A stretch of DNA of 64,000 bases from Patescibacteria group bacterium (GTDB lineage: Bacteria > Patescibacteriota > Minisyncoccia > UBA10092): the NCBI GenBank assembly GCA_043812515.1, contig JBDRMC010000004.1, forward strand, positions 724 to 64,723, in the 5' to 3' direction. The notes beneath the pieces were generated by a model. It did no database searches. It was not told the origin of the DNA and saw nothing but the letters and a program-made list of their open reading frames with translations. The translations under genes and the position numbers were made by a program. Shown piece after piece: positions 1 through 64,000 of the stretch. How positions within the stretch are numbered: position 1 is the first letter of the stretch; every line of letters begins with the position of its first letter.

Positions 1-1
1 C

Positions 2-97
2 TATGATCTTGCGGCAGAATATTGTAATGATGTAGATGGTTTTTATGGCGCACGAAGGAGATTAAAATCGTCAATAGCGCTGTTAAAAAAACAATGA
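2..97 (+). CDS. 3' end of unidentified CDS (partial, runs off window start)
   Basis: Frame is open from the window edge to TGA at 95-97 and is followed by a hairpin terminator at 125-166. Only 31 codons, no identifiable motif. Confidence 0.3.
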   Translation, partial: YDLAAEYCNDVDGFYGARRRLKSSIALLKKQ

Positions 98-124
98 AAA
101 CTGGGATTATCGAGCTAAAAGTTT

Positions 125-166
125 ACCCCTTACTGGATTCAATTCAGTAAGGGGTATTTAATTTTT
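125..166 (+). terminator. Rho-independent terminator
   Basis: 11-bp stem ACCCCTTACTG / CAGTAAGGGGT (125-135 / 145-155) followed by T-rich tract ATTTAATTTTT. Confidence 0.65.
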
Positions 167-213
167 GAAATAGAATCTTTTACTTTTTTCTCGCTACTAA
201 TTATAATTCAACT

Positions 214-693
214 ATGAACGACCTATCTAACTACGAAAAATTGCGAGAGGATGCGCAAAAGTTTTATAGCGGCATCGGTAAAATATTTTCTCCGGTTCTT
301 AATCAAGAAGTTTATTTTAATTCCGAGGGTTTCAATCATATTATTTTCAAAAATCCCCGTTCCGAAAGAGAAAGGTCTTCTCAAATTTTGAGATTTAAAC
401 TATTTCCATTGGCAACCAAGCTCATAAAAATATCCACAACTCATCAAGAATTTGAAGAAACAATAAAAGAATTTGAAGTTAAGAGTTTTAAAAAGAAAAT
501 CAGAAAAACTATGCCAGTTAAATACTGGGGAATTATCGCGATAATCGATGGGAGAAAAATTAAAGTTATTATTAGAAAAATTGGAGATAACGGCAATGCG
601 CAATTCTGGAGCATTGTTCCGGCTTGGGTAACAAATAAATACCGAGACACAAGATTTTTCACGACAATGAAAGGATCTCCTGATGAAGATTAG
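214..693 (+). CDS. hypothetical protein (orphan, 159 aa)
   Basis: Longest ORF in the region, ATG start, own terminator immediately downstream. No catalytic motif recognisable by eye. Confidence 0.6.
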   Translation: MNDLSNYEKLREDAQKFYSGIGKIFSPVLNQEVYFNSEGFNHIIFKNPRSERERSSQILRFKLFPLATKLIKISTTHQEFEETIKEFEVKSFKKKIRKTMPVKYWGIIAIIDGRKIKVIIRKIGDNGNAQFWSIVPAWVTNKYRDTRFFTTMKGSPDED

Positions 694-696
694 AAA

Positions 697-727
697 CAAA
701 AAACCCGTTAAAATAACGGGTTTTTTG
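697..727 (+). terminator. Rho-independent terminator (possibly bidirectional)
   Basis: Stem ACCCGTT / AACGGGT (703-709 / 715-721) with an A-run before and a T-run after. Confidence 0.7.
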
Positions 728-765
728 TTGTGCTCGCCTTCGGCTTATGTATTAGCCGAATAGGG

Positions 766-794
766 CTGACGCCCCACAAGCACGCCTTTATAAT
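766..794 (+). promoter_or_regulatory. candidate sigma70-type promoter CTGACG-17 nt-TATAAT
   Basis: -35-like CTGACG at 766-771 and perfect TATAAT at 789-794 with a 17-nt spacer. No CDS follows. Confidence 0.4.
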
Positions 795-800
795 AGCATC

Positions 801-919
801 TTAAATTATTTAATACAATAGGTTGTCCACAATGCCCTCGATGGCTGGGGAAAGTAGTTATCGCCAGGACAACGGGATTAATGCAAAACTCCCCCACTTA
901 GTGAGGGAGTTTTGTTTTT
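801..919 (+). ncRNA. candidate small RNA (orphan promoter-terminator unit, about 120 nt)
   Basis: Interval between promoter 766-794 and terminator 889-919 has no credible ORF. Closing helix GTTGTCC (822-828) / GGACAAC (867-873). I do not recognise the family. Confidence 0.3.
889..919 (+). terminator. Rho-independent terminator with no upstream CDS
   Basis: Stem CTCCCCCAC / GTGAGGGAG (889-897 / 901-909, 8 of 9 pairs), loop TTA, then TTTTGTTTTT. Confidence 0.6.
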
Positions 920-931
920 ATGAAAAAGAAA

Positions 932-965
932 GAAGCCCACATGGTGATTTTTACCACATGGGCTT
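932..965 (-). terminator. Rho-independent terminator of the 1047-1433 gene
   Basis: On the minus strand: GAAGCCCATGTGGT...ACCATGTGGGCTTC stem with a 2-nt internal mismatch, followed by TTTCTTTTTC. Confidence 0.55.
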
Positions 966-1046
966 CGGTTGTTTGAATCTGTGGGGTTAACGACCGTGCA
1001 GTATAGCATGTTCAGCGCGGTCAAGCTGTTGGTCCAGATCTCGTTC

Positions 1047-1433
1047 CTACTCGGCGTTTTTCTGATATTCTTCCTGATGAAGAATGTCGAAAGCCGCAGC
1101 GACAATTACGGCAATGGCAATATCTTCGAGAAGGTCTCGACCTGAATTTTCGGCACTAAAGTCACCCGAATGAACATCCTTTATGCCCGTTTTTCGAATG
1201 AAATTCGAACAATCAACCCAAGATGTTGTTCCGCCAGGATACAACCCAAAAGCGCAAATTCTGCCAAGAGTCTCTGGAGTCATCTTTTTCACATCCTTCA
1301 TAACTCTGTCTGAAAGGAAGAAAGAGAAACTCTTAAGCTCATAGCTAGAAAGCGCCTGCCGATAAGAAACGTTGTTAATCCCTACTACCTGCGTTGCCAA
1401 ATTGATAATGTACTGCAAATTTTGCTCTTTCAT
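1047..1433 (-). CDS. hypothetical protein (orphan, 128 aa)
   Basis: ORF track gives 1047..1496. I place the start at ATG 1431-1433 because AGGAGG (complement of 1440-1445) lies 6 nt upstream. Consensus promoter at 1568-1596. Confidence 0.65.
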   Translation of the reverse strand: MKEQNLQYIINLATQVVGINNVSYRQALSSYELKSFSFFLSDRVMKDVKKMTPETLGRICAFGLYPGGTTSWVDCSNFIRKTGIKDVHSGDFSAENSGRDLLEDIAIAVIVAAAFDILHQEEYQKNAE

Positions 1434-1567
1434 TTCATTCCTCCTTTTTGAGAAATTTTCGCCACCAAGAATTTTTGGATCAAGCGACCGATACATTCGG
1501 AAGCGAGATAAGAATCCGAGCAGGACTCTTTAACGACATATAAAACTACTTCTCACTACATGTCTAC

Positions 1568-1596
1568 ATTATACCATAGCTAAAATATCCTGTCAA
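1568..1596 (-). promoter_or_regulatory. consensus sigma70 promoter TTGACA-17 nt-TATAAT (minus strand)
   Basis: Complement of TGTCAA at 1591-1596 and of ATTATA at 1568-1573, spacer exactly 17 nt. Predicts a leader of about 125 nt before ATG 1433. Confidence 0.7.
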
Positions 1597-1643
1597 GTAA
1601 TTTGGCAAGTTTTGGCTGTTTTTGGCTTAAATAAGCGATATTT

Positions 1644-1693
1644 TATCAAAATGCAGTTATTCATCCGATCGGAATTATACGTGCATTTTGATA
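1644..1693. repeat. nested inverted repeat
   Basis: 12-bp arms TATCAAAATGCA (1644-1655) / TGCATTTTGATA (1682-1693) enclose the perfect 10-bp palindrome TCCGATCGGA (1664-1673). Confidence 0.6.
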
Positions 1694-1723
1694 AAGTACA
1701 AAATTTTAATAATCTAATATAAA

Positions 1724-1755
1724 ACGCAAAAATATCCTATAGGAAATTTTTGCGT
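1724..1755. repeat. 32-nt near-perfect palindrome, copy A (copy B at 29370-29401)
   Basis: ACGCAAAAATATCCTA|TAGGAAATTTTTGCGT. 29 of 32 nt are identical to copy B. Confidence 0.8.
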
Positions 1756-1797
1756 GCGATTGTTTTTTTATTTTACGAATTAGTTTATACTTTATAT

Positions 1798-2532
1798 ATG
1801 AACGAAAGCAGGCGGATATTGAAAAGAATTTTTATTGCCGTTATTTATTTGGCGGTTTTTGCCAGTTTGGGAACTGGGGCGTATTTTTTGTTTAAACCGG
1901 CCGTTCCCATAGTTACGGCCCCAATCATTGAACCTATTGAAATAATTTGGTCGCAGGCTTTTTCTGTCGGACCTGATTTGTATTCAGCCGCCGCCAAAAT
2001 AAAAAATCCCAATACCAATTTTGGCGCGGGCAATTTCAGTTACACTTTTTATTTTTATGACGCGAACGGAGTTTTACTCACCACCTCGGCTGGTGAATCC
2101 TATATTTGGCCCGGCGAATCAAAATATATTGTTTTAGGAGGAATTAATTTATCAAAAAATCCGGCAAAAACACAATTACAGTTAGGCGAGCCGGCGTGGC
2201 GCGAAGTTAAAGATTTTAAGGGAGTCGCTTTGGCCTTAAGCAATATAAATTATGGAAAGGGCCAAGTTGGTTCAGTCAAATCTTTTGAAATTAATTTTAG
2301 AGCGAGCAATGACACTCCTTATGATTTGGCGAAAGTTAATGTTTCTTCCGTTGTTTTTGATGAAAACAACTCTCCGATAGCCGCCGCCTCAACGCTTTTG
2401 GAAAATTTACAATCAAAGGAATATCGGCAATCAAATATCGCATGGTTTTCTTCTTTTTCCGGGATTCCAAACAGCGTTGATTTAACCATTTCTACCAATC
2501 TTTGGGAAACTTTGGAACTTATAGGGCAATAA
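1798..2532 (+). CDS. membrane-anchored hypothetical protein
   Basis: ORF track gives 1750..2532 (TTG). ATG at 1798 is preferred. N-terminal hydrophobic helix IFIAVIYLAVFASLGTGAYFLF is followed by a soluble domain. Confidence 0.7.
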   Translation: MNESRRILKRIFIAVIYLAVFASLGTGAYFLFKPAVPIVTAPIIEPIEIIWSQAFSVGPDLYSAAAKIKNPNTNFGAGNFSYTFYFYDANGVLLTTSAGESYIWPGESKYIVLGGINLSKNPAKTQLQLGEPAWREVKDFKGVALALSNINYGKGQVGSVKSFEINFRASNDTPYDLAKVNVSSVVFDENNSPIAAASTLLENLQSKEYRQSNIAWFSSFSGIPNSVDLTISTNLWETLELIGQ

Positions 2533-2536
2533 ATCA

Positions 2537-3649
2537 ATGTTGCAAGCGTTAAAAAAATTAGATTGGATTTTGATTGGCGCGATTGTTTTACTTGTTATTA
2601 TTGGCTTGTTAAGTATCGCCTCGGCTTCACAAGCAAGAACCGGCGCGTTCACCAATTTTAAGAAACAATTAACTTTCTCCGTAATCGGATTGATTTTGCT
2701 GGTCACTTTTAGTTTTGTTGATTATCGATTTTTAAGAAATTATTCAACAGTAGTTTTGTCTTTGTATATTTTTTCAATTCTTCTGCTTGCCGCTCTTTTG
2801 CTATTGGGCGATAGAGTCAGGGGAGCGGTTTCTTGGTTTCAATTCGGCTCTCCTTTGGGAGGATTTAGCATGGAACCCGTTGAAATAATGAAATATGTCT
2901 TAATTATCATTTTAGCGAAATACTTTTCCAGCCGTCACGTTGACTTTGGTTTGATCCGGCACATAATTATTTCCGGAATTTACGTATTGATTCCGACGAC
3001 TCTGGTTTTGCTTCAACCGGATTTAGGTTCCGCATTTTTGATGATCATCATATGGGTTGGCATAATGCTCGTTTCCGGCATCAGGGCAAGACATCTTTTG
3101 GTGCTTTTTTTAATTTTTATGATCATTGCCGGACTATCTTGGAGTTTTTTCTTGAAGGATTATCAAAGAGGACGCATCATGGCGTTCTTTGAACCTCAAA
3201 AAGACCCGCTCGGCCAGGGATATAATGTCTTGCAATCGATTATCGCGATAGGCTCGGGAGGATTTTGGGGCAAAGGACTTGGCCATGGCAGTCAGTCTCA
3301 ATTAAATTTTTTACCCGAACAGCATACGGATTTCATTTGGGCGACTATTGCCGAAGAATGGGGATTTTTAGGAGTTTCTTTTGTTTTGATTTTGTGGGGG
3401 GTTGTTTTTTGGCGACTTTTTCTTATTGCCGTCAATGCCAACACCAATTTTGCGCGGCTTTTTATTTTCGGATTTATGCTTTTGCTTTTTTCCCATATTG
3501 CCGTTAATATTGGAATGAATATGGGATTTTTTCCTGTTGCCGGAATACCTTTGCCGCTTTTAAGCTACGGAGGTTCCAATTTGGTTTCGACTCTTCTGGC
3601 TTTCGGCGTAGTTCAGAATATTAGAATTAATTCGTCCTCCTCCGCATAA
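2537..3649 (+). CDS. rodA: SEDS-family peptidoglycan polymerase, RodA-like
   Basis: 370 aa, polytopic. SEDS signatures GSGGFWGKGLG, NFLPEQHTDFIWA and PLPLLSYGGS. The other SEDS gene (17461) sits in the dcw cluster, so this one is assigned RodA. Confidence 0.8.
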   Translation: MLQALKKLDWILIGAIVLLVIIGLLSIASASQARTGAFTNFKKQLTFSVIGLILLVTFSFVDYRFLRNYSTVVLSLYIFSILLLAALLLLGDRVRGAVSWFQFGSPLGGFSMEPVEIMKYVLIIILAKYFSSRHVDFGLIRHIIISGIYVLIPTTLVLLQPDLGSAFLMIIIWVGIMLVSGIRARHLLVLFLIFMIIAGLSWSFFLKDYQRGRIMAFFEPQKDPLGQGYNVLQSIIAIGSGGFWGKGLGHGSQSQLNFLPEQHTDFIWATIAEEWGFLGVSFVLILWGVVFWRLFLIAVNANTNFARLFIFGFMLLLFSHIAVNIGMNMGFFPVAGIPLPLLSYGGSNLVSTLLAFGVVQNIRINSSSSA

Positions 3650-3673
3650 AGCTACGGAAGGACAAGTAAAAAT

Positions 3674-4228
3674 ATGGAATCTTTAAATAAAAAAATACTG
3701 ATTGTCGACGATGACGAATTTTTGCTGGGCATATACGCGAAAAATTTCAAAGATGAAGGATTTGACGTGTCTACTGCCAGAGATGGCGAAGAAGCGTGGG
3801 AAATAATTAGCGGTGGCAACATTCCGGATGTTGTTTTTACCGGAATCATTATGCCGCGGATGTCAGGATTTGAATTGATTGCAAAAATGCAAGCAAATCC
3901 GGATTTATCAAGAATTCCAACAGCCATGAATTCCCATAGGGGCCGCCCCGAAGATAAAATATTAGCGCAAGAAATGGCTGTTGACGATTTTATTGTCCAA
4001 GGATTTACGACTCCGGCCGAAGTTGTGAGAAGAATAAAAATGCTGCTTGGAATCCAAAATATTTATAAAATCGCCATTACCGCCGACAAATATGACGGGC
4101 AAATATTTATCAACTTGTTAAACAAACAACAGGGCGCTGTTTGCGACTCAGCGGATAGTAAGGAAATTTTCCTGGAAGTTGAACCGAAAATTGAAAAGGG
4201 TGAATTTAAGATAAATATTAAATGTTGA
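3674..4228 (+). CDS. CheY-like receiver-domain protein with substituted phospho-acceptor site
   Basis: N-terminus KILIVDDDEF...DVVFTGIIMPRMSGFEL...DDFIVQGF aligns to the receiver fold. Acceptor Asp is replaced by Gly and the conserved Lys by Gln. The C-terminal 60 aa are unassigned. Confidence 0.75.
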   Translation: MESLNKKILIVDDDEFLLGIYAKNFKDEGFDVSTARDGEEAWEIISGGNIPDVVFTGIIMPRMSGFELIAKMQANPDLSRIPTAMNSHRGRPEDKILAQEMAVDDFIVQGFTTPAEVVRRIKMLLGIQNIYKIAITADKYDGQIFINLLNKQQGAVCDSADSKEIFLEVEPKIEKGEFKINIKC

Positions 4229-4641
4229 AAAATAAAGCAATAATTTATACGGATGGCGGGTCCAGAGGCAATCCCGGTCCAAGCGCTTTGGGTGTCGTTA
4301 TCGAAAATGAACATGGGAAAGTTTTAAAAGAATATTCCCATTACTTGGGTGAAGCTACCAATAATCAAGCGGAGTACGAAGCGGTGATTTTCGCTCTGCA
4401 AAAAGCCAAGCAGTTAAAAATAAAAGAATTGGAAATCAGAACCGACAGCGAATTAATAGGCAAACAGCTTCGGGGGGAATATAAAATTAAAGATTCCGAT
4501 TTACAGCCGCTTTTTATAAAAGCTTGGAATTTACGTTTGGATTATGAAAAAGTAAATATTAAAATAATTCCGCGGGAGCAAAATAAAAAAGCCGATAAAT
4601 TGGCGAATCAAGAACTCAACGCAAAAAATAAATTGTTCTAA
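4222..4641 (+). CDS. rnhA: ribonuclease HI
   Basis: YTDGGSRGNPGP...NNQAEYEA...IRTDSELI...NKKADKLAN covers the DEDD catalytic motifs of RNase H type 1. Overlaps the upstream gene by 7 nt. Confidence 0.85.
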   Translation: MLKNKAIIYTDGGSRGNPGPSALGVVIENEHGKVLKEYSHYLGEATNNQAEYEAVIFALQKAKQLKIKELEIRTDSELIGKQLRGEYKIKDSDLQPLFIKAWNLRLDYEKVNIKIIPREQNKKADKLANQELNAKNKLF

Positions 4642-4644
4642 TTG

Positions 4645-4670
4645 AAAAACCCCCGCATGCGGGGGTTTTT
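4645..4670. terminator. bidirectional rho-independent terminator (rnhA / rnpB)
   Basis: AAAAA-CCCCCGC-AT-GCGGGGG-TTTTT (stem 4650-4656 / 4659-4665). Confidence 0.75.
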
Positions 4671-4678
4671 CAATTATT

Positions 4679-5070
4679 GGCTTAGAAGAAAACTATAAGC
4701 CGGGTTCTGTATCCCGCCGAGGCGGGACGGTAATTATCTCTCTGGGTCCCGCATTACTGCGGGGCTCTAGCGTCTATAACAGACTTGCACCCAGTAAGGA
4801 TTTGGCCGTTTCAACAAAACTTTTGGTTTTGTTGTCCTTCATAGCTTTAGCGACGAAGGACTAAACCTTATAGCTTTGCTCGCCCTACTCCGCATAAAGC
4901 TTCGCAGGGCGCTCTTTCGCTTTCGCTCAAGAGCGTCTCTGTTCGCACCTCTCGTGTTGCCACGGCGGGTTGTTAACCCGTACGCTTTCCCCCGCCGAGG
5001 CGGGGGATGGTGTCCGGACTTTCCTCCCCCGCTAAGCGGGGGCAATTACCCGTTTTCTTTTGTTAAAGCC
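4679..5070 (-). ncRNA. rnpB: RNase P RNA, bacterial type A
   Basis: The minus strand carries GGGGGAGGAAAGTCCGGACACC (CR-I, complement of about 5009-5032) and ACAGAACCCGGCTTA near the 3' end (complement of about 4695-4710). P1 pairs GGCTT...AGAAAAC with GTTTTCT...AAGCC. G+C-rich in an AT-rich genome. Ends are +/- 5 nt. Confidence 0.9.
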
Positions 5071-5151
5071 GATAATGTCCTTTAGGGACACTGTAAATAT
5101 ACCAGATATTGGTTTTTAGCGCAAATTTTGTTAATATGATTAAAATCAATT

Positions 5152-6498
5152 ATGTTTGCAACTTTAAGCAGATTTATCAACCAGAAGTCTCAAAAAATTT
5201 CATCAGCCGCCATTATAGTCGCTTTTTTTGGCTTAATCAGCCGTCTTTTGGGATTGTGGCGAGATCGGTTATTGGCCGGTCAATTCGGCGCCTCGCGAAC
5301 TTTGGATGTTTATTACGCGGCATTCAAAATCCCAGATTTGATTTACAACTTGCTTATTGCGGGAGCTATTTCATCCGCCTTTTTGCCTGTTTTTTACGAA
5401 TATCTGACCAAAGATAAAGAAGAGGCATGGCGATTTGCCGCTAATGTATTGAATGTTTTAATTTTTATTCTTGTAATTTGCTCGTTAGTTCTAATTTTAT
5501 TCGTGCCCCAATTGATTTACTTAGTGGCGCCAGGTTTTGACGACGCATCAAGAGAGCTGACAGTTGATATCAGCCGTCTTCTGTTTTTAAGCCCATTGCT
5601 TTTGGGAATTTCGGCTTTGGCCTCGGCGCTTTTGCAGGCATTTTCAAGATTTTTAATATCGTCTCTCGCGCCCGTTTTTTATAACTTAGGAATAATTTTC
5701 GGTATTGTGTTTTTGTCGCCGCGTTACGGCATTTGGGGTTTGGCCTTTGGCGTTGTTTTAGGGGCGCTATTACATTTTTTAATTCAAATTCCGTCACTAT
5801 TTAATATTGGCTTTCGCTTCCGCCGATTATTTAATTTTAAAGAGCCCGGATTGATTAAAGTAATCAAGCTTTGGTTGCCAAGAACCCTGGGGTTGTTCGC
5901 GTTTCAAATAAATAGCATTGTTTCAATTGCTATCGCTTCGGTTTTGGCTAGCGGCAGTATTTCTATATTTAATTTTGCCGATAATTTAAGATGGGTGCCG
6001 ATAGGAATTGTTGGCGTGGCTTTTTCCACAGCAGCTTTTCCGGCAATGAGCTTGTCGCACGCGCAGGGAAATAAAGAATTGTTTTTGAAGCAATTTTCCT
6101 TAGCGGTAAAACAAGTACTATGGATTGTTGTTCCTCTGTCTGCTTTTATTTTTATTTTTCGCACTCAAATTGTAAAAATAATTTTGGGCATAGGCAATTT
6201 TAATTTGCAGGATGTTCAGCTTACGGCAGCAGCTTTGGGTTTGTTTTCTTTTGGTATTTTTGCCGCCGCTCTTTTACCGCTTTTCACGCGCGCTTTTTTT
6301 GCTCTGCACAATACCAAAACTCCGGTCTTGATAAACGTTTTTTCAATGATTTTAAATATTATTTTAAGTTTTGGATTTGTTTGGTACTTTGCCGGATATA
6401 CTGATATTTCGCCGATTTTAGGATTACCGCTTGCTATAACAATTGCCAGTATCGTAAATCTTTTGTGGCAATGGGTCGCGCTAAAAAAAATTATTTGA
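5152..6498 (+). CDS. murJ: lipid II flippase MurJ/MviN
   Basis: 448 aa, polytopic. N-terminus ISRLLGLWRDRLLAGQFGASRTLDVYYAAFKIPDLIYNLL is the typical MurJ signature. Confidence 0.85.
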   Translation: MFATLSRFINQKSQKISSAAIIVAFFGLISRLLGLWRDRLLAGQFGASRTLDVYYAAFKIPDLIYNLLIAGAISSAFLPVFYEYLTKDKEEAWRFAANVLNVLIFILVICSLVLILFVPQLIYLVAPGFDDASRELTVDISRLLFLSPLLLGISALASALLQAFSRFLISSLAPVFYNLGIIFGIVFLSPRYGIWGLAFGVVLGALLHFLIQIPSLFNIGFRFRRLFNFKEPGLIKVIKLWLPRTLGLFAFQINSIVSIAIASVLASGSISIFNFADNLRWVPIGIVGVAFSTAAFPAMSLSHAQGNKELFLKQFSLAVKQVLWIVVPLSAFIFIFRTQIVKIILGIGNFNLQDVQLTAAALGLFSFGIFAAALLPLFTRAFFALHNTKTPVLINVFSMILNIILSFGFVWYFAGYTDISPILGLPLAITIASIVNLLWQWVALKKII

Positions 6499-6512
6499 CG
6501 ACTGATACTAAA

Positions 6513-8294
6513 ATGAATATTAGAAATTTCGTTATTATTGCGCATATAGACCATGGAAAATCGACTTTAGCCGACCGGTTTTTGGAGGTGACCGGAACCG
6601 TGTCGCAAAGAAAAATGCGCGAACAATTTTTAGACCAGATGGATTTGGAAAGGGAACGGGGGATAACGATAAAAATGCAGCCGGTACGGATGAATTTCAA
6701 TTACAACGGCGAGGAATATATTTTGAATTTAATAGACACTCCCGGCCATGTTGATTTTACATACGAGGTTTCAAGAGCGCTGGCCGCGGTTGAAGGCGCC
6801 ATTCTTTTGGTTGATGCGACGCAGGGAATTCAGGCGCAAACTATCGCCAATCTTCATTTGGCGAAAAGAGAAAATCTGAAAATCATCGGCGTTATAAATA
6901 AAATTGACTTGATGAACGATCCGGAGAAACTGGAAGGCTTGAAACAAGAAATTGCCAAACTTACCGGGCAAGAACCCGAAGAAATTTTAACGGTATCCGC
7001 GAAAACCGGATTAAACGCGGAAATCATTTTAGAAAAAGTTATAAAAGAATTTCCAGCACCTGAAATAGATAATAAAGAGTCTTTCCGCGCTTTAGTTTTT
7101 GATTCTCACTTTGACGCCTATAAAGGTGTTTTGGCCTATATCAGGGTGATTGAAGGCGAAATATCCAAACAAAAAATGATAAATGCTCTTGCCAGCAAGT
7201 CTAAAATCCAAATTTTAGAAACCGGCGTTTTTAAACCCGAACTTGTACCGGTGGAAAAATTATCTTCCGGGGAAATCGGTTACATCGCCACAGGATTAAA
7301 AAATCCGGAATTAATAAGGGTCGGTGACACTTTGGCGTCCAGTCCAAGCGCAAATCCTTTGCCGGGATATAACGAACCAAAATCCATGGTCTGGGCGAGT
7401 TTTTATCCGGAAACGGCCGACGATTTTGATTTATTAAAAGACGCGCTGGCAAAACTTAAATTAAATGACGCCGCCCTGCATTATGAACCGGAAACGCAAG
7501 AAGCTTTAGGCCGCGGTTTCCGGTTGGGATTTTTGGGAATGCTTCACTTGGACATAACAGCCGAAAGATTAAAACGAGAATATAATAGAGATGTAATAAT
7601 AACCACGCCAACAGTTTCTTATAAAATCAAAACCCGCAAAGGAAAAATTTTGGAAATTTTTACACCGGCCGACTGGCTCGATTCATCGCAAATAGAATCG
7701 GTGGAAGAGCCCTGGGTTAATCTCGGAATTTTGGCGCCGTCGCGATATCTGGGAGGTGTAATGAACTTAATGAGCAATTATCGCGGCGTTTATAACCACA
7801 CCGAATATCTGGGCATGGAACATCTAATTATTAATTTTGATATGCCGCTCTCGGATATTCTGGTTGATTTTCACGATCGTCTAAAAAGCGTTTCCGAAGG
7901 GTACGCTTCAATGAATTATGATTTTTCCGGATTCAAAACGGGCGACTTGGTTAAACTTCAAATTTTAATCGCCGGAGAACCGGTTGAAGCGTTTTCAAAA
8001 ATCGTGTCCAAAGAAAAAGCGTATCACGAAGGCAATTCATTGGTTAAAAAATTAAAAGAAATTGTTCCAAAGCAATATTTTCCCGTTGCTCTTCAAGCGG
8101 CCATAGGAGGAAAAGTTATCGCGAGGGAAACCATACCGGCGATGAGAAAAGATGTTACGGGTTATTTATACGGCGGCGATGTTACCAGGAAAAATAAACT
8201 TTTGGACAAACAGAAAAAAGGCAAAAAGAAAAGAGCGGCTTTCAGCCGCGTTCAATTGGATAGCGATGTCTATTTGAAAATGTTCAGAAATTAA
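6513..8294 (+). CDS. lepA: translation elongation factor 4 (LepA)
   Basis: NIRNFVIIAHIDHGKSTLADR, DTPGHVDF and NKID GTPase motifs plus the LepA C-terminal domain. Start trimmed from 6465 to ATG 6513, the canonical N-terminus. Confidence 0.95.
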   Translation: MNIRNFVIIAHIDHGKSTLADRFLEVTGTVSQRKMREQFLDQMDLERERGITIKMQPVRMNFNYNGEEYILNLIDTPGHVDFTYEVSRALAAVEGAILLVDATQGIQAQTIANLHLAKRENLKIIGVINKIDLMNDPEKLEGLKQEIAKLTGQEPEEILTVSAKTGLNAEIILEKVIKEFPAPEIDNKESFRALVFDSHFDAYKGVLAYIRVIEGEISKQKMINALASKSKIQILETGVFKPELVPVEKLSSGEIGYIATGLKNPELIRVGDTLASSPSANPLPGYNEPKSMVWASFYPETADDFDLLKDALAKLKLNDAALHYEPETQEALGRGFRLGFLGMLHLDITAERLKREYNRDVIITTPTVSYKIKTRKGKILEIFTPADWLDSSQIESVEEPWVNLGILAPSRYLGGVMNLMSNYRGVYNHTEYLGMEHLIINFDMPLSDILVDFHDRLKSVSEGYASMNYDFSGFKTGDLVKLQILIAGEPVEAFSKIVSKEKAYHEGNSLVKKLKEIVPKQYFPVALQAAIGGKVIARETIPAMRKDVTGYLYGGDVTRKNKLLDKQKKGKKKRAAFSRVQLDSDVYLKMFRN

Positions 8295-8307
8295 CGCGTT
8301 GGTGCTA

Positions 8308-8412
8308 CTATCCTATAAGAGGGACGAACATAAAAATCACCATCGATAAAACCGCCAAAATGGTAATAGTGAGCCACAAAGCGTTCAAGTGTTTTTTTGT
8401 TTGTTTTTTCAT
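8308..8412 (-). CDS. possible 34-aa single-pass membrane peptide
   Basis: ATG...TAG ORF MKKQTKKHLNALWLTITILAVLSMVIFMFVPLIG, below the ORF-track cutoff. Basic N-terminus plus one hydrophobic helix. No further support. Confidence 0.25.
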   Translation of the reverse strand: MKKQTKKHLNALWLTITILAVLSMVIFMFVPLIG

Positions 8413-8441
8413 AAGTTGTCTACATATAGATAATAATTAAA

Positions 8442-8837
8442 ATGAAAGAAAAAGACAAATCCACAATTTATGAGCGCCTTTTGAAATCAAGGTTTTTTTT
8501 CATTTTTTTAATTCCGGTTTCTCTGGCTTTGCTGTTAGGTATTTTTCAGCAATTCTATTATCGTTATCAAGTTCAGACAAAATTAAACGAACTTAATGCG
8601 GAAGTCGCCAATTATAAAAAGCAACAGGAAGACTTAACCAAGTTGATTGAGTATTATCAAGATCCGTCCAATCTGGAAAATGAAGCGCGGGTGCGGCTGA
8701 ATCTTAAAAAAGAGGGCGAGAAAGTTGTTATAATTTTACCGACCGCGACTTCAACCGGTGAAAGCCAAACATCCGATAGCGATGAAAATATGCCAAATTA
8801 CAAACAATGGTGGTATTATTTTTTTCCGCGGGATTAG
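8442..8837 (+). CDS. septum formation initiator family protein (FtsB/DivIC-like)
   Basis: N-terminal TM helix, then coiled coil LNELNAEVANYKKQQEDLTKLIEYYQDPSNLENEARVRLNLKKEGE. The last 10 nt overlap tRNA-Gly. Confidence 0.7.
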   Translation: MKEKDKSTIYERLLKSRFFFIFLIPVSLALLLGIFQQFYYRYQVQTKLNELNAEVANYKKQQEDLTKLIEYYQDPSNLENEARVRLNLKKEGEKVVIILPTATSTGESQTSDSDENMPNYKQWWYYFFPRD

Positions 8838-8898
8838 TATAGTGGTAGTACGGTTGCTTCCCAAGCAACAAGTGCGAGTCCGATTCTCGCATCCCGCT
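8828..8898 (+). tRNA. tRNA-Gly (anticodon CCC)
   Basis: Hand-folded cloverleaf: acceptor GCGGGAT/ATCCCGC, anticodon stem GTTGC/GCAAC, loop TTCCCAA, T arm GCGAG-TCCGATT-CTCGC. CCA is not encoded. Confidence 0.9.
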
Positions 8899-8940
8899 CA
8901 GAAGCGATACAATTAAACTAAAAATTCAGTTAAATAATAT

Positions 8941-9255
8941 ATGAACAAATCAAAAATAATTTTTTATAGCATAATCAATTCTTTGGGGGTTTTGGCATAT
9001 ATTTTTCTACTGGTGTCGTTTATGAATAACGGCAAGAATTTTTTCGGTAATTCGTCCGAAATTTTAATTGGAATGGTTATGCTTTCACTTTTTGTTTTAT
9101 CGGCCAGTGTCACTGGCCTGTTGGTTTTGGGCCGCCCCATCCACCTTTATTTTAATGGCTTCAAAAAAGAAGCCCTGGTCCTACTCTTCTCAACCCTTGC
9201 TTGTCTGTTTGCTCTTGTGGTGGTAATTTTAATTATCTTTGTGATATTAAAATAA
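8941..9255 (+). CDS. hypothetical membrane protein (3 predicted TM helices)
   Basis: 104 aa, strongly hydrophobic segments. The stop codon abuts tRNA-Thr. Confidence 0.65.
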   Translation: MNKSKIIFYSIINSLGVLAYIFLLVSFMNNGKNFFGNSSEILIGMVMLSLFVLSASVTGLLVLGRPIHLYFNGFKKEALVLLFSTLACLFALVVVILIIFVILK

Positions 9256-9328
9256 GCCGCCTTAGCTCAGTCGGTAGAGCAGCGCTTTCGTAAAGCGAAG
9301 GTCCCCAGTTCGATTCTGGGAGGCGGCT
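9256..9328 (+). tRNA. tRNA-Thr (anticodon CGU)
   Basis: Acceptor GCCGCCT/AGGCGGC, D arm GCTC-AGTCGGTA-GAGC, anticodon loop TTCGTAA, T arm CCCAG-TTCGATT-CTGGG. Confidence 0.9.
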
Positions 9329-9346
9329 CTGGAAATATAAAAAAAT

Positions 9347-10436
9347 ATGAAGAATATATCCGCCAAAGGCGGATCCGCCTCTGGCGGAAAAGAAAAAATT
9401 CAAGAATTGCTGAACCGGAGCCGCTTTTTGGCGGACCGTCTTTGACATTGCCGGGAAAAAGAAAAGAATTGACGAACTGAAATCGCAAAGCGAAAATCCC
9501 GATTTCTGGAAAAACCAGGACAATGCGAAAAATGTCCATAAAGAAATTTCCGATTTAGAAAAAGAAATTAAACATTGGAGCGATTTGGAAACGGAAATCC
9601 AAGATTTTTCCATTCTTTCCGACGCGGAAGGGGCGGAGGAGGAATATAAAATTTTGGAAGCCAAATTAAACAAACTGGAATTCGTGACATTTCTTTCCGG
9701 CAAATACGACAAAAACAACGCGCTTTTGACAATTTCGGCCGGAGTCGGCGGTCGCGACGCCCAGGATTGGGCTTCTATGCTTTTCAGAATGTATAACCGC
9801 TATTGCGAATCCAAAGGATGGGAAATTTCGGTTTTGCACGAATCGCTTGGCGAGGAAGGAGGAATAAAAAGCGCTACGATGGAAATTTGCGGTTCATACG
9901 CTTACGGCTTTCTTAAAAACGAAGCCGGAGTCCATCGTTTGGTGCGCATTTCGCCATTTTCGCCAACCAAACAACGGCACACATCTTTTGCCGCTTTGGA
10001 GGTCTTGCCCGAAATAGAAGCCAAAGATATAGAAATGAAAACCGAAGAATTAAGAATAGATACTTTCCGTTCATCCGGGCCGGGCGGGCAAAATGTTAAC
10101 AAACGCGAAACGGCGATAAGAATAACGCATTTGCCGACGGGGATTGTGGTGGCGGTTCAGTCGGAACGCTCTCAACAGCAAAACAGGGAAAAAGCGATGC
10201 AACTTCTGGCGTCAAAAGTGCATGCGTTGCAATTGAAAAAAGAAGAGGCAGAACTGTCCAAAACCAAAAAAATTACCAAATCCGCCGAATGGGGCGCTCA
10301 AATTCGCTCGTATGTTTTTCATCCGTATCAAATGGTCAAAGACCACCGCACCGACTACGAAACGTCCCAAATTGAAAAAGTCATGGACGGCGATTTGGAA
10401 GAATTCATCGAAGCGGAGTTGAAGCATTCTCAATAA
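9347..10436 (+). CDS. prfB: peptide chain release factor 2, with programmed +1 frameshift
   Basis: Frame 0 runs ATG 9347 to CTT(9440-9442) TGA(9443-9445) C. The +1 frame from GAC 9444 continues DIAGKKKRIDELKSQSENPDFW... into the tracked ORF, which carries SPF and GGQ motifs. Confidence 0.9.
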
Positions 10437-10438
10437 AC

Positions 10439-10461
10439 AACATCCTTATAAACTTGAGAAT
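10439..10461. promoter_or_regulatory. 23-nt box AACATCCTTATAAACTTGAGAAT, copy 1 (candidate operator)
   Basis: Identical 23-mer recurs at 10783-10805. Copy 1 contains TTGAGA (10454-10459) 16 nt upstream of TATAAT (10476-10481). Confidence 0.5.
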
Positions 10462-10487
10462 GTTGGGGTGTTGTGTATAATATAGTT

Positions 10488-10772
10488 ATGGCAAAGATAA
10501 AGACGGCAAAACAAATGGAACGGCATCTCAAGGGAATGGCGAATCATTACCGCATTGAGATATTGCTTCTGGTTGCGGCGCGTGAATCAATAACCCTTGA
10601 AGATATTGTGGAAGCACTCGGGGCAAATGAGAAAACCATTGGAGAACATACAAGGCGGTTATATCAGGCGGGACTTATCAATAAAAAATATCGCGGTAAA
10701 TTTGTGGAGCATACTTTGTCACCCTACGGCAAAACTTTTGTTAACTTTTTAAAATTATTTCAAAATTCTTAA
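10488..10772 (+). CDS. ArsR/SmtB-like winged-helix transcriptional regulator
   Basis: MANHYRIEILLLVAARESITLEDIVEALGANEKTIGEHTRRLYQAGLINKK is the typical ArsR HTH core. ATG 10488 is preferred over GTG 10473 because TATAAT 10476-10481 would lie inside the longer ORF. Confidence 0.7.
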   Translation: MAKIKTAKQMERHLKGMANHYRIEILLLVAARESITLEDIVEALGANEKTIGEHTRRLYQAGLINKKYRGKFVEHTLSPYGKTFVNFLKLFQNS

Positions 10773-10782
10773 TCTGCTAAAT

Positions 10783-10816
10783 AACATCCTTATAAACTTG
10801 AGAATATAAGGATGTT
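10783..10816. promoter_or_regulatory. 23-nt box copy 2, extended to a perfect 12-bp inverted repeat
   Basis: AACATCCTTATA (10783-10794), 10-nt spacer, TATAAGGATGTT (10805-10816). Lies upstream of TATAAT 10835-10840 and ATG 10849. Confidence 0.5.
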
Positions 10817-10848
10817 GTTTGTACAAAATTAAGGTATAATAAAATAAA

Positions 10849-11070
10849 ATGAATAAAAAAGAAAAAGAAATAGTAAAATCTTTATCTTTAATTCTAAAGT
10901 ACATTAGGAGAGATATTCTCTCAAAAGAACATAGGCATGCCGAGATAAACATTGATTGCATAGAGTGTAAATTTCGTATAATTGAAGGTTATTTGGATTG
11001 GTATAAGGATTTGATAGAGTGGGATAATAAACCAAAATCAAAAAATAAGTTGATTTTTGAGCAGTTTTAA
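10849..11070 (+). CDS. hypothetical small protein (73 aa, Cys/His-containing)
   Basis: ATG ORF preceded by TATAAT 8 nt upstream. Contains HRHAEINIDCIECKF. No family recognised. Confidence 0.55.
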   Translation: MNKKEKEIVKSLSLILKYIRRDILSKEHRHAEINIDCIECKFRIIEGYLDWYKDLIEWDNKPKSKNKLIFEQF

Positions 11071-11101
11071 GGCATAATAGATAATATAAAATAAATTAAT
11101 T

Positions 11102-11272
11102 ATGTTATTTGAATTATTTTTTAGTGGGACATGGCAAGCTATTGAATTTGGTTTGGCAATTCTGGGAGTTTTATTCCTACTGCAAATTATTCGCGATATT
11201 TTGTTAGAGGCGAGAATTAAAAGAAAGGAAAAAGAAGAAGCTGACAAAATTAAAGATAAGTATTTTAAATAA
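11102..11272 (+). CDS. possible 56-aa membrane protein
   Basis: ATG...TAA ORF MLFELFFSGTWQAIEFGLAILGVLFLLQIIRDILLEARIKRKEKEEADKIKDKYFK, below the track cutoff. One TM helix plus a charged tail. Ends 2 nt before aspS. Confidence 0.4.
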   Translation: MLFELFFSGTWQAIEFGLAILGVLFLLQIIRDILLEARIKRKEKEEADKIKDKYFK

Positions 11273-11274
11273 CT

Positions 11275-12639
11275 ATGAAACGGATTTTTGTTGAGGAGAC
11301 GATAAATAAAATAGGGGAGAAGGTTAAGGTATCCGGATGGGTGAATGTTCGCCGCGACCACGGCAAAATTATTTTTATTGACCTGCGCGACCGCACGGGC
11401 TTGCTTCAAGTTGTGTTTGCCGGCGATATCGTAAAAAAGGCTGATATGTTGCGTTCAGAGTGGGTAGTCTCCATTGAAGGAAAAATAAAAGAACGGCCGG
11501 AAAATTTGAAAAATCCAAAGATAGAAACAGGCAGTATTGAAATGGAAGCGGAAGAGCTGGAAATTTTGAATGAAGCAAAAACTCCGCCTTTTGAGATTGG
11601 CGATAAAGACAAAATAAGCGAAGAACTGCGGATGGAATATCGCTATTTGGATTTAAGGGACCCTAAAATGCAGAAAAATTTGCTCAAACGTTCCGAAGTT
11701 TCGCGATTTTTGAATAATTATCTAAAAGACCAGAAGTTTGTTGAAATAGAAACACCGGCCTTAACCAAAGGCACGCCCGAAGGCGCGCGGGAATTTGTCG
11801 TTCCTTCCCGCAAACATCCGGGGAAATTTTATGTATTGCCCCAATCGCCACAGCAGTTCAAGCAATTATTGATGGTCGCCGGCTTGGAAAGATATTTTCA
11901 AATTGCCCGATGTTTTCGCGATGAAGACAGCCGGGGCGACCGCCGGCCGGAATTTACCCAGCTTGATGTTGAAATGAGTTTTGTTGAAGAAAATGACGTG
12001 ATGGATTTAATTGAGGAGATGCTCATTAATTTGATTAAAAATATTTTTCCGGAAAAAAAGATTTCAAGCGGACCGTTTCCGAAACTGGATTATGACGAAA
12101 CAATGGAAAAATATAATTCGGACAAACCGGATTTGAGAAAAGATAAAGACGACTCAAATGAATTGGCTTTTGCGTGGATAGTAAATATGCCCCTTTTTGA
12201 ATATTCGAAAACAGAGAAAAAACTGGTTTCATCTCATCATCCGTTCACATCTCCGGCAACAACCGATTTAAGCAAGCCGGAAGATCTGAAAGCCAAAGCA
12301 TATGACTTGGTTTTAAACGGCTATGAAATCGGCGGCGGCAGTATCAGAATCCATCAGCGCGAGTTACAAAATAAGATATTTGAAATTTTGGGACTAAAAG
12401 AAACGGAAATTGAAGCAAGATTCGGCCATATGCTTAAAGCGTTTGAATACGGCGCTCCGCCTCACGGCGGTATCGCTTTGGGTTTGGACAGATTGTTAAT
12501 GATTTTAATGAATGAATCGTCAATTCGCGAAGTAATCGCTTTTCCCAAAACCGGCGACGACAGAGATTTGCTCATGGGCGCGCCATCGGAAATTAACGAA
12601 AAACAATTGAAAGAAATTCATATTAAATGTACCAAGTAA
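11275..12639 (+). CDS. aspS: aspartyl-tRNA synthetase, bacterial type lacking the GAD insertion domain
   Basis: FYVLPQSPQQFKQLLMVAGLERYFQIARCFRDEDSRGDRRPEFTQLDVEMSF (bacterial motif 2) and GGGSIRIH...GIALGLDRL (motif 3). Only 454 aa. Confidence 0.9.
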   Translation: MKRIFVEETINKIGEKVKVSGWVNVRRDHGKIIFIDLRDRTGLLQVVFAGDIVKKADMLRSEWVVSIEGKIKERPENLKNPKIETGSIEMEAEELEILNEAKTPPFEIGDKDKISEELRMEYRYLDLRDPKMQKNLLKRSEVSRFLNNYLKDQKFVEIETPALTKGTPEGAREFVVPSRKHPGKFYVLPQSPQQFKQLLMVAGLERYFQIARCFRDEDSRGDRRPEFTQLDVEMSFVEENDVMDLIEEMLINLIKNIFPEKKISSGPFPKLDYDETMEKYNSDKPDLRKDKDDSNELAFAWIVNMPLFEYSKTEKKLVSSHHPFTSPATTDLSKPEDLKAKAYDLVLNGYEIGGGSIRIHQRELQNKIFEILGLKETEIEARFGHMLKAFEYGAPPHGGIALGLDRLLMILMNESSIREVIAFPKTGDDRDLLMGAPSEINEKQLKEIHIKCTK

Positions 12640-13376
12640 GTTTGGATAAATTTTCGGGGCCGATGGATTTGTTGTTGTCTTTAATAGAGGAAAAGAAGAT
12701 GGCGATTGGCGAAATTGTTTTAAGCCAAGTAACGGACCAATTTCTTGAGTATCTGAAAAAAATCCAGGAGGATGAAAATTATCAAAGAATTTTAGCTGAT
12801 TTTTTGGTTGTTGCCAGCCGGCTGATTTTAATAAAATCCCGCACACTTCTTCCCGGTTTGGTTTTGAGCCAGGAGGAAGAGGGCGATATAAAAGAATTGG
12901 AAGAACGGCTCAAAGCTTACCAGCAGATAAAAATTTGGGGGCGGGAGCTGGGGAAATGGACAAAAAACAGGCCATCATATTTCGGCAGGGATTCGTATTT
13001 GAATATGCCGGTAACTTGTGGCGAGCAAAGTCGAGCCATATTTTATCCGCCTCAAAATATTTCAGCGGATGATTTATACAAGATTTACGAATCGTTTTTG
13101 AAAGCCCTGCCGCAAATAGAAAAATTGGAAGAAAAAAATCTTCAGAGAATAGTAACGCTTGAACAAAAAATACAGGAATTGAGAGCCAGAATAACTATGG
13201 CGGTTGAATCATCTTTCGCCGATATTTCGCGGGGAGTAAAAACTAAAATTGACATAATTTTGTCTTTTTTGGCGGTTTTAATGCTTTGTCGAACGAGAGT
13301 ATTGGAACTCTCCCAAAACGAAATCTTCGGCGATATTAAGATTAAGCAATGCGTTGAATATAATCAAAATGGATAA
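12627..13376 (+). CDS. scpA: segregation and condensation protein A
   Basis: N-terminus VSLDKFSGPMDLLLSLIEEKKMAIGEIVLSQVTDQFLEYL is typical ScpA. Followed by scpB. Confidence 0.85.
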   Translation: MYQVSLDKFSGPMDLLLSLIEEKKMAIGEIVLSQVTDQFLEYLKKIQEDENYQRILADFLVVASRLILIKSRTLLPGLVLSQEEEGDIKELEERLKAYQQIKIWGRELGKWTKNRPSYFGRDSYLNMPVTCGEQSRAIFYPPQNISADDLYKIYESFLKALPQIEKLEEKNLQRIVTLEQKIQELRARITMAVESSFADISRGVKTKIDIILSFLAVLMLCRTRVLELSQNEIFGDIKIKQCVEYNQNG

Positions 13377-13890
13377 AAAGCATATTTTGGAAAGTTTGTT
13401 GTTTACTTCGGGGCATCCTTTGAGCTATAAAAAATTAGCGGAAATTTCCGAAATTTCCGAAGAAGAAATCATTTTGTCGCTAAAAGAATTGGCGAGCGAT
13501 TATGAACAAAACAACAGGGGATTGCGGCTGGTTTTTTTGGACAATAAAGTTCAGTTGGTTGCCGCGGCGGAATCAAAAGAAGCGACGGAAAAACTATTTA
13601 AAAGCGAGTTTGAAGAAGAACTGTCGCAAGCCGCTTTGGAAACGCTGGCGATAATCGCGTACAAGGGGCCGGTCGGCCGCGCCGCGGTTGAAAATCTGCG
13701 CGGCGTTAATTGCAGTTTTATATTGCAAAGCTTGGCGATGCGCGGTCTGATAGACAAGAAAAACAATCCGGAAGACGGTCGTTCTTATGTTTACAATATA
13801 ACCTTTGATTTTCTTAAACATCTGGGGTTAAATAAGTTAGAAGATTTACCGCAATATATTGAGCTAACTGGCGCAAATATCAAAAAATAA
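13369..13890 (+). CDS. scpB: segregation and condensation protein B
   Basis: ILESLLFTSGHPLSYKKLAEI...ETLAIIAYKGPVGRAAVENLRGVN. ATG 13369 is preferred over TTG 13354. Confidence 0.85.
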   Translation: MDKKHILESLLFTSGHPLSYKKLAEISEISEEEIILSLKELASDYEQNNRGLRLVFLDNKVQLVAAAESKEATEKLFKSEFEEELSQAALETLAIIAYKGPVGRAAVENLRGVNCSFILQSLAMRGLIDKKNNPEDGRSYVYNITFDFLKHLGLNKLEDLPQYIELTGANIKK

Positions 13891-14865
13891 ATGGACGAAA
13901 ATAAAAGATTTTATTTAAAACTTTCTTTGATTCTGGCGGTGATTTTTTTTATTTGGATTTCGGGAAACGAAAAAATCACCGCGCCGGAAACGGCTGTTAA
14001 AAAATCACCGGCCGAAAACAAACCGGCCGCGCTGGTAAATTTTTCACCCGCCATTTTAGACGTCTTTGACGATTCAAAAAATACTTTGCCAAAACGCGAT
14101 TGGTCGGTGCCATATCTTGAGCTTCAGGCGCAGGCGGCCTTGGCCATTAAAACCGACGGCAGCAGGGTTTATTATAATAAAAACATAGAAATACAGAGAT
14201 CAATCGCGTCGCTGACCAAACTGATGACAGTCATTGTTGTCATGGAAAATTATCAGCCCACGGCTGACCAGCCTGGGGCTGGTGATTTGGATGAGATAGT
14301 TACTATACCGATTGAGGCTGTAAAGCGTGAAGGAAGCCGGGGAGATCTTCGCGCCGGAGAAAAAATAACCGTCCGTTCGCTTTTGGACATAATGCTGATT
14401 GAATCGTCCAATGATGCCGCGTTCGCTCTCGCGCAACAGAAAAATAATTTCGTTTCATTAATGAACAAAAAAGCTGAAGAGTTGGGGCTTAGTGGAACGC
14501 ATTTTACCAATCCTGACGGCCTTGATTCACCCAATAATCACTCTTCGGCGCTTGATATAGCGAAGATTTTCGGCTATCTTATTAACAAGCATCCCGAAGT
14601 ATTTGAAATTTTAAAAACAAAAAATATGGTGGTTTATTCCGCCGACGGGAAAATAGAGCATCGCCTTGAAAACACTAATGAACTTTTGGGTAAAACCGAT
14701 GAAATAATTGCCGGCAAAACGGGCTTCACCGACGAAGCCGGCGGCTCTCTGATTCTTTTGATAAAAAACGACATTATAACAGTGGTTTTGGGTTCGCCGA
14801 ACCGTTTCGAAGAATCGGAAAAATTAATTAACTGGCTGAAAACGGCATACATATGGGAGAAATAA
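13891..14865 (+). CDS. D-alanyl-D-alanine carboxypeptidase (S11, PBP5/6-like)
   Basis: SxxK (SLTK), SxN (SSND) and KTG (KTGFT) motifs in the correct order. N-terminal membrane anchor. Confidence 0.85.
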   Translation: MDENKRFYLKLSLILAVIFFIWISGNEKITAPETAVKKSPAENKPAALVNFSPAILDVFDDSKNTLPKRDWSVPYLELQAQAALAIKTDGSRVYYNKNIEIQRSIASLTKLMTVIVVMENYQPTADQPGAGDLDEIVTIPIEAVKREGSRGDLRAGEKITVRSLLDIMLIESSNDAAFALAQQKNNFVSLMNKKAEELGLSGTHFTNPDGLDSPNNHSSALDIAKIFGYLINKHPEVFEILKTKNMVVYSADGKIEHRLENTNELLGKTDEIIAGKTGFTDEAGGSLILLIKNDIITVVLGSPNRFEESEKLINWLKTAYIWEK

Positions 14866-15881
14866 CTCGTCTTTTAATTTTAACATCAGCATCTTTCGCA
14901 GTGGCATTTTTTGCTTCGCCTTTGCTGACCCATTTTTTATTTAAATACAAACTGGGCAAGCAAATCAGAACCGAAGGAGTGCCGATTTTTGCAAAAATGC
15001 ACGGCGTCAAAGAAGGCACCCCGACCATGGGCGGCATTTTAATCTGGGGCACGGTTTTATTTTTGGCAATCGGTTTTTGGCTCCTCTCGCTTTTTTTTGA
15101 TGGTATTTTCGAACACCTTAATTTTTTAAGCCGTTCCCAAACATTCTTGCCTCTAGGCGCTTTAGTTTTTTCCGCCATCTTAGGATTCGCGGATGATTTG
15201 CTGGGAATTTTTAAAATCGGGCCGAAGGGCGGAGGATTGTCAATGCGCTATAAACTTGCTCTCTACACGATTATTGCGGCTATCGGCGCTTATTGGTTTT
15301 ATTTCAAACTGGAATGGAATATTTTCCATATTCCGTTTTTGGGCAATTTTGTCGTTGGTTTCTGGTATATCCCGATTTTTATTTTTATCATTGTTGCTAC
15401 GGCGTTTTCCACCAACGAAACAGACGGATTGGACGGGCTTGCCGGCGGCGTTCTTTTATTTGCTTTTGCGGCGCTTGGCGCGCTGGCTTTCAGCCAACAT
15501 CACTATGATTTGGCGGCCTTTACCAGTGTCATAATCGGGGCGCTGTTGGCATTTTTGTGGTTCAATATATATCCGGCAAGGTTTTTTATGGGCGATACCG
15601 GCGCGATGTCGCTCGGCGTTACCTTGGGAATAATCGCGATGCTTACGAATTCCGCGATGCTCCTGCCTTTGTTTGCCATTATTTTAGTTTTGGAATCCGG
15701 TTCGGTTATTATTCAAGTTTTATCAAAAAAATTCAGAAAAAAGAAAATTTTTCTTTCAACTCCCATTCATCATCATTTTGAAGCTCTCGGCTGGCCGGAA
15801 ACAAAAGTGACAATGCGCTTTTGGATTATTTCCGCCGTCACCGCCGCCATCGGCCTCATCATCGGCCTGTTGGGGAAATAA
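14853..15881 (+). CDS. mraY: phospho-N-acetylmuramoyl-pentapeptide transferase
   Basis: GTPTMGGILI, NETDGLDGLAGG, FMGDTGAMSLG and PIHHHFE motifs. Polytopic. Confidence 0.95.
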   Translation: MGEITRLLILTSASFAVAFFASPLLTHFLFKYKLGKQIRTEGVPIFAKMHGVKEGTPTMGGILIWGTVLFLAIGFWLLSLFFDGIFEHLNFLSRSQTFLPLGALVFSAILGFADDLLGIFKIGPKGGGLSMRYKLALYTIIAAIGAYWFYFKLEWNIFHIPFLGNFVVGFWYIPIFIFIIVATAFSTNETDGLDGLAGGVLLFAFAALGALAFSQHHYDLAAFTSVIIGALLAFLWFNIYPARFFMGDTGAMSLGVTLGIIAMLTNSAMLLPLFAIILVLESGSVIIQVLSKKFRKKKIFLSTPIHHHFEALGWPETKVTMRFWIISAVTAAIGLIIGLLGK

Positions 15882-15904
15882 CCTAATATGGTACAATTCA
15901 ACCA

Positions 15905-17464
15905 ATGCTTGATATCCTAATTAAAAACGGGATAGTGGTTGACGGGCTCGGGACGCCGGCGTATCACGCCGATGTGGCGATAAAGGACGGGAAGATTAAA
16001 AAAATCGGTTTCTTGGGCGAGCCAAGCGCCGAAACAACAATTGACGCCACCGGTCTTTATGTCGCGCCGGGGTTTATTGATATCAACAACGCATCCGACA
16101 GATATTGGACTTTGTTCAACCACCCCAATTTGGAAAGCCATTTGTATCAAGGCGTCACCACAATTATCGGCGGTAATTGCGGCTCGTCATTGGCGCCGCT
16201 GACTACCGGCGAAATTATTCTGAATATCCAAAAATGGGCCGACACCAGCCGGATTAATGTTAATTGGGGGGCTTTAGGAGAATTTTTTGAAGAGACAAAA
16301 AAGAAAGGATTAATGTTGAATTTTGGCACATTGGTTGGCCATTCAACTTTGCGCCGCGGCATTGTCCGCGATGAATTTCGCAAATTAAGCGAAGAAGAAT
16401 TGTCACGGATGAAAGAGTTATTGAAAGCTGGTTTACAGGATGGCGCGTTGGGTTTTTCTACCGGCCTAAATTATTCTCATGTTAAGATGGCGTCTCAAGA
16501 AGAAATAACAGATCTGGTTTCAGTCCTAAAAAAGGGACAAATTTACAGCACTCATTTAAGAAACGAAGAGAAAGGTCTGTACGAAAGCGTTTTGGAAACG
16601 ATTGAAACCGCCAAAAAAACGGAAGCGGGCGTTGAAATTTCTCATTTCAAAGCGGTCGGTAAGAATAATTGGCCGGTTTTTGAAAAGTGCTTGGAAACAA
16701 TTGAAAAAGCCGCGGAAAATATTGATATAAATTTTGATATTTATCCCTACGACTTAACGGCGACGGTTCTTTACACTCTTTTGCCCGATTGGGTTGCCAT
16801 CGGCGGCCGCGCCAAACTGGTTGAGAATTTGGAAAATAGCGAGTTGAAAGCGAAAGTTATAAACGAACTTCAAGGCAGAGAAAACGAATTCAAAAAAATA
16901 ATTGTGGCATCCGGAAATATCGATAAAATTTTTGTGGGAAGGACGGTGGATGAAATCGCCAAAAATCAGGGCGGGGGAGTCATTGAAACCATTATCAATC
17001 TTTTGCTCGCGTCGGAAGGAAAATTAATATGTTTTTGGCCGGCGCTTTCCGAGGAAAATTTTATCAAAGCCCTGAAAAGCCCTCTTTCCATAATCGCTTC
17101 GGACGGCGCGGCGTATAACTCCGCCGATGCCAAAAGCGGGTTTCTGCCCCACCCTCGTTCGTTCGGGTGTTTCAGCAGGGTTTTAAGCCGTTATGTCAGG
17201 GAAAAGAAAATTATAAGCATTGAAGAGGCAATCAAAAAAATGACCGCTTTGCCGGCGCTCAAAGCGGGGCTTTCTTATCGCGGCGCCATTCGGCCGGGTT
17301 ATTTTGCCGATATCGCAATTTTTAATTCGGAACTTATTAAAGACATGGCCACCTTTGAAAATCCATTCCAATACCCCATAGGGGTCAACTCTGTAATTGT
17401 TAACGGCCGAGTTGCTTTGTCCAAAGGCCAGATTAAAAATAAAGCCTTGGGTCAGCTACTGTGA
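15905..17464 (+). CDS. D-aminoacylase-family amidohydrolase homologue lacking the HxH motif
   Basis: MLDILIKNGIVVDG...DVAIKDGKIKKIG...APGFIDINNASD, where HTH is expected. Retains GGNCGSS, STHLRNE, ISHFKA and IASDGAAY. Sits in the murD position. Confidence 0.75.
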   Translation: MLDILIKNGIVVDGLGTPAYHADVAIKDGKIKKIGFLGEPSAETTIDATGLYVAPGFIDINNASDRYWTLFNHPNLESHLYQGVTTIIGGNCGSSLAPLTTGEIILNIQKWADTSRINVNWGALGEFFEETKKKGLMLNFGTLVGHSTLRRGIVRDEFRKLSEEELSRMKELLKAGLQDGALGFSTGLNYSHVKMASQEEITDLVSVLKKGQIYSTHLRNEEKGLYESVLETIETAKKTEAGVEISHFKAVGKNNWPVFEKCLETIEKAAENIDINFDIYPYDLTATVLYTLLPDWVAIGGRAKLVENLENSELKAKVINELQGRENEFKKIIVASGNIDKIFVGRTVDEIAKNQGGGVIETIINLLLASEGKLICFWPALSEENFIKALKSPLSIIASDGAAYNSADAKSGFLPHPRSFGCFSRVLSRYVREKKIISIEEAIKKMTALPALKAGLSYRGAIRPGYFADIAIFNSELIKDMATFENPFQYPIGVNSVIVNGRVALSKGQIKNKALGQLL

Positions 17465-18567
17465 AATTTAACAAAACAAAACCGAAAAATATTGACCGAA
17501 AATTTTTGATAGTTTTGGGATTGATTTTAATTTTTGGGCTTTTCGTGCTTTTTTCCGCTTCATTTATAGTGGGCGCGAAAAAATTTAACGACCCGAGTTA
17601 TTACTTGAAAGAACAATTTTTAAAAGGAATTTTAATTGGCACGCTTGGTTTTGTGATTTTTTCAAGAATATCTTTGGAGTTTCTTAAAAAATACAGTTTT
17701 ATATTTTTAATTTTTTCTGTAGGGCTTCTTATTTTGGTTTTTTTGCCCAGCTTGAGTTTTTCGCATAGCGGTTCAACGCGCTGGCTTAGTCTGGGTCCGC
17801 TCACTTTTCAGCCGGGGGAAATATTAAAACTAACTTTTCTTATTTACTTGGCTTCTTGGCTGAATTCCCGCCAGGAAGATATAAAAGGATTCAGTGGCGG
17901 CCTTTTGCCGTTTCTTATTATTATCGGAATCGTGGGCGTTTTGCTTTTGATGCAGCCGAATATGGGCACCTTCAGCGTAATCGCGATCTCGGCGGCAGCC
18001 ACTTATTTTGCGGCGGGCGGCAGATTGAGCCATTTATTCATAACGGGCATAATCGGCATTATCGCTTTATCCGCATTTATTTTTTTCAAACCTTACGCCG
18101 CTCAAAGATTTGAAGTATTTTTGAACCCTCAAAATGATACTTTGGGGGCGTCGTACCAAATCAATCAGGCGCTTACATCCATCGGCATCGGCGGCGTAAC
18201 CGGCATAGGCATTAACAATAATATTGTTTCGCCATATCTTCCGGAAACAATCGGTGATTCGATCTTTGCGGTTCTTGGCGAAAAATTGGGGCTTTTTGGC
18301 GTAAGTTTTTCAATGACGCTGTATTTATTATTCGCCGTTTTTGGCTACAAAATTGCGATGAGAAGTCCGGACTATTTTTCCAAACTTTTGGCGACCGGCA
18401 TTACCACTTGGATTGTGGCTCAAAGTTTTATAAATATGGCGGCGATTTCAGGCTTGGCGCCCTTAACCGGCGTCCCTCTGCCGTTTATGAGTTATGGCAG
18501 TTCGGGACTTATTGTAAGTTTAATGGGCGCCGGAATTATTGCTAATATATCGCGATATTATGATTAA
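17461..18567 (+). CDS. ftsW: SEDS-family protein FtsW
   Basis: Polytopic, 368 aa, PLPFMSYGSS signature. GTG start overlaps the upstream stop. Located between the mraY-adjacent gene and murG. Confidence 0.85.
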   Translation: MKFNKTKPKNIDRKFLIVLGLILIFGLFVLFSASFIVGAKKFNDPSYYLKEQFLKGILIGTLGFVIFSRISLEFLKKYSFIFLIFSVGLLILVFLPSLSFSHSGSTRWLSLGPLTFQPGEILKLTFLIYLASWLNSRQEDIKGFSGGLLPFLIIIGIVGVLLLMQPNMGTFSVIAISAAATYFAAGGRLSHLFITGIIGIIALSAFIFFKPYAAQRFEVFLNPQNDTLGASYQINQALTSIGIGGVTGIGINNNIVSPYLPETIGDSIFAVLGEKLGLFGVSFSMTLYLLFAVFGYKIAMRSPDYFSKLLATGITTWIVAQSFINMAAISGLAPLTGVPLPFMSYGSSGLIVSLMGAGIIANISRYYD

Positions 18568-19699
18568 AATATTGTTGACGGGCGGCGGAACGGGGGGACA
18601 TTTATTTCCTTTGGTCGCCGTCTCAAGAAAATTAAACGAAATTTGCCGCGCTGAAAATTCGGGCGAACCGGAGATTTATTATCTGGGGCCGGGATTATTT
18701 CTTGAAAGCAGTTTGGAAAGGGAAGAGATGAATTTTCACTATTCAATTTTGATGACCGGCAAATGGCGGCGCTATTTTTCTTTCAAAAATTTTACGGATT
18801 TATTTAAAATCGCGATCGGCATAATCCAGGCGTTGTGGAAAATGTGGTTCATAATGCCCGACGTGATATTTTCCAAAGGAGGCTATGGCAGTATAGCGGC
18901 GGTTTTAGCCGGCTGGCTATATAGAATTCCTATCATAATTCATGAATCTGACAGTGTTCCCGGCCTTGCCAACCGTTTGCTTGCCCCGTTCGCCACTTTG
19001 CTCGCAGTTTCTTTCAATGAGGCGGCGAGCTATCTTCCGGAAAAGAAAACGTATTTTACCGGCGAAGCCGTCAGAGATTCGTTTTTTGAACCGCCAGAGC
19101 CGGAAAAAGAGCACGCTATGCTCCATTTAACCACTAAAAAACCGGTAGTTTTGATTCTCGGCGGTTCGCAAGGCGCTCAAAAAATAAATGATATTATTTT
19201 GGATATTTTGCCGAATTTACTGGAAGCGGCCGAAGTTATCCATCAAACGGGGGATAGTAATTATAATGGTGTAATAAGCGAATCAGGGGTGATTTTGAGA
19301 GGCCTAACCGGCGAACAATTGATTTCATATCATCCGGTAAATTTTTTGATTGAACCGGAATTCGTGGCCGCCATGCACTCGGCGGATTTAATTATTTCCA
19401 GAAGCGGCGCCGGAACTATTTTTGAAATTGCCGCTTCGGGGAAAGCCGCCATCTTGGTTCCGATAACCGATTCGCCCGGCGACCATAACCGCCGCAATGC
19501 CTATGTTTTTGCCGATAGCGGCCGCGGCGAAGTCATTGAAGAGGCCAATTTAACGCCCAACTTGTTGATTTCGGTGATTCGTTCTATATTGAGTAATCCT
19601 GAAAAAAAGAAAGCCATGGAAGAAAAAGCGAAAAAATTCGCCACTCCCGATGCCGCCAGATTAATCGCTCAAGCGCTGTTAAATTTAATTACGCGTTAA
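18560..19699 (+). CDS. murG: UDP-GlcNAc:lipid I GlcNAc transferase
   Basis: MIKILLTGGGTGGHLFP N-terminus and GGSQGAQ motif. Start trimmed from 18539 to ATG 18560. Confidence 0.9.
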   Translation: MIKILLTGGGTGGHLFPLVAVSRKLNEICRAENSGEPEIYYLGPGLFLESSLEREEMNFHYSILMTGKWRRYFSFKNFTDLFKIAIGIIQALWKMWFIMPDVIFSKGGYGSIAAVLAGWLYRIPIIIHESDSVPGLANRLLAPFATLLAVSFNEAASYLPEKKTYFTGEAVRDSFFEPPEPEKEHAMLHLTTKKPVVLILGGSQGAQKINDIILDILPNLLEAAEVIHQTGDSNYNGVISESGVILRGLTGEQLISYHPVNFLIEPEFVAAMHSADLIISRSGAGTIFEIAASGKAAILVPITDSPGDHNRRNAYVFADSGRGEVIEEANLTPNLLISVIRSILSNPEKKKAMEEKAKKFATPDAARLIAQALLNLITR

Positions 19700-19700
19700 T

Positions 19701-21179
19701 ATGTCTTTTTTAGGGTCTTTATTCGGAAAAGAAATTATAAGAACAAGGTTTGCCCCGAGCCCGACGGGCTTGTTCCATATCGGCAATGTCAGGACCGCTC
19801 TTTTTAATTTTTTATTTTCCAAAAAAAATGGCGGGAAATTCGTTTTACGAATTGAAGACACTGACACCGATAGATACAAGCCGGAATATGAAAAAGATAT
19901 TATTGAAACGCTTGCTTGGCTCGGCCTTCATTGGGACGAGGGTCCTTTCAAACAAAGCGACCGCAGCGCTCTTTACGCCGGGTATCTCAAACAACTTCTT
20001 GAAAATGGCGGCGCCTTTTATTGTTTTCACAGCAAGGAATTTCTGGAACGGGAACGCGAAAAACAAATTCAAGACAAAGAGATTCCCGCCCATAATTGTG
20101 AATTTAAAAAAGTGCCATTGAGAAATTCGGAAAAACGCGTTTTTAAAGAAAGCGCTATTGTGCGTTTCAGAATGCCGGTTGATCTGGAAGTTTCATTTAT
20201 AGATTTAATCCGGGGAAAAATTAATTTTAATTCAGGCGCTTTGGGAGGCGATTTCAGTTTGGCCAAAACGGAGGGTCCCGATAAATTTTTACCGCTTTAT
20301 AATTTCGCCGTTGTTATTGATGATTTTGAAATGAAAATAAGCCACGTTATCAGGGGAGAGGATCATATTTCAAATACCCCCAAGCAAATACTAATTGGGC
20401 AAGCGTTGGGTCTGCCGATACCCAAATTTGCCCATTTGCCGCTTATTTTGGGCTCGGATAAGTCAAAACTATCCAAGCGGGAAGCATCCGTTTCCGTGAA
20501 CGAATATCGCGAAGCCGGCTATTTGCCGGAAGCGCTGTTGAATTTTATCGCTTTGCTCGGATGGAATCCCGGCACGGATGAGGAGATTTTGAGTTTGAAA
20601 GAATTAATTAAAAAATTTGATTTAGGCAAGGTTCAAAAAAGCGGAGCAGTTTTCAATACTGAAAAACTGGATTGGCTCAACGGCTGTTATTTAAGAAAAA
20701 TGACTATTGATGAGCTGGCGAAAAAAGCGATTCCATTTTTGGGAAAAGATGGATTGATAGATAAAGATAATTACGATTTAGATTATATAAAAAAAGTTTT
20801 AATTCTTGAACAGCCGCGTTTAAAAAAATTGGGAGAAATAGGGGAGAGACTAGCGTTCTTTTTTAAACCGCCGAAATACGAACCGGAACTTTTGATATGG
20901 CGCGACATGCTCTTTAAAGATATCGCGGTCTCATTAAACGTAACTCAAAGCGCTTTGGATCAAATAAATGAATCCGAATTTACGCGCGCCCATCTGGAGG
21001 AAATTTTGTTAAAAGAAGCCGAAAGGGCGAAAAATAAAGATAAAGGACGACTGCTATGGCCGCTAAGGGCCGCTTTAACCGGTTTAAAGGCCTCGCCGGG
21101 GCCGTTTGAGGTTCTTGAGGTCTTAGGGAAAAAAGAAAGTCTCGCGAGAATAGAGGCGGCTATAAAAAAATTACTCTAA
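19701..21179 (+). CDS. gltX: glutamyl-tRNA synthetase
   Basis: RTRFAPSPTGLFHIGNVRTALFN (HIGH region) and KLSKR (KMSKS). Confidence 0.9.
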   Translation: MSFLGSLFGKEIIRTRFAPSPTGLFHIGNVRTALFNFLFSKKNGGKFVLRIEDTDTDRYKPEYEKDIIETLAWLGLHWDEGPFKQSDRSALYAGYLKQLLENGGAFYCFHSKEFLEREREKQIQDKEIPAHNCEFKKVPLRNSEKRVFKESAIVRFRMPVDLEVSFIDLIRGKINFNSGALGGDFSLAKTEGPDKFLPLYNFAVVIDDFEMKISHVIRGEDHISNTPKQILIGQALGLPIPKFAHLPLILGSDKSKLSKREASVSVNEYREAGYLPEALLNFIALLGWNPGTDEEILSLKELIKKFDLGKVQKSGAVFNTEKLDWLNGCYLRKMTIDELAKKAIPFLGKDGLIDKDNYDLDYIKKVLILEQPRLKKLGEIGERLAFFFKPPKYEPELLIWRDMLFKDIAVSLNVTQSALDQINESEFTRAHLEEILLKEAERAKNKDKGRLLWPLRAALTGLKASPGPFEVLEVLGKKESLARIEAAIKKLL

Positions 21180-21183
21180 AATT

Positions 21184-21519
21184 ATGAAAACTTTAATAAT
21201 TGTAGCGATAATCTTAGGAATTGCATTTCTTTTCTTTGTCGCAAAAGCCGAAAAGTCTCTGATTATAACGGGGAATGAAGTAATGCCGGCGGGCCTTACT
21301 GACGTGCCAAAAATGCTTTTAGATAAAATTGGTGGGATAAGTTCTAAAATATCGGGCAACGGAAAAATTGAAGATTTAGTTAATTTAGAGTCAATCTCTG
21401 CCGGCAATGTAGTTTCCGGCGTAAAAGATTTTATTTCCGGAACAATAAATAAAATAACAGAAACAATAAAAGCTCCGATAGAGGATAAGGTCAACGAAAT
21501 TCTTTGCCCTCAAGAGTAG
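21184..21519 (+). CDS. hypothetical secreted/membrane-anchored protein
   Basis: 111 aa with an N-terminal hydrophobic signal-like segment LIIVAIILGIAFLFFVAKA. Confidence 0.6.
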   Translation: MKTLIIVAIILGIAFLFFVAKAEKSLIITGNEVMPAGLTDVPKMLLDKIGGISSKISGNGKIEDLVNLESISAGNVVSGVKDFISGTINKITETIKAPIEDKVNEILCPQE

Positions 21520-21585
21520 TCGTATGTCGCAAAATGGATATTGTCCGACGTGTTTACAATCTAAAAATGGCTACTCCCCTATAAA

Positions 21586-22245
21586 TCACTGTACGATTTT
21601 TGGTGAAACAACAAAACTTATTTCCCATTTGCTTGGGTTTTTGGTGTAAGCTTTAAAATAATAAGTGCCGGGTTTTCTAAAGGCCTGAAATTTATGGGTT
21701 GTTTCGCTATCGCCGGAAACCATTGTATAAATTAGTTTATCAGTCCCCTTTTCATAGACTTTAAGTTTGAAATAGTCACTTTCTATGGCTGGTTTAGGCG
21801 GGATTACATTTGGCGCCCAATAGGCAAAAGCTTCCACTCTCCAATATTCTCTGTCAAAAGTAATTTCGGGAAGGGCGCGGGGATTATCGGAATCGTTTGA
21901 ATCGCCTACCATGGTCAAATTCATACTAAGCCATGAAGTCATAGGTTCGGGTATAGCTAAATAAGGGTCTTGGGGAGGAACAACCGGCGCCGGAGGCGCC
22001 GGTGCTACTACAGGGACTGTTATTACAGGAGCGGCAGTTTGAGGCGCGGCAACAGTTTCTTTTGTCGCGTTTCCTGTTGTCTTAGCCCACGGGAAATTTT
22101 CCAAGTCAGCTACTACCGGCGCGTAATAAGTTTCTTGATACGCGATAATTTCTGTATTTAAAGGCGGCGCGACATTGGGCCTGTCAGCGCCTGTTGTAAA
22201 GAGACTTGAGATGGAAGCCAAAAGTGTTGCGAACCAATTTAACAT
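21586..22245 (-). CDS. hypothetical secreted protein with Pro/Val-rich linker
   Basis: Signal-like N-terminus, APVITVPVVAPAPPAPVVPPQDP linker, beta-rich C-terminal domain. Confidence 0.65.
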   Translation of the reverse strand: MLNWFATLLASISSLFTTGADRPNVAPPLNTEIIAYQETYYAPVVADLENFPWAKTTGNATKETVAAPQTAAPVITVPVVAPAPPAPVVPPQDPYLAIPEPMTSWLSMNLTMVGDSNDSDNPRALPEITFDREYWRVEAFAYWAPNVIPPKPAIESDYFKLKVYEKGTDKLIYTMVSGDSETTHKFQAFRKPGTYYFKAYTKNPSKWEISFVVSPKIVQ

Positions 22246-22280
22246 ATTGTTAATTTAATAATACTACAATAATTTAATTT

Positions 22281-22685
22281 TTAAAACCCGCAATTTTGCG
22301 CCGGCTTATATCCCTGCATTTCAGCCTCTTCTTTGGTGCTGAACCAGATGATGTTTTCTTCATTTATTCTATTTGCCGAGGGGCAACCCTTCGGGTAATA
22401 GGCCGTACCGTTTATTGAAGCCATAAAATTACCGCTTGCTTGCGCCGTAAATGCGGGCAGGCCCGCTTGCGCTGGTAAGCCGATTTTGGCATTTTTATCA
22501 ATAATAATCTGCGACGATTCGCCTTTTTTTACCAGAAATCCTATCCCCAACCCTGTCAAAAAAACCAGTGTCAAAACAACCACAACAAACAATTTATTTG
22601 ACTTTAGTTTGATATCCTGATATATTGATTCGGTAATTTTCAATTTTGAGATTTTAATTTTTAATTTAAAACATGGCTCATACAA
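22281..22685 (-). CDS. membrane-anchored protein with Ada-like/'sunset'-type C-terminal motif
   Basis: TM helix [22 protein letters not shown]-terminus [37 protein letters not shown]. The tracked TTG start overlaps the rpmA start by 13 nt, so the true start may be further downstream. Confidence 0.6.
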
Positions 22686-22945
22686 AGGCGGCCGGTTCCA
22701 CTAGATTAGGCCGCGAATCACATTCAAAAAGATTAGGCGTTAAACTCTTTGACGGCGAAAAAGTCGAAACCGGAAATATTATTATTCGCCAAAGAGGTTC
22801 CAAGTGGCTTCCCGGCGCGAATGTCAGAAGGGGTAGCGACGATACTCTATACGCCTCAAAAGCCGGCACCATAAAATTTTCTACCAAGAAAATCAAGCGT
22901 TTTGACGGCTCAAGGCGAATCGTTAAAATGGTTAAGGTTCAATAA
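22673..22945 (+). CDS. rpmA: 50S ribosomal protein L27
   Basis: [29 protein letters not shown]...[10 protein letters not shown]. Confidence 0.95.
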
Positions 22946-23369
22946 CTATTTGAAGTTCCGCTTCCATCCCCTGCGGCAGTTTTATTTTTATTTTGTGCTC
23001 GCCCAAAGTTTTTATCGGTTTTGATAAAATCTGGCTTTTTTCTATTTTTATATTATTTTTCTTAAGTTCAACCAGCAAATCCGCCGGCGTAACGGAGCCA
23101 AATATTTTTCCCGACTCCCCTATCTTCGCTTTCAAAGTTAATTTTATTTTTTCTATTTTTTCTTTCAGATCCGTGGCCGACTTTTTTAAGTCCGCCGCAA
23201 TTTTCTCTTGTCTGTTTTTTTCCATGTCCAATCTTTTTGCAACTTGAGAGGTTAAAATTTCCGCCAGTTTATTTCTAATAAGAAAATTGCGGCCATAGCC
23301 GTCGCTTACGTCTTTGATGTTCCCTCTCTCGCCCAAATCCGGCACGTCTTTTAATAACGCAACTTTCAT
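22932..23369 (-). CDS. rplI: 50S ribosomal protein L9
   Basis: [36 protein letters not shown]. Confidence 0.9.
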
Positions 23370-23370
23370 T

Positions 23371-24609
23371 TTATTTATTTAACATTTTTTCTAAAACTTC
23401 AACGGCTTTATCCAATTGCGGGTCATGTCCTTTGGCAATATCGTCTTCCGTTACGGCTACATTATAATCCGGCTCGAGACCCGATTCGGAAATTGAATAT
23501 TTTTTGGGTGTGAGCCATTTGGCCACTGTTACTTTAATTGAAGAATCATTGGCCAGATTAATCAATTCTTGGACGGAACCCTTGCCGAATGTTTTTTCGC
23601 CTATAAGTTTGACGCCGCGGTTATCGCGCAGGGCGCCGGCCAAAATTTCCGCGGCCGAAGCAGTTCCCTGATTAACCAGAACAACAATGGGATAATTTTT
23701 TAAGGCTCCCAAACTGCTGGCTCTGAATTCCGTTGTTTTATTTTGGCCGTTATCGCTCCCAAAATCTTCAATTGCCACAAGATCTCCCGTATTAAAAAAC
23801 CATCCGGCGATATCAACAGCCACTTCAAGGTAGCCGCCCGGGTTGTTTCTTAAATCCAGAATTATACCTTTATAGCTTGATGTGGAAAGGATTTTTACCG
23901 CTGATTGTTGAAAATCAAACGGGGCGGTTGAAGTGAAACTGTAAAAAGACAAATGCGCTATACTATTGTCTTTCAAGGCCTCTACTTTGGTTATGGGAAC
24001 TTTTATTACCGCCCTTTCAAGAGCGATGTCTTTCATTTTGGCGTCATCGATATTCTTTAAGATTGTCAGGGTTACTTTTGTTCCCACTTCGCCGCGAATT
24101 TTTGAAACGGCTTCTTCCACCGATAAGTTATCGGTAGATTCGCCGTTGATTTTTAAAATTTTATCGCCGGCCGCAAGCCCGGCCCGTTTGGCCGGAGTGT
24201 CCTCCAGGGGCGCTATAATAACCAAGATGTCTTTTTTCTTGCCGATTTCAGCTCCAATGCCGCCAAAACTTCCGCCGACATCTTGTTTGAAACTTTTTGA
24301 TTCTGCCGGTGGAAAGAAAACCGTGTACGGGTCCCCCGCTCCTTTAACCATTCCCGAGATAGCGCCATAAAGCAAATTGGCGTCGGTCAGTTTATTTTTA
24401 TCTACAAATTTATTATGAAGTTCATTCCAGGTATCCCAAAAAAGACTGAAATCAAATTTTTCCGGTTTGCCGAATTCTTGGTTGATAATTCCTTGAATCG
24501 AATGAGGCAACTTGTCTATAGAACCAAGAATAAAACCGGCACCAAAGGCCGCCATTACAACTACCACAATGGTTGCCAGATAAGTATATTTTTTGTTTTT
24601 GTCAGCCAT
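23371..24609 (-). CDS. ctpA: carboxy-terminal processing protease (S41) with PDZ domain
   Basis: TM anchor, PDZ (PAKRAGLAAGDKILKINGES), LDLRNNPGG and GTASAAEILAGAL catalytic-Ser region. Confidence 0.85.
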   Translation of the reverse strand: MADKNKKYTYLATIVVVVMAAFGAGFILGSIDKLPHSIQGIINQEFGKPEKFDFSLFWDTWNELHNKFVDKNKLTDANLLYGAISGMVKGAGDPYTVFFPPAESKSFKQDVGGSFGGIGAEIGKKKDILVIIAPLEDTPAKRAGLAAGDKILKINGESTDNLSVEEAVSKIRGEVGTKVTLTILKNIDDAKMKDIALERAVIKVPITKVEALKDNSIAHLSFYSFTSTAPFDFQQSAVKILSTSSYKGIILDLRNNPGGYLEVAVDIAGWFFNTGDLVAIEDFGSDNGQNKTTEFRASSLGALKNYPIVVLVNQGTASAAEILAGALRDNRGVKLIGEKTFGKGSVQELINLANDSSIKVTVAKWLTPKKYSISESGLEPDYNVAVTEDDIAKGHDPQLDKAVEVLEKMLNK

Positions 24610-24646
24610 TAGTTTTTATGATATATAAAGTGTATATTAATATAAT

Positions 24647-24937
24647 ATGGCAATTACGACCAAACATCAACTTTTAGCTTGGGATTTGGTTGAAGGCTTG
24701 GGCGATGAGGCGCATAAAGGAATATATTTTCGGCTGGCCAAAATATATGATGAAGCGTTTTTGAGAGAAATTTTAAGCAATGTTAAAGACGCGCGCAACC
24801 AAGGAAGAATCAAAAGCAAAGATTGCGGCCGGTATTTTATGGGGATACTAAAAAAAGAATATGCCAAAAATATTAAAAATATTGCAAGAAAAAAACCCGA
24901 TTTTAAGAAAAAAAGCGGAACCGGTAAAAAATCCTGA
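24647..24937 (+). CDS. hypothetical protein (96 aa) with Lys-rich tail overlapping def
   Basis: ATG ORF. The last 77 nt overlap def in another frame. No family recognised. Confidence 0.5.
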   Translation: MAITTKHQLLAWDLVEGLGDEAHKGIYFRLAKIYDEAFLREILSNVKDARNQGRIKSKDCGRYFMGILKKEYAKNIKNIARKKPDFKKKSGTGKKS

Positions 24938-25352
24938 AAGCCCGGAAATCAAACAACTGATTGCGGACATGGTCGCGACAATGTTGGAAATTAACGGGGT
25001 TGGCTTGGCCGCTCCCCAGGTCGGAGTGTCTTGCCGTATTTTTACCGCCAATGTTGAAAATAAGATTTTTGTTTTCATAAATCCTGAAATTAAAGATTTA
25101 TCCGCTGATAAAATTCCTTTTGAAGAAGGATGCCTTTCGGTGCAAAAAGTATGGGGACAGGTTGTCCGGCCAAAAAAAATAACCGTTAAAGCGTTAAACG
25201 AAAACGGCAAACCGTTCAAAATTCGCGCCAAGGGTCTTTTGGCGCGCGTTATCCAGCATGAAATGGACCATCTCAACGGCGCGCTTTTTATAGACAAAGC
25301 GGAAAAATTATTTACTGTTGAAAAAACCGGAGGAAAGGAAATAAAAATATGA
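24861..25352 (+). CDS. def: peptide deformylase
   Basis: GVGLAAPQVG, EGCLS and QHEMDHLNG motifs. Confidence 0.95.
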   Translation: MPKILKILQEKNPILRKKAEPVKNPESPEIKQLIADMVATMLEINGVGLAAPQVGVSCRIFTANVENKIFVFINPEIKDLSADKIPFEEGCLSVQKVWGQVVRPKKITVKALNENGKPFKIRAKGLLARVIQHEMDHLNGALFIDKAEKLFTVEKTGGKEIKI

Positions 25353-26176
25353 AAATTGTTTTTATGGGGACTCCGGAATTCTCGGTTACCATTCTGGAGG
25401 CGTTGCTCGATAGTAATTATGAAATCGTGGCAGTAATTACCAACCCCGACGCGCCGGTAGGCCGCAAACAAATTCTCACTCCGTCTCCGGTAAAAATTTT
25501 AGCGGAAAAAAATAAAATTCCCGTTATTCAACCGGAAAAAATGCGGGACAATATTGATTTGGCGATTGTCGCCGCTTACGGAAAAATAATTCCTAAAAAT
25601 ATTCTGGATGTTCCCCGTTTTGGGACAATCAATGTCCATCCGTCGTTTCTGCCAAAATATCGCGGCGCCTCTCCGATACAAAATGCCATTCTTAACGGAG
25701 ATAAAAAAACGGGCGTGACGATTATGAAATTGGATGAAGAAATGGACCACGGACCAATATTGGCCAATAGCGAATTGCTGATAGCCAACAGTGATACTTA
25801 CGAGAGTTTAAGCCAAAAATTGGCAATAGCGGGGGCGGAACTTTTAATAAAAACTATTCCGGATTATGTTTCCGGAAAAATAAAACCCGTCGAACAAAAA
25901 CATTCCGAAGCGACATATACCAAAATCATAAAAAAAGAAGACGGGAAAATCAATTGGTCAAAAAGCGCGTCGGAAACTGAAAGAATGATTCGAGCATTTT
26001 ATCCCTGGCCAACTGCGTGGACTATCTGGGATGGTAAGATTCTAAAAATTTTAGAAGCGAAAATTCGCAATGGCAGTTTGGAAATTAAAAAATTACAGCT
26101 TGAAGGCGGAAAAATATTACCCATTAAAGAATTTCTAAACGGCCATAAAGATTTTAATGCGGCTTGCTTAAAATAA
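25349..26176 (+). CDS. fmt: methionyl-tRNA formyltransferase (short form)
   Basis: MKIVFMGTPEFS..., HPSFLPKYRGASPIQNAI and the 4-nt overlap with def. 275 aa. Confidence 0.9.
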   Translation: MKIVFMGTPEFSVTILEALLDSNYEIVAVITNPDAPVGRKQILTPSPVKILAEKNKIPVIQPEKMRDNIDLAIVAAYGKIIPKNILDVPRFGTINVHPSFLPKYRGASPIQNAILNGDKKTGVTIMKLDEEMDHGPILANSELLIANSDTYESLSQKLAIAGAELLIKTIPDYVSGKIKPVEQKHSEATYTKIIKKEDGKINWSKSASETERMIRAFYPWPTAWTIWDGKILKILEAKIRNGSLEIKKLQLEGGKILPIKEFLNGHKDFNAACLK

Positions 26177-27029
26177 AATCCAAGAATTTTTCCGCAAAAG
26201 TTTCTCCCGGTTTTTTATGGCCGGTTTTTTTTCTGATTTCTCTGATGTAAAACCCTGTTTCCGACTCCCCTGTTTCAACAAGTTTGGCGGAATTATTGAA
26301 TTCAAACCATTCCTGATGAAACACCGGCGGCTTGATAACGATATCGGCTGATTCTTTCAAAACATTTTTTGCAAGTTGATATTCAAGCACCGAAAGCGAT
26401 TGCATGATGAAGGAGTACATATCTTTGATGTTGAACATTTCTTTCGGTTGTTCAAGCCAGCGGCTGGAAACGTCAACGGCCACGACGAATTCCGCTCCTA
26501 ATTCTTTAACGGCGTCGGCTGGCACAGGATTGACCAATCCGCCATCCATCAACAATTTGCCGTCAACCTCAACCGGGCTGAAAATTATTGGAATGGCAAT
26601 ACTGGCTCTTATGGCGTCAACCAAGTTTCCGCTTTTAAGCCGGACTTCATCGCCATTTTTGACATCGGTCGCCACCGCCACAAAAGGAATCTGGCAATCT
26701 TCTATTTTTATATTGCCCAGTTCTCCTTTTAATTGTTCCGCGATATTATCTTCCCTGAAAAACGCGCCGCTTCTTTTTTTTATAATGTCGCTCAGTGAGA
26801 AGGTATTCTTTTTTCTTATATTAAACATTAATGTTTCAAGACCGCGGATATCTCTGGTCGCGGCATAATAACCGCCAACCAAGGCTCCCATGCTGGTGCC
26901 GGATATATAATCAATACCAATTCCGGCCTTTTCCAAGGCTTTTATGACTCCTATGTGGGCAATCCCTTTGGCGGCTCCTCCGCCGAGTGCTAGGCCGACT
27001 GTTTTGTTTTTTTCGATGCGCTTTTTCAT
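26154..27029 (-). CDS. patatin-like phospholipase
   Basis: GLALGGGAAKG oxyanion motif, GTSMG nucleophile elbow, DGG catalytic Asp motif. Confidence 0.85.
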   Translation of the reverse strand: MKKRIEKNKTVGLALGGGAAKGIAHIGVIKALEKAGIGIDYISGTSMGALVGGYYAATRDIRGLETLMFNIRKKNTFSLSDIIKKRSGAFFREDNIAEQLKGELGNIKIEDCQIPFVAVATDVKNGDEVRLKSGNLVDAIRASIAIPIIFSPVEVDGKLLMDGGLVNPVPADAVKELGAEFVVAVDVSSRWLEQPKEMFNIKDMYSFIMQSLSVLEYQLAKNVLKESADIVIKPPVFHQEWFEFNNSAKLVETGESETGFYIREIRKKTGHKKPGETFAEKFLDFILSKPH

Positions 27030-27072
27030 CCCTTTATTTTATGCTGATTTTATGATAAAGTAAACCGCAAAT

Positions 27073-28113
27073 ATGGGCAATTTAGTTTTATATCGCAAAT
27101 ACCGTCCTCAGGAATGGGATGAAGTTATCGGACAGGAACACGTTGTGCGGACTTTAACTAACGCGCTGAAACTTGAACGCGTCGGCCACGCGTACTTGTT
27201 CGGCGGGCCGAGAGGCACGGGGAAAACAACAATCGCCCGTCTTTTGGCGAAGTCGCTCGGTTGCGCCGACCTGGATTTGATAGAAATTGACGCCGCGTCC
27301 AACCGCGGGATTGATGAAATACGCCAGCTCCGTGAAGGAATAAAGTTCTCGCCAACAGCCGGGAAATATAAGGTCTTTATTATTGACGAAGTCCATCAGC
27401 TTACCAAAGAAGCGTTTAACGCCTTGTTAAAAACTTTGGAAGAACCGCCGGCGCATGCCATTTTTATTTTAGCGACCACGGAGGCCCATAAAGTGCCGGA
27501 AACAATTCTTTCCCGCGTCCAGCAATTCGCTTTCAGAAGATTGTCGGTGGCGGAAATAATCAAGAAACTTCAACTGATAGTTTCCGCGGAAAAAATTAAA
27601 ATCAATGATGGCGCTCTGCGACTGATTGCCAATTACGCCGGGGGCAGTTATCGCGACGGCGAATCGATGCTGGAACAATTGAGGGTTTGGGATGACAAAA
27701 TGATAGAAGAAACCGACATTGAGGAGCTTTTGGGAGCGGTGGATTTTGAAAAGGTAAAAATAATGACGGATTATTTGGGCGGAGCCGACGCCAAAGGCGC
27801 GATTGATTATGTCGGAACTCTGACGGAAAAAGGAACCGATTTGGAAATGTTCGCCAAAGCGCTGGTGAGCCATTTGCGGAAAATAATGCTGGTAAAAGTT
27901 GACAGTTCTTTGGTTAATTTGATGGCGCAAGAATTAACCGCCGACCAGATGGAAATCGTAAAAAAGCAGGCAGAAATTTTTTCCCTGAACAGCGTTGCTC
28001 AGGCGGTGAAAATAATTATGACCGCCCAAAACGACATCAAACGCTCCCCCATCCCCTCCCTCCCCATCGAACTGGCAGTAGTGGAAATCATTAACAATAA
28101 AAATTCAGTGTAA
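27073..28113 (+). CDS. dnaX: DNA polymerase III gamma/tau subunit, domains I-III only
   Basis: YRKYRPQEWDEVIGQEHV..., GPRGTGKTT Walker A, IIDEVHQL Walker B, SRVQ sensor. 346 aa. Confidence 0.9.
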   Translation: MGNLVLYRKYRPQEWDEVIGQEHVVRTLTNALKLERVGHAYLFGGPRGTGKTTIARLLAKSLGCADLDLIEIDAASNRGIDEIRQLREGIKFSPTAGKYKVFIIDEVHQLTKEAFNALLKTLEEPPAHAIFILATTEAHKVPETILSRVQQFAFRRLSVAEIIKKLQLIVSAEKIKINDGALRLIANYAGGSYRDGESMLEQLRVWDDKMIEETDIEELLGAVDFEKVKIMTDYLGGADAKGAIDYVGTLTEKGTDLEMFAKALVSHLRKIMLVKVDSSLVNLMAQELTADQMEIVKKQAEIFSLNSVAQAVKIIMTAQNDIKRSPIPSLPIELAVVEIINNKNSV

Positions 28114-28123
28114 TAGGTATTTG

Positions 28124-28173
28124 TAAATATTCGGGGATCGCCTGCCTGCGCAGGCAGGTCTAATGGTAGGACA
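28124..28173 (+). pseudogene. duplicated 5' portion of tRNA-Gln (7 nt flank + positions 1-25) split by an 18-bp palindrome
   Basis: 28124-28140 is identical to 28437-28453, and 28159-28173 is identical to 28454-28468. The copy diverges after GGACA. Confidence 0.85.
28141..28158. repeat. perfect 18-bp G+C-rich palindrome CCTGCCTGCGCAGGCAGG
   Basis: Self-complementary over all 18 nt, 14 of 18 G/C. Inserted between tRNA positions 10 and 11 of the partial copy. Confidence 0.9.
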
Positions 28174-28181
28174 ATAAAATT

Positions 28182-28439
28182 ATGAAATGGTGCGTATATT
28201 TTCTAAGAAGTCTAACAAAAGATAATTGGATATATGTCGGAAGCACTAATAACTCGGAAAAAAGATTGCAAGAGCATAATTCTGGAAAAGTTTTAGCAAC
28301 AAAGGCCTATTCTCCATATTTGATAATTTATGTAGAATACTTTGATAACGAACATGACGCGCGACAAAGAGAAAGATATTTTAAATGTTGGAAAGGTAGA
28401 ATTGAAAAGAAGGAGATATTGAGGCGTATTTTGAAATAA
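28182..28439 (+). CDS. small stand-alone GIY-YIG nuclease-domain protein (85 aa)
   Basis: WCVYFLRS...WIYVGSTNNSEKRLQEHNSG...YLIIYVEYFDNEHDARQRERYFK matches the GIY / YVG / R / E / N core of the GIY-YIG fold. The stop codon lies 4 nt before tRNA-Gln. Confidence 0.8.
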   Translation: MKWCVYFLRSLTKDNWIYVGSTNNSEKRLQEHNSGKVLATKAYSPYLIIYVEYFDNEHDARQRERYFKCWKGRIEKKEILRRILK

Positions 28440-28443
28440 ATAT

Positions 28444-28514
28444 TCGGGGATCGTCTAATGGTAGGACAGTGGCCTTTGAAGCCATTAATTGGGGTCCGAA
28501 TCCCTGTCCCCGAG
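28444..28514 (+). tRNA. tRNA-Gln (anticodon UUG)
   Basis: Acceptor TCGGGGA/TCCCCGA (U1-A72), discriminator G, anticodon stem GTGGC/GCCAT, loop CTTTGAA, T arm TGGGG-TCCGAAT-CCCTG. Confidence 0.9.
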
Positions 28515-28568
28515 CTGGCATATGCTAATTCAGATAATTGAAATAATCAGTGTTAGAATGGATAAAAA

Positions 28569-29288
28569 ATGAAATATCTCGTTTTTATAATTCCAATCCT
28601 ATTTTTAGCTTTAGTATTAAATTCAGCATATTCAATGACAACAATAATTTATTTTAATGACATACAGAAGATAATTGATATTAATAATATGAGTTATTTT
28701 TCTATTACAAAAACAGAAGGCGCATATTTAAGTATCGACCCCAATGTAATACCATCAATTGGAACAGAAAATATTATATTATCTCTCTTTCTCAGAAAAC
28801 GTGAAAATGCAAAAGATATATCTGAATTTCTAATCTATCCAGTTGGTAGAATTTCTAAAGAAGCGGAAGCTATAGGATTAATAGTTTCTACTAAAACAAA
28901 GGAGAATGATCATGTAGATATTTCTCTCCCAAAAAATTTTTTCGATAAAGTAAAAAATCCATCAGGTTTATTTATTAGAACAACTCAAAATAGCACATTT
29001 CTTTTTCAAGGCATAGACTCAGCTGGAGTAGTGGGTGACCCCAGTTTAACAATAGTAGGAGAAGAATTTGAAAATAAAAATATAGAAGAAAAACAAACTG
29101 TATTGACTCCAAGTGATTATGCAGTGAATATAAAAATACTAGAAAACATCGAAAAAACAGCTAAGAATAGTGAAAAAATATTAGAAAATACCAAGAAAAA
29201 ATTCTACGAAAATCCGTTTATTACATTTATTTTAGGAATTTTTGCTAGCCTAGTAGCTGCCACCATTTATAAGTTTTTTCCTAAATAA
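28569..29288 (+). CDS. hypothetical protein, very AT-rich, N-terminal signal/TM and C-terminal TM anchor
   Basis: 239 aa. LVFIIPILFLALVLNSAYS at the N-terminus and FITFILGIFASLVAATIYKFF at the C-terminus. Composition is far below window average. Confidence 0.65.
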   Translation: MKYLVFIIPILFLALVLNSAYSMTTIIYFNDIQKIIDINNMSYFSITKTEGAYLSIDPNVIPSIGTENIILSLFLRKRENAKDISEFLIYPVGRISKEAEAIGLIVSTKTKENDHVDISLPKNFFDKVKNPSGLFIRTTQNSTFLFQGIDSAGVVGDPSLTIVGEEFENKNIEEKQTVLTPSDYAVNIKILENIEKTAKNSEKILENTKKKFYENPFITFILGIFASLVAATIYKFFPK

Positions 29289-29369
29289 ATTATCTAACCT
29301 AAACACCTCAATTTGATATACTAAAATAGAGAAATTTAGTTTTTATAATTAATAAAATAATTGTTTTTC

Positions 29370-29401
29370 ACGCAAAAGTTTCCTATAGGAAGTTTTTGCG
29401 T
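29370..29401. repeat. 32-nt near-perfect palindrome, copy B (copy A at 1724-1755)
   Basis: ACGCAAAAGTTTCCTA|TAGGAAGTTTTTGCGT. Confidence 0.8.
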
Positions 29402-29523
29402 TAGCTTTTATGAATAAAAAGCGACGACATATTTTTTTATCCAGCACGCGGATACATCATAAGATAAAAACTGGGTAGGCCAGAGACCGATTCCCCCCTG
29501 AAAATAGAGCCGAATGTATAGAT

Positions 29524-29553
29524 TTGACGAAAACTTGTATAGATTTATATAAT
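29524..29553 (+). promoter_or_regulatory. candidate promoter TTGACG-18 nt-TATAAT with flanking 11-nt direct repeats
   Basis: TTGACG 29524-29529, TATAAT 29548-29553, ATG 8 nt downstream. TGTATAGATTT occurs at 29515-29525 and 29536-29546. Confidence 0.55.
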
Positions 29554-29561
29554 TCAAAAAT

Positions 29562-29852
29562 ATGATTATAGAATTAAAAAAATTTGGCACTACTCTTATT
29601 TCCCGGCAAGCGGGACGGGAAGCTTATTCCGCTCTCCAGCCTCTTTTAAGAGATGTGACGGGCGAAGAAGATATCGAAATTGATTTCGAGGGCGTTTTAA
29701 CTTTCTCGCCGTCTTGGGGAGACGAGGTTCTTTCTCCCCTGTTAAATGACTATGGAGAAAGATTGGCGCTAAAAAACACTAATAATCCTTCCGTTCAGGC
29801 TACAATAGAGATATTGGAAAAAATTACAGGAAAGAAATTCAATGTAATATGA
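29562..29852 (+). CDS. STAS-like small protein (DUF4325-like)
   Basis: 96 aa. IELKKFGTTLISRQAGREAY...DIEIDFEGVLTFSPSWGDEVLSPL resembles the STAS-like DUF4325 pattern (from memory, unverified). ATGA overlap with xth. Confidence 0.55.
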   Translation: MIIELKKFGTTLISRQAGREAYSALQPLLRDVTGEEDIEIDFEGVLTFSPSWGDEVLSPLLNDYGERLALKNTNNPSVQATIEILEKITGKKFNVI

Positions 29853-30616
29853 AAATATTTACATGGAATGTGAATGGGATACGGTCAATATTTAAGACCA
29901 CTTTTCGCGATTGGTTGAAGGCCAACAAGCCCGACATTGTTTGCTTGCAAGAAATAAAGGCGGATTTTAAAGAATTATCCGAAGAATACACGCAAATTGA
30001 CGGTTATTACGCGTATTTTAATTCTTCTTTCCTAAAGAAAGGACATTCCGGAACGGCAGTTTATACTAAAATAAAGCCTATTTCGGTGGAAACGAAATTA
30101 GGAATAAAACGATTTGATAATGAAGGGCGCTGTCTTAAATTAGTATTTAAAGATTTTATTCTGTTTAATTTTTATATCCCAAATGGAAGCAGGGACAAGC
30201 GCGACATGCCATATAAGTTGGGGGTCTATGAAAAGCTTTTTCCGATTTTTAAAGCGCTGGCAAATAAAAAAGTTATTCTTATAGGAGATTTTAATATTGC
30301 CCATACGGAATTGGATGTTTTCAACGCGAAACAGAATCAGAACAACACGATGTTTACTCCCAAGGAGCGGGAACAAATCTCTAAACTTATAAGCTTGGGT
30401 TATACCGATACTTTCAGAAGTAAATATCCAGAGAAAAAATCATATACTTGGTGGCCTTATTGGAGAAATTTGCGAGCGCGCGACATTGGCTGGAGAATAG
30501 ATTATTGTTTTATTACTAAGCCACTTAAATCTCTTATTAAAGACATCTTCACTCAAAAAGAAATTCTCGGGTCGGACCATTGCCCTTTGGGAATAATTTT
30601 TAATAAAATAGCATGA
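29849..30616 (+). CDS. xth: exodeoxyribonuclease III
   Basis: MKIFTWNVNGIRS, CLQEIK, GDFNIAH and SDHCPL motifs of the EEP AP-endonuclease family. Confidence 0.9.
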   Translation: MKIFTWNVNGIRSIFKTTFRDWLKANKPDIVCLQEIKADFKELSEEYTQIDGYYAYFNSSFLKKGHSGTAVYTKIKPISVETKLGIKRFDNEGRCLKLVFKDFILFNFYIPNGSRDKRDMPYKLGVYEKLFPIFKALANKKVILIGDFNIAHTELDVFNAKQNQNNTMFTPKEREQISKLISLGYTDTFRSKYPEKKSYTWWPYWRNLRARDIGWRIDYCFITKPLKSLIKDIFTQKEILGSDHCPLGIIFNKIA

Positions 30617-31971
30617 TGAAATTGTATTTTCACGGCGCCGCCAGAGCAGTTACGGGAGCAAACTATCTTTTGGAGATTGGCGATGGAAAGAAAAAAACGA
30701 AAATTCTGATTGACTGCGGGTTGTCGCAGGGCAGCAGGATGGCCGAGAAAGAAAATTATGAAAATTTTCCTTACGACCCCAAAGAAATTCAGGCGCTTTT
30801 GATAACTCACGCCCATATCGATCACACCGGCCGGATACCCAAAATTTACCGTGACGGTTTTCGCGGCAAGATTTTTGGAACGCCGCCGACTCTGGATTTT
30901 GCCAAATTGCTTCTGCTTGATTCCGAGCACATCATCAAATATGAGGCGGAAAAGCAAAATATCAAACCGCTGTATGCACTTGAGGACGTTGAAGCCGTCA
31001 GCGAACTGTTTGAAAAAATTGATTATCACAAGGAATTTGAGATTGGCCCGGGAATTACCGCCGAATTTCTGGATGCCGGCCATATTCTCGGTTCATCTAT
31101 TATAAGAATTAAGGCTGAAGGAAAGACTATTATTTTTTCCGGAGACTTGGGCAATCCGCCCACTCCGCTTTTGGCGCCAACGGAATTTGTCGACCGCGCG
31201 GATTATGTAGTAATAGAATCGGCTTACGGCGACCGCCTGCACGAAGATCGCAAAAGAAGAAAGAAAATTTTGGAGGAAGCGATTGAATACACGATTGGCA
31301 AGGGCGGGACAATAATGATTCCCGCTTTCGCCATGGAGCGCACCCAGGAGTTGCTTTATGAATTGAATAACCTGGTGGAAAACAAACTTATTCCGGCCGT
31401 TCCGATATTTTTGGATAGTCCCCTGGCTATAAAAGCCACGGCGATTTATAAAAAATATCCGGAATATTACGGTAAGGAAGCAAAACACTTGAGCGCGTCA
31501 GATGAAATTTTTGATTTTCCCAATTTGAAATTTACGCTTTCAACCGAAGAGTCCAAAAAAATTAATGATGTACCGGCGCCAAAAATAATAATTGCCGGCT
31601 CCGGTATGTCAACGGCCGGCCGCATTTTGCACCACGAACGGCGGTATCTCTCCGACCCCAACAGCACATTGCTTATAATCGGCTACCAAACAAGTGGCTC
31701 TTTAGGTCGTCGGATTCTTGACGGCGAAAAAGAAGTGAGAATTATGGACGAAAATATTTCCGTGAGATGCAATGTCAAAGCAATCGGCGGCTATTCGGCT
31801 CATGCCGACCAGGCGGGTTTGAAAAATTGGATTAGCCGGATTGGCCGGCTGAAAAAAGTTTTTGTGGTTCAGGGCGAAGAAGCGGCGGAAATAGCTTTGC
31901 AGAAGGTTATCAAAGAAGAATTGGCGATTGATGCTGAAGCGCCAAAAATGGGAGATATGTTTGAGCTTTAA
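30613..31971 (+). CDS. MBL-fold beta-CASP ribonuclease-like hydrolase
   Basis: HAHIDHTGRIP (HxHxDH), DAGHILGS, ESAYGDR and GGYSAHADQ (beta-CASP motifs). 4-nt overlap with xth. Confidence 0.8.
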   Translation: MMKLYFHGAARAVTGANYLLEIGDGKKKTKILIDCGLSQGSRMAEKENYENFPYDPKEIQALLITHAHIDHTGRIPKIYRDGFRGKIFGTPPTLDFAKLLLLDSEHIIKYEAEKQNIKPLYALEDVEAVSELFEKIDYHKEFEIGPGITAEFLDAGHILGSSIIRIKAEGKTIIFSGDLGNPPTPLLAPTEFVDRADYVVIESAYGDRLHEDRKRRKKILEEAIEYTIGKGGTIMIPAFAMERTQELLYELNNLVENKLIPAVPIFLDSPLAIKATAIYKKYPEYYGKEAKHLSASDEIFDFPNLKFTLSTEESKKINDVPAPKIIIAGSGMSTAGRILHHERRYLSDPNSTLLIIGYQTSGSLGRRILDGEKEVRIMDENISVRCNVKAIGGYSAHADQAGLKNWISRIGRLKKVFVVQGEEAAEIALQKVIKEELAIDAEAPKMGDMFEL

Positions 31972-31980
31972 ATAAAAAGC

Positions 31981-32001
31981 GAGCGCCCCATTGGGGCGCT
32001 C
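31981..32001. terminator. bidirectional rho-independent terminator
   Basis: GAGCGCCCC-ATT-GGGGCGCTC flanked by AAAAAG upstream and TTTGATGTT downstream. Sits between convergent genes. Confidence 0.7.
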
Positions 32002-32029
32002 TTTGATGTTGCAAAAAGAAACAAAAAAC

Positions 32030-32674
32030 TCAGACGATTATTGTGTTACAGGAAGGGACCCCCCATTTTGGGGCCGAGGTATTGATATTGTCCGCGCCCA
32101 GACGCGGCTCCTTTCCGACAACCCACAGGAAAGGAATCTTTGTCTTTTTGACCCTGGAAGCGATCGCGTCAATGTTAAAACGCGATAATATGTCGGAAAT
32201 ACGACAGAGTCCGATGGCCTCTACGCAACTGAGCCCGCGTCGCCGCGGCTGTTTTGAAAATGCTCGCTCGGCTTGTTGGGGCGCCCACCCCAGCGTTTTG
32301 GCCCCGTCATCAATGCCAAAGATGAAATATGGCTCCCGCGTGGGGGTCTCCACTGTATCAGTGATATCCTTGGGACTGATGAATGTACACCCCGGGATAT
32401 CATTGTTGTGCACCATCAGCATCTGTTCCGGAATACTGAGCTGGGATGCGGGGATGATTGAGGAGAAAAAAATCCGCTTGCTTCCGAGGAAAGTCATTCC
32501 GGCCGCTCTGGTAATGACTTGTGACCGCTTTTTCTCCAGCGCTTTCGTGATAGCCCTGGGACAGTCGCAATGCCTCAGTGTGGATATTTGCGCGCTGAAT
32601 TGTTGGTCAAACCGCCTCTTTGCAATTTCCGGGTCACACGCCGCCACCGCTGACAATACTGCTCCTTGATTCAT
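32030..32674 (-). CDS. hypothetical protein (orphan, G+C-rich, 214 aa)
   Basis: ORF track gives 32030..32680. The second ATG (32674) is preferred because AGGAGG (complement of 32681-32686) lies 6 nt upstream. Own promoter and terminator. No family recognised. Confidence 0.65.
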   Translation of the reverse strand: MNQGAVLSAVAACDPEIAKRRFDQQFSAQISTLRHCDCPRAITKALEKKRSQVITRAAGMTFLGSKRIFFSSIIPASQLSIPEQMLMVHNNDIPGCTFISPKDITDTVETPTREPYFIFGIDDGAKTLGWAPQQAERAFSKQPRRRGLSCVEAIGLCRISDILSRFNIDAIASRVKKTKIPFLWVVGKEPRLGADNINTSAPKWGVPSCNTIIV

Positions 32675-32740
32675 GTGCATCCTCCTTCGTTGTAATGAAA
32701 AGTAAAGTTAAGGAACTCTCCCCCTTCGTTTGTTGATTGT

Positions 32741-32769
32741 ACTATATCAGCTATAGTTGGTATTGTCAA
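32741..32769 (-). promoter_or_regulatory. near-consensus promoter TTGACA-17 nt-TATAGT (minus strand)
   Basis: Complement of TGTCAA 32764-32769 and ACTATA 32741-32746. Confidence 0.65.
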
Positions 32770-32778
32770 TATAGGCGT

Positions 32779-33420
32779 TTATTTTTTGAACACTATAAAT
32801 TTGTAGCCGAAAAAATTACCGAAAAAGGCGGTGATTATGGTGAGCGCCAGCGCTATGTTGGCCCAGATTTTCAAATCCATTCCCGCCGGAGCGCCTATTA
32901 CGTTAACGATTACATGCAAAATTCCTATATTTACTATGGCCACAATTGTTGAAACGAAAAAGAATTGAAAAGCGTCTTTACCAACAGTTTCCGTTCCGGT
33001 TCCGCCGAAAGCCCAATACCGATTCCAGAAAAAACTGTTTGTAACGGTTATGACGAACGCGGCCACGAAAAATAAATCTATAATAAGCCCCGAAGCGATA
33101 TTGGTCGCAAAAATTAAAAAATTATAAATCCCGGCATTGAGAAGCGTATTTAAGACGCCGATAACTCCGTACTTGCCCAGTTGAAAAAATCCAATCCGGT
33201 TTTTAATTTTTGCGAATAGATAAAATAAACCAAGTCCCAAAAACGCGCAAATGGGGACGAAAAAAGCCCAAAAGACGACAAAAAATTTTAATCCAATCCC
33301 CCATCTTGTTAAAATGTCCAAAGCTTGAATGTTTTTTAACGTTGGCAAAGAAAGCCAGGCAACCAATTCGCCGGCCAAAACGGTTAAATAAAAATCTCTT
33401 CTTGAATAAAGTATTTCCAT
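32779..33420 (-). CDS. GtrA-family membrane protein with N-terminal extension
   Basis: KYGVIGVLNTLLNAGIYNFLIF...FFWNRYWAF...FFGYKFIVFKK is the typical GtrA pattern. Confidence 0.75.
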   Translation of the reverse strand: MEILYSRRDFYLTVLAGELVAWLSLPTLKNIQALDILTRWGIGLKFFVVFWAFFVPICAFLGLGLFYLFAKIKNRIGFFQLGKYGVIGVLNTLLNAGIYNFLIFATNIASGLIIDLFFVAAFVITVTNSFFWNRYWAFGGTGTETVGKDAFQFFFVSTIVAIVNIGILHVIVNVIGAPAGMDLKIWANIALALTIITAFFGNFFGYKFIVFKK

Positions 33421-33421
33421 T

Positions 33422-34987
33422 TTAATTTTTAATTTTTATAGTAAATGGCATTGTAGGGATGCCATTAACGAGCATTTTAACATGGGCATGATTATCGTCA
33501 ATGCTGGCCAGGTCCGCTTCATTAAATACCGATTGAAAATGTTTTATCAAAAGCGTCGCGTCTTCGGGATTGGAGCGAAAGGCTACCAGCGTTCCGATAT
33601 TATCAAAAAATACGCCTTGGTTGGCCAAAACAAGGTTAAGATGAAGGCGGTTTTTTGCGGTTTTGGAAAGAATTTCGGCGATAGAATCTACGGTCAAGTT
33701 GTGAAAATCATTAATATAAAGATGAAAATCGCGATTTATTATCCGTTCGCGCTTCCCCAGATGTTCGGATGCCGCCATTAAAAATTTATTTGCCAGAACG
33801 CGTTCCCAGAAAAGTCTATCGGTTTCATCAATAGCATCTTTTGAAAGATCGGCCAAAAAGATTTTCCCTTTTTCAATTATATTACCGGCGCCGATTTCAA
33901 TCGGTTGTTTCGCGCCAGCCGGCCTGAATAAAATAATATCATTGCGCCGCGAACGCGGCGCAAACTTTATTATAGTTTCAATCAAATTACCGGCCGAGTC
34001 GATAACGCCGACTCCGGCGCCGCTGTTAATATCTTGTTTTATAAGATTCAGCAAAAATTGTTTTTTGCCGGCAACGGACTGACCCGTAACATAAATATGG
34101 CGCCGCCGGTCAAGCGAACTTAGTTTTATTGCCGTTTCTTGCCCTCTAAAATGATTTTCCCCTAAAGTAATTCCGGCGACCGGTGAAACCGACGGCGGCG
34201 GCGCCGATTTGGCTTTCAAAAATCTTGCTTTTACAGTTTCAATTTTTATAATCGGCCAGTGGAACACGCCGGTTAATTCTTCAGCCGAAAGCCAGGTAGT
34301 TTCTTTTTTGTTGAATAATCTGAAAGAAAAATTATGAATTAATTTTTTGAGACCGTCGTCTTGCGGCCTGAAACTATAAAAAGCGTCAAAACCGGGAAGT
34401 TCAAATTGGGTAAACGCATCTTCTATATCAGATAATGTTTTATCCGCTTTTTCTTTTGTCTCGGCGGACGATATAATTCTTATGTTAGTTTCAAATAAAT
34501 TTTTTTCGCATGGTTTTATTAAAATTTGGAAAGCGGCGCCCTCTCCGTTCTCTTCCAGCGAAGAAATGGCGCTAGTGATAAGCCCCAAAGCGCTAGTCTT
34601 AAGTTTTTTGTAAGTTTGAAGCGCCGCTCCGCCATTATTTTTTAATTTCAATACCGCGCCGCTTACCGCGCCCCGATTGTTAATAACATTAAAATTATTA
34701 ACAGCCTCAACCTCGGCTTCGGGAAAAAATCCTGAAATTTGTTTTTCCACGGCGCTGCGAAATTTTTTGGGGACAGCAATGAAAAATCCTATTCCCGTTT
34801 CTTTTTCCGGCACCGCAACTTCAAAAACCAAATAGGGTTTAATGCCGATAAGAGAACTATAGAAGTGCTCCATTACCGCGAGCTTTTCTTCATCGGCGGC
34901 GGCTGGTTCTAAAATTCTTGGAAAACGGATTTCTAATAAAATAAAATTGCTGAATAAAAACATATGTGTATAGAGGTATTCTAACAT
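33422..34987 (-). CDS. VirD4/TraD/HerA-like P-loop NTPase homologue with degenerate Walker motifs
   Basis: RRRHIYVTGQSVAGKKQF where GxxGSGK[ST] is expected, and FHLYINDFHNL where hhhhDE is expected. The N-terminal LLEIRFPR... domain matches patescibacterial T4CP-like proteins (from memory). Confidence 0.5.
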   Translation of the reverse strand: MLEYLYTHMFLFSNFILLEIRFPRILEPAAADEEKLAVMEHFYSSLIGIKPYLVFEVAVPEKETGIGFFIAVPKKFRSAVEKQISGFFPEAEVEAVNNFNVINNRGAVSGAVLKLKNNGGAALQTYKKLKTSALGLITSAISSLEENGEGAAFQILIKPCEKNLFETNIRIISSAETKEKADKTLSDIEDAFTQFELPGFDAFYSFRPQDDGLKKLIHNFSFRLFNKKETTWLSAEELTGVFHWPIIKIETVKARFLKAKSAPPPSVSPVAGITLGENHFRGQETAIKLSSLDRRRHIYVTGQSVAGKKQFLLNLIKQDINSGAGVGVIDSAGNLIETIIKFAPRSRRNDIILFRPAGAKQPIEIGAGNIIEKGKIFLADLSKDAIDETDRLFWERVLANKFLMAASEHLGKRERIINRDFHLYINDFHNLTVDSIAEILSKTAKNRLHLNLVLANQGVFFDNIGTLVAFRSNPEDATLLIKHFQSVFNEADLASIDDNHAHVKMLVNGIPTMPFTIKIKN

Positions 34988-35013
34988 AAATGGATTTCTG
35001 GTAAAATAAAGTT

Positions 35014-36510
35014 ATGTCGGGCAAATACAAAATAGCGGTTCTGGTTTTTATTATCGTTCTGGCGGTTTTTTTCAGGTTTTGGCAATTCACTTCAATTCCA
35101 GTCGGTTTATACCAGGATGAGGCAATGAATGGCGCTGATGCCCTTTCATCCCTTAAAACAGGCGGATTGAAGGCTTTTTACCCTAATAATAACGGCCGGG
35201 AAGGACTCATAGTCTGGCTTGACGCTCTAGCAATTGAAGCCTTTGGTACAGAGCCATGGGTTTTGAGATTGTTCCCCGCCATTGCCGGGGTTCTGGCTGT
35301 TTTGGGGTTGTATTTTCTTGCCAAAGAATTATTCAGTATTAAAGTCGCTTTGATTTCCAGTTTGTTTATGGCAACCAGTTTTTGGGCTGTTAATTTCAGC
35401 CGGATGGGATTCCGCGCCGCTTTGATGGTGCCGATTTTAATCTGGTCTTTCTATTTTTTACTAAAGGGGTTTCGGTTGCAAAAATATATTTATTTTATTA
35501 TCGCGGGGGTTTTATTTGGTCTGGGATTTTATACTTATATTTCATTCAGGTTCGCGCCGGTATTGGCGCTTTTGGCGTTCGCGCCATTTCTTTTTAATAA
35601 AAATAAAAAACTCTGGCTTGGAATATTGGCATTTATTGGAATCACATTTTTAGTCGCCATGCCGATAGGGATATATTTTTTGAATAATTCGGCCGATTTT
35701 TTCGGGCGAAGTTCTTCCGTGTCAGTTTTTTCCCAAGATTCTCCGTTTATAGCGGTAACGATTAGCGCTATAAAAACTTTGGGCATGTTTAATATCGCCG
35801 GAGATTTCAACTGGCGGCATAATTACGCCGGTTCGCCGGAATTGTTTTTTCCGGTTGGAATTCTATTTATCTTAGGGGTTTATTTTAGCGTTAAGCGGCG
35901 TTCTTTCGAAGATAAATTTACGCTTTTGTGGCTTGTTATTTTTTTATTGCCGAATATTTTGACTATCGAAGGAAATCCGCACGCCTTAAGAGCTATAGGC
36001 GCGATACCCGCGGCAATGATGCTTTCCGGCATTGGTTTAGTTTGGGTTTATGACAGGTTAAAAAAATATTTTAATGAAAGACAAATCCTGCCCGTTATTA
36101 TTTTGGTTTTGGTTTTTATTGTTGTGTGCGATTTCAACAGGTATTTTAATCAATGGGCGTCTAACATTAATGTCGCTCGGGCGTTTTCCAGCGAGCAAAT
36201 TGAAATTTCAAAATACTTGAATAGTCTATCGCCGCAGACAGAAAAATATGTTCTGTGGCACCCCAACGATAGGGCGACGGATAATGGATTGCCGGTATCG
36301 GCCCAGACCGTTTATTTTTTGACTTCTCAAAAAACTAAAATAACTTATTTGCGCGCCGATGAAATTGATAAAATTAAATTAGAAGGAAATGACACTGTTA
36401 TCGCCCCGATTTATTATGACATAGAGCTACTTCATAAATTGAATAAACAATTTCCGCAAAGCAGGATTAATTTTATTGATATAAACACCGCGGTTTTAGA
36501 AATTAAATAA
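35014..36510 (+). CDS. GT-C fold glycosyltransferase (ArnT/PMT, GT39/83-like)
   Basis: 498 aa, polytopic. N-terminal loop GLYQDEAMNGADA (DE motif) is typical of the family. Confidence 0.75.
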   Translation: MSGKYKIAVLVFIIVLAVFFRFWQFTSIPVGLYQDEAMNGADALSSLKTGGLKAFYPNNNGREGLIVWLDALAIEAFGTEPWVLRLFPAIAGVLAVLGLYFLAKELFSIKVALISSLFMATSFWAVNFSRMGFRAALMVPILIWSFYFLLKGFRLQKYIYFIIAGVLFGLGFYTYISFRFAPVLALLAFAPFLFNKNKKLWLGILAFIGITFLVAMPIGIYFLNNSADFFGRSSSVSVFSQDSPFIAVTISAIKTLGMFNIAGDFNWRHNYAGSPELFFPVGILFILGVYFSVKRRSFEDKFTLLWLVIFLLPNILTIEGNPHALRAIGAIPAAMMLSGIGLVWVYDRLKKYFNERQILPVIILVLVFIVVCDFNRYFNQWASNINVARAFSSEQIEISKYLNSLSPQTEKYVLWHPNDRATDNGLPVSAQTVYFLTSQKTKITYLRADEIDKIKLEGNDTVIAPIYYDIELLHKLNKQFPQSRINFIDINTAVLEIK

Positions 36511-36512
36511 AC

Positions 36513-38327
36513 ATGAAAAGAATAAACATTTTGGCGGTTGCCCTTTTAGGGCTTTTCGGCGCGCTTGCTGTAACCAGTATGTGGAACGATAACGCCAATT
36601 ACGACGAAAGAATTCATCTTCCGGCGGGCTATTCTTATGTAACCCAGCAAGATATGCGGCTTAATCCGGAACACCCGCCATTGGTGAAAGATTTGTCCGG
36701 TTTGCCGCTTTTGCTGATGAAAATAAATTTTCCCTATCAAAGCTGGGGCTGGAACACATCTTTAACTGTTGACTCATCAAGAACTCCGGCTTGGCAAACT
36801 GATGTAGGTTTTGGCAACGATTTGCTTTATTATTCCGGCAATGATGCTCAAAACATGATGAGATACGGAAGAATTCCGATAATTTTAATCGGGATTCTTC
36901 TCGGATTTTATGTTTTTAAATTTGCCAGGGAACAATGGGGCGATTTAACGGGTATTATCGCTCTGGCTTTCTATTCCTTCTCCCCCACTTTTTTGGCGCA
37001 TACCCGGCTGGTGACGACCGATGTTGCCGCCGCCGCCGCTTTTTTCATAAGTTTTTATTATTTATATAAATGGCTTAAAACACCGACTCAACGCAATGTA
37101 TTGATTTTTGGAATTGTTTTAGGGATTAGTTTTTTGACAAAATTTTCAACATTTTTACTGATTCCAATTTTTGGTTTTATTATTTTGCTTTGGATTTTAT
37201 TAAATGGGCAATGGAAAAAATATATTGGCGGTTTTATTTTAATTTTAATAGTTGCTCTTTTAGTTATCGGAGCGGTTTACGCTTATCATATTTGGAATTA
37301 TCCCATTGAAAAACAAACAACCGACACTGCTTTTATTTTATCTACATTCGGTTTTAAACCGCTGGCTGATTTAAGCGTTTGGATTTCATCACAGCCATAT
37401 TTAAGGGCCTGGGGAGAGTATTTTTTGGGTTTTCTGATGGTTCTTCAACGTTCCGGCGGAGGCAATACCACTTATTATCTTGGCGAGGTGTCGGCCGAGG
37501 GTTCAAGAACTTATTTTCCGGTGATGTATCTGTTTAAAGAGCCCTTGGCTTATATTTTGTTAACGTTTTTTGCCTTATTTTTGGCTTTGAAAAAGTTTAT
37601 TGATTATAGAATATCAAACGGTAAATCGTTCCGCTATGATTTTTCCGGTTTATTGAAAAACAATTTTGTTGAATTCGGGATGTTGACGGTTATTGCTGTT
37701 TATTGGGCTTTTTCCATTAAGTCCAATTTGAACATTGGTGTTCGCCATATTTTGCCCACTTTACCCTTTATTTATGCTCTAACGGCCCGCCAAATAAGCC
37801 TTTGGATACAAGGCGGTATTACGGAGCGAATATCAAATTATCAGGGATTTTGGCAACTTTTAGGCCTCAAGTGGAGCCGCATTAAAAAGGGATTTATTGT
37901 TGCTATTTTGTTTATCTGGGCGGCGGTTTCCGTTGTTTCCGTCTGGCCGTCGTTTTTGGCATATTTCAATGAAATCGCCGGCGGTCCCGATGGCGGTTAT
38001 AAATTCGCGGTTGATTCCAATCTTGATTGGGGGCAGGATATTTTACGGCTTTCGCAGTTTATAGAAAAAAATAATATTAAAGAAATAAAACTGGATTATT
38101 TCTCCGGCGCTCCGGCGGAATATTATATAACAACTGCCAGGATTATTCCCTTTAACCGCGAAATGCCACAAAAGGGATGGCTGGCGGTTTCGGCGTCTGT
38201 ACTTCAAGGCGCTTGCAAAGGCGATAAAATTCCCTGCTCATACGACGAACGCTCGTACACTTGGCTCGACCAATACAAACCCGTCGCCAAAATTGGCTTC
38301 TCAATTTTTGTCTATAAGATTGATTGA
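36513..38327 (+). CDS. GT-C fold glycosyltransferase (PMT_2/ArnT-like), second copy
   Basis: 604 aa, polytopic. YDERIHLPAGYSY...NPEHPPLVKDLSGLPL is the family-typical first loop. Confidence 0.75.
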   Translation: MKRINILAVALLGLFGALAVTSMWNDNANYDERIHLPAGYSYVTQQDMRLNPEHPPLVKDLSGLPLLLMKINFPYQSWGWNTSLTVDSSRTPAWQTDVGFGNDLLYYSGNDAQNMMRYGRIPIILIGILLGFYVFKFAREQWGDLTGIIALAFYSFSPTFLAHTRLVTTDVAAAAAFFISFYYLYKWLKTPTQRNVLIFGIVLGISFLTKFSTFLLIPIFGFIILLWILLNGQWKKYIGGFILILIVALLVIGAVYAYHIWNYPIEKQTTDTAFILSTFGFKPLADLSVWISSQPYLRAWGEYFLGFLMVLQRSGGGNTTYYLGEVSAEGSRTYFPVMYLFKEPLAYILLTFFALFLALKKFIDYRISNGKSFRYDFSGLLKNNFVEFGMLTVIAVYWAFSIKSNLNIGVRHILPTLPFIYALTARQISLWIQGGITERISNYQGFWQLLGLKWSRIKKGFIVAILFIWAAVSVVSVWPSFLAYFNEIAGGPDGGYKFAVDSNLDWGQDILRLSQFIEKNNIKEIKLDYFSGAPAEYYITTARIIPFNREMPQKGWLAVSASVLQGACKGDKIPCSYDERSYTWLDQYKPVAKIGFSIFVYKID

Positions 38328-38330
38328 AAA

Positions 38331-39122
38331 CTATTTCAATTTGTAGAAAATTCGGGTGGGGATGCGGAGGTCTATATATTCCAGGCTGGAGATTTTATTT
38401 TTTATTACTTCGTTTAAAATTGTGAATAAATTACTCGCTGCTGAAGCGGGATTTTGATTTTGATCTAAATAAATCAACCAGCCAAGAGCGGTTACCGCCA
38501 TTAAATCGAAATCAGCGGAAGGCCCAATTTTAAATTCCGTAATTTTTAATTGGCTGTTTTCTAGAAGTTTATTATTGAAATCCATTATAAACTTTAGTTG
38601 TTCGGTATTTATCGCTTTGTCGCCCAAAGAGATTTCTTTGTTTCCGGAATCCTCTATTTTTAATATGAGCCCGCCTTCGGTCAACGGAGCTTCTTTGAAA
38701 ATAATCCCCTCTTTGTCAAAATAGAAGCAATTATTTTTACCACACCAAATACCAACAGGAATTCTTTTTTCAAAACTGACAGTTAAACCGTTAAACAGTT
38801 CTTTTTCCACATTAATGCCGGTTATTGCGGGAAAAGCGGCAGTTAAAGTGGCCTTAACATTGTTTTTTGAAAGAATGAATAGATTTTCTCCCAAGTTTAA
38901 AGGAGCGCTATCCGTCATTATTTTGCGTATGTCGTTAGCGGTAACAATATTATTTTCCGGCAGTTTTATTTTCGTGATTTTGAAAAACGGAGACACAAAA
39001 AAAGACCAAGCGATAAAAATAAAACCGGTAACAAAAACAGACCAAAGAAGAATTATCTTTCTTTTTTCCGCCCGTTCTTTTGAAGAATGGGATTTAAAAC
39101 GATAGTAACGGCTTGAGGGCAT
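38331..39122 (-). CDS. ftsQ: cell division protein FtsQ/DivIB-like (POTRA)
   Basis: Basic N-terminus, one TM helix, then POTRA-like FKITKIKLPENNIVTANDIRKIM...VSFEKRIPVGIW. Confidence 0.7.
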   Translation of the reverse strand: MPSSRYYRFKSHSSKERAEKRKIILLWSVFVTGFIFIAWSFFVSPFFKITKIKLPENNIVTANDIRKIMTDSAPLNLGENLFILSKNNVKATLTAAFPAITGINVEKELFNGLTVSFEKRIPVGIWCGKNNCFYFDKEGIIFKEAPLTEGGLILKIEDSGNKEISLGDKAINTEQLKFIMDFNNKLLENSQLKITEFKIGPSADFDLMAVTALGWLIYLDQNQNPASAASNLFTILNEVIKNKISSLEYIDLRIPTRIFYKLK

Positions 39123-39123
39123 G

Positions 39124-40260
39124 CTACATGTATTTTTCCAGAACCTTTGGAATTTTTATTGTTCCGTCTTCTTGCTGATAATTTTCCATTATGGCTATTA
39201 TAATCCGTCCGATTGCCAACGCAGTTCCATTTAATGTATGGACATATTCATTTTTTCCGGTTGTTTCTTTTTTATATTTTATATTCAGACGGCGAGATTG
39301 GAAATTGGTGTCATTAGAAGTCGAATGAGTTTCGCGATATGTTCCCTGCCCTGAGCCTGTCAAACTGGGTTGTCCGGGAAGCCAAGCTTCTATATCATAT
39401 TTATTGGCGGCCTGCACTCCCAAATCGCCCGTGCAAATTTGAAGAACTCTATAAGGAATGTCCAGCGCTTTCATTAATTTTTCTTCCATGGAAAGCAAAA
39501 ATTCGTGTTCTTTTTTTGAATCCTCCGGCCGCGCGAAGCTAAACATTTCAATTTTATCAAATTGGTGGACTCTTAAAATTCCTTTAGTGTCTTTACCATA
39601 TGAGCCCGCTTCTCTTCTGAAACAGGAAGAAAATCCCGCGTAACGAAGCGGTAATTCTTTTTCAGCAAAAGTTTCATTCATATGCATAGCGCCTATCGCC
39701 TGTTCCGAAGTTCCTATCAGATACAGGTCGTCTTTTTCAAGATGGTAAACTTCGTCTTCGTTATAATCCAAATAGCCCATGCCCCGCATGGCTTCCGGCT
39801 TGAGAAAAACCGGCGGCACAATAGGTATAAAGTTTTCTTTTTTCAAAATATCAAATGCGAATCGAATTAAAGCAAACTCCAATAAAACGGCGTCTCTCAA
39901 TAAATAACCAAAACGCGAACCCACTGCTTTGCCGGCTCGTTTTACATCAATCCAGTTCAAGTTTTCATTAAGCTCCAAGTAATCTTTCGGGGTAAAACTA
40001 AATTTTGGTTTTTCCCCCACCTCACGCAAAACAATATTTTCGGTTTCGTCTTTCCCGACCGGGACTTCCGGCAAAGGTTGATTCCGCAATTTTCTGTTAA
40101 GCTCATCAATTGCTTTTGACTGTTTCGCTATCTCTTTTTTAATCTCTGCGAGTTTTATTTTTATTGTTTTTCCTTTTTGAATATCTCTCTCATCAGCGGC
40201 TTTCTTACGTTCCGCATTTAACTCTTCCTCTTGTTTTTTTAAATGTTTTATATCAAGCAT
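39124..40260 (-). CDS. serS: seryl-tRNA synthetase (short N-terminal arm)
   Basis: GFSSCFRREAGSYGKDTKGILRVHQF (motif 2), TSEQAIGAMH, GTALAIGR (motif 3). 378 aa. Confidence 0.9.
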   Translation of the reverse strand: MLDIKHLKKQEEELNAERKKAADERDIQKGKTIKIKLAEIKKEIAKQSKAIDELNRKLRNQPLPEVPVGKDETENIVLREVGEKPKFSFTPKDYLELNENLNWIDVKRAGKAVGSRFGYLLRDAVLLEFALIRFAFDILKKENFIPIVPPVFLKPEAMRGMGYLDYNEDEVYHLEKDDLYLIGTSEQAIGAMHMNETFAEKELPLRYAGFSSCFRREAGSYGKDTKGILRVHQFDKIEMFSFARPEDSKKEHEFLLSMEEKLMKALDIPYRVLQICTGDLGVQAANKYDIEAWLPGQPSLTGSGQGTYRETHSTSNDTNFQSRRLNIKYKKETTGKNEYVHTLNGTALAIGRIIIAIMENYQQEDGTIKIPKVLEKYM

Positions 40261-40264
40261 ATGT

Positions 40265-41629
40265 TTATTCTTTGGGTTTCATTGTCGGGAAAAAAATAAT
40301 TTCTCTCAAGGCGTGGGAGTTTGTCAGTAGTGCCGCCAGCCTGTCGATACCCAAGCCGAAACCGGCGCAAGGTGGCATGCCATATTCCAGCGCTTCCAAA
40401 AAATCCTCATCAAGCCGCTGAGCTTCTTCGTCGCCCTTTTCTCTCAAGCGTTCCTGTTCTTCGAATCTTCTCCGTTGTTCCAGTGGGTCATTCAATTCGG
40501 TAAATGCCTTGACTAATTCCAAACCGCCAATGAATATTTGAAAAGCGTCGGCCGTTTCAGAATCGTTTTCCAGTGTTTTTGATAACGGCAAAAGTTCTTT
40601 GGGGAAACCAATAACAAAAGTCGGCTGAATCAATGTCTTTTTGGCGGTATCCATATCGCCGAATTCTTTAATTAAGTCGTCGTAAGTTTTTTCCGCAAAG
40701 GGTTTAGAAAAATCAATTAGATTCTTTTCGTAAGTTATTATCAAACTTCCGGAATTTAAGTCTTTAATAAGTATTCTCAAAACATTTTGCAAAAAAGTTT
40801 TTAAATAAACAGAGTCTTTGTAAGCGACGTACGCTTCTAACATTGTGAATTCAGGATTATGATGCGCGTCCATTCCTTCATTTCTGAAATTTCTTCCAAT
40901 TTCATATATTTTTTCAAATCCGCCTATGAGAAGTTGTTTTAAGTATAATTCCGGGGCGATTCTTAAATATAAATCTAAATCAAGAGCATTTAACCGTGTT
41001 TTGAATGGTCGAGCCGTGGCGCCGCCCGGCGCTAATTGTAAAACCGGAGTTTCTACCTCAACAAATCCAAAGCAATCAAAAATTTTTCTCAATTTTTTAA
41101 CTATTTCCGAACGGACTAAAAAATTTCTCTTCACGTCCCTGTTCATTAAAAGGTCCAAATATCTTTTGCGATACCTTTCTTCAACGTCTTTGAGGCCGTG
41201 CCATTTTTCCGGAAGCGGTCGAAGAGCCTTGGCAATCATTCTCATTTCTCTAACACGAACTGTTTTTTCTCCTCGTCTGGCCTTGAAAACAATGCCTCCG
41301 ATTTCTACAAAATCACCGATATCAAAATCGGATAAGAATTCTTTGTAAGATTTTTCATTCTCCAAATCTCTCGGATTTAGAAAACACTGAATTTTTCCGC
41401 TTTCGTCTTCTAAATCAAAAAACGCCGCTTGGCCGTGAATCCTTATGGATTTTATTCTTCCGGCCAGATAAAATTCTTTTCTTATTAATTTCCATAACCA
41501 GTAATTACTTAAAATCGTTCGGACATCGCAATCGCGCTTTATGCTGTTCGGGAAAGGATTTTGAGCGCCGCTTTTTAGGGCTTCTAATTTTTGAATTCTA
41601 ATTTTGCGAAGTTCCTCAATTGTCGGCAT
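40265..41629 (-). CDS. lysS: lysyl-tRNA synthetase, class II
   Basis: OB-fold N-terminus, YEIGRNFRNEGMDAHHNPEFTMLE (motif 2), GFGLGIDRL (motif 3). Confidence 0.9.
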   Translation of the reverse strand: MPTIEELRKIRIQKLEALKSGAQNPFPNSIKRDCDVRTILSNYWLWKLIRKEFYLAGRIKSIRIHGQAAFFDLEDESGKIQCFLNPRDLENEKSYKEFLSDFDIGDFVEIGGIVFKARRGEKTVRVREMRMIAKALRPLPEKWHGLKDVEERYRKRYLDLLMNRDVKRNFLVRSEIVKKLRKIFDCFGFVEVETPVLQLAPGGATARPFKTRLNALDLDLYLRIAPELYLKQLLIGGFEKIYEIGRNFRNEGMDAHHNPEFTMLEAYVAYKDSVYLKTFLQNVLRILIKDLNSGSLIITYEKNLIDFSKPFAEKTYDDLIKEFGDMDTAKKTLIQPTFVIGFPKELLPLSKTLENDSETADAFQIFIGGLELVKAFTELNDPLEQRRRFEEQERLREKGDEEAQRLDEDFLEALEYGMPPCAGFGLGIDRLAALLTNSHALREIIFFPTMKPKE

Positions 41630-41644
41630 GAAAATTTTGACTCT

Positions 41645-42109
41645 TTATTTTTCTATTTTGATTATTTTATATTTATTGACACCGCCGGGGGTATTGATTT
41701 CTATTTCTTCCCCTATTTTTCGTCCCAAAAAGGCCCTACCCAGCGGCGATTCATTGGAAATTTTTCTCTCTTGAGGGTTGGCTTCCGCGGAGCCTACAAT
41801 CCTAAACATTTCCGTACCGTTGCTGGACTTAATTTCCACCATTGAACCCATCCCGACAATATCTTCTTTATTTGGCGTTTCTATTGTTACGGCGTTTTTC
41901 AAAAGTCCTTGAAGTTCAGCGATACGATTTTCGTTGAATGATTGCGCTTCCTTGGCTTCAAAATATTCCGCATTTTCGGAAAGATCTCCCAAGTCTTTCG
42001 CTTCTTGAAGACGCTTCGCAATTTCCTGACGTTTTTTAGTCTTTAATTCTTGAAGTTCTTTTTCAATAGACTCAATTCCTTCGCGGCTTAAATATGTTTG
42101 TTGCGCCAT
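41645..42109 (-). CDS. greA: transcription elongation factor GreA
   Basis: 154 aa. LSREGIESIEKELQELK...DLSENAEYFEAKEAQ coiled coil plus C-terminal globular domain. Confidence 0.9.
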   Translation of the reverse strand: MAQQTYLSREGIESIEKELQELKTKKRQEIAKRLQEAKDLGDLSENAEYFEAKEAQSFNENRIAELQGLLKNAVTIETPNKEDIVGMGSMVEIKSSNGTEMFRIVGSAEANPQERKISNESPLGRAFLGRKIGEEIEINTPGGVNKYKIIKIEK

Positions 42110-42118
42110 ATAATTATT

Positions 42119-44035
42119 TTACTTTAGCTTATCATAATTTTTATTATAATACCATTCAAAAACATCCTTGGCGGCGGGAAGCGCTGAAGTTATTCCTTTA
42201 CCGGAGCCTTCAACAACAATCGCTACAGCAATTTGCGGGTCGTCGTAGGGAGCGAAACCCGTGAATAAAGCGTTAATTTTATTGAAATTGGAATAAACTT
42301 GAGCAGTGCCTGTCTTGCCGGCCACTTTTATCGGCAAATCGTTTAAAGCATAAGCCGAACCGTCGGGTTCGGTAACCGCCATTCGCAGTCCTTCACGGAC
42401 TAGTTTAAGATTTTCTTGTCCGATTAGGTCTGTTTTTATAGCTTTTGGTTTGAATTCTTTTATAGTAGTATTATTGGAGTCGGTTATTTTAGAAACCAGC
42501 CTTGGCTGCCACAATGTTCCGCCATTGGCGATAGCGGTTATGGCCGTTACGAGTTGGAGCGGCGTAATTTTAACATCGCCTTGGCCTATAGAAACATTAT
42601 AAGTATCTCCGGTAAACCAGCTTTCTTGCCTGGTTTTCTTTTTCCAATCCGGATTTGGCACCAAACCGCCGGTCTCTCCCGGCAAATCAATGCCCAACGG
42701 CGCCCCGAACCCAAAAAGCTTAAGATATTTTTCAATTTTATCTATACCCAGTCCTTTAATGTTTTTATAGCCGCCGCCTATAGTATAGAAATAAACATTC
42801 GCTGAAACGGCTAAAGCTCGGCGCATATCGACAAATCCATGAGGTTTCCAGTCGCGATAAATATAAGTTATTTCCGGATTATATTCGTTGGGTATGGATA
42901 TGTAACCCAATGTGTCATCAACCTTGTAATTAGGGTCTATGGTTTTTTCAACTAAAGCGGCTAATGCTATAAAAGGCTTGATTGTTGAACCGGCGGGATA
43001 AAATCCGCTGATGGCTCTGTTAAAAAGAGGGCGATTTTTATTGTTAATAAGTTCTTGGTAGGCTTTGTTCGTCAAACCGGTATTAAAAATATTATTGTCA
43101 AAACCGGGCAAACTGACTAATGCTAAAATTTCTCCCGATTTAACGTCCAAAACAACGGCGGCGGCTCCCGGCGCGTCCGTTTGCGCCATTTTATCGCGGA
43201 GAGAATCGGTAAGAAGCTTCTGAAGTTCGCCGTCAATGCCCAGAATTAAATTATTGCCCTGGCGGGCTTCTTCGGCCATCAGGGTTTTCAAAACGGTGTT
43301 ATCGGAATTAACCGAAATCGCTATTTTGCCCGGAACACCCCTTAATTCCTTTTCATATTGCAATTCAAGGCCGTCTTTTCCGATAAAATCCAACATTGAA
43401 TAATACGGGTCGGCTTTAAGATTGCCGGGCGATACGTTTCCGGTATAACCGATTAAATGGGAAAAATAGTCCCCTTCGTAATAATCGCGCTTGGTTTCTT
43501 TATTAACGAAAAGGCCGGGCAGATTCGGCAGGCGGGTCTCAAGTTCTATGAGAGTGGGCTGTTTTAGGTCCGACTCAAGCAGAACCAATTCGGTGGAATT
43601 TTTATTTAAATTTTTTACAAAATCGGAAATATCCGCTTCGTCTCTTTCAAGAATTTTAGAAATTTGAGCTATCCAACCGTCTAAAACGTTTTTTTCTTTC
43701 GGAATATCGGCTGGAATTGCCAACAGACTAAAATTCGGGATGTTTAAAGTAAGCGCCTTGCCATTGCGGTCATAAATTATCCCGCGCGGCGCTTTACTGG
43801 GATAAGATTGCACGCTATTTTTACTCGCCCTGACGGAGTAATAATTACCCTGCCAAATTTGGAGCCAAAAAGCCCTTATGAGAAAAAGGGCTAAAATTAT
43901 AATCGCGGCCGCGAATAAAACGAAAACTCCATTTTTATTTATGGGCGTTTCTAATTTTGCGGTTGATTCCCTATCGAGCAAAATTTCTTCCGGTTCAATT
44001 TCAACCCGTTTTCTTCTAAGTATTTTCTTAAACAT
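42119..44035 (-). CDS. mrdA: penicillin-binding protein 2 (class B transpeptidase)
   Basis: TM anchor, STIKP (SxxK), SAN (SxN), KTGTA. Immediately downstream of mreBCD. Confidence 0.9.
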   Translation of the reverse strand: MFKKILRRKRVEIEPEEILLDRESTAKLETPINKNGVFVLFAAAIIILALFLIRAFWLQIWQGNYYSVRASKNSVQSYPSKAPRGIIYDRNGKALTLNIPNFSLLAIPADIPKEKNVLDGWIAQISKILERDEADISDFVKNLNKNSTELVLLESDLKQPTLIELETRLPNLPGLFVNKETKRDYYEGDYFSHLIGYTGNVSPGNLKADPYYSMLDFIGKDGLELQYEKELRGVPGKIAISVNSDNTVLKTLMAEEARQGNNLILGIDGELQKLLTDSLRDKMAQTDAPGAAAVVLDVKSGEILALVSLPGFDNNIFNTGLTNKAYQELINNKNRPLFNRAISGFYPAGSTIKPFIALAALVEKTIDPNYKVDDTLGYISIPNEYNPEITYIYRDWKPHGFVDMRRALAVSANVYFYTIGGGYKNIKGLGIDKIEKYLKLFGFGAPLGIDLPGETGGLVPNPDWKKKTRQESWFTGDTYNVSIGQGDVKITPLQLVTAITAIANGGTLWQPRLVSKITDSNNTTIKEFKPKAIKTDLIGQENLKLVREGLRMAVTEPDGSAYALNDLPIKVAGKTGTAQVYSNFNKINALFTGFAPYDDPQIAVAIVVEGSGKGITSALPAAKDVFEWYYNKNYDKLK

Positions 44036-44504
44036 TTTTAGTTTTGATTTTTAGAAGAATTTTCAACGCTATCACAGTCAAAATTAGTTCCGTTAAAATT
44101 CCAATATTAAAAAAATAAGATAAACTTCCGTTGCCGGTCAGAGCCCAATTTAATAAGTGATAAAGAAGCACTCCGATAACGCCGACCAGCAGAACGCTTT
44201 TAGTTGTCAGATTTATAAATATGGTTTTGCCCAAAATAATAAAAACTGCCGCGATAATCAGTAAAATCAGGCTATTTATTCCGAAAATTGAAAAAGAATT
44301 AATGCCGGTCAGAATACCGCCGGCCCAGGCAAAAACAATGGCTCGTATATTGTCTTTAATCAGCGTTAAATATAGAACGAGAATCAAAAAAAGATTTAAT
44401 CTTATAAAAAAAGGATTTATAAGTGAAATTTGAATTCCCGCCAAAACAATCAAAAAAATAATGGCGCCGATAACCGAAAAGATTTTCTTATTATCAGGTT
44501 TCAT
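44028..44504 (-). CDS. mreD: rod shape-determining protein MreD
   Basis: 158 aa, polytopic, positioned between mreC and mrdA with overlapping stop/start codons. Confidence 0.75.
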   Translation of the reverse strand: MKPDNKKIFSVIGAIIFLIVLAGIQISLINPFFIRLNLFLILVLYLTLIKDNIRAIVFAWAGGILTGINSFSIFGINSLILLIIAAVFIILGKTIFINLTTKSVLLVGVIGVLLYHLLNWALTGNGSLSYFFNIGILTELILTVIALKILLKIKTKNV

Positions 44505-45292
44505 TGCAGATTGGTAATTACAAATACGCTATTAAAATCCTGAGGTTCTGCCAGCAATTCTATATCGGCAGTATTAAAAACTTCATTATCGCCAGACGTA
44601 ACTTTTCTAACTTTTCCAATAACAAATCCTTTCGGCCATATGCCATCCGTTCCGGAAGAAATAATCAATTCTCCTATATCAGGTTTTTTATTTTTGGCAA
44701 TCAGGTCAAAAATAACACTGGAGCCCAAACCGCGGGCCAGACCGGAGATGCCGCTGGTTGTCGTAACGGCGGCGATTCGGATTTGCGTATCTAATACAGT
44801 TTGCACTTTAGATGTGCCATAATTTGCCTCGGCGATACGGCCAATAATTGTTTTTCCCTTTGAAATAACAACCATATCGGCGGCAATTCCGTTATTTGTT
44901 CCGGCATCTATCAGAAAAGAACGGTTGTTTTGAAAATCGCGTCCGATAACATTCGCCAAACGGGTAATAATGTTCTTTTGCGCCAAATCGGCTCGTTCTC
45001 TCAAAAGAGCATTTTCCTCCTCAAGCAATGACAACTGGGATATTTTATTATAAAGTTCCAAATTTTCCAAAAGCAGGCGGGCATTAGACTCTTTCATATT
45101 TTTTATATTTGATATGGCATTTTGCCAAAAAAATAACCACTTGCCTGCTTTATCGGAGATTAATTCAATAGGCCTTAAAGTTTCACTTAAATAATTTTTC
45201 AACGCCGAAATCGCCCGGCTTTGGCTAAAAAAAACAATCATTAAAGTCAGTAAAAGAAAAAAGAACCATAATGTAAGCTCCGATTTTTTCAT
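44501..45292 (-). CDS. mreC: rod shape-determining protein MreC
   Basis: TM anchor, coiled coil (LLLENLELYNKISQLSLLEEENALLRE), beta-barrel C-terminal domain. Follows mreB. Confidence 0.85.
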   Translation of the reverse strand: MKKSELTLWFFFLLLTLMIVFFSQSRAISALKNYLSETLRPIELISDKAGKWLFFWQNAISNIKNMKESNARLLLENLELYNKISQLSLLEEENALLRERADLAQKNIITRLANVIGRDFQNNRSFLIDAGTNNGIAADMVVISKGKTIIGRIAEANYGTSKVQTVLDTQIRIAAVTTTSGISGLARGLGSSVIFDLIAKNKKPDIGELIISSGTDGIWPKGFVIGKVRKVTSGDNEVFNTADIELLAEPQDFNSVFVITNLQ

Positions 45293-45299
45293 AACAAAA

Positions 45300-46331
45300 T
45301 TAATTACTCATCAGAATCTCTTTTAGAGATTCAATGTCTTCAAGAATAATTCCGCAACCGCGCACCACTGCCGTAAGAGGGTCTTCAACCAGTCTCGTGG
45401 GAACCCCCGTAGCTTTTTCAACCATTTCCGGAAAGCCTCTAAGCAAACTGCCGCCGCCGGCTAAAATTATTCCTCTGGCCATCAAATCACTGATAAGTTC
45501 CGGGGGCGTTTCTTCAACCACGGAGCGAATCTCTGAAATTATGGCGTTTACCGAGGGCGTTATGGCTTCGGTTATTTCCGTGTCGTTTATTATCACTTCT
45601 TTTGGAAGTCCGCTAACCAGGTCTCTTCCTTTTATGGACGCTGTTAATTTTTCCTTTAACGGCGAAACAGAACCGATTAATATTTTTATTTTCTCCGCTG
45701 TTTTTTCGCCGATCAACAATTGGAATTCATCGCGGACATATTGAATAATATCATCGCTCATTTTTTCGCCGGCAATTCGCAAATTACGGGAAACCACAAT
45801 ACCTCCCAAAGAAATCACCGCTATATCGGTGGTTCCGCCCCCGATATCAACTACCATGTTGCCTACGGCGTCGGAAATGGGCAGGCGCGCTCCTATGGCG
45901 GCCGCCATCGGTTCTTCAACCAGATAAACTTCTCTCGCGCCGGCATTGCGGACGGCGTCTTCAACGGCGCGACGTTCCACTTCCGTTACTCCGGAAGGAA
46001 TACCGATAACGACGCGCGGTCTAACCAAAAAACTGTAAGCTCCTCTGTGAACCTTGTTAAAGAAATATCTTAACATCTGTTCGGTAATTTCAAAATCGGA
46101 AATAACGCCCTCAATAAGAGGCTTGATAGCGACTATATGACCGGGAGTGCAACCAATCATTTTTTTGGCCTCTTCGCCGACGCTTAAAATCTGATCGGTT
46201 TTTTTATTAATAGCGACAATCGACGGCTCATTAATGATAATGCCGCGTCCTCTTACATAAACCAGCGTATTGGTCGTTCCGAGATCTATGCCGATATCGC
46301 ATGAAAAAATTTTAAATAATCGTTCTAACAT
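45300..46331 (-). CDS. mreB: actin-like rod shape protein MreB
   Basis: DIGIDLGTTNT, VVDIGGGTTDIAV and ILAGGGSLLRG phosphate/adenosine motifs. Confidence 0.95.
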   Translation of the reverse strand: MLERLFKIFSCDIGIDLGTTNTLVYVRGRGIIINEPSIVAINKKTDQILSVGEEAKKMIGCTPGHIVAIKPLIEGVISDFEITEQMLRYFFNKVHRGAYSFLVRPRVVIGIPSGVTEVERRAVEDAVRNAGAREVYLVEEPMAAAIGARLPISDAVGNMVVDIGGGTTDIAVISLGGIVVSRNLRIAGEKMSDDIIQYVRDEFQLLIGEKTAEKIKILIGSVSPLKEKLTASIKGRDLVSGLPKEVIINDTEITEAITPSVNAIISEIRSVVEETPPELISDLMARGIILAGGGSLLRGFPEMVEKATGVPTRLVEDPLTAVVRGCGIILEDIESLKEILMSN

Positions 46332-47592
46332 CCGAAATTTTAATTAATTTTACATTTTCTTTATTTCTTTGTTTTATCTCAACAGAATTTTTTTCCAATG
46401 TTTTCGGGCTGATTACCGCGCGCAAAGGAATCCCAATCAAATCGGCATCGGCAAACTTTTCTCCGGCCGTTTTGTCATCGCGGTCGTCATACAGCACTTC
46501 AATCCCTTCGGCAATCATTTTTTTATAAATATTTTCTGCTTGCTTTTTAACTTTAGAATCGTTCTTAGCAGATAGTTCAATTAGGTGAATTTTGAAAGGC
46601 GCGATTGTTTCAGGCCAGATAATTCCTTTTTCATCATGATGAACCTCCACAATGGTTCCCATCAGCCGGTCAAGCCCGATGCCGTACGAGCCCATGAAAA
46701 CGTATTTTTTATTTCCAGACTCATCAATAAAATTTAAATTAAATGGTTCTGAAAATTTCATTCCAAGAGTAAAAATATTGCCGACTTCAATCGCTTTCTT
46801 TTCGACAAAATCACCCTTAAGGCCTAAATCTTTTTTCACATCGTCAGTAAAAATTTCTTTATTTATAGCTGCATGGCCCGGTTTCATTTTCAGCCCTTTT
46901 CCGTAATCGTCTTTATGAATATAAATGATGTCCTCTCCTGCCTCGCAGATAGTTTGAAATTCATGGGAGAATTTTGAGAACGTTCCGCCCGACGCGTAAG
47001 TTAAATAAGTCTTGTCTCCGATGCCGGCGCGGTTAAAAATCTTTTTGTAGGCATTTCTGGCTTTATCATAAAATTCAAGATGTTCTTTTTCATTTCTGCT
47101 GAAAGAATATAGGGCCTTCCAGTAAAATTCCTTTCCCCTCAAAATCCCCGATTTGCTTCTGGCTTCGTTTCTAAAAATTTCCTTAAAATCATAAGGATAT
47201 GCCGGCAAGTCTTTATAAGAACTGATTGTCTGCTTTAGAATGTTTGAATAAGTTTCTTCGTTGGTAAACGATAAACCGGCTTCGCCACCGTTTTTCAGCT
47301 TTGTCTTAAACCAATTGTCCACCACGCTATCGCTCCATCTCCCCGATTTCTCCCATACTTCTTTATTTTGAAGGATTGACGTTCTCATCTCTATCCCTCC
47401 AATGGCATTCATTTCTTCTCTGATAATGCCTTCGATTTTTTTTATAACTTTCAAACCAAAAGGCAGATATGAATATACCCCAGCCATTTCTTTATGCACA
47501 AAACCAGCCCGTTCGAGAAGGCGGGCATTGACGCTCGTCTCATCTTTGGGATTATCCCTTAATGTTTGTCCGAAAAGTTTAGACTGTCTCAT
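46312..47592 (-). CDS. proS: prolyl-tRNA synthetase, bacterial-like without INS editing domain
   Basis: RLLERAGFVHKEMAGVYSYLPFG, FRNEARSKSGILRGKEF (motif 2), GSYGIGLDRL (motif 3), C-terminal anticodon-binding domain. 426 aa. Confidence 0.85.
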   Translation of the reverse strand: MRQSKLFGQTLRDNPKDETSVNARLLERAGFVHKEMAGVYSYLPFGLKVIKKIEGIIREEMNAIGGIEMRTSILQNKEVWEKSGRWSDSVVDNWFKTKLKNGGEAGLSFTNEETYSNILKQTISSYKDLPAYPYDFKEIFRNEARSKSGILRGKEFYWKALYSFSRNEKEHLEFYDKARNAYKKIFNRAGIGDKTYLTYASGGTFSKFSHEFQTICEAGEDIIYIHKDDYGKGLKMKPGHAAINKEIFTDDVKKDLGLKGDFVEKKAIEVGNIFTLGMKFSEPFNLNFIDESGNKKYVFMGSYGIGLDRLMGTIVEVHHDEKGIIWPETIAPFKIHLIELSAKNDSKVKKQAENIYKKMIAEGIEVLYDDRDDKTAGEKFADADLIGIPLRAVISPKTLEKNSVEIKQRNKENVKLIKISDVRTII

Positions 47593-47596
47593 TTTA

Positions 47597-48676
47597 TTAG
47601 TTTAATCTTAATATGTCCCTATAAGTCAATAATATAAACAAAACGAAAATTAAAACCAGACCTATTGAATGAAATGCGTTTTCTATCTTGGGATTAACTT
47701 TACTGCCCTTTATTTTTTCTATTCCTAAAAACAAAAGCCGGCCGCCATCCAAAGCCGGGAATGGCAAGAGATTTAGAATCGTCAAATTAAGGGATACTAT
47801 CGCTACAAGTTGAAGAAGATAAATGAATCCTAAATTAGCGGCTTGATTGGTTAAAACGGCAATTCCAACCGGTCCGGATAACTCTTGGGGAATCCTTCCC
47901 TGAAACAGCAGGTTTTTGAATAAATTCGCGAATCCTTTTATTATTTCCCACGTTATGGAAAACGCCGATTTTATACCGAGCCAAGCGCTCTCGTACCAAG
48001 GGTAAGAGATAATTCCGGTCTTGGCCAGCGCGATTCCCAAGGGACCCTCTCCTTCCGGAGGATTGGCCCTCGGCGTTGCGTTTACTTCAAGTGTTTTCGA
48101 ACCTCTTTTAAGACTTATTACCAGTTCTCTGTCCTTGTTGTTTTCTATTATGTTCTGAAGGGTTGAGATTTCACCGATAGCTATATTCTTGCCATCAACT
48201 CTTAAATATTTTACGGCATCGCCCATTTTTATGCCGGCGCCTTCGGCCGGAGAACCGTTATTTACCGCGATTATCTGAATTTCCACATTTTTCGCCAACT
48301 GTTCATTATCTTTATTGATAATTTGAGGAAGGCCGATATTGAAACCCACCATTAACAAAAAGACTGCCAGCAAAAAATTCATAAAAACACCACTCACGGT
48401 AACTAAACTGCGGATGCCGACTGATTTTGCCGAGAAGCTGTTATTATTTTCATTCTGGCTTCCGTCCTCGCCCAAAATTTTAACAAAACCCCCAAGCGGC
48501 AAAAGGTTCAAAGAATAAACGGTCCCCCCCTTTTTTATACTGAAAATTCTTGGCGGAAATCCAAAACCGAATTCTTCAACAATTAAACCGCTTTTTTTCG
48601 CGGCGATAAAATGGCCCCATTCATGAACCAATATGATAATCCCCAAAACCAAGATAAAAATTATAACCGATATCAT
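47597..48676 (-). CDS. rseP: RIP metalloprotease RseP (site-2 protease)
   Basis: HEWGHF (HExxH), internal PDZ (PAEGAGIKMGDAV), NLLPFPALDGG. Confidence 0.9.
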   Translation of the reverse strand: MISVIIFILVLGIIILVHEWGHFIAAKKSGLIVEEFGFGFPPRIFSIKKGGTVYSLNLLPLGGFVKILGEDGSQNENNNSFSAKSVGIRSLVTVSGVFMNFLLAVFLLMVGFNIGLPQIINKDNEQLAKNVEIQIIAVNNGSPAEGAGIKMGDAVKYLRVDGKNIAIGEISTLQNIIENNKDRELVISLKRGSKTLEVNATPRANPPEGEGPLGIALAKTGIISYPWYESAWLGIKSAFSITWEIIKGFANLFKNLLFQGRIPQELSGPVGIAVLTNQAANLGFIYLLQLVAIVSLNLTILNLLPFPALDGGRLLFLGIEKIKGSKVNPKIENAFHSIGLVLIFVLFILLTYRDILRLN

Positions 48677-49203
48677 ATTTCTTTTATTTCCCTTTCTTTC
48701 AATTTAGCCAAGCCTTCCATGTTTTTGTTGGTTTCGTCCACTAATTTTTGAATGGATTCTTTTATTTTAAATTTTTCATCCTCTGATCCGGATATCTCCT
48801 TTATTGCTTCGTCGCGCGCCGCGCGGCATCTGATTTTAACTTCCTCCAGTTTAACACTCATAATTTTAATAAGGGAATTTCTTCGTTCCTCGGTCAATTG
48901 CGGAATGCTTATTCTTATTAAATTTTTATCGACAATAGGACTTAGGCCCAAATCGGAAGCATATACCGCTTTTTCTATGCTGGAAATAGCATTTTTATCC
49001 CATGGTTCAATAACCAATAATCGAAGTTCCGGCGCCGAAATGGAGGCCAGCTGTTTTAATGGCGTTTTGACGCCGTAGTAGTCAACCGAAATATTTTCCA
49101 CCAATGCCGGAGTAGCCCTGCCGATTCGCAAAGCCGACAGTTCCGTCTTTAGCGCTTCTTCAACGCTCTTTAATTTCGATTTTAATTTTTCTAGGGTTTC
49201 CAT
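48673..49203 (-). CDS. frr: ribosome recycling factor
   Basis: 176 aa. LSALRIGRATPALVENISVDYYG...IPQLTEERR. Confidence 0.9.
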   Translation of the reverse strand: METLEKLKSKLKSVEEALKTELSALRIGRATPALVENISVDYYGVKTPLKQLASISAPELRLLVIEPWDKNAISSIEKAVYASDLGLSPIVDKNLIRISIPQLTEERRNSLIKIMSVKLEEVKIRCRAARDEAIKEISGSEDEKFKIKESIQKLVDETNKNMEGLAKLKEREIKEI

Positions 49204-49910
49204 AGTGACAAAATTAATTCATCGTAGGCAAATTTAGGATTAATATTGGTTTCGTTTAATTTAAAATAAATATTTTGATTTTTTATTAAAAGCTCATGCA
49301 GTTTTTTTGTGGGAGTATCCTTAAATTTCGTTCTCAAGAAAATTATCCACTCTCTAAAAAATTCCGGAGCTTTGTACATGCCAGTTTGTTCTAGACAGCA
49401 ATATGCGTCCGCAAAGCTTGTTTTAAAAAGATTTTCAAAGTTGGATTGACCGGATAATAAAATTTCGCGTTCGGTTTGCCAAAAAGGCAATTTTACGGCG
49501 CGCGAAGCAATCGTGCCCAAAATTGAATCCAAAGTTTTTACGCACAAAATTATAATAGCGTGTTTTGGCGCTTCTTCAAAAATTTTAAGCAGAGCATTTT
49601 GGGAAAAACCATTTAATTTTTCGGCATTTTTTATTATTGCGATTTTATATTCTCCCAAGCATGGCCTTAAAGTCAGAAATTTTTTTAATTGGCGAACAAG
49701 GTTTATTGATATTTCTTCATTGGAGTCCGATTCAATGGAAAATAAATCGGGATGAAATCGGGGACTTTCATTTTTTAATATCTTATTGGCGAACCAAAGG
49801 GCAATTTCGTTTTTAGAATGTTCATCGGGCCCAAAAAACACATAAGCGTGCGACAAAGAACCTTTATCTATGCAACGATTTAAATATTGAGATGTTTTTT
49901 GATATTTCAC
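49191..49910 (-). CDS. holB: DNA polymerase III delta'-like clamp-loader subunit
   Basis: SLSHAYVFFGPDEHSKNEIALWFANKIL...ILCVKTLDSILGTIASRAV (AAA+ with degenerate P-loop and SRC-like region). Confidence 0.6.
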   Translation of the reverse strand: MKYQKTSQYLNRCIDKGSLSHAYVFFGPDEHSKNEIALWFANKILKNESPRFHPDLFSIESDSNEEISINLVRQLKKFLTLRPCLGEYKIAIIKNAEKLNGFSQNALLKIFEEAPKHAIIILCVKTLDSILGTIASRAVKLPFWQTEREILLSGQSNFENLFKTSFADAYCCLEQTGMYKAPEFFREWIIFLRTKFKDTPTKKLHELLIKNQNIYFKLNETNINPKFAYDELILSLWKP

Positions 49911-49919
49911 CGGTTTTTA

Positions 49920-50933
49920 TTATCTTCTAGCCATGATGCTTCGTTTGTAAAGTTCCAAATTCTCCAAAACCAAACCTGCGCCTCTGGCGACGCAAAAAAG
50001 CGGCTCTTCGGCAACATAGGCGGGCACTCCGGTAGCTTTGACTATCAATTCATCAAAATTTCTAAGCAGGGCCGTGCCGCCGGATAAAATTATTCCCTTG
50101 TCTAGTATGTCGGCTGATAATTCAGGGGGCGTTTGGGATAAAACTAATTTTACAACTTGAATTATTTCTTTAAGACGCGTAGAAATGGCCTCGACAATTT
50201 CATTAGTGCCGATAGTCATATTGCGTGGAAGGCCGGTTACAATATCGCGGCCCCGAACGCTAACGTGAAGTTCATCCTTTATGGGCAAGGCCGAACCGAT
50301 TTCAATTTTTATTCTTTCGGCGGTTCTTTCGCCGATGGCCATATTGTGTCTGCGTTTAAGATAATCGATGATCGCTTGGTCAAGCTTATTGCCGCCGACC
50401 CTTTTTGAATTAGCGGTAACTATTCCGCCTAAAGAAATTACCGCAACTTCCGTAGTGCCGCCGCCGACGCTCATTATTAAATTTCCCGAGGGAGAGTTAA
50501 TGGGAATGTTGGCGCCAATAGCCGCCAAAACCGGCTCTTTTACCACATAAGCCGCTCTGGCGCCGGCGTTAATAATTGCGTCAATAACGGCTCTTCTTTC
50601 GGTAGAACTTGAACCGGACGGCACGGTAACCAAAACATCAGGTTTTATCAATTGCAATCTACCCAAACTTTTTTGGATAAAATATTTCAACATAGTCTCG
50701 GTAATTTTATAATCGGCGATAACGCCATCGCACATGGGTCTTTTGGCGATAATATTTTCCGGAGTTCTTCCAATCATTGTTTGAGCATCGGCTCCAACGG
50801 CTAAAACCGAATTAGTGTCCAGAGAAATTGCAACTACCGTCGGTTCGTTCAAGACAATCCCCTGGCCCGGAATAAAAACCAAAGTATTTACCGTACCCAA
50901 GTCAATTCCTATTTTTTTTATGAACAGGCTCAT
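49920..50933 (-). CDS. second MreB-family actin homologue
   Basis: IGIDLGTVNT, MSVGGGTTEVAV and ILSGGTALLRN. Clearly paralogous to 45300-46331. Confidence 0.9.
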   Translation of the reverse strand: MSLFIKKIGIDLGTVNTLVFIPGQGIVLNEPTVVAISLDTNSVLAVGADAQTMIGRTPENIIAKRPMCDGVIADYKITETMLKYFIQKSLGRLQLIKPDVLVTVPSGSSSTERRAVIDAIINAGARAAYVVKEPVLAAIGANIPINSPSGNLIMSVGGGTTEVAVISLGGIVTANSKRVGGNKLDQAIIDYLKRRHNMAIGERTAERIKIEIGSALPIKDELHVSVRGRDIVTGLPRNMTIGTNEIVEAISTRLKEIIQVVKLVLSQTPPELSADILDKGIILSGGTALLRNFDELIVKATGVPAYVAEEPLFCVARGAGLVLENLELYKRSIMARR

Positions 50934-50940
50934 TTGATTT

Positions 50941-52194
50941 TTAAGTGTTTTCTCTTTTTATATTGGCGCCCAAAGCTTTAAGGCGCTCGTCTATTTTATA
51001 ATATCCCCTGTCTATTTGATAAACATTATCAATTACGCTTTGGCCTTTTGCTATAAGAGCCGCGATTAAAAGCGCCATTCCCGCGCGAATATCGGGACTA
51101 TAAATTCTTTTGCCGAAAAGAGGCGCGGGACCTCTTACAATGACCCGGTGCGGGTCGGCCATGGTGATATCCGCCCCCATTTGATTCAAGATATCGGTGT
51201 AAAATAACCGGCCGTTGTAAATCGTTTCGTGAATCAACGACATCCCTTCCGCCTGAGTCATTAAGACCGTAAATGGAGCTTGCAAGTCCGTGGCGAATCC
51301 GGGGTATTCTCGCGTCGTTATATCGACGGATTTTAATTTTTTGGAGGGTTTCACTATAACATAATCTTTTCCGACTTCAAGATTGGCGCCGGCCTTTTCA
51401 AGCATAGCCAATAAAACATCCAAATGAGAAGTGTCGCAATTTTCCACTTTTATATTGCTGTTGGCTGCCACTCCCAGAATTATAAACGTTCCGGCTTCAA
51501 TTCTGTCGGGCATGCCGGCCCATTTTCCTCCGTTTAGCGATTTGACTCCCTCGATTGTCACCGTCGGCGTTCCGGCGCCATAAATCTTGGCGCCAAGAGA
51601 ATTTAAAAATGTCGCGAGATTTTCAATTTCCGGCTCGCAGGCCGTATTTTTCAAGACGGTTTTTCCTTCCGCTAAAACGGCAGCCATCATAAGCGTTTCG
51701 GTGCCCGTAACACTTATCATTGGAAAAACAAATTTATTGCCGATAAGTTTTTTATTTTTTGCAATCGCGGTAAAATTTGAGCCGGTTCTTTTAATAGAGG
51801 CGCCGAACGATTTAAATCCGTCAACAAAAAAATCAATAGGCCGTTTACCCAGAGTGCAGCCACCGGGATGAGGAAAAGAAACTCTGCCGGTGCGTGCCAA
51901 TAAAGGGCCCGTTAATACAATGGAAGCTCTAAAACGATCGGCGATGCCGTAATTCAGTTCACTTTTTTTAAGGTGAGAACAATCAAACATATCGAAATTA
52001 TTTTTAACTCCCAAATCGGCAAGAAGTTCTTTCATCCGATGAATATCTTCGATTTGCGGCAGATTGGCGATCTCTACGGGTTTTGAAGTAAGAATTGAAG
52101 CGGCCAATATTTTCAAAGCCGCATTTTTAGCGCTGTAAACAGAAATCTTGCCTTCCAATTTTTTTCCGCCATTTATTATAAATCGCTCATTCAT
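50941..52194 (-). CDS. murA: UDP-N-acetylglucosamine 1-carboxyvinyltransferase
   Basis: 417 aa. INGGKKLEGKISV..., active-site loop PHPGGCTLGKRPID (Cys retained). Confidence 0.95.
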   Translation of the reverse strand: MNERFIINGGKKLEGKISVYSAKNAALKILAASILTSKPVEIANLPQIEDIHRMKELLADLGVKNNFDMFDCSHLKKSELNYGIADRFRASIVLTGPLLARTGRVSFPHPGGCTLGKRPIDFFVDGFKSFGASIKRTGSNFTAIAKNKKLIGNKFVFPMISVTGTETLMMAAVLAEGKTVLKNTACEPEIENLATFLNSLGAKIYGAGTPTVTIEGVKSLNGGKWAGMPDRIEAGTFIILGVAANSNIKVENCDTSHLDVLLAMLEKAGANLEVGKDYVIVKPSKKLKSVDITTREYPGFATDLQAPFTVLMTQAEGMSLIHETIYNGRLFYTDILNQMGADITMADPHRVIVRGPAPLFGKRIYSPDIRAGMALLIAALIAKGQSVIDNVYQIDRGYYKIDERLKALGANIKRENT

Positions 52195-52235
52195 AGTGTG
52201 ACTATATGCTAAAAATATGGTATTTGTAAAGTATT

Positions 52236-53084
52236 ATGACCAGACGGATTAGACGTTTTATTTTTTTAATGTTTGTCGTGGTTTTCGCCGTTACAAGCGC
52301 TGTTATCGCGCTATTTGCTCAAGGTTATAGATTTGATTTTAGCTCTCTGAAAGTTGTAAAGACCGGCGGTATTTTTATTAATACCTCCGTTGATGGAGCC
52401 AAAATTTATATTAACGACAAGTATATAGGAGCGACTAACGGAATTTTGAAATTCACTAATTTAGTGAGCGGTTTAACGCCAAAAAATTACAATATTTTTA
52501 TATACAAAGAAAACTATTATCCGTGGAATAAAGTAATTGAAGTTAAAAATGGGATGGTCGTTGAATTGAATAATATAATCTTGTTCCCGCTGGAGCTTAA
52601 AAGAACCAAAGTGATTGAAACGCCGTCCCAAACATTTTCCGAGTTTGCCATAAGTGACGGCAAATTAGAAATAAAAAATGCTAAAACAAAAACTGTTAAA
52701 ATTTACGATTTAAAAAATGGCGAGCTGTTAACAAAAAGCAATTTTATACTAGCCACTTCATCAAGTGAAATTATTTCTCCGGATAAAAACAAAAAACTTT
52801 TTCTTTCGAACAACAAACTTTGGGTAGATAAAGATTTGGTAGCCTCTTTTGACTCGCCGGTTGATTTCTTTGATTGGTTTGACGACTCCGGGCATTTGCT
52901 CTGGCTCAACAACAATGAATTAACGATCGCCGAATTGGACAACCGGGGAGGCAAGCGCAACAGCGTCAAATATTATCTCAATATTGATTCCCCTGTTTTC
53001 TGGGATCGCGCCAATTCCGATTTTTATTTCTTCGACAAAACCCCCAAAACAGACGTTTTATACAAAATAAATCTAAAAGTCTAA
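52236..53084 (+). CDS. membrane-anchored PEGA-domain protein
   Basis: TM helix, then GGIFINTSVDGAKIYINDKYIGATNG (PEGA-like). Confidence 0.6.
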   Translation: MTRRIRRFIFLMFVVVFAVTSAVIALFAQGYRFDFSSLKVVKTGGIFINTSVDGAKIYINDKYIGATNGILKFTNLVSGLTPKNYNIFIYKENYYPWNKVIEVKNGMVVELNNIILFPLELKRTKVIETPSQTFSEFAISDGKLEIKNAKTKTVKIYDLKNGELLTKSNFILATSSSEIISPDKNKKLFLSNNKLWVDKDLVASFDSPVDFFDWFDDSGHLLWLNNNELTIAELDNRGGKRNSVKYYLNIDSPVFWDRANSDFYFFDKTPKTDVLYKINLKV

Positions 53085-53095
53085 TTAAAATTATC

Positions 53096-53527
53096 TTATC
53101 GCTTGCTCCACTGCGGGGCGCGGCGGGCGCCTTTAAGGCCCGGTTTCTTTCTTTCTTTTTTTCTCGGGTCGCGGGTTAAAAAGTCAATGGTTTTTAATAC
53201 AATTTTTAGTTCAGGTTGAGCTATAACCAACGCCCGGCTGATTGCATGCCGAGACGCATCCGCTTGGGCCTGCAATCCCCCGCCCGCGATTTTAAGCGTT
53301 ACGGAAAACGCCGTGATACCGGTTTTTACAAACGGACTCCTCACAATATCCAACTGTTCTTTGCTCTTGAAATACTCTGTGAAATTTTTCCCATTTACTG
53401 TTATTTCTTCTTTTTTCACGCCAAGTTTAACTCTAGCCCTGGCTGTAGCTGTTTTTCTTCGGCCGACAGCTTCGTAATATTTCTCTTCCACTTTTTTAAT
53501 TTCTTTTTTTGGTTTTTTTACCGGCAT
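53096..53527 (-). CDS. rpsI: 30S ribosomal protein S9
   Basis: C-terminus RDPRKKERKKPGLKGARRAPQWSKR. Confidence 0.95.
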   Translation of the reverse strand: MPVKKPKKEIKKVEEKYYEAVGRRKTATARARVKLGVKKEEITVNGKNFTEYFKSKEQLDIVRSPFVKTGITAFSVTLKIAGGGLQAQADASRHAISRALVIAQPELKIVLKTIDFLTRDPRKKERKKPGLKGARRAPQWSKR

Positions 53528-53530
53528 ATT

Positions 53531-53926
53531 TTATTTTACTATTTTTTCACCCTCCGGGTGATCACCCGAAGAGGTGACAATGGTTAATCTTTTCATGAGT
53601 TTGGCTCGCAGTCGGTTTTTATTAAGCATTCTTAAAACCGCCAATTTAAGACCCCGTCCAAAATCTTTCTTTATCAAATCCGGATATTTAATCGCTTTAA
53701 GCCCTCCCTGATAACCCGAGTAATGATAAAATATTTTTTGGGTTCCTTTTTTTCCGGTAAGGACAATTTTTCCAAAATTAAATACCCGGACGGTAATCAT
53801 CGGGTCTAAATGTGGCGTATAATTTATTTCTCTTTTACCTCGCAACAAAGAAGCGACTTCCGACGCTAAACGTCCGAGCGATTTGCCGCTGGCGTCAATA
53901 TCATAATTTTTGAGCTTGATTGCCAT
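53531..53926 (-). CDS. rplM: 50S ribosomal protein L13
   Basis: IDASGKSLGRLASEVASLLRGK...YHYSGYQGGLK. Confidence 0.95.
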   Translation of the reverse strand: MAIKLKNYDIDASGKSLGRLASEVASLLRGKREINYTPHLDPMITVRVFNFGKIVLTGKKGTQKIFYHYSGYQGGLKAIKYPDLIKKDFGRGLKLAVLRMLNKNRLRAKLMKRLTIVTSSGDHPEGEKIVK

Positions 53927-53927
53927 A

Positions 53928-54278
53928 TTATTTAACGAATTCTATTATCGCCATTCTGGCGCCGTCATTTTTTCTATTAGCGATTTTCAAAATCCTCAAA
54001 TAACCGCCTTGCCGTTCTTTGAAACGCGGCACCAACTCCTTAAATAATTTGTTTACCGGTTTAATTGCCAAACTTTTTAATAAAAGGCGCCTGCTGGATA
54101 AGGTTTCCTTTTTTGCCGTGTTAATCATTTTTTCAACAAGCGGCCTGATTTCTTTGGCCCTGGCTTCGGTGGTTCTTATCCTTTCTTTTAAGATTAAACT
54201 GTTTCCCAAATTCGATAAAAAAGCCTTCCTGTAATCAGCCGTCCTGCCGAATTTTCTATTTTTTTTCAAATGCTTCAT
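53928..54278 (-). CDS. rplQ: 50S ribosomal protein L17
   Basis: MKHLKKNRKFGRTADYRKAFLSNL...TTEARAKE. Confidence 0.95.
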   Translation of the reverse strand: MKHLKKNRKFGRTADYRKAFLSNLGNSLILKERIRTTEARAKEIRPLVEKMINTAKKETLSSRRLLLKSLAIKPVNKLFKELVPRFKERQGGYLRILKIANRKNDGARMAIIEFVK

Positions 54279-54286
54279 TGTTTTAT

Positions 54287-55264
54287 TTATTCATCTTGTC
54301 TAAGCGTAAGCCCCAATTTACCCAGCGACTTTTTGATTTCTTTGAGCGCTTTTTCGCCGAATTCTTCCAAATCAAGCAATTCTTTTTGACTTAACCGTAA
54401 AAGACCAGCCACGGTTTTTATATGGTTGCTTAAAAGAATATTTTGAGTGCGATTTGAAAGTTTCAAATCTTCTATTTTCGTTTTAACTACAATATCGGTA
54501 TCTTCTTTAACAGTCTCGCTTTTCAACGGTTTCTCGCTTTTTTCAATTTCCTTTTTATCCGCTTTGCCGGCTTTTATCGGAGCGGCGACAATTTCAAGAT
54601 GTTCGATAAGTAAATCCGTTGCGTTCTTTAGCGCCTCAGCCGGGGTTATGGTGCCGTCGGTTTCAATGTCAAATTTCAACCTGTTGTAATTCGTTTTATC
54701 CCCAACCCGCATGTCTTCTATTTCAAAATTAATGGTTTTAACGGGAGTGAAAATGGCGTCAACCGCGATAGCGCCTATTTCTTGTTTTTCCCGTTTGCGC
54801 GATTCAATCGTTGAATAACCGACTCCTTTTTCAATTTTAAGTTCCATTTCCAAGGACGCGCTTTTTGCGGTTAAAGTGGCAATATGCGCGTCGGGACTCA
54901 TAACTTCAACTTGAGAAGACGTTTTTATGTCTTTTGCCGTAACCTCTTTTTCTCCCTTAACTTTTAAAGTCGCCGTTTGCTGTTCATCTCCATAAAGCTT
55001 AAACCTGACCTGTTTAAGATTTAAGACTATCTCAACTACGTCTTCAATGATTCCCGGTATGGTTGAAAACTCATGATTTACATCTTTTATTTTTACTGAA
55101 GTTACCGCGGCGCCGGCAAGAGATGACAACATAACGCGCCGTAAAGCGTTGCCGATGGTTAATCCATAGCCGGGATAAAGTTCTTCTATTTCCAAAATAG
55201 CCCGATGCGATGAAATTTGTTCAACTAATTTTGGCGCTTTCGGCAGAGATATTTTTGTTTCCAT
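54287..55264 (-). CDS. rpoA: DNA-directed RNA polymerase alpha subunit
   Basis: GYGLTIGNALRRVMLSSL, plus C-terminal domain with LSNRTQNILL...LLRLSQKELLDLEEFGEKA. Start trimmed to ATG 55264 so it no longer overlaps rpsD. Confidence 0.9.
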   Translation of the reverse strand: METKISLPKAPKLVEQISSHRAILEIEELYPGYGLTIGNALRRVMLSSLAGAAVTSVKIKDVNHEFSTIPGIIEDVVEIVLNLKQVRFKLYGDEQQTATLKVKGEKEVTAKDIKTSSQVEVMSPDAHIATLTAKSASLEMELKIEKGVGYSTIESRKREKQEIGAIAVDAIFTPVKTINFEIEDMRVGDKTNYNRLKFDIETDGTITPAEALKNATDLLIEHLEIVAAPIKAGKADKKEIEKSEKPLKSETVKEDTDIVVKTKIEDLKLSNRTQNILLSNHIKTVAGLLRLSQKELLDLEEFGEKALKEIKKSLGKLGLTLRQDE

Positions 55265-55274
55265 AATTTTTTTA

Positions 55275-55901
55275 TTATCTTGAATAATAAGAGACCACCG
55301 CATTAATATTTAAATTTTTTGGCAAATCCTCAATTTTAGGAACAGATTTTACTTTTATTTCAAAAATAGTTTTGTCAACGGCAAGCCAAGATGGTATTTC
55401 GCGCTTTTTAAGCTTATTAGCCAAATCAAAAAACACCGCTTTATTCCGACTCCGCGAATTAATGGTTATAACATCGCCTGCTCGCGTCGGGTATGAAGGA
55501 ATGTTAACTTTTTTATTATTCACCAAAAGATGGCCATGGCTTACCAATTGCCGCGCCATAGTTCTTGAAGGCGCGAATCCGCTTCTAAATACCGCGTTGT
55601 CTAACCGAGCTTCAATGACGCTTAATAATAAATCTCCTGTGATTCCTTTTTTTCGAATAACCTCGTTATAATATTTTTTGAGTTTCTTTTCAGTAAGGGA
55701 ATAGGTTATCTTTATCTTTTGCTTTTCCAAAAGCTGCGTTCCGAATTCCGATAAAGCTCGACGCCTGGCTTTACCGTGGGCGCCCGGTTTGTAAGGTTTT
55801 TTCAAAAAAGCCGATTTTGGCGAAAATGACCTTTCGGCTTTTAAGCCCAAGTTTTCGCCGATTTTTCTTGATAATTTTTCTTTCGGTCCGGTATAGCGCA
55901 T
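55275..55901 (-). CDS. rpsD: 30S ribosomal protein S4
   Basis: MRYTGPKEKLSRKIGENL... and S4 RNA-binding domain RLDNAVFRSGFAPSRTMARQLVSHGH. Confidence 0.95.
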   Translation of the reverse strand: MRYTGPKEKLSRKIGENLGLKAERSFSPKSAFLKKPYKPGAHGKARRRALSEFGTQLLEKQKIKITYSLTEKKLKKYYNEVIRKKGITGDLLLSVIEARLDNAVFRSGFAPSRTMARQLVSHGHLLVNNKKVNIPSYPTRAGDVITINSRSRNKAVFFDLANKLKKREIPSWLAVDKTIFEIKVKSVPKIEDLPKNLNINAVVSYYSR

Positions 55902-55908
55902 ATATATA

Positions 55909-56367
55909 TTATACTCTTCTGACTTTTTTCGGCCGCGGGCCGTTGTGCGGAGCGGGCGTTGTGTCTTTTATCAATATTACATTTAAACCGTGCCCGACCA
56001 AAGCTCTTACGGCAGATTCGCGGCCGGAACCGATTCCTCTTACAAAAATTTCAACTTCGGCAAAATCAACTTTTTTAACTTTTTCCAAAACAGCTTCGGC
56101 TACTTTTGAGGCCGCGTAAGGCGTGGCTTTTTTAGGCCCCTTAAATCCCAAAGAACCGGCGGAAGACCAAGCCAAAACATCACCCTTATCATCGGCTACG
56201 ACAATTGACGTATTGTTGTAGCTTACTTGGATGAAAAATTTACCCTTAATAATTCTCCGGCTGGATTTGGCGCTCGTCAATTCCGAAGGTTTTTCCACCC
56301 CTTGAATCTTTGCCCCTTCCTTGAGAAGTTCTTCTTCAGTTTGTTTTTTTATTTTCTTTTTCCCCAT
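55909..56367 (-). CDS. rpsK: 30S ribosomal protein S11 (with N-terminal extension)
   Basis: FIQVSYNNTSIVVADDKGDVLAWSSAGSLGFKG...TPAPHNGPRPKKVRRV. Confidence 0.95.
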   Translation of the reverse strand: MGKKKIKKQTEEELLKEGAKIQGVEKPSELTSAKSSRRIIKGKFFIQVSYNNTSIVVADDKGDVLAWSSAGSLGFKGPKKATPYAASKVAEAVLEKVKKVDFAEVEIFVRGIGSGRESAVRALVGHGLNVILIKDTTPAPHNGPRPKKVRRV

Positions 56368-56370
56368 TTT

Positions 56371-56760
56371 TTATGTTTTTTCCGATGATTTTTTACGTCC
56401 CGAACCGACTGTTTTTCTGACGTTGCCTCTTCGAGTCCTTGAATTAGTTTTGGTTCTCTGACCCCTAACCGGCAAGCCGCGGCTATGGCGAGAACCGCGA
56501 TAGGAGCCGATTTCTTTCAGCCGTTTGATATTGCTTTGAATTTCTCTTTTTAGTTCGCCTTCAATTTTGTAATTTTTTTCTATAAAATCTCTAAGTTTAT
56601 TTGCCTCCTCCTCTGTCAATTCAGAAGTCTTTTTGGAAGCGTCGATTTTTAAATTGGAAACAATTTTTCTAGCCAAACTTTGGCCTATACCGTAAATATA
56701 AGCCAAGGACACGACTATTTTTTTATTTTCCGGAATAGTAACTCCGGCGATTCTTAACAT
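56371..56760 (-). CDS. rpsM: 30S ribosomal protein S13
   Basis: MLRIAGVTIPENKKIVVSLAYIYGIG...GSYRGSRHSRGLPVRGQRTKTN. Confidence 0.95.
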   Translation of the reverse strand: MLRIAGVTIPENKKIVVSLAYIYGIGQSLARKIVSNLKIDASKKTSELTEEEANKLRDFIEKNYKIEGELKREIQSNIKRLKEIGSYRGSRHSRGLPVRGQRTKTNSRTRRGNVRKTVGSGRKKSSEKT

Positions 56761-56766
56761 ATTTTT

Positions 56767-56880
56767 TTAACCCTGTTTTTGCTTATGTTTCGGATTTAAA
56801 CACGTAACATAAAGACGCCTGCGGCGGCGTACTATTTTACATTTAGCGCAAATTTTTTTAACACTCGCTCTAACTTTCAT
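56767..56880 (-). CDS. rpmJ: 50S ribosomal protein L36
   Basis: Hand-translated 37 aa [37 protein letters not shown], below the ORF-track cutoff. ATGA overlap with the infA stop. Confidence 0.9.
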
Positions 56881-57089
56881 GTTCTTCTAGTAATTCGGCC
56901 ACGCTTTCCGTCAACAGACAGCTCAACCTCGACTTTGTCGCCAACGAGAACTCTAATAAAATTGAGCCTCATTTTGCCCGACAAATGAGCTAAAACTTCT
57001 GCATTATCATCTAGCCTTACCTTAAACGTAGTATTGGGCAGCGCCTCAATGACAGTGCCGGTAAATGTAGGCCTTTTATTATTTATCAC
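56877..57089 (-). CDS. infA: translation initiation factor IF-1
   Basis: [48 protein letters not shown]. Confidence 0.95.
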
Positions 57090-57097
57090 GTCAATTA

Positions 57098-58705
57098 TTA
57101 TTTGTCAAGAATAATATTAATTTTATCCGAGTTGCTGGGAGCTTGTCTAACCCAAAGCGGCCACAGAGAAATTGTGGCGCTCTGAATAAAATTTTTATTA
57201 GAAATAATATTTCTCATTCCAATTTCATCAAGGCCAACCAACTCTTTTTTTAATTCGGCTAAATCAGCGGCAAAGACATTGCTTTTGTCAAAATTAAAAG
57301 TAAAAAATATTTCGCCTTTTTTAAAGTCTGATTTCACGGCTTGAGGATAAGTTATATTATCCTTAAAATCAAAATTTTTCAAGTCCGGATATTTGGCGGA
57401 AACAAAATAACCGACCAATGCCTTAAAGTTTGATTCTTTGAAAAATATCGCTTGCCAGCTTATTTTCATTGTCACTACATCAGAAGCGGCTTTAAACTCA
57501 TCAATTTTCACCGTTGAAGCGCCTTCTATCAATCTTAAATCGGAATTCTTAAATGTATTTATTACTTCATTTTTAAGTTCCGTCACAAGCGTGTTTTTAA
57601 GATCTTCTTTTGTTTTTTCTATATACTGGCTGGCAATAGTTGAAGTATCTTTTACCGGAGTCATTGTTTCCGTGCTTTTAGCGTAAAATCCGGCAAATTT
57701 TACCGTCTCTTTGAATCCCGGTATTGTAAAAAATGACGGCTCGATTTGATATTCTTCTCCGGCAGTATCGCTGATAACCTCCGCTTTTACGGAACTGGGA
57801 ATTAAATTGGACCCCGACATCTTCGCCCCCGGAACAATGACTGCGTTTTGAATCCTGAATATTTTCCCGTCTTTTGTTTCAAATCTGGTTTGCGCGACTA
57901 ATTTTTGAGCTGTGGTGCTGTAAGCGTTATATATATCTAAAGTGCCGCCGTATTTAGAAGGCAGATTGACGATTTCAGTTGAAGTTTCTATAACTTTTGA
58001 TCCCGATTTGGTTAGCAGGAAATATTGTCCCGGAATAATTCCATTGGCAAAATCGGGTACGCTTATATTTTTACTGACGGCAACAGAAATTGTGGCGCTT
58101 ATGGGCATTTCTTTTAAGGAGAGCCTAATATCGGCTTTGGGCAGCACCAAATACATCGCTGACGCTAAAAGCAAAATACCAATAACCGCAAACGTTTTGA
58201 CTATGCGGCCGAATGAAAAAAATTTCTTTGGAGAAGGTTTTTCTGCTGATTGATTATTATAAAAATCTTCTATATTTTTTTCCAAATCATTTTTACTGAC
58301 CGCCTCATAAATAACAACGGGCGGTTCTATTATTGGCTCCGGTTTTTGTTCTGGCTCCGGCTCTAATTCTGGTTCTAACTCATAAATTGGTTCTGGTGGG
58401 CGAACTATGTCCAACATTCTTTTTATTTTCTTTTCCGCCATAGGTGGCGTGGAATCGAATTCGGGTAGTTGAATTTTTCTGGCGAATTCCTTGATGTTGT
58501 CGTTTTCCGTGCTTATAGACAAATTTTTTCCGATGCTCTCGGCTTCTTCCTTCAAGATTTTTAGAGAATTCAAATCGGCAATCAAAATAGAATTTTTAGG
58601 CAAAACTAAAACAACCTCCTGATGTTTTGATTTCATTAATCGGTCAATTAAAACCGCGGCATCATCTTTGGTTCTCGCGCGGATTATTTCAAAACTTTCT
58701 AACAT
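57098..58705 (-). CDS. hypothetical membrane-anchored protein (535 aa) with PE-repeat linker
   Basis: Soluble N-domain of about 90 aa, [25 protein letters not shown] repeat, one TM helix ([17 protein letters not shown]), large extracytoplasmic beta-rich domain. No family assigned with confidence. Confidence 0.65.
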
Positions 58706-58746
58706 TGTTTTTATTATAACCTATTAATAAATCCACGGCAATAAAA

Positions 58747-60387
58747 TTATTCCAGTATCGCTTTAATCCGGCGCACGCCGGCAGAACTTGATTCTTCTTT
58801 GATAATTTTAAATTTCCCCAAGACTCCCGTACGTTCAACATGCGGCCCGCCGCAAATCTCTCGACTGAAGGGGCCGATTGTATAAACTTTTACCCGTTCG
58901 CCGTATTTTGATTCAAATACGCCGGTCGCTCCTGCCGTTTTTGCTTCTTCAATGGACATTTCTTCCATTTTTACCGGCAAATTTTCTTTAATTTTTTCAT
59001 TCACCATATCTTCCACTCGTTTGATTTCTTCAGGCGTCATTTTTTGGTTATAAGAAAAATCAAAGCGCAGGCGTTCGGATGTTATATTTGAGCCTTTTTG
59101 CGCTATTTGTTCGCCTAAAACCTGCCTTAACGCCGCCAGCATCAAATGCGCAGCTGTATGATATTTTATCGTCGCTTCGCTCGCGTCCGCCAATCCCCCC
59201 TTAAACATTCCGGCCGAAGCGGTACGGGAAAGTTCCTGATGTTTTTTGAATTCGGCATCGAAATCCGCCTGATTTAAATTTTCCGCTTTAGTTCCCGCGA
59301 AATCTTTAATAATATCAAAAGTTAACCCATAACTTTCAAATAATTTAAACGCGGATATGGCATCTAATTTTTCTAATTTATCAAGTTCACGCAATCCTTG
59401 TTGAATCGCTTTTTGGAATTTTGAATTTTCTTTGTGGAAAACCGACAAAATTAAATCTTCATTTAACTCCGGGTAAAAATTCTTGTATTCTTTAACAACT
59501 CGTTTCAGCAAATTTTCAATGTTTGCAATTTCTACGCCTTTTATGGCTATTATTCTTCGCATTAGCCGCCTTAAAATATAACCCTGTTCTTTATTGGACG
59601 GTATGACGCCGTCTGAAATAAGAAAGGAAATTGCCCGACAATGGTCAAGCATAATTCTATTGGTTTCAACAAGCGGTTTAAATAAGTCCGTTTCAAAAAT
59701 AGTTGAAACATTCTGTACCGCTTTTGCTAGCCGTTCAAGACCCATCCCCGTATCAACACATTTTTGTTTAAGAGAAGTTAAAGTTTTATCCGGATGCTGG
59801 TAATATTCGTTGAAAACCAAATTCCAAACCTCAACGCCATCAATGTAAATTTCCGTTGTTGGCCCGCAAGGGCCTTCATTGCCGGTTGGCCCCCAAAAAT
59901 TATCCTCGCGGCCGCATTTTTTTATTCTATAATCAGAAAGTCCCAATGATTTCCAAATGTTAAATGAATCCTTGTCTTCCAGCACATCGGTATCGCCGGC
60001 AAAAATTGATACATAGCAACGTTCCGGCGAAATTTTCAGTTCTTTAGTTATAAATTCCCAAGCCCATTCAATGGCATTCTCCTTAAAATAATCGCCAAAA
60101 CTGAAATTACCGAGCATCTCAAAAAAAGTAAGATGCGACTCGTCTCCAACACTGTTAATATCGGAAGTTCTAAATGATTTTTGAATTGATACTGTTCGAC
60201 GGACGCCAAAATCTTTAATTGGGTCTTTGGCACCGGTATAATATGGTTTGAATTGCTGCATCCCAGCGGTAGTTAAAAGCACAGATGAGTCGTCGTCCGG
60301 GACAAGAGAAGAAGATGACACGATTTTATGTCCTCTTTTCTCAAAAAACTCCAAAAACTTATTTCGTAATTCATTGGCTGTCATCAC
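58747..60387 (-). CDS. alaS: alanyl-tRNA synthetase, short form lacking the C-Ala domain
   Basis: ELRNKFLEFFEKRGH, FEMLGNFSFGDYFK, editing-domain HTAAHLM and CGGPHV. Ends right after the editing core at 546 aa. Confidence 0.85.
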   Translation of the reverse strand: MMTANELRNKFLEFFEKRGHKIVSSSSLVPDDDSSVLLTTAGMQQFKPYYTGAKDPIKDFGVRRTVSIQKSFRTSDINSVGDESHLTFFEMLGNFSFGDYFKENAIEWAWEFITKELKISPERCYVSIFAGDTDVLEDKDSFNIWKSLGLSDYRIKKCGREDNFWGPTGNEGPCGPTTEIYIDGVEVWNLVFNEYYQHPDKTLTSLKQKCVDTGMGLERLAKAVQNVSTIFETDLFKPLVETNRIMLDHCRAISFLISDGVIPSNKEQGYILRRLMRRIIAIKGVEIANIENLLKRVVKEYKNFYPELNEDLILSVFHKENSKFQKAIQQGLRELDKLEKLDAISAFKLFESYGLTFDIIKDFAGTKAENLNQADFDAEFKKHQELSRTASAGMFKGGLADASEATIKYHTAAHLMLAALRQVLGEQIAQKGSNITSERLRFDFSYNQKMTPEEIKRVEDMVNEKIKENLPVKMEEMSIEEAKTAGATGVFESKYGERVKVYTIGPFSREICGGPHVERTGVLGKFKIIKEESSSAGVRRIKAILE

Positions 60388-60398
60388 TTAATAATTTA

Positions 60399-61457
60399 TC
60401 ACATAATTATTCCTCCGCCTAGCATTTCACCATTATGGCTGTAGAACACCGCGCTTTGGCCGGAAGTTATTGCCCGTTGTGGAGTATTAAAAATTACTTT
60501 AGAACCAACAAGTAAAGCTTTTTGAAGCGGTTGTCGGTATCTGATGCGCGCCAAGCATTTCAATGGCAGTTTGGGCTGTTTTCCGGAAATCCAATTAATA
60601 TCTCTTACATTTAACTCTTTTGAAAATAGTTTCTCGTTCTCGCTTTCGGCAACCCATAATGTATTGGTATCAACATCTTTTGCCGCCACATAATAAGTCT
60701 TGCCTTGCTCGCCGGGCAAACTTCCTTTGATGCCAATTCCTTTTCTTTGTCCTATGGTATAGAAAATTGCGCCGTCATGAGTTCCCACAGTTTTACCTTC
60801 CAATGTTTTAATCGGTCCGGGAGTTTTTCCAAGTTTTTCTTTCAAAAATCTCGCTACATCAATCTCGCCGACGAAACAAACACCTTGAGAGTCGGGTTTT
60901 TCGGCTGTTGGCAATTTATATTTTTTTGCCAGCGTTCGTACTTGCGGTTTTGTATGCTCCCCTATGGGAAAAAGACAATGTTTTAGTTGCTCTTGCGTCA
61001 GCGTCCACAAAAAATATGTCTGGTCTTTTTCCACGTACATTGCGGCCGCAATACTTGTGAAATGATTATTTTTTACTAGTCGCGCGTAGTGGCCGGTGGC
61101 AATATAATCAGCGCCAAGTTTCAACGCTGTTTTTAAAAACAAGCCGAATTTTATTTCTTTATTGCACATCACATCGGGGTTAGGCGTACTTCCCAAGGCA
61201 TATCCCGAAACCATATAATCAACAACGCTTTTTTTAAATTCTTTTTCAAAATCAAAAACATAAAATGGAATATCCAAAGTGCCGGCAACTCTGCGTGCGT
61301 CTGTCGCGTCATCTTCGGCGCAATCGGTCAAAGACCAACCTTTCATATAGGCCCCAACAACATCATATTTTTTTAGCAACAACAAAGCGGCGACGGAACT
61401 GTCCACTCCGCCCGACATAGCAACAAAAACCTTTGGTTTTTTTCGTATTCTGGACAT
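60399..61457 (-). CDS. mnmA: tRNA 2-thiouridine(34) synthase
   Basis: VFVAMSGGVDSSVAALLL PP-loop, CNKEIKF, ATGHYAR. Confidence 0.9.
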   Translation of the reverse strand: MSRIRKKPKVFVAMSGGVDSSVAALLLLKKYDVVGAYMKGWSLTDCAEDDATDARRVAGTLDIPFYVFDFEKEFKKSVVDYMVSGYALGSTPNPDVMCNKEIKFGLFLKTALKLGADYIATGHYARLVKNNHFTSIAAAMYVEKDQTYFLWTLTQEQLKHCLFPIGEHTKPQVRTLAKKYKLPTAEKPDSQGVCFVGEIDVARFLKEKLGKTPGPIKTLEGKTVGTHDGAIFYTIGQRKGIGIKGSLPGEQGKTYYVAAKDVDTNTLWVAESENEKLFSKELNVRDINWISGKQPKLPLKCLARIRYRQPLQKALLVGSKVIFNTPQRAITSGQSAVFYSHNGEMLGGGIIM

Positions 61458-61498
61458 TTTTAGTAAAAATACGATTTATTAGATGATAAGTCAAAATT

Positions 61499-61520
61499 AA
61501 AAACCCCCGCTTAGCGGGGG
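61499..61520 (-). terminator. Rho-independent terminator of nrdJ
   Basis: Minus strand reads CCCCCGC-TAA-GCGGGGG followed by TTTTT (complement of 61499-61503). Confidence 0.75.
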
Positions 61521-61530
61521 TAAATTTATT

Positions 61531-63981
61531 TTAACAGAGAGTAAAAGAACACTCTCTGCATTTTGTGCATCCTTCTTCGTAAATCAAGGTACCTTGGTGG
61601 CACTGCGGACAATAGTTGCCACGAATCGGTGCGGCTTCTTTTCCATTTCCATTTTCGGGACTAATGGGGTCTTCTTCACCGACGTCTTCTTTAGCTGTTT
61701 CTTCAAACCCAAATCGTTTCAAATAGATATCGATCGCTTTACCAATTCCATCGGCAATTGATTTTACTTTTTCCTTACCGTATCCAGCGGTTCTGCTCCC
61801 GCCAATACCACTAAGGTGATTTCTTATGCGTATCAATTTTCCGATTGGTGAAAGCGGTGATTCCTCCCTCAATAACTCCGATATTAGTCGGCCCATTGCC
61901 TCTGCGTCGGCCGCGGCATCTGTGCCGGCCTTGGCCACAGTTATGAAAATTTCAAATGGCTCCTTGGGGCCAACATCAGCATCCCAATTTATGGTTATGA
62001 AAGCGGCTCCATCGGGCGTCTCCACTTTAATTGTGGTTCCCAAGATTTCAGGACGGGAACGGATAAACCCTTTTGTTGTTTTAACTGCCGGCTTTTTTCC
62101 AATTCCGACAGAAAATACTTGACCTTTGCAACCGTCCCTGAAAACTGTTACTCCCAGGCATTCGCTTTTGTAGGCCAATAAAAAAGCGCTTTTAACATCT
62201 TCTTCTGTTGCCGAATTTTTCAAATTGATGGTTTTACTAACGCCGTTGTCAACATGTTTTTGAAACGCGGCTTGCATTTTCACATGCCACTCCGGCGAAA
62301 TTTCATGTGCTGTCATAAAGATCTTTTTAACGTCGTCGGGAATGCCATTCATATTGCCTATTTCCCCGCAATTTTTCACTTCTTCTTCAAGCATTTGGGA
62401 ATAAAATCCCCGCTCTCTTGCCCATTCTAAAAATCTTTCCAAGCTTGGAGAAAAAATATACAAAACACGATTCTCATACCGATGAATTCTGGTAAGACCA
62501 TAATTTGGTTCAATCCCCGCGGAGCATCCTCCCAAAATGGAAAGTTCTCCAGTTGGCGCAATGGTTGTAATGGTGCAATTTCTGATTGGCGCTTCATTTT
62601 TATAAATACTTTTATCCCAAAGCGGAAATGATCCTCTGATTTTTGCTAATTGCTCTGATTCATCATGGCCCGCATCATTTATAAATCCCATTATTTTTCG
62701 AGCAAGGTCGCAAGCCTCATTTGAGGCATAGGAAATTCCCAAATAAGCCAGCATATCGGCCCATCCCATAACTCCGAGACCGATTCGTCTTATTTTGTGG
62801 GCGAACTCCATAATTTGAGGCATCGGATAAGGATTCAAGTCAATGACATTATCAAGGAAATGAACTCCTAACCGAACCGTGTCTCTTAATGTGTCCCAAT
62901 CAATTATATATTCATTGCCTTCTACTTTGGACACAAATCTTATAAGAGAAACCGAACCCAAATTACAAACGTCATACGGAAACAGCGGTTGTTCCCCGCA
63001 GGGATTTGTTGATTCGATTTTCATTAACTCCGGAATCGGATTAGCCGGTCCCCTATTAGTTTTATCAACAAACCAAAGACCGGGACAGCCGCCTTCCCAC
63101 GCCATTTTAACAATCAAATCAAAAACCATTTTGGCCTTTAATTGACCGCATACTTCACCATTTCGCGGGTCAAGCAAATCATACTCGCCGTCTTTCTCAA
63201 GCGCTTCCATAAAAATATCGGTAGCGGCAATAGAAATATTAAAGTGAGAAATTTGCGTTCCTAAAAGTAAGGTTTTCAATCCATCTAACGCTTTGCGACT
63301 GTAAATATGCGGTCTAATCCATTCGTATATTTCATTATTCTTTCCGCGAAGCATACCTTTGCAAGCTATGGCTTCCAAAATATCCGGATGATGGACATCA
63401 AACATGGCCATATTGGCGCCACGACGCGTTCCACCCTGCGTCACTTTATCAGTTGAAGCGTCAAATACTTCCAAAAAAGAAATAGGGCCCGATGATTTGC
63501 CTCGTGTTGACCCAACTATGGCATTTTTGGGGCGTAATGACGAGAATGAAAATCCCGTGCCGCCACCTGACTTGTGAATCAGGGCCTGCCATTTAATGGC
63601 ATCGTAAATTCCCTCCATTGAGTCCTCAATCGGCAGAACAAAACAAGCGGAAAATTGAAGTCCATTACCCGTGCCGGCGTTATAAAGTGTCGGCGCGTTT
63701 GGAAAGAATTTTCTCCCTGCCATCAAATCGTAAAATTTTATGGCTAACTTAATAACATCTTCTTCGGTTAGTCCATATTTTTTGTCAGCTGTGGCGATAC
63801 AGTATGCTACTCGCCAGCACATTTCTTCAATCGTTTCAAGAACTTTCCCGCTTTGATCACGTCTCAAAAATCTTTCATTAATAAGCTTCTGCGCATCAGG
63901 AGTCCAATCGTGAAATTGAACATTTTTCTTTTTTAAATCTTTCGGCATTGGCGCAATATAAACATTCTCTTCCTTTTTCAT
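61531..63981 (-). CDS. nrdJ: adenosylcobalamin-dependent (class II) ribonucleotide reductase
   Basis: 816 aa. STNPCGEQPL active-site loop, FLRRDQSGKVLET N-terminal region, C-terminal CPQC...CTKC zinc-ribbon tail. GGAGG lies 7 nt upstream of the ATG. Confidence 0.85.
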   Translation of the reverse strand: MKKEENVYIAPMPKDLKKKNVQFHDWTPDAQKLINERFLRRDQSGKVLETIEEMCWRVAYCIATADKKYGLTEEDVIKLAIKFYDLMAGRKFFPNAPTLYNAGTGNGLQFSACFVLPIEDSMEGIYDAIKWQALIHKSGGGTGFSFSSLRPKNAIVGSTRGKSSGPISFLEVFDASTDKVTQGGTRRGANMAMFDVHHPDILEAIACKGMLRGKNNEIYEWIRPHIYSRKALDGLKTLLLGTQISHFNISIAATDIFMEALEKDGEYDLLDPRNGEVCGQLKAKMVFDLIVKMAWEGGCPGLWFVDKTNRGPANPIPELMKIESTNPCGEQPLFPYDVCNLGSVSLIRFVSKVEGNEYIIDWDTLRDTVRLGVHFLDNVIDLNPYPMPQIMEFAHKIRRIGLGVMGWADMLAYLGISYASNEACDLARKIMGFINDAGHDESEQLAKIRGSFPLWDKSIYKNEAPIRNCTITTIAPTGELSILGGCSAGIEPNYGLTRIHRYENRVLYIFSPSLERFLEWARERGFYSQMLEEEVKNCGEIGNMNGIPDDVKKIFMTAHEISPEWHVKMQAAFQKHVDNGVSKTINLKNSATEEDVKSAFLLAYKSECLGVTVFRDGCKGQVFSVGIGKKPAVKTTKGFIRSRPEILGTTIKVETPDGAAFITINWDADVGPKEPFEIFITVAKAGTDAAADAEAMGRLISELLREESPLSPIGKLIRIRNHLSGIGGSRTAGYGKEKVKSIADGIGKAIDIYLKRFGFEETAKEDVGEEDPISPENGNGKEAAPIRGNYCPQCHQGTLIYEEGCTKCRECSFTLC

Positions 63982-64000
63982 CGTCTTTCCTCCAGGGTTA

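Follow-up and report, generated by a model that had tools for sequence, protein, structure and literature searches.

A small GIY-YIG nuclease gene between a palindrome-split tRNA-Gln fragment and an intact tRNA-Gln gene points to a tRNA-targeting selfish element

Layout of the dnaX/tRNA-Gln locus

A free-standing nuclease gene wedged between a broken copy of the 5′ part of a tRNA gene and the intact gene raises the question of what kind of unit the three pieces form. We analyzed this arrangement in a 64-kb stretch of patescibacterial DNA, the whole of which we call the window (Table 1). A repeat comparison within the window revealed that TAAATATTCGGGGATCG at 28124-28140 is identical to 28437-28453, and that (G)TCTAATGGTAGGACA at 28158/9-28173 is identical to 28453/4-28468, which amounts to a direct repeat of 17+15 (16) nt of tRNA segment at both ends of the cassette. 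The upstream copy comprises 7 nt of flank and positions 1-26 of tRNA-Gln(UUG) and ends after GGACA, while the second copy is the first 26 nt of the intact tRNA-Gln itself. Only in the upstream copy are the two blocks apart, and the second of them spans the D loop and the 3′ strand of the D stem. Between the repeats lies a single 85-aa ORF, with only ~50 nt of non-coding sequence, whose TAA stop codon (28437-28439) overlaps the TAAATAT flank and falls 4 nt short of the tRNA 5′ end. The exact repeats, the 18-bp split and the position of the stop codon had been given correctly in a preliminary description of this DNA, which also ended the tRNA at 28514; Rfam agrees with that end (28444-28514), whereas ARAGORN places it at 28515.

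Table 1. Features of the dnaX/tRNA-Gln locus, in window coordinates
Feature	Position	Strand	Basis or remark
dnaX (DNA polymerase III gamma/tau, 346 aa)	27073..28113	+	ORF; upstream anchor gene, outside the cassette
Displaced tRNA fragment, part a: 7 nt of flank and tRNA-Gln positions 1-10	28124..28140	+	Exact 17-nt copy of 28437-28453
Palindrome PAL, CCTGCCTGCGCAGGCAGG, 18 bp, perfect, GC-rich	28141..28158	.	Clean insert between fragment tRNA positions 10 and 11
Displaced tRNA fragment, part b: tRNA-Gln positions 11-26	28159..28173	+	Exact copy of 28454-28468
Stand-alone GIY-YIG ORF, 85 aa, Slx1/UPF0213 type	28182..28439	+	Pfam PF01541, PDB sequence, AlphaFold model
7-nt flank TAAATAT, repeated together with the tRNA 5′ part	28437..28443	+	Sequence repeat
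Intact tRNA-Gln(UUG)	28444..28515	+	ARAGORN; Rfam RF00005, 57.8 bits

The neighbors in the window are a patatin, dnaX, an unknown 239-aa ORF, and genes for DUF4325, ExoIII and beta-CASP proteins; in relatives, the homologous upstream genes match Pfam DNA_pol3_delta2/DNAX. No integrase, transposase or recombinase domain was found among these neighbors or between the repeats, and no recombinase in the genes called around loci L001 and L002. Searching Rfam over 27900-28700 at a permissive threshold returned only the tRNA, without any intron match at E<=1, so an intron or another known RNA element was rejected, in agreement with the preliminary account, which had likewise seen no integrase, transposase or intron. 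A group I intron carrying a homing endonuclease was discarded on the same ground (no Rfam ribozyme), as well as for the ~50 nt of non-coding sequence and the presence of an uninterrupted tRNA; the GIY-YIG ORF sits outside any intron or intein, between the tRNA fragment and the tRNA. A consensus scan of the + strand found neither a promoter nor a terminator. It gave no support to TAAATAT as a −10 box, and the palindrome, with no T run, is equally unsupported as a terminator of dnaX.

The probability that all this is an assembly artefact or a chance repeat is virtually nil. The same arrangement is present in four independent assemblies (L001-L004), the sources being NCBI, JGI and ENA, and Flagellimonas beolgyonensis KCTC 23501 (L025), a named strain from a culture collection, has the same architecture in its genome; in practice this excludes the mis-assembly that had been raised as a concern. 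The palindrome occurs once in the 64-kb window even with 3 mismatches allowed, against an expected count of 0.01, and chance is ruled out because an exact 17+16-nt repeat comes together with it.

Empty, occupied and decayed sites, and copies at other tRNA genes

To place the locus among its relatives, we surveyed 73 related loci in which dnaX is followed by tRNA-Gln. The commonest state was the empty site, defined as a gap of 100 nt or less without an ORF (38 loci); among them is L089, a close relative with a DnaX 81% identical and a tRNA nearly identical to that of the window. The GIY-YIG cassette was present in about 13 of the 73 loci. Relative to these genomes it is an insertion, missing from the same site in most of them. 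The uninterrupted fragment site reads TAAATATTCGGGGATCGTCTAATGGTAGGACA, and the empty-site duplex TAAATATTCGGGGATCGTCTAATGGTAGGACAGTGG. The cassette also decays: two of the loci, L094 and L109, hold relics without the ORF. In L004 the fragment differs from the local tRNA by 2 mismatches, and in L109 it has a different acceptor stem. We therefore rejected the idea that RNA pairing keeps the fragment matching the local tRNA; where the two are identical, recent insertion or gene conversion is the better explanation.

The comparison of L001 with L004 is informative about movement. Their DnaX proteins are 44% identical, while the GIY-YIG genes are 88% identical in amino acids and 90% in nucleotides, which indicates horizontal transfer, and outside the interval between about position +1 of the fragment tRNA and about position 28 in the intact one the DNA similarity is no longer high. 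The cassette has thus passed from one genome to another, distantly related one and into the same dnaX/tRNA-Gln site. In L087, DnaX is 87% identical, yet the GIY-YIG protein is only 41% identical and the hairpin is a different one. Other ORFs of homing type are found at this junction: that of L145 matches LAGLIDADG_3 and is the sole confirmed case, and about 10 loci have ORFs of one family, about 225 aa long, that resemble LAGLIDADG by eye, yet have no Pfam match.

The arrangement extends well beyond tRNA-Gln. Among the 87 homologous ORFs found by scanning species-representative genomes, 66 adjoined a tRNA on the same strand, and these tRNAs belong to about 14 specificities. A tRNA 5′ copy with a GC-rich hairpin accompanied 41 of the 46 ORFs having a tRNA just downstream, a set made up of the species-representative scan, the window and the first relatives. 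The ORF is always co-oriented with the tRNA and often overlaps it, its reading frame entering the tRNA; the minimal unit measures ~300 nt and has constant boundaries in dozens of genomes. There is also a mirror type, in which a 3′ tRNA fragment is split in the T loop. In a neighbor-joining tree of about 80 aligned residues, built without support values, protein clades track tRNA type and hairpin type and not host phylum, many of the genomes being metagenome bins whose phylum labels could be wrong. Judged by these sequences, relatives of the cassette occupy many other tRNA genes in many phyla, and the three-part layout of split tRNA fragment, small nuclease gene and intact tRNA is general across bacterial phyla. 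The preliminary description had proposed a mobile cassette and suggested looking for empty sites and for further copies beside tRNA duplicates. Both exist, the relatives are far from uniform, and together with the horizontal transfer they largely bear that proposal out; what had to be corrected were the branch of the protein, the role of the palindrome and the treatment of the locus as a one-off, since the family to which it belongs is very large, with 16,245 clusters at 50% identity (E<=1e-3).

Direct repeats of a tRNA segment around foreign DNA, with the gene regenerated by the element's own copy, are a hallmark of integrase islands and prophages (bioRxiv 10.1101/2022.07.05.498093), and the DNA directly downstream of the tRNA is variable, because L003 has no counterpart of window 28516-30612. 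Both points would suit a remnant of a larger integrase-type island, reduced to a cargo nuclease gene and its att repeats. We nevertheless hold this origin to be highly improbable. Islands measure kilobases, whereas here dozens of genomes have a ~300-nt unit with unchanging ends, beside tRNAs of about 14 specificities; no recombinase is seen among the neighbors in the window or around L001 and L002, the loci screened; the repeat is the 5′ part of the tRNA instead of the usual 3′ end, with one copy always broken by a palindrome; and the ORF frame often enters the tRNA.

The nuclease and the palindrome

The 85-aa product had been described as a stand-alone GIY-YIG domain, and the Pfam profile PF01541 fully supports that call: the match scores 58.6 bits against a cut-off of 22.6 (E 7.9e-16) and covers profile positions 1-75 of 78. 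In an alignment of 10 homologues, Y6, Y18, G20, R28, E31, H32, N33, R63 and E64 are invariant, so the Tyr, Arg and Glu residues on which the earlier reading depended are in place; from general knowledge of the family we take them to be catalytic. The AlphaFold model (pLDDT 92.8) has the element order E-E-H-E-H-H, that is, the GIY-YIG fold with a three-stranded sheet and helices. The best matches of this predicted fold were Slx1, HIGLE and BH0048, with a TM of 0.70 to Slx1 nuclease domains, while UvrC reached merely TM 0.45 with an E of about 3. Comparison with PDB sequences matched the UPF0213 protein EF2693 (1YWL) at 7e-6 and SLX1 at 6e-4, and gave no match to I-TevI or UvrC. By sequence and predicted fold, then, the protein belongs to the Slx1/UPF0213 (URI) branch, outside the I-TevI/Seg homing and UvrC branches, and the likening to I-TevI and Seg made at the outset has to be given up. 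Its closest relatives by both measures are Slx1, HIGLE and UPF0213 (E. coli YhbQ, B. subtilis YazA, EF2693 1YWL, BH0048 1ZG2), and minimal prokaryotic GIY-YIG domains had already been placed in the Slx1 cluster (Dunin-Horkawicz et al., 2006; PMC1564403). Unlike eukaryotic Slx1, which has a C-terminal zinc-finger domain and needs its partner Slx4, the cassette protein has neither; its 85 aa are the catalytic domain alone, and neither the Pfam match nor the model leaves residues beyond that domain for a separate DNA-binding domain. With the window ORF as query, an exact-product look-up gave no match, and neither did tblastn against GenBank phages and PLSDB plasmids at 1e-5. The literature searched held no description of the function, tRNA linkage or mobility of bacterial UPF0213 proteins.

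With dN/dS at 0.04-0.16 (about 0.1) and dS up to more than 1, the GIY-YIG protein is under purifying selection. This brings up the possibility of a domesticated or host-beneficial gene, kept beside the tRNA for co-expression, in which the fragment and the hairpin would be regulatory or processing elements and the protein would help, for instance, to repair DNA at tRNA loci under heavy transcription, to protect tRNA genes from integrating elements, or to carry out some step of tRNA/RNA metabolism. Besides the strong selection at a fixed site over dS>1 in the window's clade, the constant co-orientation and frequent overlap with the tRNA, the outcome of the consensus scan (neither a promoter nor a terminator of its own) and the very large size of the family speak for such a role, and Dunin-Horkawicz et al. 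(PMC1564403), on the strength of a GIY-YIG domain fused with a TrmH-like tRNA methyltransferase, proposed an RNA-related role for the Slx1 homologues of prokaryotes. We still judge it quite unlikely: the gene is missing from the same site in most relatives, the same junction is taken in other loci by unrelated GIY-YIG lineages or by LAGLIDADG-type ORFs, the phylogeny of the cassette departs from that of its hosts, and relics without the ORF exist. Furthermore, the hairpin lies in the tRNA fragment whether the fragment is upstream or downstream of the ORF, and without sense-strand bias, which argues against a 5′-UTR or RNA-processing role.

PAL is identical in L001, L002, L004, L005, L008, L043, L081, L104 and L126 and has one mismatch in L003; it is conserved at 18/18 positions where synonymous sites are saturated. 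A frequent form of the hairpin is CCTGCCTGC(CG)GCAGGCAGG, cassettes of other tRNA types carry a 20-nt palindrome variant, and the hairpin sequence type co-varies with protein clade. Some loci show nested, tandem or double palindromes (L028, L040, L061, L025, L041). Far from being an incidental split, the palindrome is a conserved component of the displaced tRNA fragment across phyla. When we compared hairpin stability on the two strands of 40 inserts there was no bias (13 vs 18), so we rejected sense-strand RNA structures, and a palindrome that matters at the DNA level is suggested. In bacterial loci nearly all copies lie beside a GIY-YIG ORF. An identical palindrome is also found, solitary, in intergenic DNA of GC-rich viral contigs in IMG/VR, where just 1 of 71 sites had a GIY-YIG gene nearby and 1 of 71 a tRNA, and it occurs within the variable loop of a phage tRNA-Met. 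These solitary copies overturned our assumption that the palindrome is exclusive to the cassette.

Slx1 cuts branched DNA, an activity that would fit a role for a cruciform-forming palindrome. One may accordingly imagine that the palindrome is what is primarily recognized and what really moves: the putative Slx1-like nuclease would cut the extruded cruciform or hairpin, or the strand opposite the palindrome in a heteroduplex, and cutting would drive the copying of the palindrome together with linked DNA. tRNA genes would be favored for the small hairpins of their D and T arms, and as safe, conserved landing sites. The logic resembles that of REP/RAYT or IS200/IS605, in which a cognate palindrome likewise co-varies with the nuclease gene beside it, with a hydrolytic GIY-YIG enzyme instead; the HUH (Y1) transposase of those systems is absent and the sole ORF of the cassette is the GIY-YIG gene. 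The closest fold and sequence matches (Slx1, HIGLE and UPF0213, nucleases for branched DNA) fit this mechanism, as do the co-variation of hairpin and clade, the fully kept 18 positions, stability without strand bias, the multiple palindromes and the solitary ones in viral contigs and the phage tRNA. There is, however, only one palindrome in 64 kb, and the bacterial copies are undispersed, unlike REPs. Since GIY-YIG enzymes are hydrolytic and unable to reseal DNA, host repair would be needed for insertion; within the fragments the palindrome has no target duplication on either side; and the palindrome-bearing viral contigs are almost devoid of GIY-YIG genes in cis. We regard a hairpin-directed element of this kind as unlikely. 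The broader proposal, that small Slx1/UPF0213-type GIY-YIG proteins and their palindromes are an unrecognized pan-bacterial mobile class, with a structure-specific nuclease acting on cognate hairpins or cruciforms, palindromes that also spread alone, as in phage genomes and a phage tRNA, and tRNA genes as landing pads that provide homology, is a tentative one that we would sooner doubt than accept.

A proposed homing-type cassette and its precedents

The reading we favor, to which we assign a probability of roughly 60%, is that the locus is a selfish, free-standing, homing-type nuclease cassette inside a tRNA transcription unit. The unit would consist of the small Slx1/UPF0213-type GIY-YIG gene, a replacement tRNA 5′ part fused to or abutting the 3′ end of the ORF, and the displaced original 5′ part upstream, apparently always interrupted by a lineage-specific GC-rich palindrome. 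The putative nuclease would cut a tRNA gene that has no cassette, within or close to its D arm (in the T loop for the mirror-image type), and the break would be repaired from a cassette-bearing copy, the short flanking tRNA segments providing the homology. Repair would copy palindrome, fragment, ORF and patch, leaving a working tRNA behind. Having no apparent promoter of its own, the ORF would share a transcript with the tRNA, and its expression may be kept in check by RNase P cutting at the tRNA 5′ end. The palindrome, presumably acting at the DNA level, most likely destroys the putative nuclease site in the spare fragment and also shortens a direct repeat otherwise able to delete the cassette; it may, in addition, be a branched-DNA substrate of the putative structure-specific nuclease. 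As in free-standing homing genes, the ORF is in neither an intron nor an intein, is polymorphic for presence and absence, and is discordant with its hosts (L001/L004 and the protein clades).

The closest precedent is SegB of phage T4, a free-standing GIY-YIG homing endonuclease encoded in the T4 tRNA gene cluster and targeting the conserved T-loop motif GGTTCRANTCC of tRNA genes (PMC2330249). According to the same paper, segB is co-transcribed with the tRNAs, and maturation of the downstream tRNA (RNase P) cuts the message beside the stop codon; SegB was inferred to have two domains like I-TevI, with a C-terminal NUMOD3 DNA-binding motif; and the carrier's own tRNA genes stay cleavable, low expression being invoked for self-protection. 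The cassette shares with SegB a non-intronic GIY-YIG gene among tRNA genes, a sporadic distribution among relatives and the problem of self-immunity. SegB is, in contrast, a phage protein of the I-TevI/Seg branch, whereas here a bare 85-aa Slx1/UPF0213 domain is found in cellular genomes of many phyla, and the abstract and discussion of PMC2330249 describe no duplicated tRNA fragment or palindrome for the segB locus. Novelty lies in the minimal domain, the duplicated piece of tRNA and the palindrome. The earlier claim that the element class is undescribed stands for these three features; a GIY-YIG homing gene tied to tRNA genes has its precedent in SegB.

Some observations sit uneasily with homing. 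A bare 85-aa domain has no DNA-binding domain with which to recognize a long site. The intact tRNA copy retains any site within the tRNA, which leaves self-immunity unexplained. The homology arms in L001/L004 are merely about 10-28 nt, short for RecA-dependent repair. Finally, in the window's clade the cassette is under strong purifying selection and has not left its single site over dS>1, which a host-beneficial function fits too.

Further parallels come from fungal mitochondria, where mobile endonuclease ORFs carry a replacement piece of the host gene (the Allomyces atp6 ORF) and where GC-rich palindromic clusters flank tRNA genes (Neurospora PstI palindromes, yeast GC clusters). The former resemble the homing-type cassette in that a free-standing endonuclease brings a gene patch and the displaced fragment is left as a pseudo-copy, and the latter in that small GC-rich palindromes accompany tRNA genes. 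They differ in being organellar, with other nuclease families and other palindromes, and are not known to have the three-part module. In the literature searched we found no published description of that module, and the three full palindrome strings were absent from indexed papers.

Taken as a whole, the layout of the cassette points to a widespread tRNA-targeting selfish element. UPF0213/COG2827-type minimal GIY-YIG proteins, a large family with no function assigned, gain a concrete and testable role through the evidence of their mobility and a genomic signature of tRNA gene, duplicated tRNA fragment and conserved palindrome, and tRNA genes are seen to be parasitized by ~300-nt units besides kilobase islands. 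The annotation of tRNA genes is affected, through pseudo-fragments and over-extended ORF calls, and the near-identical 18-20-nt palindrome across phyla offers a simple search handle. If the proposal of a hairpin-acting mobile class were true, it would show what this large family does and add a hydrolytic, hairpin-directed mechanism to the known modes of DNA movement. With 85 residues and a defined DNA partner, such a nuclease would lend itself well to biochemistry as a minimal system, and the element may aid the exchange of tRNA alleles between genomes, Patescibacteria included.

Structure of the tRNA-Gln locus and its nuclease

The preliminary description, which was made from the sequence alone, matches the window in its account of the repeats, the palindrome, the ORF and the tRNA. 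Both blocks that precede the ORF are exact copies and therefore reproduce the 7-nt flank and positions 1-26 of tRNA-Gln, with the palindrome cleanly placed between tRNA positions 10 and 11 of the fragment. Allowing up to three mismatches, this palindrome occurs once in the 64 kb, where 0.01 occurrences are expected. There is no second GIY-YIG gene in the window, the two other tRNA genes of the window have no comparable structure, and no recombinase was found among the genes neighboring the cassette. Elsewhere in the window, an ordinary ORF (8442-8837) overlaps tRNA-Gly (8828-8899) by 10 nt and another (8941-9255) abuts tRNA-Thr (9256-9329) with 0 nt of overlap; tight ORF-tRNA packing alone is therefore not special to the cassette.

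Features of the dnaX|tRNA-Gln junction (window positions)
Feature	Position	Remarks
dnaX stop codon	28111-28113	
Fragment part a, TAAATAT-TCGGGGATCG	28124-28140	Exact copy of 28437-28453
Perfect palindrome CCTGCCTGCGCAGGCAGG	28141-28158	
Fragment part b, TCTAATGGTAGGACA	28159-28173	Exact copy of 28454-28468; followed by 8 nt
85-codon ORF	28182-28439	Followed by ATAT
tRNA-Gln(UUG)	28444-28515 (ARAGORN); 28444-28514 (Rfam)	

The GIY-YIG domain spans the full ORF (Pfam, E 7.9e-16), and residues Y6, Y18, G20, R28, E31, H32, N33, R63 and E64 are invariant in ten homologues. Among five members of the window's clade, dN/dS is 0.04-0.16 at a synonymous divergence of 0.4 to >1, from which it follows that the gene has been kept functional. 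By sequence, the nearest solved structures are the UPF0213 proteins EF2693 and BH0048 and eukaryotic SLX1; the AlphaFold model (pLDDT 92.8) superposes best on Slx1, BH0048 and plant HIGLE (TM about 0.7), matches UvrC weakly and has no I-TevI-type enzyme among its structural matches. Because of these sequence and fold matches, we place the 85-aa protein in the minimal “Slx1 cluster” of GIY-YIG proteins (Dunin-Horkawicz et al., 2006; PMC1564403) instead of the Seg/I-TevI homing branch cited in the preliminary description. By profile, the family comprises 16,245 clusters at 50% identity (E<=1e-3), or 3,070 at 1e-10. In the profile match list, many members are annotated with 20-55 additional N-terminal residues, plausibly because gene callers place the start codon too far upstream, beyond the tRNA fragment and hairpin.

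Occupied, empty and probably decayed sites downstream of dnaX

The order dnaX, palindrome-bearing fragment, ORF, tRNA-Gln is found in four independent assemblies (L001-L004) whose proteins are 77-95% identical. The position of the palindrome is unchanged in all of them, and its sequence is identical in three, with one mismatch in L003. When metagenome contigs were searched with the window DnaX as query we obtained 80 loci; among these, together with the window, L001, L002 and L004, tRNA-Gln follows dnaX in 73. The empty sites that had been proposed as a check, with dnaX directly followed by tRNA-Gln, make up 38 of the 73 (gap of <=100 nt, no ORF). The closest is L089, whose DnaX is 81% identical and whose tRNA is almost identical to that of the window; the DnaX proteins of the occupied loci L001 and L002 are about as close (86-87%). 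A GIY-YIG ORF with a tRNA 5′ copy is present in about 13 of the 73 loci, some of which carry quite different GIY lineages, such as L087 (DnaX 87% and GIY 41% identical, with a GC-rich insert of 63 nt). Other genes also occupy this site: L145 has an ORF matching Pfam LAGLIDADG_3, and about 10 relatives (L088, 3094-3765; L092, L093, L102, L132, L136, L141, L143 and L152 among them) share a conserved ORF of ~225 aa with an N-terminal HTH-like region and, by eye, a LAGLIDADG-like motif, although it has no Pfam match. Several homing-type genes occur here, and the junction looks like a hot spot for them.

In two further loci, L094 (1324-1445) and L109 (1931-2035), the intact tRNA is preceded by tRNA-Gln pseudo-copies that contain GC-rich hairpins and no ORF. 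These lie in the D loop and T loop in L094, and consist of the 20-nt palindrome and a second hairpin in L109, where the acceptor stem of the fragment differs from that of the local tRNA. Both are probably decayed cassettes. Directly upstream of the fragment, L001 has a tandem repeat of the first 10 nt of the tRNA (2925-2953) and L002 one of a 14-nt flank (2933-2960), small duplications that may be scars of repeated break repair. The other side of the tRNA also differs among relatives. In the window, tRNA-Gln is directly followed by a segment (28516-30612) with an unknown 239-aa ORF, a DUF4325 ORF and an ExoIII-family gene; L003, with a cassette 95% identical, has no such segment and a beta-CASP gene comes directly after the tRNA (L003 478-505), so both sides of tRNA-Gln are variable.

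The DnaX proteins of L001 and L004 are 44% identical, and their GIY-YIG proteins 88% (DNA 90%, dS 0.38), which indicates that the cassette moved horizontally; for L001 and L002 the values are 96% for DnaX and 86% for GIY. The high DNA similarity between L001 and L004 runs from about fragment position +1 to about position 28 of the intact tRNA; outside this stretch, each host has its own upstream flank and its own 3′ two-thirds of the tRNA. What was transferred is thus a unit with the tRNA 5′ part at either end.

Distribution across tRNA genes and phyla

Further copies beside tRNA genes, which the preliminary description had proposed to look for across the genome, were found in other genomes. 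Scanning one genome per species with a profile yielded 80 loci holding 87 GIY-YIG ORFs. Of these, 39 precede a same-strand tRNA at a distance of 0-130 nt, with frequent overlaps of 10-23 nt, and 27 follow one within 320 nt; for the remaining 21 no tRNA was called, several being at contig ends or adjoining tRNA fragments. The tRNAs occupied are Gln, Arg, Asn, Leu, Glu, Phe, Ser, Pro, Lys, Ala, Ile, Gly, Val and Met, and the host labels include Bacteroidota, Patescibacteria, Gammaproteobacteria, Planctomycetia, Ignavibacteria, Bdellovibrionales, Omnitrophota and others. One example of the architecture comes from a named culture-collection strain, Flagellimonas beolgyonensis KCTC 23501 (L025).

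Counting the scan, the window and its first relatives, 46 ORFs have a tRNA just downstream, and in 41 a tRNA 5′ copy split by a GC-rich, hairpin-forming insert precedes the ORF (the copy being clear in 35). A mirror-image type, with intact tRNA, ORF and then the 3′ part of the tRNA (L053, L061, L064, L051, L052), has this fragment split in the T loop after C56-A59; the hairpin is therefore always in the spare fragment, whichever side of the ORF this is on. A third group, specific to Bacteroidota (L054-L080, e.g., L063 2842-3000; L031), has GIY-YIG proteins of ~100 aa encoded 120-290 nt downstream of tRNA-Phe, Arg, Val or Glu. Here the 3′ flank of the tRNA (GAAGCAGAAAAGC...) is duplicated, one copy on each side of the ORF, and the inverted repeat CCTGAAGCGA...TCTGCTTCAGG is unlike the CCTGCC palindrome. 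Whole units of ORF and palindrome-bearing fragment also occur in tandem (L061 2848-4330, with up to three copies; L073 2880-3600; L013 2400-3330; L011), and the contig of P0008 has two GIY-YIG genes 370 nt apart.

A neighbor-joining tree of these short proteins, which has no support values and draws many of its hosts from metagenome bins, groups them by tRNA type and hairpin type and not by host label; one tRNA-Asn clade of this tree unites Gammaproteobacteria, Bdellovibrionales and a Patescibacteria bin.

The palindrome, known systems and a proposed mechanism

The insert sequence is often shared: CCTGCCTGCCGGCAGGCAGG (20 nt) is found with Arg, Asn, Leu and Lys, the 18-nt form of the window with Gln, and longer relatives, such as CCCGCCTGACTGACGTCAGTCGGGCAGG, with other tRNAs. 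Positions concentrate at the D-arm borders (9/10 and 20-23), and in some fragments the inserts are double, nested or in tandem (L025, L036, L041, L028, L040). In the window's clade the palindrome is conserved at 18/18 positions while about 60% of synonymous sites differ; it is therefore the sequence itself, and not just a structure, that is maintained. Fold stability in 40 inserts was better for the sense strand in 13 and for the antisense strand in 18; this lack of sense bias speaks for a palindrome at the DNA level and against an RNA hairpin.

A search of IMG/VR found 35 stretches with the 20-mer and 25 with the 18-mer, far more than chance would give. L198 is a typical cassette, and almost none of the sites has a GIY-YIG ORF or tRNA nearby; most are in other contexts on GC-rich contigs, and the two inspected (L167, L212) are intergenic, flanking ORFs. 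The palindrome thus belongs to the cassette without being confined to it. In a viral-contig tRNA-Met (L191 2239-2330) the 20-nt palindrome lies in the variable loop and ARAGORN still calls the tRNA, so it can evidently sit within an otherwise intact tRNA gene; L168 (about 8570-8660) has a similar palindrome-bearing tRNA-Met. Solitary copies in non-tRNA contexts (L167 10596 and 11254; L196; L212 and L213, 5704/6360; L175 8396) are sometimes paired about 657 nt apart with an ORF between, and several have short direct repeats on either side (of 14 nt in L175, for example). The contig stretches that hold these copies contain no GIY-YIG gene.

The closest precedent for the cassette is SegB of phage T4, described as a GIY-YIG homing enzyme within a tRNA cluster that recognizes the T-loop motif GGTTCRANTCC and is co-transcribed with the tRNAs, its message being cut beside the stop codon as the downstream tRNA matures (PMC2330249). 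By analogy, this account supports the earlier idea that RNase P would trim the cassette message. SegB is also described as still able to cut its carrier's own tRNA genes, with low expression invoked as protection (PMC2330249), which takes some force from the main objection, that any site lying within the tRNA survives in the intact copy.

We infer that the nuclease would break cassette-free tRNA genes and so promote its own spread, with repair from a cassette-bearing copy, for which short stretches of tRNA would supply the homology. If the empty allele were broken at the palindrome position (10/11 in the window), this would expose exactly the two arms needed, fragment part a on one side and the replacement tRNA 5′ copy, or “patch”, on the other. 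The palindrome could serve to disrupt the site in the spare fragment, to lower deletion between the direct repeats, or to provide a branched substrate for the Slx1-like enzyme. In a model that we rank second, the hairpin itself would be the primary recognition element.

Already known are the Slx1-like fold, the repeats of tRNA fragments that integrase elements leave behind, and free-standing homing endonuclease genes, among them SegB at tRNA genes. In a full-text literature search that covered few subscription journals, we found no description of a small GIY-YIG-tRNA linkage in cellular genomes, nor of the duplicated tRNA fragment or the palindrome. What is apparently new is their combination in a ~300-nt unit with a conserved palindrome, across phyla. 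These loci show a cassette that is mobile and specific to tRNA type, that restores the tRNA into which it inserts, and that in some lineages decays and disappears.
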